A stretch of 64,000 bases of DNA. It comes from Candidatus Babelota bacterium (GTDB lineage Bacteria > Babelota > Babeliae > Babelales > Vermiphilaceae). This document shows positions 1 to 64,000 of the stretch, piece by piece. The notes beneath the pieces are model-generated. The model did no database searches, had not been told where the DNA came from, and worked only from the letters and a program-made list of their open reading frames with translations. Within the stretch, counting starts at the first letter, position 1. The number at the start of each line of letters is the position of its first letter. Both the position numbers and the translations under genes were made by a program. The stretch spans positions 265,317-329,316 of the forward strand of contig JAJCZD010000005.1 in NCBI GenBank assembly GCA_029262615.1, read 5' to 3'.

Positions 1-9224: not shown

Positions 9225-10214
9225 TTAAGGTGCTGGTACCGTGCTTAAAATGGTATGAATCAATTGATTGGTAGTAATTGCTTCTGCTTCAGCTTCGTAG
9301 GTAAGTATAATTCGGTGGCGTAGGACCGCATAAGCAATAGCTTTTACATCATCAGGTGTTACAAAATGGCGTTGTTTTAAAAAAGCATGCGCTCGTGCAG
9401 CATGATGCAATGCAAGCGTTGCACGGGGTGAAACGCCGTATTGAATAAATGGTGCAATTTTTTGTAGACCAAATGAGGATGGTTCACGAGTTGCAAAAAC
9501 AATATCTACAATATAATCGATAACTTTTTTATCAATGTAAATAGTGTTTACTAAATCTTGTGCTGCAAAAATTTGTTTTTTAGTTAACACTTGTTTAATT
9601 GTATTAATATCAATTTTTTTCTGAATAATTTCTTTTTCTTGTTCTTTGTTTGGATAGCCAACCGTTAACTTAAGTAAAAACCTATCAACCTGAGCTTCTG
9701 GCAGGCGATATGTGCCTTCTTGTTCTATTGGGTTTTGTGTTGCAAATACCATAAATGGTTCATCAAGTACAAATGTTTGATTTCCAATAGTAACCTGATG
9801 TTCTTGCATTGCTTCTAGTAGGGCAGCTTGGACTTTTGCTGGAGCACGGTTAATCTCATCTGCTAAGACTAAGTTAGCAAAAATAGGGCCTTTTTTAGTT
9901 TCGAATTCTTGTGTTTTCGGATTATAGATTAAAGTCCCAATTAAATCGGCTGGTAATAAATCAGGTGTAAATTGAATACGCTTAAATTTGAGGCCAAGCG
10001 CCTTTGTAACAACCTTTATCATGGTTGTTTTTGCAACTCCGGGTACACCCTCAAGTAAAATATGACCATTGCATAAAATGGCTATTAAAATAAATTCAAC
10101 AATGTCGTGTTGACCAACAATTATTTTGCCAACTTCGGTTGATAATGCATGAAAACGCACCGCTTCATCTTTTATTTTGTCAATAATTTCAGGACTTGGT
10201 GTCTGTGTATTCAT
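9225..10214 (-). CDS. MoxR-family AAA+ ATPase
   Basis: Walker A GVPGVAKT; RIQFTPDLLPADLIGT; Walker B LADEINRAPAKVQAALLEAMQE; C-terminal GVSPRA lid motif. All are typical of MoxR/RavA-class ATPases. Confidence 0.9.
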   Translation of the reverse strand: MNTQTPSPEIIDKIKDEAVRFHALSTEVGKIIVGQHDIVEFILIAILCNGHILLEGVPGVAKTTMIKVVTKALGLKFKRIQFTPDLLPADLIGTLIYNPKTQEFETKKGPIFANLVLADEINRAPAKVQAALLEAMQEHQVTIGNQTFVLDEPFMVFATQNPIEQEGTYRLPEAQVDRFLLKLTVGYPNKEQEKEIIQKKIDINTIKQVLTKKQIFAAQDLVNTIYIDKKVIDYIVDIVFATREPSSFGLQKIAPFIQYGVSPRATLALHHAARAHAFLKQRHFVTPDDVKAIAYAVLRHRIILTYEAEAEAITTNQLIHTILSTVPAP

Positions 10215-10362
10215 TTTTTCAAATCCTTATTAAAAATACTCTCCAAAATATTTTTTACAAAATTGCTATTTTAATATGAAAAACTAAATTTTACACCCAT
10301 TGTATCAATGTTATAGTAATTGTACAAATAGGTGTATTGAAAATTTTTGTAAAGGCAAACGA

Positions 10363-10890
10363 ATGATTCTGTCTGGAAAAGAAATTAAAAAAAATTTAGG
10401 TAGTGGCATTATTATTGAACCATTCAATGAAAGCCAATTAAACCCCAACAGTTATAACTTGCGTCTGCATAATGAATTGCTCGTATACCAAGATGATGTA
10501 CTTGATATGAAGCAGCAACACCGTGTTAAAAAAATGATTATCCCACAACAAGGATTAGTTCTAGAGCCGGGACGTTTATATTTAGCACGAACCATTGAAT
10601 ATACAAAGACAGATAATTTTGTACCAATGTTAGAAGGGCGATCGTCAATTGGTCGATTGGGTTTGTTTATTCATATTACTGCTGGGTTTGGTGATGTTGG
10701 ATTTGCCGGTTTTTGGACACTTGAGATTTCATGCGTGCACCCAATCCGTATTTATCCCAGTGTTGAGATTTGCCAAATCTTTTATCACACTATTAAGGGT
10801 GAATTTGAACGATATAGATCTAATAAGTACCAAGATAATAAAGGTATTCAACCTAGTATGCTCTATAAAGATTTTGAACAAATATATTAA
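10363..10890 (+). CDS. dcd: dCTP deaminase
   Basis: MILSGKEI start, NPNSYNLRL, EGRSSIGRLGLFIH...AGFGDVGFAGFWTLEI are dCTP deaminase/dUTPase-fold signatures. I prefer ATG 10363 over the Cys-rich extension from 10300. Confidence 0.9.
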   Translation: MILSGKEIKKNLGSGIIIEPFNESQLNPNSYNLRLHNELLVYQDDVLDMKQQHRVKKMIIPQQGLVLEPGRLYLARTIEYTKTDNFVPMLEGRSSIGRLGLFIHITAGFGDVGFAGFWTLEISCVHPIRIYPSVEICQIFYHTIKGEFERYRSNKYQDNKGIQPSMLYKDFEQIY

Positions 10891-10978
10891 ACCTTTTTCA
10901 TAAATAATAAGTTAGTTTGCTTTGCTTTTTACTAATGTGTTAGTTTCACAAAAGTTAATTTTGCATAAGGAAAAGTAG

Positions 10979-12601
10979 ATGGTTTTGAAGATAATTATTT
11001 GGGTTTTTATAAGTTTTCTTATATTAATTGCAAGTTTGTTCCTTATTAGAAAATTAACCTGGGTACCCAATCCTTATTCATTTGTTAAAATTCCTAAGAA
11101 TGAAATTCCTTCTTTTAAAGAAATTCCAGTAAATTTCACGCATCGATTTGATAAATCCAAATCCCTACCATTTATGGCTGGGGCAGTATTTGATATGGAT
11201 GGTGATCAATATCTTTTTGTTGGTGGTGGTTATGATCAACCAGATGAATTATTTGCTTTTCGAGATGGTGCATTTGAAAACGTTACAAAAAAACATAATC
11301 TGACTACAAATCCAAAAGATACAACCTATGGTGTTGCTGCTGTTGATACAACTGGTAATGGATGGGTTGATCTTTTTATTGCACGTGAAAGTGGCGTTTA
11401 TTTATATATTAATGAGCACGGTACTTACTCAGGTAAAAAATTAGATATACCTTTAGATCCAAAACATGCACCACTTTCTATTGCAGTTGCTGATTTACAA
11501 AAAAATGGGTTGGCTGATTTATTTATTTCTGCTTATGTAAAAATCCCTTATGTAGAAGGGCAAACAATCTTTAATAAAGAAGGTTATGGGGGCTTGAGTT
11601 TATTGCTCAAAAATAATGGCGATAATACCTTTACTGATATCACTAAAGAAGCCGGTTTGCATTACATTCATAATACATTCCATGGAGCATTTGTTGATTT
11701 GGATGATGATGGCCAATTGGATTTGGTTGTCGCACATGATACTGGTACCGTTAGAATTTACAAAAACATGGGTGATTTAAAATTTAAAATGATGCCAAAT
11801 CCCACTACTGCTGTATTTAGTTATCCAATGGGCATTGCAATTGGCGATTATAATGGCAATGGCAAGCCTGATCTTTTCTTTACAAATGTAGGCCCATCCT
11901 ACTGGTGGAATATAGGTTCAAACCCCCCAGAGTTTATTGTTCGTGGTGACTTGCGCAAGGACCAATTTTTGCTTACAAAAAATATTTTACTTAAAAATGA
12001 AGGTAACTTTATTTTTACCAATGTAGCTGAACAAACAAAAGTTGCAGATTATGGATTTGGTTGGGGAACCCTTTTCCAAGATTTTAGTTTAAAAGGATCT
12101 CCTGACCTTGTACTAGCGCAAAATTATGTTGATTTTCCGTTACATAAATTATTCAAATTACCTTGCAGGTTACTCTTAAATCGTTCAGGTACGTTTGCAC
12201 CAGTTGAAAAACAAGCGGGAGTGGAGAATCCGTATTATGCAATCTCACCTCTAATTGCTGATTTTACGGGCAATGGTTACCCAGACTTAATCTATACCAA
12301 TCTTAATGGGCCGTTACGTGTATTTTTGAATCAAGGCACTAATAATAATAATTTCATAAAAATCATTATGAAGAATGACCCTGCATCTGTAGGTGCTAAA
12401 GTAGTGGTAAAGACAGGATCAGGGAAAAAAATAACTTCTTTTTATTGCCCAGCTCAAGGTCTTTGTTCAAGCCAGACGAATGCGGTAATGATTGGTATTG
12501 GTAAAGAGGATAGTATTACATTAGTAACTATTAACTTTGTAAATGGAAAAGTGAAAAAATTTACTAAGCCTACCATCAATTCTACATTAAAACTTGATTG
12601 A
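10979..12601 (+). CDS. FG-GAP/VCBS-repeat protein with ASPIC/UnbV-like C-terminal domain (CRTAC1 family), N-terminal membrane anchor
   Basis: Repeated motifs TGNGWVDLFIA, LQKNGLADLFIS, DDDGQLDLVVAHD, YNGNGKPDLFFTN and FTGNGYPDLIYTN. C-terminal GAKVVVKTGSGKKITSFYCPAQGLCSSQTNAVMIGIG resembles UnbV_ASPIC. ATG is preceded by AAGGAAAAG. Confidence 0.8.
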   Translation: MVLKIIIWVFISFLILIASLFLIRKLTWVPNPYSFVKIPKNEIPSFKEIPVNFTHRFDKSKSLPFMAGAVFDMDGDQYLFVGGGYDQPDELFAFRDGAFENVTKKHNLTTNPKDTTYGVAAVDTTGNGWVDLFIARESGVYLYINEHGTYSGKKLDIPLDPKHAPLSIAVADLQKNGLADLFISAYVKIPYVEGQTIFNKEGYGGLSLLLKNNGDNTFTDITKEAGLHYIHNTFHGAFVDLDDDGQLDLVVAHDTGTVRIYKNMGDLKFKMMPNPTTAVFSYPMGIAIGDYNGNGKPDLFFTNVGPSYWWNIGSNPPEFIVRGDLRKDQFLLTKNILLKNEGNFIFTNVAEQTKVADYGFGWGTLFQDFSLKGSPDLVLAQNYVDFPLHKLFKLPCRLLLNRSGTFAPVEKQAGVENPYYAISPLIADFTGNGYPDLIYTNLNGPLRVFLNQGTNNNNFIKIIMKNDPASVGAKVVVKTGSGKKITSFYCPAQGLCSSQTNAVMIGIGKEDSITLVTINFVNGKVKKFTKPTINSTLKLD

Positions 12602-12605
12602 ATTA

Positions 12606-13409
12606 TTAAAATTTATCCCGGAAATGGGCAATTTCTGTGTGAATTGGGCCTTCAGGCAGTCCACGAATAAATTGGTAGATATAAGGATTGTCGGAATCCC
12701 AAACATTTTTAGCTTCACCGAAATATTGAATTTTTCCTGCATGCAGAAGGGCAATATAATCTGCATATTTAAAAATTTCCAGATCATGAGAAATAACTAC
12801 AGAGGTTAAATTTAATTTTTGTTGCATGTCATACATGAGTTCATGAATAACGCGAGAGGTTATCGGATCCAATCCTGTGCTCGGTTCATCATATAGAATG
12901 ACCTGTGGATTAGTAATCAAGGTGCGCGCAAGGCCAACCCGTTTACGCATTCCGCCAGATAACTCAGAGGGGTATTTATATAATGTATCCTCTGGTAGAT
13001 CTACTAATGCCAATTTTTCTTTTACGATGGGAAGTACTTCTTCTTTATTAAAACCATTTTCAAAAAGAGTGATACCAATATTTTGCAATACGTTCAATGA
13101 ATCAAGCAATGCAGCAAATTGAAAAACGTACCCAACTTTTTTAAAGACAATGTCCATTTCTTGATCAGAAAGATTGGTAACATCAATCCCGTCAATAAAT
13201 ATTTTTCCTGAGGTAGGTTCAATTAAACCAATTACTTGCTTGAGTAAAACAGATTTACCCTCGCCTGAGCGACCAATAATAACGGTCATTTTTCCTTTTG
13301 GAATAGCAAGGCTTACACCTTTGGTAACCCATTTATTGCCAAATCGTTTTTTCAAATCAACAATTTTTATTGCGTATGTTTCTTGAGTTTTTTTTTCTTT
13401 TTCTACCAT
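12606..13409 (-). CDS. mlaF: ABC transporter ATP-binding protein, MlaF-like
   Basis: Walker A GRSGEGKS, signature LSGGMRKRVGLAR, Walker B ILYDEPSTGLD. Lies directly downstream of an MlaE-type permease. Confidence 0.8.
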   Translation of the reverse strand: MVEKEKKTQETYAIKIVDLKKRFGNKWVTKGVSLAIPKGKMTVIIGRSGEGKSVLLKQVIGLIEPTSGKIFIDGIDVTNLSDQEMDIVFKKVGYVFQFAALLDSLNVLQNIGITLFENGFNKEEVLPIVKEKLALVDLPEDTLYKYPSELSGGMRKRVGLARTLITNPQVILYDEPSTGLDPITSRVIHELMYDMQQKLNLTSVVISHDLEIFKYADYIALLHAGKIQYFGEAKNVWDSDNPYIYQFIRGLPEGPIHTEIAHFRDKF

Positions 13410-13412
13410 TGG

Positions 13413-14192
13413 TTATAAATTCTCCAACATTTTGGTCAAGAAGTAGTTGGATATTAAAATCATGATTGAGGCCAACACAACAGACTGGGTAGTTGATATA
13501 CCAACGCCACGAGCACCACCACTAGTAGTATACCCTTTAAAGGTTCCAACCCATGTTAAAATTAAACCGAATACGGCAGATTTGGTTAGACCACCAAGAA
13601 TATCTTTCATCTCAACATACATTTTTATATTAGTGATATATTGATCGGGATTCAGTAGTAATACATAGGTGCATACAAAATAACCACCAATAATTCCGCA
13701 AACCATTGCAAATAAGGTTAATAATGGCATGATTATAACGCCAGCAATCAGTCGTGGCACCACTAAATACTGAAACGTATTGATTCGCAATGTTTTTAGC
13801 GCATCTATTTGTTCTGTAATCCGCATGGTTCCAATTTCAGCTGCAATAGCAGACCCTGCACGACCGGTTACCATTAAGCCAGTTAATACTGGACCAAGTT
13901 CACGGACCATTGCAAGTGCAACAACAGCGCCTATAAACTGTTCTCCGCCAACACGTTCAAATCCGATATAACTTTGCAGTGCAAACACCATACCGCTGAA
14001 CGAGCCGGTTAAAATAGTAATGTTTAAAGATTCAACGCCGATACGGCTTATTTGATATAAAACTTTTGCAATTTTAAGTTTTGTGGTCACCAAAACGTGC
14101 ATAGCTTTAGCAAAAAAAAGTGTAAACCGCCCAAGCATGTTGCATATCCAGAGCGTTTTTCTCCCTATAAAGTTTACCACTTGGATAACCAC
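13413..14192 (-). CDS. mlaE: ABC transporter permease, MlaE family
   Basis: VRELGPVLTGLMVTGRAGSAIAAEIGTMRITEQIDAL is the hallmark MlaE/Ttg2B motif. Multi-TM protein of 259 aa. Confidence 0.85.
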   Translation of the reverse strand: MVIQVVNFIGRKTLWICNMLGRFTLFFAKAMHVLVTTKLKIAKVLYQISRIGVESLNITILTGSFSGMVFALQSYIGFERVGGEQFIGAVVALAMVRELGPVLTGLMVTGRAGSAIAAEIGTMRITEQIDALKTLRINTFQYLVVPRLIAGVIIMPLLTLFAMVCGIIGGYFVCTYVLLLNPDQYITNIKMYVEMKDILGGLTKSAVFGLILTWVGTFKGYTTSGGARGVGISTTQSVVLASIMILISNYFLTKMLENL

Positions 14193-14205
14193 TCAAACCC
14201 TCTTT

Positions 14206-14514
14206 TTATTTTTGTGCGGTCGCACCTTGTGATGGTTGTTGGGTAACTGGTGCTTTACGCGCATAACGCAAACCAATACCAGTTTGAGATGATTTCATCA
14301 TAGCAAGGGTTAATGATCCTGCTACAAAAATAGTTCCCATGACCCAGGTAGCTTTCTGAAAAATATCCTGACCTCCAGAACCGCCAAAAAGCATTTGGCC
14401 TCCGCCACCCATAGCGCCAAGACCCATGCTGCCTTTTCCTTTCTGAACCAATATGATTAAGACCAAAAAAAGTGAATTTATAACCCAAAAAGTTACTAAA
14501 AATGCATATAACAT
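14206..14514 (-). CDS. secG: Preprotein translocase subunit SecG
   Basis: Two TM helices and the Gly-rich loop LVQKGKGSMGLGAMGGGGQMLFGGSGGQD. Conserved tpiA-secG synteny. Confidence 0.85.
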   Translation of the reverse strand: MLYAFLVTFWVINSLFLVLIILVQKGKGSMGLGAMGGGGQMLFGGSGGQDIFQKATWVMGTIFVAGSLTLAMMKSSQTGIGLRYARKAPVTQQPSQGATAQK

Positions 14515-14541
14515 AAAAACTCCAAAATTTAATTTATTTCT

Positions 14542-15285
14542 TTAGGATACTATCTTTTTCAATTTTTGAAAATCGAGGCTTGCAGAGCCAATCAAAAAAC
14601 CGTTAATACTTTCAATAGCCTTTAAGGATGCAGCATTATTAGGATTAACACTACCGCCATATATAATCCGTATATCAAGGCCAGGAACCTGAGTGGTACA
14701 TTGCTGACCAAGCCACCTGGTAATTTCTGATAAATAATCGTTGGATGGAATAATGCCGGATCCAATTGCCCAAACTGGCTCATAGGCGAAATAAATTGGC
14801 TTTTTAAAGCTTATTTTCTGAAGAATCTGTAAAAGTGGTTGTAATTGTTCTGTTAGAATTGGCTTTGTCTTTTTGTTTTTAAAAGCTTGTTCAGATTCTC
14901 CAATGCAAATTATTGGTTGTAGTTCATTTTTTAAAAGTAGTTCTAGTTTTTGGGCTATTTCTTCATTTGTTTCATGATTGTATTGCCGGCGCTCGGAATG
15001 GCCAATGATACAATAAGAACACCCAACCTCTTTGAGAGACTTTGCAGACACCTGGCCAGTATATGCACCTGGTGCAAATGCCGAGCAATTCTGTGCACCA
15101 ACTTTGATTGATGTATTCTGCAGCTCTTGAATTATTGGGTATAAAGAAACAAACGATGGACAAATAACAGTCTTATGTGATTGTGCAAGTTTGGCTAATT
15201 TAAATTTATTATTCTTTACAAAATGTAATGCCTGCGTAAATGGTTTGGCCATTTTCCAATTGGCAATATATAAAAAATCTTTCAT
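14542..15285 (-). CDS. tpiA: Triosephosphate isomerase
   Basis: IANWKM, IIGHSERR, AYEPVWAIGSG and IIYGGSV motifs. Confidence 0.95.
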   Translation of the reverse strand: MKDFLYIANWKMAKPFTQALHFVKNNKFKLAKLAQSHKTVICPSFVSLYPIIQELQNTSIKVGAQNCSAFAPGAYTGQVSAKSLKEVGCSYCIIGHSERRQYNHETNEEIAQKLELLLKNELQPIICIGESEQAFKNKKTKPILTEQLQPLLQILQKISFKKPIYFAYEPVWAIGSGIIPSNDYLSEITRWLGQQCTTQVPGLDIRIIYGGSVNPNNAASLKAIESINGFLIGSASLDFQKLKKIVS

Positions 15286-15478
15286 ACAGTCCTTTTTCTC
15301 TTATGTTCCGAATATAGTATTAATAAGAAAAAGGGGAAAGGATAGTGGGCAAATTTGCATTCTGAATACAAATTTGTCCAGATCTCTAGCTTTTTATAAA
15401 AGAGCCCTTTTTACAGGCCGTTATTAGATTGTTATTATCTAGTCACAGTTTTTTACATCAAGTTTATAAGGGTCTAAT

Positions 15479-15928
15479 ATGAAAAATTTCAAACTAACTT
15501 TCCTTTTATCAGCACTCTTGGTTATTGGTATTCATGCTAAAAATCCTGATTTTTGTTTACAGTTTCAAGGTGGAACTACTTCTGAAACAGAATATAAATT
15601 AGTTATAGAAGTTCTTGAGCAAAAAATAAAAGTGCTTATTGCCAAAGAAGCTAGGATAAAAACTAAAGAGGGGTTCTTTGCAAGATTTTCTACCTATGGC
15701 ATAGAGGGAAATGCAAAGTGTAAGATGAAAAAGATGCTTAAACAATTAGAAAAAGAAAATCCTGAATTTGCAAAAATGATTAGGGAACTTGCTGAAAAAG
15801 ATATGCAAGCTAAAGAGCAAAACGAAATAGAAGCTTCCCTTGCAGCTGCTAATGAGTGTAAAAAATGTTTTGAATATCTCAGAGCAAAAATGATTGTTGA
15901 TCAATTTGAACACAAAACTGGCCTTTAG
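15479..15928 (+). CDS. Hypothetical secreted helical protein
   Basis: Signal peptide MKNFKLTFLLSALLVIGIHA. Lys/Glu-rich helical remainder. No recognisable family. Confidence 0.5.
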   Translation: MKNFKLTFLLSALLVIGIHAKNPDFCLQFQGGTTSETEYKLVIEVLEQKIKVLIAKEARIKTKEGFFARFSTYGIEGNAKCKMKKMLKQLEKENPEFAKMIRELAEKDMQAKEQNEIEASLAAANECKKCFEYLRAKMIVDQFEHKTGL

Positions 15929-16023
15929 AGCAAAAGCCAAAGGTTATATTTTTTCTCACCTTTAGCTTTTAACGTAGGGTGATTTAGTAGTCAATTACAA
16001 TCATTTTGTATACCATTTAGAGT

Positions 16024-16560
16024 ATGAAGAAAAATTATTCAAGAATAATGATTTTTGGTCGGCCGGGCAGCGGTAAATCAACCTTTGCCCATAAATTGCA
16101 CAAGTTAACTGAGTTACCTTTATATCATTTAGATAAATACTTTTTTACGGCAAATTGGGTTAAGCGCGATTATCAGGAATTTTTGCAAAAGCAGCAAGGA
16201 CTGGTAGACAAAAATCTATGGATTATTGATGGCACTCAGATCAAATCTCTTGAAATGCGATATGCTCGAGCAGAGCTTTGCATATTTCTTAATTTACCTC
16301 GATGGATTTGTTATATAAGGATTTTCAAAAGATTGTTTGGATTCAAAAATTCACAAATTCAGGACCGAGCAAAAGGCTGCAAAGAAACAATTAATAAATC
16401 TTTTTTGAGTTTACTAAAGTATATGTGGAAATTTGACGCACGAGTAGCAAAATCAATTGCCGATCTCAGAAAAAAATATCCGCACGTTGAGTTTATTGAA
16501 ATTAAAAATGACAAAGAGTTGGAACAATTGAAAAGAAATTGGCACAATGAAACAGTTTAG
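16024..16560 (+). CDS. P-loop NTPase/kinase (adenylate-kinase-like, FlaR topology-modulation-type)
   Basis: IMIFGRPGSGKSTFAHKL Walker A at the extreme N-terminus. Size and layout match small AAA_17/ADK-like kinases. Confidence 0.65.
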   Translation: MKKNYSRIMIFGRPGSGKSTFAHKLHKLTELPLYHLDKYFFTANWVKRDYQEFLQKQQGLVDKNLWIIDGTQIKSLEMRYARAELCIFLNLPRWICYIRIFKRLFGFKNSQIQDRAKGCKETINKSFLSLLKYMWKFDARVAKSIADLRKKYPHVEFIEIKNDKELEQLKRNWHNETV

Positions 16561-17044
16561 TTTTAAACCGATTACCAAAAAAGATGTGCCACTACTACTC
16601 AAATGGTTTAAAGAACCACATGTGATCAAGTGGTGGCCAACACCAAAAGAAGATGAAGATTTTTTTGCTCACTTCTTAAAACGCATCAGATCAAAAGATA
16701 CGTTTGCTTATTTGGTTTTGTTAGACAATGAACCAATTGGATACATTCAATACTATTTGATAGATAAACAAAAAAATCCTTGGCTTCCAGAACTTCCAGA
16801 AAAGATTGTTGGAACTGATCAATTTATTGGCAGACCTGAACTGATCGGTAAAGGCCTTGGGCCAGAATTTATTAAAGAATTTATTGAGTCAATTTTATTT
16901 ACTAAAGAGATTGATGCCGTAATTGTTGATCCAGAACCAAAAAATAAAGCGGCTATCCGGTGTTATGAAAAAATTGGATTTAAATTATTAGGAGAGTTTC
17001 AAGCACCTTGGGGGCCAGCTCAAGTGATGATTTATCAGAAGTAA
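16547..17044 (+). CDS. GNAT acetyltransferase of the AAC(6')-Ib-like (Acetyltransf_8) type
   Basis: Aligns by eye along its whole length with AAC(6')-Ib: W..PHV..WW, NEPIGYIQYY (vs GEPIGYAQSY), GTDQFIG..ELIGKGLG (vs GIDQLLA..QLGKGLG), DPEPKNKAAIRCYEKIGF (vs DPSPSNLRAIRCYEKAGF). 14-nt overlap with the upstream kinase gene. Confidence 0.75.
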   Translation: MKQFSFKPITKKDVPLLLKWFKEPHVIKWWPTPKEDEDFFAHFLKRIRSKDTFAYLVLLDNEPIGYIQYYLIDKQKNPWLPELPEKIVGTDQFIGRPELIGKGLGPEFIKEFIESILFTKEIDAVIVDPEPKNKAAIRCYEKIGFKLLGEFQAPWGPAQVMIYQK

Positions 17045-17059
17045 AAGAACTAAAAATCA

Positions 17060-17353
17060 TTAAGGATGTGGAATGATGGCTATAATTGAAATGGTATTTT
17101 TTTCAGGACCATAATACCAAAAAATTCTATATGCACCGGAAGTTTTTTGTTGCGCATAAGCCTCAAAAACCTTTTCACCACTTGGCCCTTTAAGGCTTTT
17201 AAATTCATGCGCATTAAGTGATGGGTGTCTGAGATTGGTTTCCATAAATGCCAAAGTTTTAAGAACCGCTTTCAAAACTTTCTTTTTTCCAGAATCCTTT
17301 TGCAGAGCTTCTAAATTCTGATGTGCTGTTTTAGTAAAAAGTAACTTGGGCAT
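17060..17353 (-). CDS. Type II toxin, RelE/ParE superfamily (tentative)
   Basis: 97 aa. The C-terminal pattern YRIFWYYGPEKNTISIIAIIPHP resembles the RelE/ParE core. Lies 3 nt downstream of a small AbrB-like gene. Confidence 0.6.
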   Translation of the reverse strand: MPKLLFTKTAHQNLEALQKDSGKKKVLKAVLKTLAFMETNLRHPSLNAHEFKSLKGPSGEKVFEAYAQQKTSGAYRIFWYYGPEKNTISIIAIIPHP

Positions 17354-17356
17354 AAC

Positions 17357-17617
17357 TTACTTTTTTAAATATTTTTTAAAAAAACCGAGATCAATCGTAG
17401 CATCTTCTTTTAAGCTCTTTTTTATTTTTTTCAATATTTCTTTGTTTTCAGGTAAAAAAAGCCATGCTTCTCCCTCTGGTATTTCTTGGACCGGCTCTAA
17501 AATGATTTTGTTTTTTTCAACTCGAGCTTTATAGAGGGATGATAATTTTTTAGATAATTTTGCTAATGATACTCTATTTCTTGAGTCGACTTTTAAGTAT
17601 ATTGGTTCTTTTTTCAT
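17357..17617 (-). CDS. Type II antitoxin, AbrB/SpoVT (MazE-like) fold (tentative)
   Basis: 86 aa. N-terminal YLKVDSRNRVSLAKL resembles the swapped-hairpin AbrB/SpoVT motif. Paired with the downstream toxin. Confidence 0.55.
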   Translation of the reverse strand: MKKEPIYLKVDSRNRVSLAKLSKKLSSLYKARVEKNKIILEPVQEIPEGEAWLFLPENKEILKKIKKSLKEDATIDLGFFKKYLKK

Positions 17618-17696
17618 ACTTTACTCCAAATCTAGGGTTTAACAAATAGTATAGCATAAAATGGGTAAAGTTGCAAATGCAACAAATAGGCAACTC

Positions 17697-17966
17697 TTAT
17701 TTTGGACTTATTTTATGAGTATAACTAGAAATCTTTATATATCGAGGCGAATTATCTTTTAATGGTTTAGTAAATTCTTCAAGAGGGCGAATAAAGATTG
17801 TATTGTTTCCTAAATTTTTATCATTATATAATGCTTGATAAACTACGACTGGTTCTAATTCAACTCCAGTTTTTTTATTAAAATAATAACCAACTTGCAG
17901 AATTTTGTATTGTTTGGCTGAATAATGTTGGTAAATTCCACCAATTACCAAATCATGCTTGATCAT
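17697..17966 (-). CDS. DUF1653-like small protein
   Basis: GGIYQHYSAKQYKILQVG...EPVVVYQALY...IFIRPLEEF matches the DUF1653 pattern (YRHYKG..Y.V...VVY.ALY...W.RP...F). Confidence 0.6.
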   Translation of the reverse strand: MIKHDLVIGGIYQHYSAKQYKILQVGYYFNKKTGVELEPVVVYQALYNDKNLGNNTIFIRPLEEFTKPLKDNSPRYIKISSYTHKISPK

Positions 17967-18022
17967 ATTTTCCCTTGTTTATTGTTCGATATCGTTATGA
18001 ATAGAATAGAATAATACTCTTT

Positions 18023-20587
18023 TCACTTTACTTTTATCTCACCTTTTTCTAAAGCAACATCAATTTTTTTAACATCTGGTTTTTTTAACAAATATTGTGA
18101 GATTGGTACACTAATATATTGTTGAATAGCTCGTTTTAATGGTCGTGCACCAAACTCTGGGACGTACCCTTTTGTGGCAATATCTTTAATCGCTTGGTCA
18201 GAAACATGCAATTCAATCCCACGCTCTTTTAATCGTTTTTCTAAATACCCAAGATGAATCTTTGCAATTGTTACCATATCTTTTTCTGTAAGACTGCGGA
18301 AAAAGACTATTGCATCAATTCGATTGAGGAATTCTGGTCGAAATGTTTTGTGCAACATTTTTGTGACTTGCTCTTTTACCTTATCGGTAATTTTACCCGC
18401 TTCAAGAATAACGTGCGAGCCGATATTTGAGGTCATAATAATAATACAGTTTTTAAATGACACGGTGCGGCCTTGCCCGTCGGTTAATTGGCCTTCATCT
18501 AAGATTTGTAAAAAGATATTAAAGACTTCTGGTGCGGCTTTTTCAATCTCATCAAATAAAACAACTGAGTATGGGTGACGGCGCACATATTCGGTTAACT
18601 GACCACCTTCTTCATAGCCAACATATCCTGGAGGTGCTCCAATCAAACGCGCAACTGCATGTTTTTCCATATATTCTGACATATCAATGCGTATCATTTT
18701 ATTAGGATCATTAAACAAAAAGTCTGCTAAAGTTTTGGCTACTTCCGTTTTTCCAACTCCTGTTGGGCCTAAAAATAAAAATGAACCAATAGGTTTATTA
18801 GGATCAGTTAAACCAGTGCGGTGCATTTGTATTGCATGTGCAACTTTTTTGATTGCCTCATCTTGGCCTACAACGCGCTTTTCTAAAATACTTTCCATTT
18901 TAAGTAGTTTTTCTTTTTCACTAGCTTTAAGCTTTTCAACTGGGATTTTGGTCCATCGAGAAAGAACGGCCGCAATATCATCCTCATCAACCTCTTGCTT
19001 GAGTAGTTTTGTTTTTAGTTTTTGTATCTTCTTTTGTTCTTCTTCTAATTGTTGTTCAAGCTTTGCAATGGTTCCATATTTAATCTCAGATGCTTTTGCA
19101 TAGTCGCCATCAAGCTCGGCCATATGGAATTGGTAATTTGCTTTTTCTATCTCTTCCTTAATTTTATTTATTTTAACCAGAGGTGCTTTTTCTGCCTGCC
19201 ATTGCTGCATGAGCATACGATGTTGTTCTTTTATGTTCTCTAATTCTTTTTCTAAATCTTTTAATCTTTTTTGTGATTCTAAGTCAGGCTCTTTTTTGAG
19301 TGCAACTTTTTCAATCTCAAGTTGGCGAATTTTGCGTTCAAGCTTATCAATTTCCTCAGGATGAGAATCGATTGCCATTTTAATCATTGATGCAGCCTCA
19401 TCGACTAGATCAATTGCTTTATCAGGTAAAAAACGAACAGCAATGTATTGATTAGATAATTTTACTGCATCAACCAATGCCTGATCTTTTATTCTAATGC
19501 CATGATGCAATTCATATCGTTCTTTAAGCCCACGTAAAATGGAGATTGCATCCTCAATTGATGGTTCTTCAACTAATACTTTTTGAAACCGGCGCTCAAG
19601 GGCTGCATCTTTTTCAATATATTTTCGATATTCTGCTAACGTAGTTGCGCCAATACAGTGCAAAATGCCTCGTGCAAGTGCTGGTTTTAATAAATTAGAT
19701 GCATCCATACCACCACCAGCTGCCTGACCGGCACCAACTAGCATGTGCATTTCATCTATAAACAGAATTATTTTTCCATCTGAATCTTCAATTTCTTTGA
19801 GCACTGCTTTTAATCTTTGTTCAAACTCACCTTGGTATTTTGCACCTGCTATTAATCTGCCAAGGTCAAGTGCCCAAATCTGTTTACCTTTTAAACTCTC
19901 TGGTACATCATTATTAATAATGCGCTGAGCAATACCTTCTACAATTGCGGTTTTACCAACTCCAGGTTCACCAATTAAAACGGGATTATTTTTTGTTCGC
20001 CGAGATAATATTTGGATAACGCGCCGAATTTCCTCATGCCGCCCAATTACTGGATCTAATTTGCCTTCTTTTGCCTGCTCAGTGATATTGGTGCAATATT
20101 TTTGCAAAGCTTGATATGAGCTTTCAGCTTGTTTATCCATAACTGTTTTCCCTTTTCTTAATTTTTTTATATGAGCCAGAATAACATCATGAGTAAATTT
20201 GTTTTGTCGAAATAATGCCCGAATAGAAGTTGGTAAGTGTTCTGTTTTACTCCATTGCAACAAAAACGATTCCAGGCTCACGTACTGATCACCCAACTGA
20301 TTTGCTTGTTGCAAGCAGCCCCGCAGAAACTCATCCATTATATGATCAGCGGCCAATTGCGTGCCAGTTGCAACCGGTAGGTTATCAAGCTCTTGATTAA
20401 TTATTTCTTGTAGGGGTTGTACTGGCACATTAAGTGCATTAAAAAATGAAATACAGAAATCATCTTGCAGGCCAGCTGCTAAAGTGTGCAGTGGTTGCAA
20501 AACCGGATTACGCCGTTCTGTTGCAATCTGTACCGCACGGTTTAGTAGTTCCGCAGATGCATTGGTGAATTTTTCAGTCATTTGCAT
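18023..20587 (-). CDS. clpB: ATP-dependent chaperone/disaggregase ClpB
   Basis: Two AAA+ modules (GEPGVGKT and GPTGVGKT Walker A), the long coiled-coil middle domain between them, and the Clp N-domain. 854 aa. Confidence 0.95.
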
Positions 20588-20643
20588 AAAAAAACCTTAT
20601 AATTATACTCTTTATTATATTTTACTACATTTATGAGGGACTT

Positions 20644-21027
20644 ATGAATACGTTTGTTAAATTTGTATTATTCAGTATTTTTTTTCTTTCTTACAATTTT
20701 TGTATGGATAAAAAAACTAATTTTGAAAAAACTGAAATAATAATCTCAAAAGAAGAAATTCCTAAGGACCAAGTTAATTTTTTTTTGAAGTATTTTAGAT
20801 TCAATCAATCAGTTTCTAGAGCTGAAACAAAAGATGCTATAGCTTATTTACAATGTGCGAGAAATAAAAAAGAAGAACAACTACACCTTGTATTTACAAA
20901 ATCTGATAATAAAATTTATTGGAGATGGAACCAACCTCCTGAAATGTCGGCTGCGCCATATGTTTGGTTCACTTTTCTTGAAAATCAATATCAGAAACAA
21001 AAAAAAGAAAATCCAAAAAATAATTAA
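20644..21027 (+). CDS. Small secreted protein, tandem family member 1
   Basis: GAGGGA just upstream of the ATG. Leader MNTFVKFVLFSIFFLSYNFC-M. C-terminal WFTFLENQ motif shared with the three neighbours. Confidence 0.6.
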   Translation: MNTFVKFVLFSIFFLSYNFCMDKKTNFEKTEIIISKEEIPKDQVNFFLKYFRFNQSVSRAETKDAIAYLQCARNKKEEQLHLVFTKSDNKIYWRWNQPPEMSAAPYVWFTFLENQYQKQKKENPKNN

Positions 21028-21050
21028 TCTTATTTTCTGAGGAAAAAAAT

Positions 21051-21527
21051 ATGAATACGTTTTATAAATTAGTTTTTATGTTAAGTGTCGTAACTTCATT
21101 GCACTGTATGCAAAAAAAACAACCAATATCCCAAAAACAAAAACAATTAAATAAGTTTGGGTTCGGTCATCTTGCTAATGTGGCTGTTATGATGGAAAGA
21201 AAAAGACCTAAAGTATTGAAAAAAATATTTAAACTCGACGAACCAATTTTTAGAGAAAAGAAAGGTAATACAATTACTTTTTCTCAATATGGAAGAACTG
21301 GATCTCCAGTAGATGGGGACAATGGGTCTCCATTTATTACATTAAACACAAAAAATGGTAAAATAACTGCACGTTATGAATGCCTCGAGCATACCGGAGG
21401 AAATGAATTTGCAGAATGGCAAGAACCAGTTAAGATTGACCAGCAATCTATAGAAAAGATATTTAGATACTTAGAAGAAAAACACAGATACGAAAGTGAA
21501 TCTACAGATTGGCAAGCGTCATTATGA
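21051..21527 (+). CDS. Small secreted protein, tandem family member 2
   Basis: TGAGGA RBS 7 nt upstream. Leader MNTFYKLVFMLSVVTSLHC-M. C-terminal IFRYLEEK motif. Confidence 0.6.
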   Translation: MNTFYKLVFMLSVVTSLHCMQKKQPISQKQKQLNKFGFGHLANVAVMMERKRPKVLKKIFKLDEPIFREKKGNTITFSQYGRTGSPVDGDNGSPFITLNTKNGKITARYECLEHTGGNEFAEWQEPVKIDQQSIEKIFRYLEEKHRYESESTDWQASL

Positions 21528-21551
21528 TTCAGAGAACTTTAAGATTTGTTT

Positions 21552-21971
21552 ATGAACAAACTAATTCTTTCCTTTTGTTTAAGCATTCCAAGTTTTCTGC
21601 AATGCATGATCTCCTCCGATAAACCTCAAAAGAGTATTTCCATTAAAAATCCTCCAAAAGGGGCAGATGAAATTTTTAATTTGGAAGTAGAAAAGCCAAT
21701 AGTGTATTGGCAGGACGCAACGCAAATTACAAAATACATTCAAATCTACAATGTAAAAGGAGTTTGTCATCGGCGAGCTCTTTTATACAATAAACAAAGA
21801 AAACAATTGCATGTAATGCAAGGACAATTAATAGGAAAAAAACAGACTTTGAACTCGCCATCCTGTTGCAAATTAGTTAAAGTAAAGAAGGTTAAGGTAC
21901 CAACAGAAGTAATACAAGAAATATTTGATTTCTTAGAAGTACAAGTCAAAAATAACAAGGAGCAATTATGA
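21552..21971 (+). CDS. Small secreted protein, tandem family member 3
   Basis: ATG at 21552 (the ORF track begins at TTG 21546). Leader MNKLILSFCLSIPSFLQC-M. C-terminal IFDFLEVQ motif. Confidence 0.55.
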   Translation: MNKLILSFCLSIPSFLQCMISSDKPQKSISIKNPPKGADEIFNLEVEKPIVYWQDATQITKYIQIYNVKGVCHRRALLYNKQRKQLHVMQGQLIGKKQTLNSPSCCKLVKVKKVKVPTEVIQEIFDFLEVQVKNNKEQL

Positions 21972-22384
21972 ATATTTATAAATCATTTTTAATTTTGAGC
22001 ATTCTAACTTCTTTTGCAATTAAATGTATGAATTCAGATAATAATAAAACAGTCATAGCTCCAGAAGAATTTAAGCAATTTTTTGTGCAGAAATGTCGGA
22101 TTAAACGTCACGAAACTCCAGTGAGTATTGAATTTAAACAATCGTATAAAAAAGGTGATACAATTTTTGAATGTGCCCTGACCTATGATAAACAAAACGG
22201 CGGTTTAAAGTATTCTAAAAATGAGTTTGAAGACCTTGAGAATCTTCTGCAAACTAATCCTGAGTACTTTTCATGTACATTACCTCCAATTGAAAATGAT
22301 GACGAAAATAATGACAATGATTCAGCGATATTACGAAGATTATATGAATTCTTGGAACAAGTAACAAAAGTAAAAAAGAATTAA
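21968..22384 (+). CDS. Small secreted protein, tandem family member 4
   Basis: AAGGAG RBS. ATGA overlap with member 3. Leader MNIYKSFLILSILTSFAIKC-M. C-terminal LYEFLEQV motif. Confidence 0.6.
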   Translation: MNIYKSFLILSILTSFAIKCMNSDNNKTVIAPEEFKQFFVQKCRIKRHETPVSIEFKQSYKKGDTIFECALTYDKQNGGLKYSKNEFEDLENLLQTNPEYFSCTLPPIENDDENNDNDSAILRRLYEFLEQVTKVKKN

Positions 22385-22407
22385 AAAGAAAAAAAATCAA
22401 ATAAAAA

Positions 22408-23688
22408 CTAATTTTTCCCAATCTTTCTTTTTAATCGATGATAACTGATGGCAAAATGGTGTGCATAATCACGCAAAGCAATTAGCAATTTACCAATATT
22501 AGTTTGGATATCAAGCTTTATACCATCTTTAAAATGTTTACCATAAATAGTCTCTTCTCGTTTTGCCAATGAAATGCAATTGGCTTGTGGGATAATTTTC
22601 TCAACAGAGCTCAACTGACCTTTGCCACCATCTATAAGTACCAAATCAGGAATATCATCCGAGTTACGATAACGACGAGAAACAATCTCTTGCAAACAAG
22701 CATAATCATTTTGCTGGGTGAGTGTTTTAATTTTAAATCTTCGAAAACTATTTTTTTCTGGCTTGCCATTAACAAAACGTACGCATGAACCAACCAAATA
22801 ACTACTTTGAAAGTGGGAAATATCAAAGCAATCTATAGAAATAATTGGCTTTTCGGCTTTGGTTAATTCTTGTAACTGCGTGCTGGTTTGAACATAATTT
22901 ATTTTTTGTGGTGCGGTTGCGTGGAAAATCGCCGGTTCAAACTTTGATTCTTTAAATTTGGTGCTTAGCGTTTCAAAAATAGTTTCAAATGTATCAAGAT
23001 ACTGCATTAATTTGCGTGCTTTTTCAAATGCAAGTTCAGTATTGTATTCAATAATTTTTTCTTTAATTTTTTTTCTAAACGGTTTCTGATTATTTTTCAG
23101 AACATCCATGGCCAACTGCAAACGGAATACATAATCGCGCACAGAAAATCCATCTTTACAGTTGCCCGCACAATTTCCCAAATGGAATTGCAAGCAACCA
23201 TTAGCAATACTTTTGTTGCAGATATTGAGCTTGAAAACCTGCCTTAAAAAGTTATACATTTTGCGTGCATCACCTTTGTGCAGGAACGGACCAAAATAAA
23301 AACCTTTATCTTTTTTATTACGTACAATTTTTAATTGGGGTAAATGGCCTCTGCCATTCCACGTATCTAAACATTTAGTAAATACAATATAGACAAATGG
23401 CTGGCCAGTTTTTAGCAACACATTATATTTTGGCTCGTACCGAGCAATCAATTGTGCTTCTAACAAGAGTGCTTCAATTTCATTCTTGGTTGGAATCCAC
23501 GCAACGGTATCATGCTCTTGAACCAAAAAACCAACCTTAGCAACCGGATTATTTTTTTGGAAATAGCTTTTTACTCGGCTTTTAAGGCACTTTGCCTTTC
23601 CGATATATATAATCTCGTTTTTATCATTTTTAAACAGATACACACCCGGTGACCTGGGAAGTGAAAGTTGCATGGCTATTTGCTCCAA
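22408..23688 (-). CDS. uvrC: UvrC-like excinuclease subunit, short form lacking the C-terminal (HhH)2 domain
   Basis: GIY-YIG (GVYLFKNDKNEIIYIGKAKCLKSRVKSYF), Cys cluster CLQFHLGNCAGNC, UVR-like helix (EYNTELAFEKARKLMQYL), RNaseH-like endonuclease domain (IDCFDISHFQ...LVLIDGGKGQL...RDYAHHFAISYHR). The ORF ends 23 nt from a convergent gene. Confidence 0.8.
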   Translation of the reverse strand: MEQIAMQLSLPRSPGVYLFKNDKNEIIYIGKAKCLKSRVKSYFQKNNPVAKVGFLVQEHDTVAWIPTKNEIEALLLEAQLIARYEPKYNVLLKTGQPFVYIVFTKCLDTWNGRGHLPQLKIVRNKKDKGFYFGPFLHKGDARKMYNFLRQVFKLNICNKSIANGCLQFHLGNCAGNCKDGFSVRDYVFRLQLAMDVLKNNQKPFRKKIKEKIIEYNTELAFEKARKLMQYLDTFETIFETLSTKFKESKFEPAIFHATAPQKINYVQTSTQLQELTKAEKPIISIDCFDISHFQSSYLVGSCVRFVNGKPEKNSFRRFKIKTLTQQNDYACLQEIVSRRYRNSDDIPDLVLIDGGKGQLSSVEKIIPQANCISLAKREETIYGKHFKDGIKLDIQTNIGKLLIALRDYAHHFAISYHRLKRKIGKN

Positions 23689-23856
23689 TTAATTTCTAAT
23701 AGTATAACAAGTCTGTCAATATATGCAATGCGAGCTAGCATGTGGCTTGCTACTGTTTCCAGGCTATTTTTTATTAATTTTGTTTTTTCGTTTACCTTGT
23801 GTGCAAAACAAACTATTCTTAAAACAAAACGAAACCTTTAATTTTCTGGAGCGATA

Positions 23857-25038
23857 ATGCGCGCAAGAACACTCTTTTTGTTTGCAGGGTGTGCACTGTT
23901 TGGCTGGTTTTTATTTAGCAGTTATTCTTATTTCTGTGATAGATCAAAACCACATTTAATTTTGCATGGTGTTAAGCAGGGTCAATTTTATTCTGATTCA
24001 ATTAATATGTTGGTCTCAAGTGATAAGACGGGATATTTTTGTTTATTCATTGATAATAAAGAGATAGTTGGTCAACAGCGGATTAAGGCAAAAGATCTTG
24101 AGCAAACCATTACACTTAGTTTACAAGATTTTGCTGGCGGTATTCATACATTAAAAACGGTTTTTACTGACACTACTTTTCATAAAAATACTATTACTCA
24201 AGAGGTAGATTTTTATGTTGATAATGTAAATCTCGAAGCACATTTATTAAAAAATGGTGACTATAGTGTTTTGCAAGGGCGGACACTAAAGATCGCATTT
24301 TGTGTAAATAAGCCAATTGCTCAAGCCAAGCTTTCTGCTTTTGCTAATGTGTATGACTGCGTATTAACCGAACCAAATACCTACGAATGTTATGTACCAA
24401 TACCATGTGAGGAAAAAGTACAAAATTATCTATTTTCGGTAAAAATAAAAGATAATGTAGGTGCTATTTTTGAATTGCAAGATCGTTTTAAAATTATTGC
24501 AGGCCAATTCAAAACACAACGTATTACGGTCAATAAAGAAAAAATTGTACAAGAAAAAGAGTTGGGAAGATCTAAAGTAGAGTTTGAAACAGAACTTGCA
24601 TTGATTGCACAAAATTCACCAAAGAAAAAATTGTGGCAAGGTCCTTTTTGTGCACCAATTGATATAACAAGAACAACATGTGAGTTTGGTACTATGCGTA
24701 CCACACAAGAAAAAGGGCGCTATCGACATTCAGCATTGGATGTGATTAATTTACCCAAAAGTGTAGTATGGGCGACCCAAGATGGGGTTATTGCTCTAAA
24801 AGACCGTTTTGCAGAAAGTGGTAATACTATTGTAATTGATCATGGTTGTGGAATCGTTTCTTTATTTTTCCATCTAGATGAATTTGCTGAGATTGAAGTT
24901 GGGCAAAAAATTTGCAAAGGCAACCCAGTAGGTACCCTTGGAAAAACTGGTTATGCAGCTGGCTATCATTTGCATTGGGAGATGCGCATAAAAAACATTG
25001 CTGTTGATCCTATGCAATGGGTTAATGAACTCATTTAA
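23857..25038 (+). CDS. M23 (LytM-type) metallopeptidase with N-terminal membrane anchor
   Basis: HSALDV, GNTIVIDHGCGIVSLFFHL and GKTGYAAGYHLHWEMRI (HxxxD and HxH zinc motifs). Confidence 0.85.
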   Translation: MRARTLFLFAGCALFGWFLFSSYSYFCDRSKPHLILHGVKQGQFYSDSINMLVSSDKTGYFCLFIDNKEIVGQQRIKAKDLEQTITLSLQDFAGGIHTLKTVFTDTTFHKNTITQEVDFYVDNVNLEAHLLKNGDYSVLQGRTLKIAFCVNKPIAQAKLSAFANVYDCVLTEPNTYECYVPIPCEEKVQNYLFSVKIKDNVGAIFELQDRFKIIAGQFKTQRITVNKEKIVQEKELGRSKVEFETELALIAQNSPKKKLWQGPFCAPIDITRTTCEFGTMRTTQEKGRYRHSALDVINLPKSVVWATQDGVIALKDRFAESGNTIVIDHGCGIVSLFFHLDEFAEIEVGQKICKGNPVGTLGKTGYAAGYHLHWEMRIKNIAVDPMQWVNELI

Positions 25039-25606
25039 AAACGGGAGAGTAGAGTTGTTTTTTATTCCACGTGGTAACAAGTGGTATGCACGGCTAGTGC
25101 AAATAAATCCATTTTGGCGGTATGGGCTTACCTTCATGAGCTTGTTTGTTACATTCAGTTTGTGGTTCTTTTTTATTCATGCAGCCATCGATCACCAGAT
25201 TATGCAGTTTCGAATGGAAACAGAAAGTTGCTGCCGACAAAATAAACGTTGCAATGTTGCACAGAATAAATGCGTGTCATTGCAAGAAAGGATTCAGTCT
25301 CAAGGAATAAAGTTAAAACAAATAGTAAATGCGTTTCCGTCGGTAAAAACTGCACAGTATACCGATCATATTATTACTATGATGGCCAACAATGGTCTAC
25401 AACTTGTCTCTTGTACAATTGGTAGCAAACCAACTGAGTCTTGTTTGTCTATAAAGACTCAAGGTGATTGGGGCCAGGTGCAATTATTTCTAAAAGATTT
25501 AGTGCACAAAGAGCAATCAATTACCATTGAAGATTTTATATTACAAAAAAATGATACACAGTTCTCTGTTGCAGCAACAATTTCACTACACCAAGTTTTA
25601 GTATAA
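25025..25606 (+). CDS. Hypothetical bitopic membrane protein (PilO/GspM-like topology, speculative)
   Basis: ATG 25025 overlaps the M23 stop by 14 nt. TM helix LTFMSLFVTFSLWFFFI, a coiled-coil, then a C-domain IKTQGDWGQVQLFLKDLVHKEQSITIEDFILQK resembling the PilO G.Y..l..Fl..L pattern. Confidence 0.4.
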   Translation: MNSFKNGRVELFFIPRGNKWYARLVQINPFWRYGLTFMSLFVTFSLWFFFIHAAIDHQIMQFRMETESCCRQNKRCNVAQNKCVSLQERIQSQGIKLKQIVNAFPSVKTAQYTDHIITMMANNGLQLVSCTIGSKPTESCLSIKTQGDWGQVQLFLKDLVHKEQSITIEDFILQKNDTQFSVAATISLHQVLV

Positions 25607-25615
25607 AAAGTAAAG

Positions 25616-25641
25616 CCCTTCAACTTGGGAAAGCTGAAGGG
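25616..25641 (+). terminator. Hairpin 1 downstream of the 25025-25606 gene
   Basis: CCCTTCA (25616-25622) pairs with TGAAGGG (25635-25641); 12-nt loop. No clear U-tract. Confidence 0.35.
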
Positions 25642-25650
25642 TTAGGGGGG

Positions 25651-25678
25651 TGAACAATACTTTTTATTGTATTGTTCA
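25651..25678 (+). terminator. Hairpin 2 (10-bp perfect stem), candidate intrinsic terminator
   Basis: TGAACAATAC (25651-25660), loop TTTTTATT, GTATTGTTCA (25669-25678), followed by TTT. Confidence 0.45.
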
Positions 25679-25858
25679 TTTAGGGACGTTTTTATTTCTA
25701 TTTTTTGATTGAATCTGGCAAAATCGTACCAATCCGCATTGATATTGTCAAGGAAAAGTACGAAAAAACTAACCTTTCGGGATAGTTGAGCTCAAGGTCT
25801 TTTTTACTTTTTTAATCGTGTTATTATAAAATTAAATTAGGTTACAAAGGTCTATGAT

Positions 25859-26461
25859 ATGAAAAAGTTTTTATCCACACTTTCTTTTCTAGTTTTATTA
25901 TTTTTAAGTTCATGTAAAAAGCGTGCAAAAGAAGTAAACCCAGCCGAGTTAGAATCTTCTACCACCTCGATTGATATACCTGTACCGATTGAAAAAGAAA
26001 CAGTTGTGATGCAAGTAGAAGGCGTTGAGTGCCCACTTTGTGCACAACTAGTAGTTGATAAAGTACAAGCAATTGATGGCGTAACCAGTGCTGGTTATTT
26101 TGTGCAAAACGATGATTTTGAAAAAGGATATCTTCGGTTTAAATGGCAAAAAGAAGCAAGTATTCCCGTTAAAGAATTAATGACCACAATCGAGGCACAA
26201 GGCTTTACCATCTTACAATTAACCGGGCCTTTTATAGGGAAGTTTTTATTTAATTATCAACAACAGCAAATATTTAGCTTCGATGATTCTGATCTTGCCT
26301 TCCCAATAAGCTTAAGTAGACATGCCGACATTCCAATTGATAATAAAAATTGGGCTATGCTACTTGAAAAAGGAACGGTTGATATTGTAGCCACCCTCAA
26401 ATTAACTGAGGATGGCCAAGCTTTTATATTTGTTCCAAAGCGTTTATATGAAGCAGTTTAG
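25859..26461 (+). CDS. Lipoprotein with heavy-metal-associated (HMA)-like domain
   Basis: Lipobox-like FLSSC after the signal peptide. VEGVECPLCAQLVVDKVQAIDGV matches the HMA M/L-x-C-x-x-C metal-binding loop. Confidence 0.6.
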   Translation: MKKFLSTLSFLVLLFLSSCKKRAKEVNPAELESSTTSIDIPVPIEKETVVMQVEGVECPLCAQLVVDKVQAIDGVTSAGYFVQNDDFEKGYLRFKWQKEASIPVKELMTTIEAQGFTILQLTGPFIGKFLFNYQQQQIFSFDDSDLAFPISLSRHADIPIDNKNWAMLLEKGTVDIVATLKLTEDGQAFIFVPKRLYEAV

Positions 26462-27834
26462 AAATACTGTTCTTTTTCCCAATCAGTAATAAAACGATTA
26501 AAGCATTTAATTTCTTCAGTTTTTATTTCAAGAAATTTGTTTACTAATTGTTGGCCTAAATACATTGGTGCCAATCTACTTTTTTGTAGCAGTTCAAGTG
26601 CATCGGGCAGTGTTGTTGGCAAGGTTGTTGTATTACACTTTTTTATTTCTTCTTTTGTCATTTCAAATATTGATTTTTCAATTGGCGCATCAATTTCATA
26701 TTGGTTTTTTATGCCTTCAAGCCCTGCAGCAAGTATACTTGCAAAAGCTAAATAAGGATTACACATGCCATCTGGACAGCGCAGTTCAGCTCGTGCTGCT
26801 GCAGCGTGTGTAGGATCAAACTGCGGAATGCGCACGCAAGCACTTCTATTTTTCTTACCCCAGCAAACATAAACTGGCGCTTCATAACCAGGAACTAAGC
26901 GTTTGTATGAATTAATAGTGGGCGCAAAAAAAGAACACAGTTCTGGAATATGTTTTAATACGCCTGCAATAAAATGTTTTGCCAGTGGAGACAAATTATA
27001 TAGGTCTTGCTCATCATAAAAAAGATTTTCACCAGTTTTTATATCTTTCAAACTAAAATGAATGTGCATGCCAGAGCCATTTTGATTACTCATAGGCTTT
27101 GGCATGAAAGTTGCTATCATATCCATTTGTTGTGCTAATATTTTTATTGTATGGCGCGCTTTGATCAGATGATCTGCCATGCTTAGTGCATCAGTGTACA
27201 CAATGCTCATTTCATTTTGGCCAGAGGCAACCTCGTGGTGCCATTTTGCAATTGGGATTCCCTGTGCTTTGAGCGTTGAGAATATTGTTTTTTTGTTTGC
27301 ATACATAGCCAAATCTGTATCTGTGCCAAAATAGGTGCAGTTATCTGCCGGGTTTTTATCTTTTTTGCATAAAAAAAATTCAAGTTCTGGGCCAACCATG
27401 AAATCATACCCAAGCTCACGGGCTTCATGCATAATTTGTTTGAGCATGTGGCGTGCATCAGTTTTATACGCTTTATTATTATCATCATGTACATTGCATA
27501 TTAGTTGCCCGGTTTTTTGGAATCCTTTGGTCCAGGGCACTGCACAAAAAGATTTAATATCTGCTTTAAGTAATAAATCGCTATCATTAATATGGGTAAA
27601 GCCTGGAATGGATGAACCATCAAAATACAAACCACGAAAGACCGCTGAGGATACCTCATCTTGGGGAATTAATACTGTTTTTATATTACCCAGTAGGTCA
27701 GTAAACATAAACTCAACATATTCAAATTTGTGTTCTTGAATTGTTCTTTTTAAATCAGTTGAGGTAAGAGGTGTTTCAATTTTAGTTGCGAGTAATGAGT
27801 ATACAGAAAATAAAAGGAATAGATTTTTTTTCAT
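26458..27834 (-). CDS. glnA: Glutamine synthetase type I, with a hydrophobic N-terminal extension
   Basis: FMFTDLLGNIK beta-grasp; MPKPMSNQNGSGMHIHFSL; NSYKRLVPGYEAP; catalytic-domain motifs throughout. The first 20 aa, MKKNLFLLFSVYSLLATKIE, look like a signal peptide. Confidence 0.9.
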   Translation of the reverse strand: MKKNLFLLFSVYSLLATKIETPLTSTDLKRTIQEHKFEYVEFMFTDLLGNIKTVLIPQDEVSSAVFRGLYFDGSSIPGFTHINDSDLLLKADIKSFCAVPWTKGFQKTGQLICNVHDDNNKAYKTDARHMLKQIMHEARELGYDFMVGPELEFFLCKKDKNPADNCTYFGTDTDLAMYANKKTIFSTLKAQGIPIAKWHHEVASGQNEMSIVYTDALSMADHLIKARHTIKILAQQMDMIATFMPKPMSNQNGSGMHIHFSLKDIKTGENLFYDEQDLYNLSPLAKHFIAGVLKHIPELCSFFAPTINSYKRLVPGYEAPVYVCWGKKNRSACVRIPQFDPTHAAAARAELRCPDGMCNPYLAFASILAAGLEGIKNQYEIDAPIEKSIFEMTKEEIKKCNTTTLPTTLPDALELLQKSRLAPMYLGQQLVNKFLEIKTEEIKCFNRFITDWEKEQYF

Positions 27835-27931
27835 TTTGTTTTCTCCTCTTTAAAATTAAGAATACGTTTTATAAGCTAAAGGGTTAATTTTTAGTCAAAG
27901 ATAAGTATTATTATTTTGCAAGTCAATTTCT

Positions 27932-28648
27932 TTATTTTGATCCACGTACAAAGGCATCTATTTGTCCAAATTCAGATTTTTTGTTGAAGTAATGAGTTGA
28001 ATCTGCAGACTCAATAATTTTTCCATTTTTCATTAAATGAATCATGCAGGATAATTTTTCCAAAAGCATAGTGTCATGTGTTGCAATCAGAACAATGTAT
28101 CCTTGCTGAGCAAGTTCTTCAATAGTATTAGCAACTTGTGTTGTTAGAATAGGATCTAATGCTGAGGTTGGCTCATCCAAGCAAATTACTTTTGGTTTTA
28201 ATGCAAGAATTCGTACGAGTGCCAAGCGTTGCTTTTGGCCACCAGATAACTGCTTAGGAAATTTTTTTTCCTGTTCTTGCAAACCATATTTTTTTAGTAA
28301 TTTATGAGCAATTGTTTCTGCTTCTTTTTTATTTTTTCCAAGTACATTCTCAAGGGCCAGTGTAACATTTTGCAACACTGTTAGATGATCAAATAAGTTA
28401 AAGCTTTGAAAAACCATCCCGATGGTATGTTCTTTGTTTACTGTTTTTAAATCTAAGGTTTTGCCATCCAATAAAACAAAACCAGAATCAAGTTCGTCTA
28501 AATTATTTAAAACACGTAGCAGGGTTGATTTGCCTACTCCAGACGGCCCTAAAAAAACAGCAATCGATCCATGATCAACAGTGACATTAATAGTATCAAG
28601 AACTTTTTTTGTGCCGTATTTTTTGTTCAGATTTTTAAGATGTAACAT
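27932..28648 (-). CDS. Polar amino-acid ABC transporter ATP-binding protein (GlnQ-like)
   Basis: GPSGVGKST, LSGGQKQRLALVRILA and ICLDEPTSALDP. Confidence 0.9.
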   Translation of the reverse strand: MLHLKNLNKKYGTKKVLDTINVTVDHGSIAVFLGPSGVGKSTLLRVLNNLDELDSGFVLLDGKTLDLKTVNKEHTIGMVFQSFNLFDHLTVLQNVTLALENVLGKNKKEAETIAHKLLKKYGLQEQEKKFPKQLSGGQKQRLALVRILALKPKVICLDEPTSALDPILTTQVANTIEELAQQGYIVLIATHDTMLLEKLSCMIHLMKNGKIIESADSTHYFNKKSEFGQIDAFVRGSK

Positions 28649-29306
28649 GCCTAGTTATCCTTTTCTCCACATAATTAAGAATCTGTGAAAGGGTAAATGT
28701 TAGAATAAGATATATACAGGCAACAGCAAGATAAATACTCATAAAATCGTAGGTTGCACTGGAAATTTGGCTTGCTTCTTTTGTTAACTCAACAACACCA
28801 ATAGTGGATGCTAAACTTGAGTCTTTTACTAATGTAATCAATTCATTACCCAAAGCGGGAAATACGACAGCAAAAGCCTGTGGCAAAATGATAAAACGGA
28901 TAATTTGCCAGTGAGAAAATCCCATAACACGAGCCGCCTCAATTTGGCCCATGCTTACCGATTGTATTCCTGATTTGACAATTTGGCTTATATAGGCCGC
29001 ACTATTGAGGCCTATAGCCAGTGTTGCAGCCCAAAAACGGGGTAGTCCTAATCCTATTTGTGGTAGGAAATAAAACATTATTGCAATTTGAATCAGCATA
29101 GGCGTACCACGCATGATGGTGACGTAAGTCGAAATCAAAAACCTTAGTAGTTTGTTTTTACTTGTGTTTCCAAGGCCTAAAACGGTGCCAAATATAATAC
29201 CGATAAGCGTACCGAGTGTTGCAATTTCAAGTGTAGTAATTGTTCCACGCAGGAGTTTTGGAAATGAATCGACAATTAATTGAAAATCGATCATTAAAGA
29301 TTCCAT
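28635..29306 (-). CDS. Polar amino-acid ABC transporter permease (GlnP/HisM family)
   Basis: EAARVMGFSHWQIIRFIILPQA EAA-loop motif. 5 TM segments. Overlaps both neighbours. Confidence 0.9.
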   Translation of the reverse strand: MESLMIDFQLIVDSFPKLLRGTITTLEIATLGTLIGIIFGTVLGLGNTSKNKLLRFLISTYVTIMRGTPMLIQIAIMFYFLPQIGLGLPRFWAATLAIGLNSAAYISQIVKSGIQSVSMGQIEAARVMGFSHWQIIRFIILPQAFAVVFPALGNELITLVKDSSLASTIGVVELTKEASQISSATYDFMSIYLAVACIYLILTFTLSQILNYVEKRITRHVTS

Positions 29307-30058
29307 TTTTGTTTAAGGTGCTCGATGGTACCATCTTCTTGGAGCTCTTCAAGTACTTTTTGTATTTGTTCAAGTAATTTAGGAAATTTTTTAGATATCG
29401 CTAATGCAATAATTTCTTCTGTTTCTGGAATTACTGTAATAGAAAATTGTTCTTTTCCGTACTTGTCAAAAAATGGTGTTACGCTTGCTTGTGAACTTAC
29501 AAATGCATCAGCACGTTTGTTCTGCAGTGCTAAAAACGCTTCTGCGGGTGCTTTTAGTTTGACTAAGTGAGGGCCTTCTATATCAGACATAAAAAAATCT
29601 GCAGTAAATCCTTCATTTACAACCACATCTTTATCAATTAATTCTGAAAGTGTTTTTAGTGGGGCATCTGCGCGAGAAATGATCAAAAGTGAACCGCCAG
29701 TTAAGTATGGTTTTGTAAATAATAACCGTTTTGCTCGCTGGGCGGTGGGGCTTAGGCCAGTTGCAATAACTTGAATTTGTCCCAATTGTGTCTCGGGTAT
29801 CAAAGCGGTAAAGGGCATATCTCTTATTTCTATTTCTTTGTCTAGACGATTTACTACTTCTTTTACAAGGTCAATATCAAACCCTACAATCTGGTCATCT
29901 TTAATAAAAGAAAAAGGAGGGTATTCGGAATTGGTACCCACAATTATGGTTTTCTTCTCAAGGGCTCTTGTTGGCAGTGGGCATTGATTGTGGGAGTGCC
30001 AAATATAGGCAGTGCTTACGATTAATAGGCTGATCACAATGGGTATTAATTTATTCAT
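29294..30058 (-). CDS. Amino-acid ABC transporter substrate-binding protein (family 3 SBP)
   Basis: Signal peptide; IIVGTNSEYPPFSF...IVGFDIDLVKEV...ATGLSPTAQR, typical of GlnH/ArtJ-type binding proteins. Confidence 0.85.
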   Translation of the reverse strand: MNKLIPIVISLLIVSTAYIWHSHNQCPLPTRALEKKTIIVGTNSEYPPFSFIKDDQIVGFDIDLVKEVVNRLDKEIEIRDMPFTALIPETQLGQIQVIATGLSPTAQRAKRLLFTKPYLTGGSLLIISRADAPLKTLSELIDKDVVVNEGFTADFFMSDIEGPHLVKLKAPAEAFLALQNKRADAFVSSQASVTPFFDKYGKEQFSITVIPETEEIIALAISKKFPKLLEQIQKVLEELQEDGTIEHLKQKWNL

Positions 30059-30152
30059 TATTTTTTCCTAAACTCGACTGAAATCATATTATTTAAAATA
30101 ACATGAAGGCTCGATCTGTCCAGCTGTGAGGAAATAATAAGTTAATTTAGTA

Positions 30153-30950
30153 TTATCTATATTCAGGCCACTCAGGATTATACGCCGGCGGTCTGTTATT
30201 TTGCAGTGCGATTCGTAAATCATTTTTTTCAGTTATTGCACGGCATTGAGGGCAAGAATTTTTACGTTGATCAAAAAACCATTGCTGTGCACAGACTTTA
30301 CAAATATCATGGCCACAAGGCATTAAATAAATACGTTGGACATCTTTAAAAGAGTCAAAACATACGCAGCAATTCTCTGATGGGTATAAATCGTGATGGT
30401 GTTGTGTTTGAAGTGGCTGTTCAAATCGATTGCAACACTCTCGAGCTTTTTGTTTTAAGGCGTTACCAATGAAATTACGAAAAATACCATGAAATAAGAA
30501 ACTAGCAGATTGATGTTTTTTCTGTAGTTCACCAAGAATGCTCTTGGCTACTTTTTGGGAGATTGCATTATTTTTTGTTTTGTATAAAGCAGTATTGTAG
30601 CTTTTATTGTTTACAAATTTTTCTATTTCTTCGTTCATTGCGTATTGAATTGTTTTTTCATCAATGCTATTTGACCAGTGTCGTAATAAATTCCAAGCAA
30701 TACCCAAGCGAATGTTATTATTATTAAGGATATTTCTTTCAATTTCTTTAATATCTTCTACTACACAATCATTATTTTTACGATCATATTTTTGTAGGGC
30801 TTCCAAATCATTATACCCTTCACCACCAGGCATTGGATCAAATACTTGAATAAGGGTACCAAGAACATATTCTTCAACATCATATATCATTTGGCCAAAA
30901 GACTGATGAATCATGCATGTTGCAAGAAACAAAAATATATATTTTTTCAT
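30153..30950 (-). CDS. Secreted/anchored RING-HC (C3HC4) finger protein with C-terminal PPxY motif, eukaryote-like E3 ligase candidate
   Basis: CCVCFDSFKDVQRIYLMPCGHDICKVCAQQWFFDQRKNSCPQC fits C-x2-C-x14-C-x-H-x2-C-x2-C-x12-C-x2-C. PPAY lies 10 aa from the C-terminus. Leader MKKYIFLFLATCMIHQSFG (ATG 30950 preferred over the 30995 extension). Confidence 0.8.
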   Translation of the reverse strand: MKKYIFLFLATCMIHQSFGQMIYDVEEYVLGTLIQVFDPMPGGEGYNDLEALQKYDRKNNDCVVEDIKEIERNILNNNNIRLGIAWNLLRHWSNSIDEKTIQYAMNEEIEKFVNNKSYNTALYKTKNNAISQKVAKSILGELQKKHQSASFLFHGIFRNFIGNALKQKARECCNRFEQPLQTQHHHDLYPSENCCVCFDSFKDVQRIYLMPCGHDICKVCAQQWFFDQRKNSCPQCRAITEKNDLRIALQNNRPPAYNPEWPEYR

Positions 30951-31009
30951 AATTAACCTTTTTTCAATGAGGTGATTTAACCTTAGATTAAGCACTTTTT
31001 AGCTTTTGG

Positions 31010-32620
31010 TCAAAATAATTCTTTAATTAATTCATCAACTTGTCTTTGTGATATGTCACCCATTGCACGGTAAAACTCATCATCATATTCACGTGTTTGT
31101 ACTACCACGGGCATGGCAAGGGCATGGCCCATCAAAAGAGCTTGTTTTTTGGAGTCAAGTGATGCCAAAACAGAACGTAAGTTAGTTGCATTATTAATGC
31201 CAGTTAGCACTGCGGCAATGTCTTTTTCATCATTTAGTTGGGCAACAATTTTGGTACCAATTTGCGAAATAATTTCTTGATCAATGCCAGAAGGACGCTG
31301 GTCTACTACTAATAAAGAAACATAATATTTGCGCATCTCTCGCGCAATAGTACCAAAAATAGTTTGTTTTGCCGCAGCAGGGTTTAGAAATTTGTGTGCT
31401 TCTTCAATGGTGATCATGAGTTTTTTTGGTTCATCATCTTTTTTTTGTGAACCTAAAAATTTTTCCGTTTTTGCAACATATTCCTTATGTATGCGACGGG
31501 TAATAACATTTGCAATCAGCAAATATACAAACGTTGAGGTGTAATTACCAAATTCAATAATAATGCTAATATCTTTCTCGATGAACTCCATCATTTGGTC
31601 AATCACAGAATAATCTTTTGTTGCAGTCCCAGGCATGCGGGCTTTAAAGAATGGTAAACGCTCAACTCGTTTTAATTTTCGATATAATGCCGCAATCGAT
31701 TCTGGATGGGCACCAATTGATTGGGCAAACTCTTTTGCATTATGCCCTTGCGCGAGTAGTGCCTGCAGCCAATCTTGCTTGTACTTTGCCGCAATCAAAT
31801 AAGCTGCTTCTAAGGCGGTTGAGTGGAGATTCAGTTCACTTTGTAGTGATAAAATATCCTCAACATGGATTGACTGATAAGATAATGTTAATTCAACGTC
31901 CGGCTGGCCACCACGCCGACGGGTTGATTCAGGATCTAAAGAAAATATTGCAACCTTATTACCAAAAAGCGTTTTGAGGCCTTTAACAAATGATTTACCG
32001 CCGCCTTCTTTGCGTGCTTGCAAGCCGTACTCACTGTGCATATCAAAAATTAAATTTACTGCTTTATTATTTTTTATTAAACCGGCCAAAACTAATCGTG
32101 TTAAAAACGTTTTTCCAGTGCCGGTTTTGCCAAAAATGCCGTTTGAGCGCTCAGTTAACTTTTCCAGATCCAAACATACGGGTGTTTGCATATCAAGTGG
32201 CTTGCCAATATTAAAGTAGTTTTTGCTTGGATCATCCTCATCACCAAAAATAAGTGCAACATCTTTGTTGGTTGCCTCATGCACCTGAGCAAAGTGTGGT
32301 GGGATAGTTTTTACCGGCATTTTTTTATTTTCTCTATCAAGCATGAGCATCGGTTTTAAATTTGCCGTTGCATACATATCCTTGCGCTTGAGCATATCTT
32401 TGAGTAGTGTTTCATGCTCCTGTGGTGGATATAAAAAAATATCTTGATTAGTAACCTCTAATGATAAATCAGTAATTAATGAAAAGAATTTATACTGATT
32501 ACCAGAAATGCACACAAACTTGCCCGTTTTAATATCCTCAAGATCAGTTTGTGGGCACAAACGCATAATAAAACCGTCGGTTAATGAACCACCACAAATG
32601 GTGCCAAGTAATTTCTTCAT
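31010..32620 (-). CDS. HerA-like (DUF87) P-loop ATPase
   Basis: N-terminal HAS-barrel-like segment (GKFVCISGNQYKFFSLITDL), Walker A GIFGKTGTGKTF, Walker B MITIEEAHKFL, VVDQRPSGI. ATGA overlap with the upstream gene. Confidence 0.75.
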   Translation of the reverse strand: MKKLLGTICGGSLTDGFIMRLCPQTDLEDIKTGKFVCISGNQYKFFSLITDLSLEVTNQDIFLYPPQEHETLLKDMLKRKDMYATANLKPMLMLDRENKKMPVKTIPPHFAQVHEATNKDVALIFGDEDDPSKNYFNIGKPLDMQTPVCLDLEKLTERSNGIFGKTGTGKTFLTRLVLAGLIKNNKAVNLIFDMHSEYGLQARKEGGGKSFVKGLKTLFGNKVAIFSLDPESTRRRGGQPDVELTLSYQSIHVEDILSLQSELNLHSTALEAAYLIAAKYKQDWLQALLAQGHNAKEFAQSIGAHPESIAALYRKLKRVERLPFFKARMPGTATKDYSVIDQMMEFIEKDISIIIEFGNYTSTFVYLLIANVITRRIHKEYVAKTEKFLGSQKKDDEPKKLMITIEEAHKFLNPAAAKQTIFGTIAREMRKYYVSLLVVDQRPSGIDQEIISQIGTKIVAQLNDEKDIAAVLTGINNATNLRSVLASLDSKKQALLMGHALAMPVVVQTREYDDEFYRAMGDISQRQVDELIKELF

Positions 32621-34005
32621 TCACTCTTTTCTATGAATTGATTAAACCATTTTTGCATTCGTGAGAAGCTATTTTTGTTTATTTCCTGGTATGAATAGGC
32701 ATATTTTTCAGGACTCACATTTGTCGATTTTACATTACAATTCGCAAAGCAGAATTCATCAGGTTTTAATTGTTTTTGTTTTGTGATAAAGAACTTTGCT
32801 AATTGTGCATAATCTTTTTTATAGATAAGAATTAATGTATCAATGGTTGGTTGTGCACCAAACATAATTGCCAGTTTCATGTGCTTTTCTTGATCTGCAT
32901 TATTTTCTAATAACTCAAAGTCTTCTAAGACAGCATCTTTTTCTGATTGCTGATATGTTTTAAATTGTTGCCAAAAAGGATTCGCATATAATCCTTTCCT
33001 TTTTAAATATCGTTTAGTCTCTTGTAGATTAGATTTTGGATTAAATCCCTTAAGAAATTGTACTTCATCGAATATTTCAAAAATACCAATGTGCCGAACA
33101 AATTGATAAATATTAACATCATTTCGTGCCTTTAGCGCGAGGTGATTTAACCATTTTTCCTTAAAAAAATCGCAGCGAGATAGTTTCAATCCTGCACATG
33201 CAATTAAAAATAGTAACTTACTATCCTCAAGACCTGGGTTATATTCTCTATTGGCTTCAAAACAGGCAGACCAAAGAGTTCTTTTTGTTGGTTGAGCACC
33301 ATTTTCAATGGCTTTAATAAAATATTTTGTGTCACAATGAATAATATCTAATGCATACAAAATATCATTTTTTTCTTCTTGTGGTTTTTTTTCAAACTCA
33401 GAAAAATCTTCATATATGCCAATTTCTTTAAGTAGCTCATTTTTCTTCTCGTTATTATCCCAGCGAATTGCCCAGAGAGCTTTTGGTCCAGATTCCTTTG
33501 AACCATATTCCTCAAAGTTATGTCTAACTTCATCTGCCTTTTTTTGCCAATAATCCTTTATTACAAGTAATTTTTTGCATTTTTGGCACCATTCAAGAAA
33601 AGCATTAGTATTTTGTGCAACATGCGCCTTTTCTGGATCTGCACCATTTTTTAATAATAGTTGACAAAGAGATGTAAAAACCTTGTCATTATTTGCATTT
33701 GATTCGCAAAATTCTTTCCATAGATATGCTAAGGGTGTACCCGTTATTACATCATCTGCATTGGCATTTAAATCAAGCTTATCTTTCACCAACCAATATG
33801 ATGGTATTTGCAAAAGATCATCAATATTTTTATAGGGTTCTCGTTTTTGTAAGTAATATTTTAAATTTTGGTTGATTTCCAGGTTTACCAACCATGATTG
33901 GCTAGTCGTTCTAGTAGTATCACCGTTGTCATTTGATTCAATTTCGTTCATTGCGATTAAAGAACATGTTTTTGCAAGTAACAAAATTAGTAGAATTTTT
34001 TTCAT
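32617..34005 (-). CDS. Secreted hypothetical protein with degenerate ankyrin-like segments
   Basis: Leader MKKILLILLLAKTCSLIA-M. Segments GTPLAYLW...LCQLLLKNGADPEK, IKAIENGAQPT and AIMFGAQPT resemble decayed ANK repeats. Low certainty on the domain. Confidence 0.45.
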   Translation of the reverse strand: MKKILLILLLAKTCSLIAMNEIESNDNGDTTRTTSQSWLVNLEINQNLKYYLQKREPYKNIDDLLQIPSYWLVKDKLDLNANADDVITGTPLAYLWKEFCESNANNDKVFTSLCQLLLKNGADPEKAHVAQNTNAFLEWCQKCKKLLVIKDYWQKKADEVRHNFEEYGSKESGPKALWAIRWDNNEKKNELLKEIGIYEDFSEFEKKPQEEKNDILYALDIIHCDTKYFIKAIENGAQPTKRTLWSACFEANREYNPGLEDSKLLFLIACAGLKLSRCDFFKEKWLNHLALKARNDVNIYQFVRHIGIFEIFDEVQFLKGFNPKSNLQETKRYLKRKGLYANPFWQQFKTYQQSEKDAVLEDFELLENNADQEKHMKLAIMFGAQPTIDTLILIYKKDYAQLAKFFITKQKQLKPDEFCFANCNVKSTNVSPEKYAYSYQEINKNSFSRMQKWFNQFIEKSE

Positions 34006-34016
34006 ATTTATTTCTC

Positions 34017-34616
34017 TTAGTAGTTTTGTTCTTTTCCTCGATAAAAACCATAAATATACACACTTGTAATAAGAAAAACTCCAGCACTATCTTTCGGAGA
34101 TTGAGGTCTTTTATCAAGCATATATTTATTAATATATCTGGGTCGTGGAATATCTTTCTTGCACAATGAATATATTTTTCCTTCTTTATCCTTAAAAAAC
34201 GGAGAATTAGATGCATTTATCGCTAAAAGAATTGGTTTTTCACTTTTAGTTTTTGCAGGGATTTTTATTACAAATTTGGAAATACTTTTAAGGTCCTCAA
34301 TTGCTGGTTCCTCATCAAACAAATCACTATATCCTAAAGCATCATCGTATCTTGAGCCAATATTAGCCAATTTAAAATAAATCTCACTGCAAAATAGGAT
34401 TTTATTAGGCCATTTATCTATTTTTTTTGGATTATGAAGTTTGACACTTGGTAACGATTCTATTGACCTGTAATATTTTAAATCATTTATAGTTAAGAAT
34501 GAAACTGGTACATCCAATAATGGCAGTTTCTTTTGACAATAATCTTGTTTATGTGGCTCCATTGAAATCAAAAAAACTGTTTTTAGTAGTAGTATGATTA
34601 CTAGAATTTTTTTCAT
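34017..34616 (-). CDS. Secreted hypothetical protein
   Basis: Leader MKKILVIILLLKTVFLIS-M is ~75% identical at the DNA level to the leader of the downstream neighbour (32617-34005). No known domain recognised. Confidence 0.5.
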   Translation of the reverse strand: MKKILVIILLLKTVFLISMEPHKQDYCQKKLPLLDVPVSFLTINDLKYYRSIESLPSVKLHNPKKIDKWPNKILFCSEIYFKLANIGSRYDDALGYSDLFDEEPAIEDLKSISKFVIKIPAKTKSEKPILLAINASNSPFFKDKEGKIYSLCKKDIPRPRYINKYMLDKRPQSPKDSAGVFLITSVYIYGFYRGKEQNY

Positions 34617-35332
34617 TTGTTTTCCTCTTTTTGTGCACGTACAATCCTAACTGGAGGAAATAAAAGCCATTGCAAACCAGATCTTTTTACGTTTTGCATG
34701 CCGAGTTTTTTTAAAACTTGTTCATATTCTTTGGTATGTTGGAAATCTTGAATCAAAACTATGCCACCTGGCTTTAAAACTCGTTTGATCTCTTGCAATG
34801 CCTTTTTACGCTCATCTTTGTTGTAAATATTATGAATAGTCATAGAGGAAACAATAATATTAAAGGTATTATCATCAAACGGCATGGTGCGAACATCTGC
34901 ATCCATTAATTTTATTTGGTTCTCTACCTGTTCTTTGTGAGTGTTTTTTAGAGTTGCTTCTTTTGTGTTGCCTGATAGATCTTCGGCTTGCCAAATATCA
35001 ATACCAACTGCTTTACCAGTTTTCAATTGTTTTGCTGCGGTTATTAAAAGTAATCCACGCCCGCAACCAATATCTAAAAGGGTTTCATCACCTTTTAACG
35101 ATAATGAATTGATCAATCTTTTTGCTTGCCATTTTTTGCCCACAAGGCTGCTTAAGATCATTAGCAAAGAAAATAATAAACAAATAATTGCAGAGCCGAA
35201 GAATAAAATAAGAACTAGAATACGGAAAAAATAGAGATTGTAATAAAGGCCTAAAGCAAAAATTAAACACGCAATACCTTGCAAAAATAAATTACGTATT
35301 ATTTTTGGTGCATCAATGCCATAGTTTGTCAT
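34613..35332 (-). CDS. Class I SAM-dependent methyltransferase with two N-terminal TM helices
   Basis: Motif I LLDIGCGRGLL, post-I VGIDI, LKPGGIVLIQDF. ATGA overlaps at both ends. Confidence 0.8.
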   Translation of the reverse strand: MTNYGIDAPKIIRNLFLQGIACLIFALGLYYNLYFFRILVLILFFGSAIICLLFSLLMILSSLVGKKWQAKRLINSLSLKGDETLLDIGCGRGLLLITAAKQLKTGKAVGIDIWQAEDLSGNTKEATLKNTHKEQVENQIKLMDADVRTMPFDDNTFNIIVSSMTIHNIYNKDERKKALQEIKRVLKPGGIVLIQDFQHTKEYEQVLKKLGMQNVKRSGLQWLLFPPVRIVRAQKEENK

Positions 35333-35577
35333 GGTTTTTCTTTTTGAATCAAAATAGTAACTTGCTGCCGAGTAATATCAGCAATGCCAGCTTGAATCAC
35401 AACTTTTTTTTCTTTTTTATTATGTAGAAAAACAATTGGTTGTTGTTCTTTTAAAATTAATATAGTTGGCGCATGGCCTTCTTGAACGATAAAATTGCCG
35501 GTGTCAGTGCGTAGTTCTACCCATTCAATATCTTTATAACTATCTTTTTTAAAAGGAGATAAAATAGTTAACTGCAT
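35329..35577 (-). CDS. atpC: F1 ATP synthase epsilon subunit, N-terminal beta-sandwich only (82 aa)
   Basis: Lies immediately (2 nt) downstream of atpD. LTILSP...VELRTDTGNFIVQEGHAPTILIL...AGIADI follows the epsilon N-domain pattern. No C-terminal helical hairpin is encoded. Confidence 0.75.
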   Translation of the reverse strand: MQLTILSPFKKDSYKDIEWVELRTDTGNFIVQEGHAPTILILKEQQPIVFLHNKKEKKVVIQAGIADITRQQVTILIQKEKP

Positions 35578-35579
35578 GT

Positions 35580-37212
<1,633 letters not shown>

Positions 37213-37333
37213 AGAAAGGTGTCCTATGAGGGTTGCTGTATGGCTGAATAACCCAAAAATGGGGTATAAGCGCAAGAATTAACATCAGTCAGCCAATAAG
37301 AGATTTATCTCTTTATATTCATATAGGAAAAAA

Positions 37334-39007
37334 ATGAAATTTACCGATTTATCTTTATTACCCGAAATTATACAAGCTCTTGAAAAATTAGGATTTGAAT
37401 CTCCTACCGAAATTCAAGAAAAAGCCATTCCATTATTATTAGAAAAAAACATCGACTTTCATGGTCAAGCTCAAACAGGTACGGGAAAAACGCTTGCATT
37501 TGGCATTCCATTATTGCAATTGATTGATCGCTCTTCCAAAAATACCCAAGCTCTAATTATTGCTCCCACAAGAGAGTTGGTAAACCAAATAACTCAAAGC
37601 ATGGATGATGCAGCTCGATTCATGAAAGATGTAGCTATTGCGCCAGTTTATGGTGGTGTTTCAATTGTAAACCAAATTAGGCAACTAAAAAAAGGGGTGC
37701 AAATTGTTGTTGGTACTCCTGGCCGTTTAAATGATCATTTAAAACGTGGCACTCTGCAATTGAAAAATTTAAAAACTATTGTGCTTGATGAGGCTGATAT
37801 CATGCTGGATATGGGATTCAAGCAAGAAATAAATGATATTTTAAAACATGCACCAAAGAGTAAAACTATCTGGCTTTTTTCTGCAACGGTTAAAAAAGGT
37901 ATCAAAGATCTCATGAAATCTCACATGCATAATCCGGCTTCTTTGCGGGTAAGCAAATCAGATGTAGGGTCTGCAAACACAGAGCAATTTTTTTCTATTG
38001 TTCCACAAAGAAATCGTATTGTTGCATTAATGAGGTTTATCGATGTTGCACCAGATTTTTATGGTTTTGTTTTTTGTCGCACAAAAATATTAACAGGACA
38101 AGTGGCAGAAACACTTGCAAAGGCTGGTTATACCGCACTTGCATTACATGGTGATATGAATCAGGTTCAACGGAATAAAGTGATTAAGCGCTTTAAAAAT
38201 AAAGAATTTTCTATTTTAGTAGCTACCGATGTTGCGGCTAGAGGGATCGATGTTGCTGATGCAACGCATGTGGTTAACTTTTCGTTTCCAGAGGACCCTG
38301 AGAGTTATGTCCATCGTATTGGTAGAACTGGTCGTGCTGGTAAAAAAGGAATTGCCATTACCTTTATCTCTCGGAGTGAATTACGATTGATTTCTATGAT
38401 TAAACGTAAATTTAATATTGATATTCAAGCTCTGGATGTTCCAAGCACGCAAGAGATTATGAGCGTTCGGGTAAGCCAAGCTCAACAATATTTAGATTCT
38501 CTTAATATAAAAGATATTTTTGAACATAATATAATGAAAGAATTGCATACCTTGGTACAAGGGATCCCCCAAGAAAAGCTGGTTAAAGTGGTAGTAAAAC
38601 TTTTACATGATTCCTATTTTAAAGAAAAAGAAAATGGAGTTAGCTTTTCTTCCTCAAAGGATGTTTCATTAGATGCTGCGGATCATGAAATGCAAGAAAT
38701 CTACCTTAATGTAGGATCTGATGATGGTATTAGTGCAGAAGATGTTTTTGATTTTGTTGAGGAGTATGCAAAAGTTAGCTCTGATCAATTACAAAAAGTG
38801 AAGCTCTTAAAACGTCGTTGTTATATCGTTTCTACCGGCAAAGCGATAACGGTTATAATGAACAAGGTCCGCGGTAAAAAGCTTGGCGGTCGTAGAGTTA
38901 TGGCTTTTGTGAGTGATGATTATATACCGCAGGGTGGGCAACGGTCAAGAGAGCGGCGCCCAGCTAGAGGACGACGCCCTAGCAGAAGATTTAAATCTAA
39001 AAAATAA
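37334..39007 (+). CDS. deaD: DEAD-box ATP-dependent RNA helicase (DeaD/CsdA-like) with DbpA-type C-domain and Arg-rich tail
   Basis: Q-motif, AQTGTGKT, PTRELV, DEAD (VLDEADIML), SAT, HRIGRTGRAG. C-terminal tail RSRERRPARGRRPSRRFKSKK. Confidence 0.9.
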   Translation: MKFTDLSLLPEIIQALEKLGFESPTEIQEKAIPLLLEKNIDFHGQAQTGTGKTLAFGIPLLQLIDRSSKNTQALIIAPTRELVNQITQSMDDAARFMKDVAIAPVYGGVSIVNQIRQLKKGVQIVVGTPGRLNDHLKRGTLQLKNLKTIVLDEADIMLDMGFKQEINDILKHAPKSKTIWLFSATVKKGIKDLMKSHMHNPASLRVSKSDVGSANTEQFFSIVPQRNRIVALMRFIDVAPDFYGFVFCRTKILTGQVAETLAKAGYTALALHGDMNQVQRNKVIKRFKNKEFSILVATDVAARGIDVADATHVVNFSFPEDPESYVHRIGRTGRAGKKGIAITFISRSELRLISMIKRKFNIDIQALDVPSTQEIMSVRVSQAQQYLDSLNIKDIFEHNIMKELHTLVQGIPQEKLVKVVVKLLHDSYFKEKENGVSFSSSKDVSLDAADHEMQEIYLNVGSDDGISAEDVFDFVEEYAKVSSDQLQKVKLLKRRCYIVSTGKAITVIMNKVRGKKLGGRRVMAFVSDDYIPQGGQRSRERRPARGRRPSRRFKSKK

Positions 39008-39014
39008 TTGTTAC

Positions 39015-39043
39015 GAGTCAGAATCTATACCAGATTCTGACTC
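39015..39043. terminator. Bidirectional hairpin between convergent genes
   Basis: GAGTCAGAATC (39015-39025), loop TATACCA, GATTCTGACTC (39033-39043): a perfect 11-bp stem. Sits in the 46-nt gap between the deaD stop and the 39054 gene stop. Confidence 0.55.
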
Positions 39044-39053
39044 TGACTAACTA

Positions 39054-39881
39054 TTATTCAAACCAAAATAAATTACTAAGATCTTGGGCCTGCAGTCTTT
39101 GGGCTACTAACTTATCATCATCTATTTGTTGTTTTTTATTTTTGTTCTCACCAATTTTTTGCTTTTTTCTAGGACGTACTTTTTGCTTGGAAGCTTTCTT
39201 TTGCAATTTTCGTTTTTTTCTACGTTCTTTTTTCTGGGCTCTTTTTTTTGCTTCTTTTAGAAGATTTGCTTGATTAGCTTTTTGATTTTTAATTTGATCA
39301 GAGAATTGTTTAACATAGCCAGATAAGGTGTTGGGTTCTGTAGAAAGGCTATTCCAGAATTCAAAATAAGCGCATGTAAGTGTGATTAAGCGTCCTTGAC
39401 CATTTGGCAAAAATAAGAAAAATTTTACCTTATCACCTTCGTTTTTATTTTCAAACCAGGAAAGCGGTAAATAATGAGGAAAAGCATGTATGCCTAAGTC
39501 ATGTTTATCCCATGCTAACGAGGGATGTCCTTGAGAATTCCAGTCATTTGGTGTGAAATAAGTTGCATTTGTATTCATTGCAGACACCTTAATGCATGGA
39601 GTAGCTTGATCAAGAAATTTTAAAGCTTTTATGGTTTCTTCTGGTGCCAGCAGGTGAGGATCGCCTATAATTTGAACTTTACCTTCTAACTGGATTAAAG
39701 GGTTTTCTCTTTTTGCCTTTTTAGATACAGGCTCAGGTAATTTCTGAATGGGTTTTCGTTTGTAGGTTATTTTTGTAGGTTCTTTTATGAAAAAACTTAT
39801 CTTCCTTTTTTTTCTTGCTGGTTCTTGGGCGAGTATGTGAAATATGTTAATCATTAAAAACAGAAAAAAATATTTTTTCAT
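39054..39881 (-). CDS. Secreted hypothetical protein with SV40-like NLS tracts (nucleomodulin candidate)
   Basis: Leader MKKYFFLFLMINIFHILA. ARKKRKI immediately after the leader. C-terminal KKRAQKKERRKKRKLQKKASKQKVRPRKKQK. Confidence 0.55.
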   Translation of the reverse strand: MKKYFFLFLMINIFHILAQEPARKKRKISFFIKEPTKITYKRKPIQKLPEPVSKKAKRENPLIQLEGKVQIIGDPHLLAPEETIKALKFLDQATPCIKVSAMNTNATYFTPNDWNSQGHPSLAWDKHDLGIHAFPHYLPLSWFENKNEGDKVKFFLFLPNGQGRLITLTCAYFEFWNSLSTEPNTLSGYVKQFSDQIKNQKANQANLLKEAKKRAQKKERRKKRKLQKKASKQKVRPRKKQKIGENKNKKQQIDDDKLVAQRLQAQDLSNLFWFE

Positions 39882-39959
39882 GGAAGTTTTTCCCTTAAAA
39901 GCTAATTATATTACTTTGTTTATTGTACCGATTTGTTTACAGAAAAGAAAAAAAGTTCT

Positions 39960-41060
39960 TTATAAGATAATTTTTTGTAATTTAGTCTTATCGATTTGTT
40001 TTAGCCTTTCTTGAATATCAGTTTGATTTAGCAGGCCAGTTTGGGTATCTAGATGTTCAATAACTGACGTGGCATTAATCATACCAGCAAACAATGCTGT
40101 TTCAATCGGTTTTTTTTGAGCAATATAGGCAGTAAAGGTTGATCCAAAGGCATCACCTGCGCCAATGGTACTTTCTATTTTTGTCTTTAAACTGGGGTAA
40201 TACAAAATGGTATTTTGATGAGCAACATATACGCCATCCGCCCCATTTGTGACTACTGCAATTTGTGGACCCGAGGCCAAGATTTGCTGAAAATAAGTTT
40301 TTAAATCAAAATATAAGCCATTCGTCATTGGTTTGGGTTGTAATAATTCTGGAAATTTATTTTGTTTATTCAATTGTATGGCTGTTATAGTTTGTTTTAA
40401 TTTTTCATTTTTTCGTATCATTTCTTGAAATAATAACTGTGCTTCATATCCATTTAAAATAAACAAATTAATATCAGCTAATGCTTCTTGTAAATACTGA
40501 GCACCCCCTTTTAGTTGGCTCGTGCCAGGATTACACGCCACAAGGGTATTTTTTTTTGCTTGTTTTACAATAGAAATCAAAAGGGGAGCAAGTGGCCCGC
40601 TCAAGGAAGTAATATATAATAATTCAGTTTTTCCAATGGCATTGTTAGGCAGTTCATTTTGTTTCAGGGTTAGATTGGCACCGCGGTAAACGAATGTTGT
40701 TCTCTCTCCCGAAGGGCAGGGAATAATTATAGAAGTCCCCGTATCTTTTGTTTTTGTTTTGCAAACGAGTGAAAGATTAACATGTTCTTTTTTTAATGTT
40801 TGCACAATATGCTGTGCAATATCATCATTGCCAGTTTTGAAAAAAGAACTCGTTTCAAAACCAAGACGTGCAAATGAAACAGCGCTGTTTGTTGCACCGC
40901 CTCCGATGTGTTTTGCTAAATCTTGGACTTCTATCTTGATTCCTTCTTGCAGGATCAAAAAGCATTTTTTCCCTTGTTTTGTATCTAATTTAATGCTCTC
41001 TGGTGTTGCGTGCAAGATAAAAATATCCTGCATCGCACTACCAATTGTTAGGATCTTCAT
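39960..41060 (-). CDS. PfkB-family carbohydrate/nucleoside kinase
   Basis: GGGATNSAVSFARLG N-terminal motif and GAGDAFGSTFTA C-terminal PfkB signature. ATGA overlap with the lon stop. Confidence 0.8.
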   Translation of the reverse strand: MKILTIGSAMQDIFILHATPESIKLDTKQGKKCFLILQEGIKIEVQDLAKHIGGGATNSAVSFARLGFETSSFFKTGNDDIAQHIVQTLKKEHVNLSLVCKTKTKDTGTSIIIPCPSGERTTFVYRGANLTLKQNELPNNAIGKTELLYITSLSGPLAPLLISIVKQAKKNTLVACNPGTSQLKGGAQYLQEALADINLFILNGYEAQLLFQEMIRKNEKLKQTITAIQLNKQNKFPELLQPKPMTNGLYFDLKTYFQQILASGPQIAVVTNGADGVYVAHQNTILYYPSLKTKIESTIGAGDAFGSTFTAYIAQKKPIETALFAGMINATSVIEHLDTQTGLLNQTDIQERLKQIDKTKLQKIIL

Positions 41061-43429
41061 GCAGTTGCTTTTCCAGATCCTTTTTTGTGTTTTAAAGGAA
41101 GTAGTACTCTCTTTAGCACCTCATCAGCATGGTTAACCCAGATAACATCAATATCTTTTGCTATATCTTCAATGCCAACAAGATCACTTTTGTTTTTTAG
41201 GGGTAAAATAACGTGTAGCATTTTATTACGCTTAGCGGCGAGTATTTTTTCTTTAACCCCACCAATTGGCATTACCTCACCTCGCAGATTCAACTCACCG
41301 GTCATCGCATATTTTGCATTTATTGGTCGTTGGGTCAATGCAGATAGGATTGAGGTGAGCATGGTTATGCCAGCCGATGGCCCATCTTTTGGAACCGCTC
41401 CGGCAGGAACATGAATGTGCAGATCATAATGAGTAAATGTCTTTTGTGGGATACCTAATTCATTAGCATGGGCACGAGCATAACTCATTGCTGCTTGTGC
41501 TGATTCTTTCATAACACTGCCAAGTTGGCCCGTGAGCGTGAGCTTTCCTTTGCCTTGCATTAAAATTGCTTCAATAGAAATCATTTGTCCACCAAATGGC
41601 GTCCATGCAAGACCGTTTGAAATACCTATTTGATCGTGGTGAATAGTTTCTTCCTCCAGGAACTTTCGTGGTCCTAAGTAGTGGTCCAAATTCTTGATCG
41701 AAAAGGTAACAGATTTATTATTCTCAACCAGTGAACGTGCTGTTTTTGAACAGAGTTTCTTTATGTAGCGTTCCAATTGGCGAACGCCCGATTCTTTGGT
41801 GTAATTAATAATAACATCATCTAATACTTTATCGCTGAGAATAACATCGGCATTTTTGAGTCCGGCATCATTAATTGCTTTACTAACTAAGTATTTTCTT
41901 GCAATTTGTAGCTTTTCTTCAATGGTATATCCGGAGAGTTCGATAATTTCCATACGGTCGCGTAATGGGCCAGAAATTGTGTCAATTGTATTTGCAGTAG
42001 CAACAAACATAACTTTAGACAAGTCAAATGGCACGCCCAAATAATTATCATAAAATGTTTTGTTTTGTTGTGGATCTAGAACTTCAAGCATTGCGGCCGA
42101 TGGATCACCACGAAAATCAGCACCAATTTTATCTAACTCATCGATTACAATTAATGGATTACATGATCCCGCTTTACGTATTGCTTGAATCAATCGCCCT
42201 GGCATAGCGCCAACATAGGTTCGGCGATGGCCACGGATCTCTGCTTCATCTTTTACCCCACCCAGTGAAAGGCGTGAATAATTTCTACCTAAACTTTTTG
42301 CGATCGATTTACCTAATGAAGTTTTTCCTGTCCCTGGAGGCCCTACAAAACATAAAATTGGAGTAAAGCAATCTTGCTTTAAGTTACGAATTGAAATGAA
42401 ATCTAAAATACGATCTTTAATATCCTTTAGACCAAAATGATCTTCATCTAAAATTTTTTTTGCATGCGAGATATCTAAATTATCTTCAGTGCATTTATTC
42501 CATGGCAGGGAGAAGATCCATTCAAGATAATTTCTGGTTACCGTTGCTTCCATAGAATCGGGTGCTGTACGCTCTAAGCGGCTTAATTGCCGTGTAACTT
42601 CTTTTTTAACCTCTTGGGCTAATGGCATTTTTTCTAGCTTCTTACGCATTTCTTCAATCTCTTGCACGTCATCTTCACCCAATTCTTTTTTTATGACACG
42701 CAGTTGTTCTCGGAGATAAAATTCTTTTTGTGACTTGTTCATAGATTCGCGAGCATCAGAACGTATTTTTTCTTGCATTTGAGAAACTTCCATTTCTTTA
42801 TTCAAATGCTCAAAAAGTATACGCAACATCCTTTGTTTACAGGCGCATTCAAGCAACTCTTGTGCTTCGTCTACAGATAAATTCAAATGAGATAAAATAA
42901 AATCGGCAATCTTATCAGGATCGTTCATTTTTGCTAATATTAAATGAAAATCCGGAGTAAATGCATTACCATTTACTGCCATTTTTTCTGTAACTGATTT
43001 TATATTTTTGATTAATGCTGCAGCTTCTTGTTTATTTTCTATTTCTATAGGTTCAATTTTTTCTATTGTCGCATGTAGCTGTTCGTTTTTAGTTACAATA
43101 TTTTTTGAGTGTGCTTTTGTTAGTCCTTGAATGAGAATTTTAACACCGCCCTCAGGAATTTTTATCAAACGCATGACCGAAGCAATGGTACCTACATTAT
43201 AAAGATCTTTTGTGCCGATTGCATCCTGGTTGTCTATTTGCTTTTTAGTTGCAAGTACAAAAACTAATTTAGAACCTTTAAGTGCTTCTTGAATTCCATT
43301 TATTATTTTTTCGTCAAGTACGAGTAATGGGACAATCATATGAGGAAATACCACGATATCCATTGTTGGAATCACTGGCAACATTTCTGGCATATTCTCA
43401 TGGATGTCCTGATTTAGTACCGCTTTCAT
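41057..43429 (-). CDS. lon: ATP-dependent Lon protease
   Basis: LON N-domain (LPVIPTMDIVVFPHMIVPL), AAA+ GPPGTGKTS, proteolytic DGPSAGITM with catalytic Ser and downstream Lys (GGVKEKILAAKR). Confidence 0.95.
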   Translation of the reverse strand: MKAVLNQDIHENMPEMLPVIPTMDIVVFPHMIVPLLVLDEKIINGIQEALKGSKLVFVLATKKQIDNQDAIGTKDLYNVGTIASVMRLIKIPEGGVKILIQGLTKAHSKNIVTKNEQLHATIEKIEPIEIENKQEAAALIKNIKSVTEKMAVNGNAFTPDFHLILAKMNDPDKIADFILSHLNLSVDEAQELLECACKQRMLRILFEHLNKEMEVSQMQEKIRSDARESMNKSQKEFYLREQLRVIKKELGEDDVQEIEEMRKKLEKMPLAQEVKKEVTRQLSRLERTAPDSMEATVTRNYLEWIFSLPWNKCTEDNLDISHAKKILDEDHFGLKDIKDRILDFISIRNLKQDCFTPILCFVGPPGTGKTSLGKSIAKSLGRNYSRLSLGGVKDEAEIRGHRRTYVGAMPGRLIQAIRKAGSCNPLIVIDELDKIGADFRGDPSAAMLEVLDPQQNKTFYDNYLGVPFDLSKVMFVATANTIDTISGPLRDRMEIIELSGYTIEEKLQIARKYLVSKAINDAGLKNADVILSDKVLDDVIINYTKESGVRQLERYIKKLCSKTARSLVENNKSVTFSIKNLDHYLGPRKFLEEETIHHDQIGISNGLAWTPFGGQMISIEAILMQGKGKLTLTGQLGSVMKESAQAAMSYARAHANELGIPQKTFTHYDLHIHVPAGAVPKDGPSAGITMLTSILSALTQRPINAKYAMTGELNLRGEVMPIGGVKEKILAAKRNKMLHVILPLKNKSDLVGIEDIAKDIDVIWVNHADEVLKRVLLPLKHKKGSGKATA

Positions 43430-43682
43430 TACGTCCCCCCGTTTTTGTTTGGTACGATTGTGCTAAACTATCAGTCGTAACAACTTTTGCTTTTCCCTTA
43501 TGCCAAGTCTAGAAGAAGTGATAGGAAAAAAACAATAAAAGGGTGTTAAAAGGGATTAACTTGTGGATGGCAGGGGAGTTTCCTTGAACCTCAAAGTGGA
43601 AAATAAATTAATTGATTCCATTATAAAGATATTTATATGAATAAATTATTCTAATTTAGTGATCTGTAGAAGGTATTGAGAA

Positions 43683-44351
43683 ATGAATAGAATCGAAGCG
43701 AATAACATATATAAAGAATTTTATGTCAAAAGCCAACATGAAAATGTGCTTAATGGTATTACGATCGATTTCCAACAAGGACAAACCTATGCCATTACCG
43801 GTGTCTCTGGTACCGGAAAATCAACTCTTTTACATATTCTAGCCGGCCTGGAGGAACCAACCTCTGGGCAAGTGTTGTTGGACGGTAAAAATATTTTTCA
43901 GTTTGATAATAAATCGCGAAATCATTTTTTAAATAAACAGGTGGGTTTATTATTTCAACAACCGTACCTAATTAAAGAACTTTCTGTTTTGGAAAATGTT
44001 ATGGTTCCTGGATTAATCGCACAAAAATCTTTCGAAGAATGCAAAAAAAGAGCAGGGCAATTATTACAACAGGTTGGTCTTGAGCATAAAAAAGAGCAAT
44101 TGCCAATGAGCTTGTCTGGTGGTCAACAACAACGAGTAGCCTTTGCACGTGCTTTGTTTAATAAACCAACTTTTTTACTCGCTGATGAACCGACTGGTAA
44201 TCTTGATATTACAACAGGTAAAAAAATGATTGAGTTGCTTCTGCAACTTGTTGTAGAAAATAATATGGGTTTGATTATTAGCAGCCATGATAAGTATGTA
44301 GCAGAGCAAATGGAACAAATTTTTGTTTTGCAAGATGGTATGTTGAAATAA
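43683..44351 (+). CDS. lolD: ABC transporter ATP-binding protein, LolD/MacB-type
   Basis: GVSGTGKST, LSGGQQQRVAFARAL, LLADEPTGNLD and SSHD H-loop. Confidence 0.85.
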   Translation: MNRIEANNIYKEFYVKSQHENVLNGITIDFQQGQTYAITGVSGTGKSTLLHILAGLEEPTSGQVLLDGKNIFQFDNKSRNHFLNKQVGLLFQQPYLIKELSVLENVMVPGLIAQKSFEECKKRAGQLLQQVGLEHKKEQLPMSLSGGQQQRVAFARALFNKPTFLLADEPTGNLDITTGKKMIELLLQLVVENNMGLIISSHDKYVAEQMEQIFVLQDGMLK

Positions 44352-44369
44352 AATTTTAGGAGAGCAGTG

Positions 44370-46121
44370 ATGAGAAAGTATTATTGGTTTATCTTTTTGG
44401 TCTTTAATTCTTTTATTTTCCCCATGATGAAAGCTCCAAAGGATCCCCACAGAGTATTAAATTTGGTGATTGATTTACATCAAGGAGGAAAAAATGAAGT
44501 GAAAGATTATGACCTTTCTCTTCATAATAAATTTGGTGCGGCATCACTTACCCTTGCTAATGCGATAGAAGATGAAATTCCAACTATAATTACCCCTAAT
44601 ATATTATATTTTTTATTTTTAATAAGTAGGCCTAATAAGGATTTAATTAAAGCTCTAGAGGAAGATGCTGCAACTGCCCAAACCAAATATGCACTCACCC
44701 TAGAAAGGATTGAAAAAGCAAAAAATGCAATTAACCAAATAAAAAGTCCAAAACTATGGCAAACCTATCGAACAAAAAATACAGAATTTCTTTTATTATT
44801 ACCCAAAAAATTTGGACAAAAGCATCTATTTACTATTGGTTTATCTAATGAGTTAACAAAAATTCCTGTATATAAAATAGAGCAGTTGGTAAAAGGAAAA
44901 ACATACAATCCCATTAACATTGAGACCTTAAATAAAATGATTGTAAATCCGAGTATAGCAAAGCGTATTTATTTAACTGGGCATGCAAGTTATTACCCTG
45001 AATGGCGCTCACCTGAAAAATCCTATGCGCAGTTAACCGCACCACAATATATCAGTTTTTTGCGGCATTTGGATAAAACAGGAGGGCAATTTTTGTATAT
45101 TTCTACTTGTTGGGCAGGTGGCCTTAATTTATTCAAGATGCATCATGAGCAGATTAAAGAATCAGCTAAAAATATTTTTTCAAAAGTATACGTTACTTAC
45201 CCCATTGTGGTTGGTGCACTAACGGAGGCACCAACTAAGGTAAGCTTTGAAGCAAAATTTAAACAATTTTTTGGTGAGCTAGATGATTTTTTTAACCGTA
45301 GAAAAAAAATTCTCCATTGGGTACGCAAACCATTTGAAAAAATTGTAAAGGCATTTGCAGAAAAATCATTATGGAACATTCCCTCAATTCGCTTTCCTGG
45401 CATTAATCAATTTTTCCAAGCAATACAAGTTGATGCCCAAGTTCAATTGATTACCTATCCGATATTGTTGGCTCATGAGCTAGCATTTAAAGCTAATAAA
45501 TTACCCACTCAAGCTTTTATCATTAAAGACAAAAAAGCTATTTTACTTTATCCCAGCATGGTACGCGTGCCAATAAAAATTGAAGGTACTGTGCCCTATA
45601 TGATTTCAATGATTCCTGGCAAAGCGCACCATTATATTCAAGAATTGGATGCGCACAATACTTCCCTTGATGAACTTGTACGTAAAATGTTTGCTGAACC
45701 AGTAATACTTTCAACAAAGGCTTTTTTTATACCAAAATTGCGATGTAAAAACTTTGAAGGCTCAGGGATTTTAGAAAAAGGTCTTTTTGAATTTCCTTTT
45801 GGCCCGGACAGTCCGTCTCAAGATCTAGAATTAAGTAATGTTACCATTTACGTTGAAAAAACACATTATTTTAATGTTCGTAGGCATAATCTTATTATCT
45901 ATTTTTATGTTGATGCCATAAAAAGTTATAAAAAATTTGGAATGACTAGTGTTGAAAATCTCCTGCCATATCCAGATATAACAATTGATGATGCTAAAAA
46001 AGAAATTAAAGCTAAGTTAGAAAAAACAAGACCTCAGCCTGCCCTTTTGACTGAAGCTTCGGGCGGTATTGAAAATGAGAGGCAATTTGAAAAATTAACA
46101 AAAAAATATCTTTCCTTATAA
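44370..46121 (+). CDS. Secreted hypothetical protein; possible clan-CD (legumain/caspase-like) cysteine peptidase fold
   Basis: AGGAGAG RBS. Leader MRKYYWFIFLVFNSFIFP-MM. Candidate His (RIYLTGHAS, nt 44982-44984) and Cys (FLYISTCWAGG, nt 45108-45110) are 42 aa apart, and each follows a hydrophobic strand. Confidence 0.55.
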   Translation: MRKYYWFIFLVFNSFIFPMMKAPKDPHRVLNLVIDLHQGGKNEVKDYDLSLHNKFGAASLTLANAIEDEIPTIITPNILYFLFLISRPNKDLIKALEEDAATAQTKYALTLERIEKAKNAINQIKSPKLWQTYRTKNTEFLLLLPKKFGQKHLFTIGLSNELTKIPVYKIEQLVKGKTYNPINIETLNKMIVNPSIAKRIYLTGHASYYPEWRSPEKSYAQLTAPQYISFLRHLDKTGGQFLYISTCWAGGLNLFKMHHEQIKESAKNIFSKVYVTYPIVVGALTEAPTKVSFEAKFKQFFGELDDFFNRRKKILHWVRKPFEKIVKAFAEKSLWNIPSIRFPGINQFFQAIQVDAQVQLITYPILLAHELAFKANKLPTQAFIIKDKKAILLYPSMVRVPIKIEGTVPYMISMIPGKAHHYIQELDAHNTSLDELVRKMFAEPVILSTKAFFIPKLRCKNFEGSGILEKGLFEFPFGPDSPSQDLELSNVTIYVEKTHYFNVRRHNLIIYFYVDAIKSYKKFGMTSVENLLPYPDITIDDAKKEIKAKLEKTRPQPALLTEASGGIENERQFEKLTKKYLSL

Positions 46122-46208
46122 AACCACTTGATTGTTAGTATTCATGATGAATATATAGTACAGCAAATGGACCAAGTTTTCGTTTTGCAAAATGGTTTAT
46201 TAAAATAA
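46122..46208 (+). pseudogene. Remnant of an ABC ATPase (lolD-like) 3' end
   Basis: Translates as NHLIVSIHDEYIVQQMDQVFVLQNGLLK*, which aligns with the last 28 aa of the 43683-44351 product (MGLIISSHDKYVAEQMEQIFVLQDGMLK*). About 70% nt identity, continuing ~10 nt past the stop. No upstream ABC domains. Confidence 0.7.
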
Positions 46209-46251
46209 AATAGGAATCTATTTCTTTTTACTAACTTTTTTTCTTATTAGG

Positions 46252-46265
46252 GTACCAAAATTGCA
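46252..46265 (+). repeat. Direct repeat copy 1 (GTACCAAAATTGCA, preceded by CTTATT)
   Basis: Exact 14-mer shared with 47105-47118. Both copies lie in the intergenic regions flanking the WD40-like gene. Confidence 0.8.
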
Positions 46266-46284
46266 TACTCAATCTGATCATTGT

Positions 46285-46338
46285 CAAGAAAGTTAATAAT
46301 GTGTTTAGGTACCCCTAAACACATTATTAACTTTCTTG
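46285..46338. repeat. Perfect 25-bp inverted repeat with 4-nt loop
   Basis: CAAGAAAGTTAATAATGTGTTTAGG (46285-46309), loop TACC, CCTAAACACATTATTAACTTTCTTG (46314-46338). Lies between the convergent 3' ends. Confidence 0.9.
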
Positions 46339-46380
46339 CATAATCTATAACACAATTACATCGTTGGGCCATTTTGCCTC

Positions 46381-47067
46381 TTAGTCTTTTACAGCAAGGA
46401 TAGAGCCATCAAAGCTATACACAACTACATCGCCATTGATCAATCCTACAGCAAGGTAATCGGTACCCCTTAATTGTAACCACGCAACACCACGTGCTCC
46501 TGAACCAGAATCTACCGTATCTAGTTGAGTAAGGCTAGAGCCATTAAAGCTATACACAACTACATCGCCATTTTGCCCTCCGACTGCAAGGTAATTGATA
46601 CCCCCTGACTTCAGCCACGCAACACTATTTGCTCTGGCACCAAAATCTACCGTATCTAGTTGAGTAAGGCTAGAGCCATCAAAGTAATACACAACTACAT
46701 CGCCATTTTGCCCTCCGACTGCAAGGTAATTGATACCCCCTGACTTCAGCCACGCAACACCACGTGCTCTGGCACCAAAATCTACCGTATCTTTTACAGT
46801 AAGGATAGAGCCATCAAAGCTATACACAACTACATCGCCATTGTTCCCTCCGACTGCAAGGTAATCGATACCCCCTGATTTCAGCCACGCAACATTTTCG
46901 GCATCAAAATTTACCGTTTTAAAAGCTTTCAAGGTGGTTGGAATCTGTTTTAATTTTGCTTTGTTGAGCGCTTTTATAAGTAAATCTTCGATGTCAGGTG
47001 CATCCATTGCCGCAGTGTAACTAGAAATAATGGTTATTATGCTAAAAACGATACCTTTAATCTTCAT
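46381..47067 (-). CDS. Secreted WD40-like beta-propeller repeat protein (4-5 blades of 42 aa)
   Basis: Leader MKIKGIVFSIITIISSYTAA-M. Repeats VAWLKSGGI(D/N)YLAVGG(N/Q)NGDVVVY(S/Y)F(D/N)GS(I/S)LT...DTVDFGARA. Confidence 0.75.
   Translation of the reverse strand: MKIKGIVFSIITIISSYTAAMDAPDIEDLLIKALNKAKLKQIPTTLKAFKTVNFDAENVAWLKSGGIDYLAVGGNNGDVVVYSFDGSILTVKDTVDFGARARGVAWLKSGGINYLAVGGQNGDVVVYYFDGSSLTQLDTVDFGARANSVAWLKSGGINYLAVGGQNGDVVVYSFNGSSLTQLDTVDSGSGARGVAWLQLRGTDYLAVGLINGDVVVYSFDGSILAVKD
46384..46905. repeat. ~4 tandem copies of a 126-bp coding repeat
   Basis: For example, GGTAATTGATACCCCCTGACTTCAGCCACGCAACA recurs at ~46599 and ~46725. The central copies differ at only a few positions. Confidence 0.85.
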
Positions 47068-47104
47068 ATTTTCCTTTATTTTACGATAATTCCCTTATTT
47101 CAAA

Positions 47105-47118
47105 GTACCAAAATTGCA
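47105..47118 (+). repeat. Direct repeat copy 2 (GTACCAAAATTGCA, preceded by CTTATT)
   Basis: Exact match to 46252-46265. Located ~125 nt upstream of the murJ ATG. Confidence 0.8.
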
Positions 47119-47241
47119 CAGACAAAAGCAATAATTCAAATAGGAGTAAAAATTGATAAAATTACTTAAAGAAGGGGATTTTTCCCAAATTTTGTATTTT
47201 AGCCTATACTGATAGCTCTTAGAGCACAAAAGGGCATTCAA

Positions 47242-48810
47242 ATGAGTAACGCATTGCATAAAAAATCGATTCTCAAAAAGACCTTTCAGGTTGGCTCATC
47301 AACGATGCTTTCTCGTGTGTTGGGAGTTATTCGTGAACGCTTACTCTCTGAATTTCTTGGCAATGGTGCGCTTTCTGATGCTTTTTTAACGGCATTTAAA
47401 ATTCCTAATATGTTACGCAAAATTTTTGCTGAAGGTGCCTTATCTGCTGCTTTTGTACCCCGCTTTATGCAGGTTAAAAGAAGAAAAGGCGTTGACCTTG
47501 CCAATAGTTTAATGACACTTAGTTTTATTGTTTTTGAGGGATTAGTTTTATTTTTTTGTGCGTTAGTGATTTATAAGGCAGCGTGGGTTATTTGGCTTAT
47601 TGCTCCTGGCTTTTCTCAAACACAGATTGCTCGCGCGGTGCCTTTTTTACAAATTTTAATGCCGTTTATCTTTTTTATTTCAAGCAGTGCGCTCATTGCT
47701 GGTGCATTGCAATCGGAGCATCATTTTTTTGTACCGGCTTTCTCTCCCGTATTGCTAAATATTGTTTTTATTACCGGTCTATCTGTTTGTTTATATTTTC
47801 AGTTGCCCGTTGAAGCATTATGTTATTTTGTTTTGTTGGGCGGTTTATTACAGCTGATCTTTCATATTATTGCCTATATAAAGCTTAATTTTTCATTTGC
47901 GCCGGTTAACGTGAAAATTTATGATGATTTCAAATGGATATTTGTCCATTTTTGGACCTGCTTTGCCGGCATGAGTGTTATGGAGATTGGTTTAATTGTT
48001 GATAGTTGGTTTGCTTCATTTTTACCAACTGGATCTATAACCTTAATTTATTATGCTAATCGATTTATGGGCATTCCACTGGGAGTTTTTGCGGTCGCTT
48101 TTTCTACCATTTTGTTGCCCCATTTTGCTCGGGTAAACTCATATGCACCCAGCCGTTTAAGTTTTTATTTATTAGAAAGTACCAAATTTGTTTTTTGGGT
48201 TACCATACCGATTGCGGTTTTTATGAGTGTTTTTTCATCAGAAATTTTTAGCACTATTTTATTTTCAAAAAAATTTACTGCACTACAAATTACTCAATCG
48301 GCTCATATTTTATCAGCATTTTTATTAGGTTTGTTTTTCTTCTCACTCAATAAGATTCTTTTTAATCTTTACTCTGCACAACAAGTAACATGGTTGCCAT
48401 CAGTGATTGTTTGTTGTTCAACGATAATCAACTTTGGTCTTAACTGGTTATTGATGCCGCATTTTCAAGCAGCTGGTCTTGCACTCGCAACAAGTGGTGC
48501 GGCGGCCGTGCAAACAATTTTGTTTATTATTTTTCTGAAATACTGGTTTGGTTACAAATTTTATTACTCACGCTTCTTTGAATTTTTTATGCGTTATATT
48601 GTGCAACTAGTTCCGGTATTTTCTTTCTTTTTTGGCTTTCTTTTTATAATACGTAATTATGTTTTGCTTGCTTTGCCTGCCAATTTGTATTATTTATTTT
48701 CAAAAACAATTTTAGTTTGGCTTTGGATTGGACCTTTGTGTGCCACTACATTTTTATTATTATATTTTACCAAAAAACAATTTGGTATTCATTTACATTT
48801 TATCGATTGA
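47242..48810 (+). CDS. murJ: Lipid II flippase MurJ (MviN)
   Basis: SRVLGVIRERLLSEFLGNGALSDAFLTAFKIPNMLRKIFAEGALSAAFVP is the canonical MurJ N-terminus. ~14 TM segments. Confidence 0.9.
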   Translation: MSNALHKKSILKKTFQVGSSTMLSRVLGVIRERLLSEFLGNGALSDAFLTAFKIPNMLRKIFAEGALSAAFVPRFMQVKRRKGVDLANSLMTLSFIVFEGLVLFFCALVIYKAAWVIWLIAPGFSQTQIARAVPFLQILMPFIFFISSSALIAGALQSEHHFFVPAFSPVLLNIVFITGLSVCLYFQLPVEALCYFVLLGGLLQLIFHIIAYIKLNFSFAPVNVKIYDDFKWIFVHFWTCFAGMSVMEIGLIVDSWFASFLPTGSITLIYYANRFMGIPLGVFAVAFSTILLPHFARVNSYAPSRLSFYLLESTKFVFWVTIPIAVFMSVFSSEIFSTILFSKKFTALQITQSAHILSAFLLGLFFFSLNKILFNLYSAQQVTWLPSVIVCCSTIINFGLNWLLMPHFQAAGLALATSGAAAVQTILFIIFLKYWFGYKFYYSRFFEFFMRYIVQLVPVFSFFFGFLFIIRNYVLLALPANLYYLFSKTILVWLWIGPLCATTFLLLYFTKKQFGIHLHFID

Positions 48811-48813
48811 GTT

Positions 48814-49221
48814 ATGTTAAAAAGACAATTTTCTGCGGGCATCGTTCCCTATATCAACAAAAATAACAAAAGGTTCTATTTGTTATTACATTATGAAGCA
48901 GGTCATTGGGATTTCCCAAAGGGCAAAATAGAAAAGGGTGAAACAAAAAAGGAAGCAGCATTGCGAGAACTCAAAGAAGAAGCAGGTATTACAGCAGAAA
49001 TCGATAACGATTTTGAAGAAAGCTTTGTATATTTTTTCCGTGATAAAGAGGGCATCTTAATAAAAAAAGAGGTTTATTTTTTTACTGGTCAAGCTAGTTC
49101 AGTAAAAATTACCTTATCTTTTGAACATATAGATCATGCATGGCTTACGTTTGAAGATGCTATTAAAAAACTAACGTATGATAATGCAAAAGAGTTATTA
49201 AAAATGTTGAATCCTATTTAG
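48814..49221 (+). CDS. Nudix hydrolase (Ap4A-hydrolase-like)
   Basis: Nudix box GHWDFPKGKIEKGETKKEAALRELKEEAGI. Confidence 0.85.
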   Translation: MLKRQFSAGIVPYINKNNKRFYLLLHYEAGHWDFPKGKIEKGETKKEAALRELKEEAGITAEIDNDFEESFVYFFRDKEGILIKKEVYFFTGQASSVKITLSFEHIDHAWLTFEDAIKKLTYDNAKELLKMLNPI

Positions 49222-49874
49222 TAAGATAATTTTTTTCTTTTTAATACAATTACATTTTTCTCTTCTAGAATCAAATCTGCAAGGTCTTTAATCGAAAAGA
49301 ATTCAGCAGTACTACAATTTCTAGTGATTATTATATCAATTTCTTTGCAAAGTTGCTTGATCTTTTTGGAAAGTTTCTCATCAGTAAATTTCTTTTTAGA
49401 CTCTATTTTTGCCTGGAGATATTTTACCTTCTGAACTTTCTCTATTGCATTTTGTTTAATATACTTTGCAATTGTTTTTCCATTTAACATTTGCATATCC
49501 AGATAATTTTTATTAAATACCGGCACATTTTGACATGGATTCTTCAATATGAAAGCCATACTTTTATATGTAATATAATGTTCACTATTATAAGCAGTTT
49601 TTTCTTTTAATCTTTTTTTAATGGTTGTACGATCTAATTCTTTCCAATTATCTGTTGAATAAAAAACAGGCATGTGAAAATATAATTTACCATCTAATAT
49701 GCAGAGTGCTTTACACAGATTTTCTTTACTGATTTTTCTGTATAATGGTAAGCGATTACAGCCAAAACAAGAATAGAAAAAAAAGAATAGTATGGTTTTC
49801 TTAAGTATAAGATTCTTACTTTTTAAAAATTTCGAAGAAAACAAATTTACCACCACCACCGATAATGATTGCAA
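49218..49874 (-). CDS. Hypothetical protein (start uncertain)
   Basis: 218-aa ORF whose first 59 nt overlap the DoxX gene end. Hydrophobic segment TILFFFFYSCFGC. No alternative ATG before aa 67. No family recognised. Confidence 0.4.
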   Translation of the reverse strand: MQSLSVVVVNLFSSKFLKSKNLILKKTILFFFFYSCFGCNRLPLYRKISKENLCKALCILDGKLYFHMPVFYSTDNWKELDRTTIKKRLKEKTAYNSEHYITYKSMAFILKNPCQNVPVFNKNYLDMQMLNGKTIAKYIKQNAIEKVQKVKYLQAKIESKKKFTDEKLSKKIKQLCKEIDIIITRNCSTAEFFSIKDLADLILEEKNVIVLKRKKLSY

Positions 49875-50217
49875 CTAATAATAAAATAAGATTAAAAGGA
49901 TATTCAAAGCCATTATTTTGTATAAAATAACCGCCTTTCCAATGAACTAAAAATACCGCACCAAGCATAACAGGGATAATCATCGCAGCGCCAAGTGCAG
50001 GAAAAATGCCAAAGAAAATCATAATGCCACCAATAAATTCTGCAAATGCGGCCAAGTATCCTAAAATAGTCGGTACTCCCAAACTAGCAGTCCAATTTGC
50101 AAACCCTTGCAAACCTGGCCCACCAAACCATCCAAAAACTTTTTGGCTACCATGCAGAATAAAAATTGAACCAACCACTAGCCGGACCATTAATAATGCC
50201 CATTCTTGTCTAATCAT
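49816..50217 (-). CDS. DoxX-family membrane protein
   Basis: LVVGSIFILHGSQKVFGWFGGPGLQGF and 4 TM helices. ATG 50217 (MIRQEW) is preferred because the 50271 start would overlap the upstream gene by 62 nt. Confidence 0.8.
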   Translation of the reverse strand: MIRQEWALLMVRLVVGSIFILHGSQKVFGWFGGPGLQGFANWTASLGVPTILGYLAAFAEFIGGIMIFFGIFPALGAAMIIPVMLGAVFLVHWKGGYFIQNNGFEYPFNLILLLVAIIIGGGGKFVFFEIFKK

Positions 50218-50638
50218 TATTTTTTCCCTTTTGAATTGTTTTAGATTCCAAAGAATGTACTGTTTGTTCAATCCGAGGAATCGAAAATAATATAGTAGTA
50301 ATTTCAGTATAGAGTTGTCTTTGTAATTCCCGGTTTTCCGATGTATTTGGGATTTGTGAAACCTGGTCTTTTTTTTCAGAGAGTTCTTTTTCTAAGGCTT
50401 CTTTTATTTTTTTCTGGCATTGTAGTTGTTCCCAAAGCCCCATAATTTTAGGAGGTGATGATGCTAATCCGTCTTCATAATGTAAGCTCAACTGTCTTGC
50501 GTAATTATGTATTGGTGTATCTGGAGATGGTGTACGTAAAGCAGGCGATGGTCGTTCAATAAGTATAGGTGGAGTACTGGGCCTATTCATTGCCACCAAA
50601 GCAAACGTAATTACACATAAAAATAATAATGGCTTCAT
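50210..50638 (-). CDS. Secreted hypothetical Pro-rich/coiled-coil protein
   Basis: Leader MKPLLFLCVITFALVA-M (ATG 50638), then RPSTPPILIERPSPALRTPSPDTP, then a helical tail. Confidence 0.5.
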   Translation of the reverse strand: MKPLLFLCVITFALVAMNRPSTPPILIERPSPALRTPSPDTPIHNYARQLSLHYEDGLASSPPKIMGLWEQLQCQKKIKEALEKELSEKKDQVSQIPNTSENRELQRQLYTEITTILFSIPRIEQTVHSLESKTIQKGKNND

Positions 50639-50704
50639 TGCAAAATCCTGTTTAGACATAAGCAGGATTATAATAAGATTATTTCTCAAAAGTAAAGAGT
50701 CAAT

Positions 50705-51379
50705 TTATGATTGTTCGGTTAAATCGACGATTCTTTGTGCTTTTTGCTGATTCATTTTAGCAAAGTCGGCAGCAGTAAATCCTTTTTTACTAGTTTTCAG
50801 GTAGCATTTTTTAGTTTTTAGGTTCGGATCAGCACCATAGTCTAATAAAAGTTTTACTATTTCTTCTTTACCTAAATATGCTGCTACCATGAGAGGGGTT
50901 ATTTTGTCGCCCTTCGAGGGTAGTACATTTACATCAACTTTGTTTGTTTCGAGAAGCAATTTAATAACTTCTGGTGTACTATCGGCAACAAGTACCGTAA
51001 ATACTGGCCAATCAATTGCAAAAAATGGACAATTATGCTCAAAAGTAAGATTGGGCATATTGCTCCAAGGCCAATAAATAGTAACTTCTTTATCTAGTTC
51101 AGCCCCATAAACGAGTAATTTTTCAAGTACTTTTTTTGATTTAACAAACTGAATTGGTAAATATCCTACATGACAAAATTTAATCGTTTCTGCATGTAAA
51201 TACTTATTGAGTATCTTTTTAATACATTTATTTTGTTTGTTCTTAAAATAATCTTGTTCCATGATTATTAATTTAGTTCTATCCTCGCAATAAATTGCAC
51301 GGCATAGGCTACTAGATTTAGGTGATCCAAAAGCCAAAAATGAGCTTAGAAATGTTAAGAAAAGAATTGCTTTTTTCAT
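50705..51379 (-). CDS. Secreted ankyrin-repeat protein
   Basis: Leader MKKAILFLTFLSSFLAFG. Clear ANK consensus in TPLMVAAYLGKEEIVKLLLDYGADPNLKTKK...GFTAADFA, plus weaker upstream repeats. Confidence 0.85.
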   Translation of the reverse strand: MKKAILFLTFLSSFLAFGSPKSSSLCRAIYCEDRTKLIIMEQDYFKNKQNKCIKKILNKYLHAETIKFCHVGYLPIQFVKSKKVLEKLLVYGAELDKEVTIYWPWSNMPNLTFEHNCPFFAIDWPVFTVLVADSTPEVIKLLLETNKVDVNVLPSKGDKITPLMVAAYLGKEEIVKLLLDYGADPNLKTKKCYLKTSKKGFTAADFAKMNQQKAQRIVDLTEQS

Positions 51380-51449
51380 GATAATCCTCCATTGAAAGTT
51401 ACTTTGATGGTAACAAAGGAGGTTGTTTTTTGCAAAAGGGTAGGGAATT

Positions 51450-51526
<77 letters not shown>

Positions 51527-51616
51527 TCAATTTCAATTTGATAGGAATTGAGAAGATTTTTCTCTATTCTTAACTAAAAGAATAAGCTCCAATGAGTTTT
51601 TGTCAACTTTTTATAG

Positions 51617-51988
51617 TTAATTTTTAGTCTTTTCTAGAATAACCATAGCCGTTGCCAGATCTTTGGTATGAGTTATTGACAGGTGGATGATTAATCCTTG
51701 CGCTTGAGTCGCTTTAATTTGCAGGTTTGGCTTGTTATTTTCACCATTATGTATGGCTATTTTTTTGCAAAAAGATATAAATGGTTCCTGAGTAAATGGC
51801 CAAGCTTTATAGAGAGCTTCTCGGGCAGCAAATCGTGCAGCAAGACGCTCAGAAACTTTTTCAGGGATAGCTAGACTATATTCAATTTCTTGTGCGGAAA
51901 AAATACGGCGTAACTTTTTTTGTGAATAGGTATGCCAATGAGTAAAACGAGCAATCTCAACAGAATCAATGCCAATACCAATAATCAT
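51617..51988 (-). CDS. acpS: Holo-[acyl-carrier-protein] synthase
   Basis: MIIGIGIDSVEIARF start; FAAREALYKA; SITHT. 123 aa. ATGA overlap with the upstream gene. Confidence 0.85.
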   Translation of the reverse strand: MIIGIGIDSVEIARFTHWHTYSQKKLRRIFSAQEIEYSLAIPEKVSERLAARFAAREALYKAWPFTQEPFISFCKKIAIHNGENNKPNLQIKATQAQGLIIHLSITHTKDLATAMVILEKTKN

Positions 51989-53520
51989 TTTCTGTGCCGT
52001 TCTAAATAGTTATCCAAGGATCGATACAATATGGCTTCTTGAATATGAGGAACATCAATGATTTCCGATTGATCTAAATCTGCAATGGTGCGAGATACTT
52101 TTAAAATTTTATGATAACCACGCATGCTTAAGCACAGTACTTCAAATGCTTTTTTAATTACCTGTTGTGCAGTGTCAGTAAGAATACAAAACTGTTCCAC
52201 TTGTTTTGAGCTCATTTGTGCATTAAAAAGAATGTCTGAGCCAAATCGTTGCTTCTGTATTTTTAGCGCATTTTGAATTTTTTCATACAATTGTTCCGAC
52301 GAAATCTCATTTTGTTTTTTATGGATAGTCTCATATTGGATTGACTGCACATTAATCTGAAGATCAATTCTATCGAGTAATGGTCCAGATAATTTATCAA
52401 GGTAGCGTGCAATTTGTTTTTGTGAGCAGTAACATTGTTTTCTTTTATCTCCAAAAAAGCCACATGGACATGGATTGAGTGCGGCAACAAATAAGAATGA
52501 TGCAGGGAAGGTGACCGTTTGGTTTGCTCGGGAAATACATACATTATTATTTGCCAGTGGCTGACGCAAAACTTCAATGGTTGAGCGGGCAAATTCGGTA
52601 AATTCATCTAAAAATAAAATGCCATTGTGTGCCAAGCTAATCTCACCCGGTTGAGGGTACGTGCCACCACCAACCAGGCCGGCTTGGCTAATGGTATGGT
52701 GCGGAGCGCGAAAAGGGCGTTTTGTTACTAATGATTTTTTTTGTAATTTACCACTGATTGAATAAATTTTACTTGTTTGCAAAATTTCATGAAAATTCAT
52801 TGGTGGCATGATGGAAGGCAAGCGTTTTGCAAGCATTGTTTTACCAGCACCCGGTGGGCCAATAAATAAAATATTGTGCCGTCCGGCGGCAGTAATTTGT
52901 AGTGCGCGCTTTGCTTGCTCTTGTCCTTTTACCTCAGAAAAATTTAATTGGCCAATTGTTTTATGATCTACGAATAATTTGTTTTTTGTTGGCTCAATAA
53001 TTGCATTATGTTGAAGATAGTTAACCAATTGGCTTAAATGATCAACGCCAATAATTTCTAGGCCTTGAATAAGTGCTGCTTCTTGTGCATTTGCTATTGG
53101 TAGAATAATTCTTTTTTTACCCAATTTCAGAGCATCGTAGGCAATAGGGAGTGCACCTTTAATAAAGCGAATAGAACCATCCAAAGAAAGCTCGCCTAAA
53201 AATAACGTTTCTTCTAAAAAATCTTTTTCGATAGAAATAAATTTTGCGGCTTGCAAAATACCAACGGCGATTGGCAGGTCAAACAATGTGCCTACTTTCT
53301 TTAAATCCGCTGGTGCAAGATTGACAGTAATTCTTTTTGCTGGCAATCGAAATCCACTATTCTTAAGAGCAGTACTAATACGTTTGGTACTTTCTTTTAT
53401 TGCGGTATCGGGCAGACCAACAATATAAAAATTGATAAGACCGAACGATAAATCAACCTCGACCTCAACCAGATGTGCTTGGACGCCTATTGGTGTTGCT
53501 GAAAAAATTTTTGAATGCAT
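51985..53520 (-). CDS. comM: Mg-chelatase-like AAA+ ATPase YifB/ComM
   Basis: N-terminal Lon-protease-like domain (VEVDLSFGLINFYIVGLPD), GPPGAGKTM, GILFLDEFTEF, Zn-ribbon-like CPCGFFGDKRKQCYCS and C-terminal RGYHKILKVSRTIADL. Confidence 0.9.
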   Translation of the reverse strand: MHSKIFSATPIGVQAHLVEVEVDLSFGLINFYIVGLPDTAIKESTKRISTALKNSGFRLPAKRITVNLAPADLKKVGTLFDLPIAVGILQAAKFISIEKDFLEETLFLGELSLDGSIRFIKGALPIAYDALKLGKKRIILPIANAQEAALIQGLEIIGVDHLSQLVNYLQHNAIIEPTKNKLFVDHKTIGQLNFSEVKGQEQAKRALQITAAGRHNILFIGPPGAGKTMLAKRLPSIMPPMNFHEILQTSKIYSISGKLQKKSLVTKRPFRAPHHTISQAGLVGGGTYPQPGEISLAHNGILFLDEFTEFARSTIEVLRQPLANNNVCISRANQTVTFPASFLFVAALNPCPCGFFGDKRKQCYCSQKQIARYLDKLSGPLLDRIDLQINVQSIQYETIHKKQNEISSEQLYEKIQNALKIQKQRFGSDILFNAQMSSKQVEQFCILTDTAQQVIKKAFEVLCLSMRGYHKILKVSRTIADLDQSEIIDVPHIQEAILYRSLDNYLERHRK

Positions 53521-53702
53521 TTTATTATATTTGTGACATTTTTAAAATTTAGAAAACATTATATTTACTGCATTATAGCAAGAAATTTTTCATTTGGAAA
53601 TTGTATGTAAGGCAAAAAATAAAGTATGTACTAAATTACAGTAGCAGTTTTTTGCAAATACCGTAAAATAAGGTTTCAATAATAAAGGTTTTGAGGGTTA
53701 CC

Positions 53703-56558
53703 ATGACACGCACCATTTTATCCATTAATTTTCTTTTCTGTTTTTGTTTTGTTTATCCTGCAGAAATAATGCTAGGTGATAAAGCCGCAGCAGCCGGGCA
53801 AACGTTTTCATTTGCTATTGGTCAGCATGTTGGATTTCCTGATGGAAGTATGTTTTTTGTTGGGGCTGCACAAAATGGTGCAGAAGGTTTTGCAATTGCA
53901 GGCCTAAGCCGTTTTCAAGATAATTTTCAACCATCACTTATAGAAAAAGCAACAGTGAATAATGTGGCAAATCAGATCAATCCGTTATTTAATAAAGGGA
54001 TTGCTTTCTTGAATCTGATTTTGTTGGGTGATAAAAATTATGCAACTATTTCTGTTACTAATGACGAAATTAAAACGATGAATTTGTTGCTTAAAAATGA
54101 TTTTGTTTTATCAACAAGCCCGCTTACTGATGCAGCTGGCAATATAACTGATGCTATTACGGCCATTACTGGTGGATTAAATACTGGTTTTGCTGCAGTG
54201 CGTGCAGAAGGACAAGCGCAATTTGGTATTGGTGATAGTGGTATTGCTTTTGTCTCTAAACTGTATCCAAATGCCGGAAAAAAAGAAGATGAGCAAAATG
54301 AGCAGAAAAAAAATAATATGTTCTTTTTGCAGCAAGATTTTGATAGTGATACTACGTTGCTTCGTGCTGCACCACTTAATATTTCTTCCGATATTATTAA
54401 AATAGGTGGTGATCTGGCTGGTGCCGAGGTTATTGACATGATATTTAATAATGATTTGACTCGGTTATATGTGGTTCTACAAGCACAAGCTGCCGCTGGT
54501 GGAGCTGATGGCGTTCGTGCTATGGCTATGGGTTACTTAATTCAAGAAGTGCAAGAAACGCCACAAACACAAGAAAACTCAGACTGCGAAAAGCCAGAAA
54601 AAAAGATAATCAAAACAAAGTTTAAATTAGTTGAGGTAGTGCCATCAGCCGTATTTGATGGTGCTCAGGATAAAATAATTGGCGCACTTGGTGCAAACGA
54701 GCAAGTTTCATTGCATAAAATTCGTTTTATGCTTACCTCTGGTCGAGTCCCATACCTTATAGTTGTCGGTGGTAATGGCTCACCAAATGCAACGGAGCAA
54801 TTGGTATTTGCCTTGCCAGTCGTTGATTTTCGTAATGAACTTGGCCAAGTGCCAAGTGACAAACTAGATCAACAAGGTGCCATTGCAAGCAAAGATGCAC
54901 CAGCAATTGCTCAATTTTCATCAAAAGCACCACATGTATTTTCATCGCGTCAATTTCAGGTTGAGGCAACAACCCCTGCACAAATGCCAACAAGCACAGA
55001 TGCCGCAACTCAAGTTGGTGGCGGTCCACTGCAAGCTGGCCCTATTACTGATATTGTGGTAGCTGCCGATTCTGTTTTTGTTTCTGTTGGTCAAGCTGAC
55101 CCAAATGAGAAACCGGGTATCTTTTATTCTCAAGCATTATTTGATGCGGATGAAAAAATTGTTGCATGGTCAGAATGGGCGCGCGTTGCTGGTACTACTC
55201 AAATGATTTTTGGTATTGGTTATGAACCGCAACAAGCTAATTTTGTGTATCTGACCGGATCAGATGCTAATGACATTAAAACGGTCAAGCGTACTCAATG
55301 GGGCCTTGGGGACCAACTGCTTTCCTTTGATTTAGTAAACAAAATCAACCGTCAATATCCACAAATAAATGGCGGTTTATTTGGTTATTTTGATTTTGCA
55401 TCAACAACTTCTGGCTTGCAAGAGGTTGCTATCCAGGTGGCAACTGGTTGTTCCAAAATAAGTTTGATACAAGCGGGAACAGGTTCTCCGGTTTGCCCAA
55501 CACAAGGAAGTTTCCCAGAACGAATTTTTGAAGATGGCACCATTGGCCAAACCTTTCCTATTGCCAATACGAAAATAGTAACCATTAACGGCGGTCAATT
55601 GGAAACCATAGGTCCAGTTGAAGCAGCAGAAATTGGTCAAGCCGGTGTAAATAGTTATTTATTTGTTGGTGGCCGTTGTGGCCTTGCGGTTTTGATACAA
55701 CCAAATGGTGATGGCTTTGATACCGCCTCTGGGCAATTAGAACCCGAGTTTGTGGGGCTATCCTCCGGCATGAAATTTGTTGGTATTGATGAATATAGGT
55801 TTGTACGCACATTAATAGCTGACCAAGGATTTTTGTATGTGTTAACCAATAATAAACTTGATCGTATTGATATCGCTGCTAGTGATTTTGCTACAGGCAC
55901 ACTTGTAGTGACCACTATCGCTCAACTGAATACATTTTCTGGATTAGGAGATGGTGGTAGTTTTAAAGACGTTATTATTTCCGGTAAATTGGCACTGCTT
56001 GCAACTAGTGCTGGTATGTTTCGTTTAGCAGATGGTAAAGATATCACAACCATTACTGGACCGGCTCAGCAAGATTGGCAAATAGTACCAATACCAGAAG
56101 GGCAATTACCCACACTTCAACTTTTTCCTATTTCTATAAACGGTCATCTGCAAGATGTATCAGCAAATTTAATTGGCCAAATTTATGCGCTCGGTTCTTT
56201 TATTTCGGCCCAGCAAGGTACGATTAATCGCTTTTCAATTACAAATACTATTGGAGCAAATCAAATAACAGACCAAACAGTGGAACCATTTGAAGATTTT
56301 GTTATACAAAATGTCTTAAGTAATTTTTCTCTTATTGGTGATAATCGGTGTTTATTTGCAACCGATGGCGCTGCTGGGTTAAATAGTGTTAATGGTACGG
56401 TAGGTTGTTGTGCAATATTGTTTAATAGATTCCGTGATTTCAAAGCAGAGATCCCGTTGCAAATTGAACCAGCATGTTCTATTGTACAAATTTTGCGATC
56501 ATCAGCATCAGGAAGTTGGTTTGTAGCTGGTGATTTTGGATTGCGTGTCAATGAATAA
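53703..56558 (+). CDS. Large secreted protein, Gly/Ala/Thr/Gln-rich, beta-rich (propeller-like?); no family recognised
   Basis: ATG 53703 is preceded by GAGGG. Leader MTRTILSINFLFCFCFVYPA. 951 aa with visibly higher GC than its surroundings and many long antisense ORFs. Confidence 0.7.
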   Translation: MTRTILSINFLFCFCFVYPAEIMLGDKAAAAGQTFSFAIGQHVGFPDGSMFFVGAAQNGAEGFAIAGLSRFQDNFQPSLIEKATVNNVANQINPLFNKGIAFLNLILLGDKNYATISVTNDEIKTMNLLLKNDFVLSTSPLTDAAGNITDAITAITGGLNTGFAAVRAEGQAQFGIGDSGIAFVSKLYPNAGKKEDEQNEQKKNNMFFLQQDFDSDTTLLRAAPLNISSDIIKIGGDLAGAEVIDMIFNNDLTRLYVVLQAQAAAGGADGVRAMAMGYLIQEVQETPQTQENSDCEKPEKKIIKTKFKLVEVVPSAVFDGAQDKIIGALGANEQVSLHKIRFMLTSGRVPYLIVVGGNGSPNATEQLVFALPVVDFRNELGQVPSDKLDQQGAIASKDAPAIAQFSSKAPHVFSSRQFQVEATTPAQMPTSTDAATQVGGGPLQAGPITDIVVAADSVFVSVGQADPNEKPGIFYSQALFDADEKIVAWSEWARVAGTTQMIFGIGYEPQQANFVYLTGSDANDIKTVKRTQWGLGDQLLSFDLVNKINRQYPQINGGLFGYFDFASTTSGLQEVAIQVATGCSKISLIQAGTGSPVCPTQGSFPERIFEDGTIGQTFPIANTKIVTINGGQLETIGPVEAAEIGQAGVNSYLFVGGRCGLAVLIQPNGDGFDTASGQLEPEFVGLSSGMKFVGIDEYRFVRTLIADQGFLYVLTNNKLDRIDIAASDFATGTLVVTTIAQLNTFSGLGDGGSFKDVIISGKLALLATSAGMFRLADGKDITTITGPAQQDWQIVPIPEGQLPTLQLFPISINGHLQDVSANLIGQIYALGSFISAQQGTINRFSITNTIGANQITDQTVEPFEDFVIQNVLSNFSLIGDNRCLFATDGAAGLNSVNGTVGCCAILFNRFRDFKAEIPLQIEPACSIVQILRSSASGSWFVAGDFGLRVNE

Positions 56559-56567
56559 GGAACTTCT

Positions 56568-64000: not shown

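Follow-up and report, generated by a model that had tools for sequence, protein, structure and literature searches.

A complete coding sequence of 265 amino acids on the minus strand (30153-30950, stop codon included, taken from the list of open reading frames) of the 64,000-nucleotide stretch of DNA analysed here (the window) on balance probably encodes an exported, host-directed RING-type E3 ubiquitin ligase of an obligately host-associated bacterium, probably one of the phylum Dependentiae (TM6) that lives inside protists. The protein consists of a leader, a helical module, a RING finger and a tail that carries the motif PPAY. A preliminary description of this DNA had placed the open reading frame at these positions without naming the strand, and the frame was borne out as an ATG-initiated gene. 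An alternative GTG start at 30995 would yield a 280-amino-acid version of the protein, but the ATG is likely to be the true start because all orthologs begin with MKKY. The same protein is recorded, as P0001, on a 394,890-bp NCBI contig, and the only named relative lies in a Candidatus Dependentiae MAG. Scanning the surroundings of the gene for promoters and terminators produced fewer promoter-like sites than were found in shuffled sequences, and nothing informative.

The RING finger (30243-30371, minus strand; amino acids 194-236) is genuine by all computational tests at hand, which comprise a pattern search, Pfam, ligand invariance, a structural model and Foldseek. The exact C3HC4 spacing that had been noticed by eye was recovered by a six-frame search of the 64 kb with the expression C-x2-C-x(9-39)-C-x(1-3)-H-x(2-3)-C-x2-C-x(4-48)-C-x2-C, which returned this one sequence and no other. 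Its zinc ligands are C194, C197, C212, H214, C217, C220, C233 and C236. The Pfam comparison that had been proposed as a check gave scores of 36.7 bits for zf-RING_2 (cut-off 27.3, E 5e-9), 34.6 bits for zf-C3HC4_3 (cut-off 27) and 22.9 bits for zf-C3HC4 (cut-off 21), and these matches are far beyond chance. We take zf-C3HC4_3 to be the Pfam family that also includes the eukaryotic ligases LRSAM1 and MGRN1. The finger is of the eukaryotic type, because Prok-RING_4, with a cut-off of 27, reaches no more than 18.2 bits and falls under seven eukaryote-type RING models. To this extent the preliminary description was correct, but its assertion that RING domains are eukaryotic inventions was too strong, given that prokaryotic RING families exist. 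A U-box of the LubX or NleG type was considered and ruled out, since the eight zinc ligands are present and invariant and zf-RING_UBOX remains below threshold (20.3 bits, cut-off 25.2).

The preliminary description had also named ligand conservation among homologs, the predicted zinc-binding topology and an overlay with E2-binding RINGs as points on which the assignment should turn, and all three came out in its favour. Each of the eight ligands is invariant in 41 relatives that are only 19-31% identical. An AlphaFold2 model of the domain (core pLDDT 91-96) adopts the RING topology, with predicted strands at E27-29 and E35-38 and a predicted helix at H39-48. Among the best 50 Foldseek matches listed from the PDB, nearly all are RING E3 domains, and the match to RNF125-UbcH5b superimposes with an rmsd of 1.4 Å over 50 columns. 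Searching PDB sequences gave 138 matches at E<=1, and nearly all of the 60 matches listed come from eukaryotic RING E3s, while one is a herpesvirus RING domain; RNF141, TRIM25, RNF165/Arkadia, RNF13 and AMFR are the best matches of the protein.

Beyond the zinc ligands, the finger carries V196, W224, P234 and R237, which follow C1+1, C6+3, C7 and C8, respectively. The roles of these four positions in E2 contact and as the linchpin are established from RING-E2 structures such as those of c-Cbl and RNF4. They are widely kept among 61 family RINGs, where Val or Ile precedes the second Cys in 53, Trp or Tyr stands in the RING helix in 48, Pro follows C7 in 59 and Arg follows C8 in 49. The presence of both the E2-surface residues and the linchpin supports the view that the protein bears the sequence hallmarks of a catalytically competent RING E3. 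The finger is followed by a helix (30201-30227, minus strand; amino acids 242-250, the DLRIALQ region) that is predicted in both models and supported by the alignment, and L245 within it is invariant among the eight closest relatives.

Between the leader and the finger lies a family-specific, all-helical ‘pre-RING’ module (30378-30890, minus strand; amino acids 21-191), delimited by profile search and model. A search of 1.84 billion proteins with a profile made from this module alone retrieves 95 cluster representatives (E<=1e-3), which suggests a family of about this size that has apparently not been described so far. Word-index searches for homologs found only 4-8 relatives, a heavy under-count of the family. 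The family architecture runs from leader to all-helical module, Pro/Tyr-rich linker and RING. In Pfam the module produces only sub-threshold noise (AAA_12, D5_N), in NCBIfam it has no match, and a profile search against PDB sequences gave nothing below E 0.06. A whole-protein AlphaFold model calculated on a four-sequence alignment is helical, with a mean pLDDT of 48.7 that is too poor for a fold search with the module. The gene has no paralog within the 64-kb window, as the module HMM matched the RING gene alone among all window reading frames. The preliminary description contained neither this family of about 95 members with its helical module nor the strong enrichment of P[ST]AP motifs within it.

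The leader (30891-30950, minus strand; amino acids 1-20, MKKYIFLFLATCMIHQSFG|Q) was defined by hydropathy and family conservation. An N-terminal signal or anchor had been suspected from the start, and MKKYIFLFLATCMIHQSFG is indeed a hydrophobic stretch behind a Lys-Lys start, with a similar leader in 81 of 93 relatives; most of the others look like N-terminal fragments. Given its Lys-Lys n-region, hydrophobic core and small residues at -3/-1 (S-F-G), the leader is likely to be a Sec-type signal peptide, or alternatively it may be a signal anchor that remains uncleaved. We rejected a lipoprotein reading (L-A-T-C) because the Cys is not kept at a lipobox in orthologs (LMNC, FTVC) and because Thr at -1 is atypical of the lipobox consensus.

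Candidate genes for an export route are present in the same window (768-9143, minus strand), where Pfam matches identify two secretins, a PilM-like protein and a T2SS-C-like (GspC-like) protein that might serve the RING protein. This set fits the pattern described for TM6, in which two gspD copies were reported in all genomes studied (PMC4776705). In the Dependentiae isolate Chromulinavorax, signal peptides are found on 44% of proteins and on 78% of ankyrin-repeat proteins, and Sec is the proposed effector route (PMC6561590). A point against a host-directed protein is that a Sec leader would deliver the cysteine-rich zinc domain first to the periplasm, where zinc loading may be compromised. 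We also know of no route from the periplasm to the host cytosol that has been demonstrated for Dependentiae. Even so, we infer that a host-targeting effector, as had been proposed in the preliminary description, is the most coherent reading.

The upstream syntenic neighbour of the gene is a HerA-like ATPase (DUF87 plus HAS barrel by Pfam; 31010-32620, minus strand), which also stands beside the RING gene in L002, L018 and L028. Downstream lies a polar amino-acid ABC importer (27932-30058, minus strand) that comprises an SBP_bac_3 binding protein identified by its Pfam match in the window (29294-30058, minus strand), a permease (28635-29306, minus strand) and an ATPase (27932-28648, minus strand). 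The latter two were assigned from the list of open reading frames by size, by position and by the Pfam matches of their counterparts in L003/L004, L018, L024, L028 and L043. The neighbourhood of HerA-like ATPase, RING gene and amino-acid ABC importer is conserved and bacterial, and the gene stands among bacterial housekeeping genes whose order is kept in at least six independent contigs. It could be imagined from this adjacency of SBP_bac_3, permease and ABC genes over deep divergence that the protein remains in the periplasm or envelope and that its RING is a two-zinc interaction module, unrelated to ubiquitin, for a bacterial partner, perhaps the importer or the HerA-like ATPase. We consider this unlikely. 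There is no constant operon partner, as long-form paralogs occupy another neighbourhood that runs from HhH-GPD to alanine racemase. The near universality of the Sec-type leader in the family and the absence of ubiquitin, E1 or E2 genes among the annotated open reading frames of the window are what an envelope protein would lead one to expect, and prokaryotic RING-like domains unconnected with host ubiquitin exist, reportedly including those treated by Burroughs, Iyer and Aravind in 2011 and the Prok-RING families of Pfam. However, the sub-threshold Prok-RING_4 is outscored by the eukaryote-type models, the Val/Ile, Trp/Tyr, Pro and Arg residues that are kept family-wide are of use only in E2 binding and ubiquitin discharge, and the P[ST]AP and PPxY motifs described below, which are eukaryote-specific, are strongly and positionally enriched.

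The PPxY motif that had been read in the C-terminal tail is present as PPAY (30180-30191, minus strand; amino acids 254-257) within ...NNRPPAYNPEWPEYR, where it forms the core of the longer motif PPAYNPEW (30168-30191; amino acids 254-261). It begins 18 residues past the last zinc ligand in a tail that is predicted to be disordered, with pLDDT values of 59 and 42 in the last two 10-residue blocks of the RING-domain model. A bare PPxY is not rare. When stop-to-stop stretches of 120 codons or more are counted as long reading frames, the window has two further PP.Y in such frames, and one of these lies in ClpB. We nevertheless hold the PPAY of the RING protein to be non-random on grounds of conservation, because three orthologs with an overall identity of 60-78% share RPPAYNPEW without a change and because seven proteins contain the 8-mer PPAYNPE[WY], which stands at either of two positions relative to the RING.

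Across the family, PPxY is 2-5 times more frequent than in shuffled sequences, with 14 occurrences against 6.3 in local shuffles, whose maximum is also 14. The enrichment of P[ST]AP is 20- to 57-fold: 34 occurrences in 27 of 94 family proteins compare with 0.6 after global shuffling and with 1.6 after local shuffling over 25 amino acids (maximum 6 in 500 shuffles). P[ST]AP is also by far the commonest among the 12 permutations of its residues. This motif is absent from the window protein itself and is a property of the family rather than of this member. Both motifs fall into two fixed slots, and the PPAY of the window protein lies in the C-terminal slot, where relatives carry P[ST]AP or an overlapped PSAPPxY. 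The overlapped form, found in four family proteins, resembles the overlapping PTAPPEY of Ebola VP40. Several relatives have tandem P[ST]AP motifs 10-26 residues apart (10-12 in P0006, P0027 and P0034) that stand 11-48 residues ahead of a C-terminal RING, P0045 has five PPAY repeats, and three relatives that have no RING (P0089, P0094 and P0107) keep the docking motifs.

Taken with its conservation and its predicted position in a disordered tail, the occurrence of P[ST]AP and PSAPPxY in the same slot of relatives supports the proposal that the PPAY tail acts as a functional WW ligand. What gives pause is that the conserved unit is an 8-mer that extends beyond PPxY and that PPxY alone is only weakly enriched. 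It is conceivable, although again improbable in our estimation, that the RING is an active host-directed E3 while PPAYNPE[WY] is a motif of another kind, either a secretion or processing signal or a ligand for an SH3, EVH1 or PTB-type reader. Motifs of the NPxY type are linked to PTB-type readers, and NPEY in P0004, P0062, L025 and L027 fits this consensus; moreover, the bacterial proteins described as engaging NEDD4-family ligases in the literature covered, SteD and TRP32, have no canonical PPxY. A WW ligand better explains relatives with several canonical PPAY repeats, such as the five in P0045, and those with PSAPPxY in the manner of viral late domains, and the predicted disorder of the tail would leave the motif accessible.

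Two other motif assignments were examined and set aside. The PSAP tails of relatives are not C-terminal sorting signals of the PEP-CTERM or LPXTG type, as no hydrophobic helix comes after the motif and only 2-5 residues follow it. The sequence LYPS before the RING does not qualify as an ALIX-type YPxL motif, as it is missing the Leu and sits in a confidently folded part of the model.

With regard to origin, a profile search with the RING only against a collection of 5.8 billion proteins yielded generic RINGs that score 25-44 bits, among which no donor lineage stood out. With one possible family fragment set aside, the best matches outside the family score about 40-44 bits, and a bird is the source of one. 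The gene is no recent transfer because its GC content is native (equal to that of the flanks), because synteny is kept across relatives that are 27-37% identical and because matches outside the family stop at about 40-44 bits. A viral origin was likewise dismissed, as viral contigs match the RING only and never the helical module.

The ortholog in L003/L004 is broken in two by a 2-bp deletion, so that the gene may be dispensable in some strains. This frameshift, together with RINGs in giant-virus MAGs that match the RING region (in one case with PSAPP behind it), is what could be offered for the view that the gene is what is left, decaying or without function, of a RING gene transferred from a eukaryote or a giant virus, or else a product of contamination or misassembly. 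We regard this as very improbable and largely refuted by the data. The open reading frame of the window is intact and evolves under purifying selection (dN/dS about 0.10-0.17 versus orthologs), every zinc ligand is invariant, and the gene is set at the GC content of its flanks among bacterial housekeeping genes whose order is conserved in the independent contigs noted above, whereas the viral matches end with the RING. A strain nearly identical to that of the split ortholog (L016) is without the frameshift.

A mechanism can be proposed on the premise that the protein is an exported, host-directed E3. The leader would carry it over the inner membrane by the Sec pathway, and it could then exit in outer-membrane vesicles or by way of the type II secretion-like apparatus whose genes lie in this window. 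Its destination would be the cytosol of the host or, on the compartment in which the bacterium resides, the side that faces this cytosol. There, to judge from the conserved residues and the model, the two-zinc cross-brace RING would bind a ubiquitin-charged host E2 through V196, W224 and P234, with R237 as the linchpin that primes ubiquitin discharge. The PPAYNPEW tail might act as a PY motif for a WW-domain protein of the host, for instance a HECT ligase of the NEDD4 family, and the P[ST]AP found in the same slot of many relatives would dock the UEV domain of the ESCRT-I subunit TSG101/Vps23. Endosomal or vacuolar membrane traffic might then be remodelled as the docked partner or proteins near it are ubiquitinated, or else recruited and activated, by a logic like that of viral late domains and of LRSAM1/TAL and MGRN1, in which P[ST]AP is joined to a RING and TSG101 is ubiquitinated. 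The helical module would probably choose the substrate or the location.

More tentatively, the family as a whole could possibly be one of bacterial ‘late-domain ligases’, with the window protein as the first example, which is to say Sec/type II exports of Dependentiae that combine mimicry of viral late domains with a RING that ubiquitinates the ESCRT-I or NEDD4-type proteins they recruit. If this idea were true, host ESCRT-I and NEDD4-type ligases would be drawn to the bacterial compartment or to outer-membrane vesicles, the bacterium might control ESCRT-dependent membrane repair, nutrient uptake or egress, and the three RING-less relatives would be pure adaptors.

Several known systems resemble parts of this protein. 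The closest bacterial parallel is SneRING (SNE_A12920) of Simkania negevensis, an experimentally active RING E3 from an intracellular bacterium that also infects amoebae, which belongs to a small lineage-restricted family, contains a domain of unknown function besides its RING and is proposed to remodel organelles of the host (PMC12591485). By description, SneRING differs in that its RING is N-terminal, has atypical ligands through His and Asn substitutions and a Ser at the E2-contact position, and is followed by an alpha/beta domain, whereas the window protein has a canonical C3HC4 finger near its C-terminus, a leader, an all-helical module and a PPxY tail. The U-box and U-box-like effectors LubX, GobX and RavN of Legionella and NleG of EHEC are also bacterial mimics of RING-class E3s that act on host E2s. 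These effectors have neither zinc ligands nor a Sec leader and reach the host by type III or IV secretion, whereas the window protein has complete zinc ligands and a predicted export signal of the Sec type.

Among eukaryotic proteins, RNF11 and the Ndfip adaptors use PPxY as a handle for WW domains and bind or activate NEDD4-family ligases. RNF11 is a small membrane-associated protein that joins a PY motif to a RING-H2 finger; it is unlike the window protein in being eukaryotic and acylation-anchored and in its type of finger, which is RING-HC here, and the Ndfips differ as multi-pass membrane proteins without a RING. LRSAM1/TAL and MGRN1 (Mahogunin) are RING E3s that bind TSG101 via P[ST]AP and ubiquitinate it (PMC7073217, PMC7874611). 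Their descriptions share with the present family the combination of a docking tetrapeptide and a RING, and the tandem PTAP-PSAP of LRSAM1 recalls the tandem P[ST]AP of relatives, but the window protein is bacterial, has a leader, lacks LRR, SAM and coiled-coil regions and carries PPAY instead of P[ST]AP. In the late domains of viruses (PTAP in HIV Gag, PPPY in RSV Gag, PTAP plus PPxY in Ebola VP40) and in the Toxoplasma proteins GRA14 and RON5, short P[ST]AP and PPxY motifs likewise recruit ESCRT-I and NEDD4-family ligases; they lie in disordered regions, and one protein often has several (PMC10159163). Those motifs are located on structural or vacuole-membrane proteins without a catalytic domain, whereas in the present family they are fused to a RING. 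A 2023 review includes no bacterial proteins with late-domain motifs (PMC10159163).

Known bacterial mimics of E3s are mostly U-box, HECT-like or NEL enzymes that travel via type III or IV secretion, and canonical zinc RINGs in bacteria have been characterized only recently, with SneRING in 2025. The present family, with about 95 members in apparent Dependentiae, is defined by a fully canonical RING, and almost no effectors of this phylum have been studied by experiment. The comparative papers on Dependentiae that were searched report ankyrin, WD40, F-box, LRR and TPR proteins and include no RING or ubiquitin enzymes. If confirmed, the family would offer a tractable entry to the question of how unculturable parasites manipulate their protist hosts, the first bacterial late-domain mimicry found in the literature covered, and a natural case of a ligase to which P[ST]AP and PPxY are joined as interchangeable modules. 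A similar arrangement of a RING followed by PSAPP occurs in a giant-virus protein (L008), which hints at a cassette common to parasites of protists.

On computational evidence, the RING finger encoded in the window is genuine and looks catalytically competent. In a six-frame regex scan of the 64 kb, the C3HC4 pattern turned up once only, at 30243-30371 on the minus strand; it matches the sequence quoted in the preliminary description, which bears out the claim made there and adds the strand. The ORF that carries this pattern (30153-30950, minus strand) encodes 265 aa counted from an ATG. A GTG at 30995, upstream of this ATG, would add 15 residues, but the ATG is the likely start because MKKY begins every ortholog. 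When compared with Pfam, aa 193-237 exceed the cut-offs of both zf-RING_2 (36.7 bits versus 27.3) and zf-C3HC4_3 (34.6 versus 27), whereas the window protein does not reach that of Prok-RING_4 (18.2 versus 27). A PDB sequence search with aa 180-265 gave 138 matches at E<=1, and the 60 listed are eukaryotic RING E3 ligases nearly throughout, plus one herpesvirus RING domain, with RNF141, TRIM25, RNF165/Arkadia, RNF13 and AMFR at the top.

Structural modelling and conservation point in the same direction. Modelled with AlphaFold on a 21-sequence alignment, aa 180-265 reach a mean pLDDT of 81, with values of 91-96 in the RING core and disorder in the final ~20 residues. Among the 50 Foldseek matches listed, nearly all are RING domains of E3 ligases, for example RNF125-UbcH5b (rmsd 1.4 Å over 50 columns), TRAF6-Ubc13, IDOL, cIAP2 and BIRC7; probabilities are about 1.0, and the modest E-values (0.014 and up) are expected for a domain of only ~50 residues. 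All eight zinc ligands (C194, C197, C212, H214, C217, C220, C233 and C236) are invariant in an alignment of 41 relatives with 19-31% identity to the window protein, as are G213 and P234. The predicted fold and the ligands kept in homologs, two points on which the preliminary description could have failed, thus both speak for the RING. Conservation is strong at four positions in 61 family RINGs, namely a V/I preceding the second Cys (53), a helix W/Y (48), a Pro following ligand 7 (59) and an Arg following ligand 8 (49). In solved RING-E2 complexes, these four positions serve E2 binding and the ‘linchpin’ that activates E2~Ub.

Word-index searches recovered only a handful of relatives, namely orthologs with identities of 60% and 78%, a protein at 33% identity in which NRPPAYNPEY precedes the RING, and ‘long forms’ of ~500 aa, one of which is encoded by a Candidatus Dependentiae bacterium genome. 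An exhaustive search of 1.84 billion cluster representatives with a profile of the pre-RING region (aa 21-191) matched 95 proteins at E<=1e-3, of which 54 reach E<=1e-10. Most members, 235-340 aa in length, have a common architecture, in which a hydrophobic leader is followed by a helical module, a Pro/Ser/Tyr-rich linker, a C-terminal RING (present in 61-63 of 94-96 members) and a short tail. The helical module has no significant match in Pfam, and none in NCBIfam or by PDB sequence. In agreement with the N-terminal signal or anchor proposed earlier, the window protein begins with MKKYIFLFLATCMIHQSFG, whose basic first residues give way to a hydrophobic stretch in the hydropathy profile, and a leader is present in 81 of 93 members, most exceptions appearing to be fragments.

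In the long forms, the helical module is preceded by an additional hydrophobic region and by a coiled-coil-like stretch. In those at 5020-6513 of contig L001 and 7687-9165 of contig L006, and in proteins P0006-P0008 and P0032, the leader is followed by one or two more glycine-rich hydrophobic segments, a Gln-rich coiled-coil-like region, the module and the RING. Their paired hydrophobic segments presumably recall chlamydial inclusion-membrane proteins. Other variants have two RING fingers in tandem (P0050, P0061 and P0082) or long insertions within the RING (P0057 and P0087).

The PPxY motif reported near the protein end is present as PPAY at 30180-30191 (minus strand, regex scan), and family-wide statistics place it among a broader set of potential docking motifs. 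We counted 34 instances of P[ST]AP, spread over 27 of 94 family proteins, compared with 0.6 expected from whole-sequence shuffles and 1.6 from 25-residue-block shuffles (maximum 6 in 500). P, S/T, A and P can be ordered in 12 ways, of which this one is by far the commonest, and the second commonest, [ST]APP (n=17), is its own extension PSAPP. By itself, PPxY is weakly enriched, with 14 occurrences in nine proteins versus 2.7 expected globally and 6.3 locally (maximum 14). An active effector whose tail has a partner other than WW domains is a reading to which we give a low probability. The motifs occupy two slots. The first lies 11-48 residues ahead of the first RING cysteine, where the motif frequently takes the form [KR]P[ST]APP and is in some cases repeated in tandem, whereas the second starts 13-20 residues past the last RING cysteine and is followed by 2-5 residues before the C-terminus. 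The window PPAY, starting 18 residues past C236 (17 by slot counting), falls in the second. Four proteins overlap the two motifs as PSAPPxY (PSAPPAY, PSAPPPY and PSAPPLY twice), and PPAYNPE[WY] is found in the tail or upstream linker of seven.

Some relatives (P0089, P0094, P0107, P0053 and P0067) have the helical module without a RING, and several RING-less relatives keep PTAP, PSAP or PPAY near the C-terminus. In P0089, P0094 and P0107 the retained motif is PTAP or PPAY. This retention suggests that the docking motifs are linked to the module, not to the RING. The arrangement of a RING and then PSAPP, seen in the bacterial family, also occurs in a 446-aa protein of the giant-virus MAG GVMAG-M-3300025138-11 (contig L008, 4995-6335), in which an N-terminal RING (NPCGHNICKPC...CPLCR) is followed ~25 residues later by IPSAPPAP.

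The RING gene has long been resident in its lineage and was inherited vertically, as its gene order is kept in contigs where the RING protein shares just 27-37% identity with that of the window. Its GC (0.35) equals that of its surroundings. Its neighbours on the same strand encode a HerA-like ATPase (31010-32620) and a polar amino-acid ABC importer, and typical bacterial genes (ClpB, UvrC, GlnA, Lon, MurJ, atpD and TIM) make up the wider setting. The order HerA ... RING - SBP_bac_3 - permease - ABC ATPase is found in contigs L002, L003 and L004 and, at the 27-37% level, in L018, L024, L028 and L043, with one RING-gene copy per locus. The long forms reside in a separate conserved neighbourhood (HhH-GPD glycosylase ... 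RING ... alanine racemase). Values of dN/dS versus orthologs are 0.10-0.17, with dS near saturation. This selection, together with the native GC and synteny, contradicts the idea of a pseudogene, contamination or recent transfer, which we regard as highly improbable. In L003/L004, a 2-bp deletion in the A-run CGCAAAACTAAAAG breaks the ortholog into 114-aa and 156-aa ORFs (L003 940-1000), but it is intact in the near-identical contig L016 (1380-1545); the split is due either to misassembly or to the gene having become a pseudogene in this strain. The HerA-RING spacing is 59 bp in the window versus ~1.16 kb without an ORF in L002 (1811-2970). The leader and the conserved adjacency to an ABC importer would also suit a periplasmic RING with a role outside ubiquitin, although the conserved E2-specific residues and the enriched eukaryote-specific motifs make this unlikely.

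We consider it reasonably probable that the protein is instead an exported, host-directed RING E3 with a docking tail. The TSG101 UEV domain binds P[ST]AP and NEDD4-family WW domains bind PPxY, and it is through these motifs that viruses and Toxoplasma GRA14/RON5 recruit ESCRT; a 2023 review includes no bacterial protein that has them (PMC10159163). The same logic of docking motif plus RING is seen in eukaryotic ligases, in LRSAM1/TAL, with tandem PTAP-PSAP and a C-terminal RING, and in MGRN1, with PSAP and a RING, both of which ubiquitinate TSG101 (PMC7073217, PMC7874611). In Chromulinavorax, a cultured Dependentiae member, signal peptides are present in 44% of proteins, a share that rises to 78% among those with ankyrin repeats, and Sec export and outer-membrane vesicles have been proposed as effector routes (PMC6561590). 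Given these precedents, we propose that the RING protein would be exported by Sec and released via a type II-like system or vesicles. The RING would then engage a host E2, while the PPAY tail may dock on a WW-domain protein, and the PSAP of relatives on ESCRT-I, so that endosomal sorting factors would be ubiquitinated or recruited. Legionella type II substrates can get to the host cytosol, an analogy that would make this route plausible.

The nearest characterised bacterial case, SneRING of Simkania, differs in its atypical ligands, N-terminal RING and other partner domain (PMC12591485). The U-box effectors LubX and NleG, unlike the window protein, are without zinc ligands, and their secretion is of type III or IV. 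In our literature search, no paper connected Dependentiae to RING or ubiquitin enzymes; comparative studies of TM6 name ankyrin, WD40, F-box, LRR and TPR proteins and make no mention of RING (PMC6561590, PMC4776705). As a candidate eukaryote-like E3 effector, the protein combines an unusual putative export signal with a new module and docking motifs of late-domain type.

The window also encodes potential secretion components on the minus strand, with two secretin genes identified by Pfam (768-3239 and 5423-8041), a PilM-like gene between them (3792-5426) and a T2SS-C-like (GspC-like) gene after the second (8049-9143). All TM6 genomes studied by Yeoh et al. have two gspD copies plus type II secretion/type IV pilus components (PMC4776705), and the region 768-9143 agrees with the pattern of two gspD copies and no pilQ reported for TM6/Dependentiae genomes. 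We infer that the RING lineage belongs to Dependentiae. Overlapping the HerA-like gene start by 4 bp, an ORF of 462 aa (32617-34005, minus strand) has a hydrophobic leader at its N-terminus and no Pfam or NCBIfam match, and could encode another secreted protein. A 228-aa WD40/beta-propeller-like protein (46381-47067, minus strand) represents a eukaryote-like interaction domain of a kind reported from TM6 genomes. The F1 ATP synthase beta subunit gene (35580-37115, minus strand; TIGR01039, 743 bits) is solitary, adjoined by a methyltransferase and a divergent DEAD-box helicase rather than by other atp genes. Four large plus-strand ORFs of 584-955 aa lie at 44367-46121, 53691-56558, 57934-60747 and 60773-63451; three have no Pfam match, and the sole match of the other (937 aa) is a DnaJ domain. 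Cumulative GC skew climbs steadily across the last 10 kb of the window.
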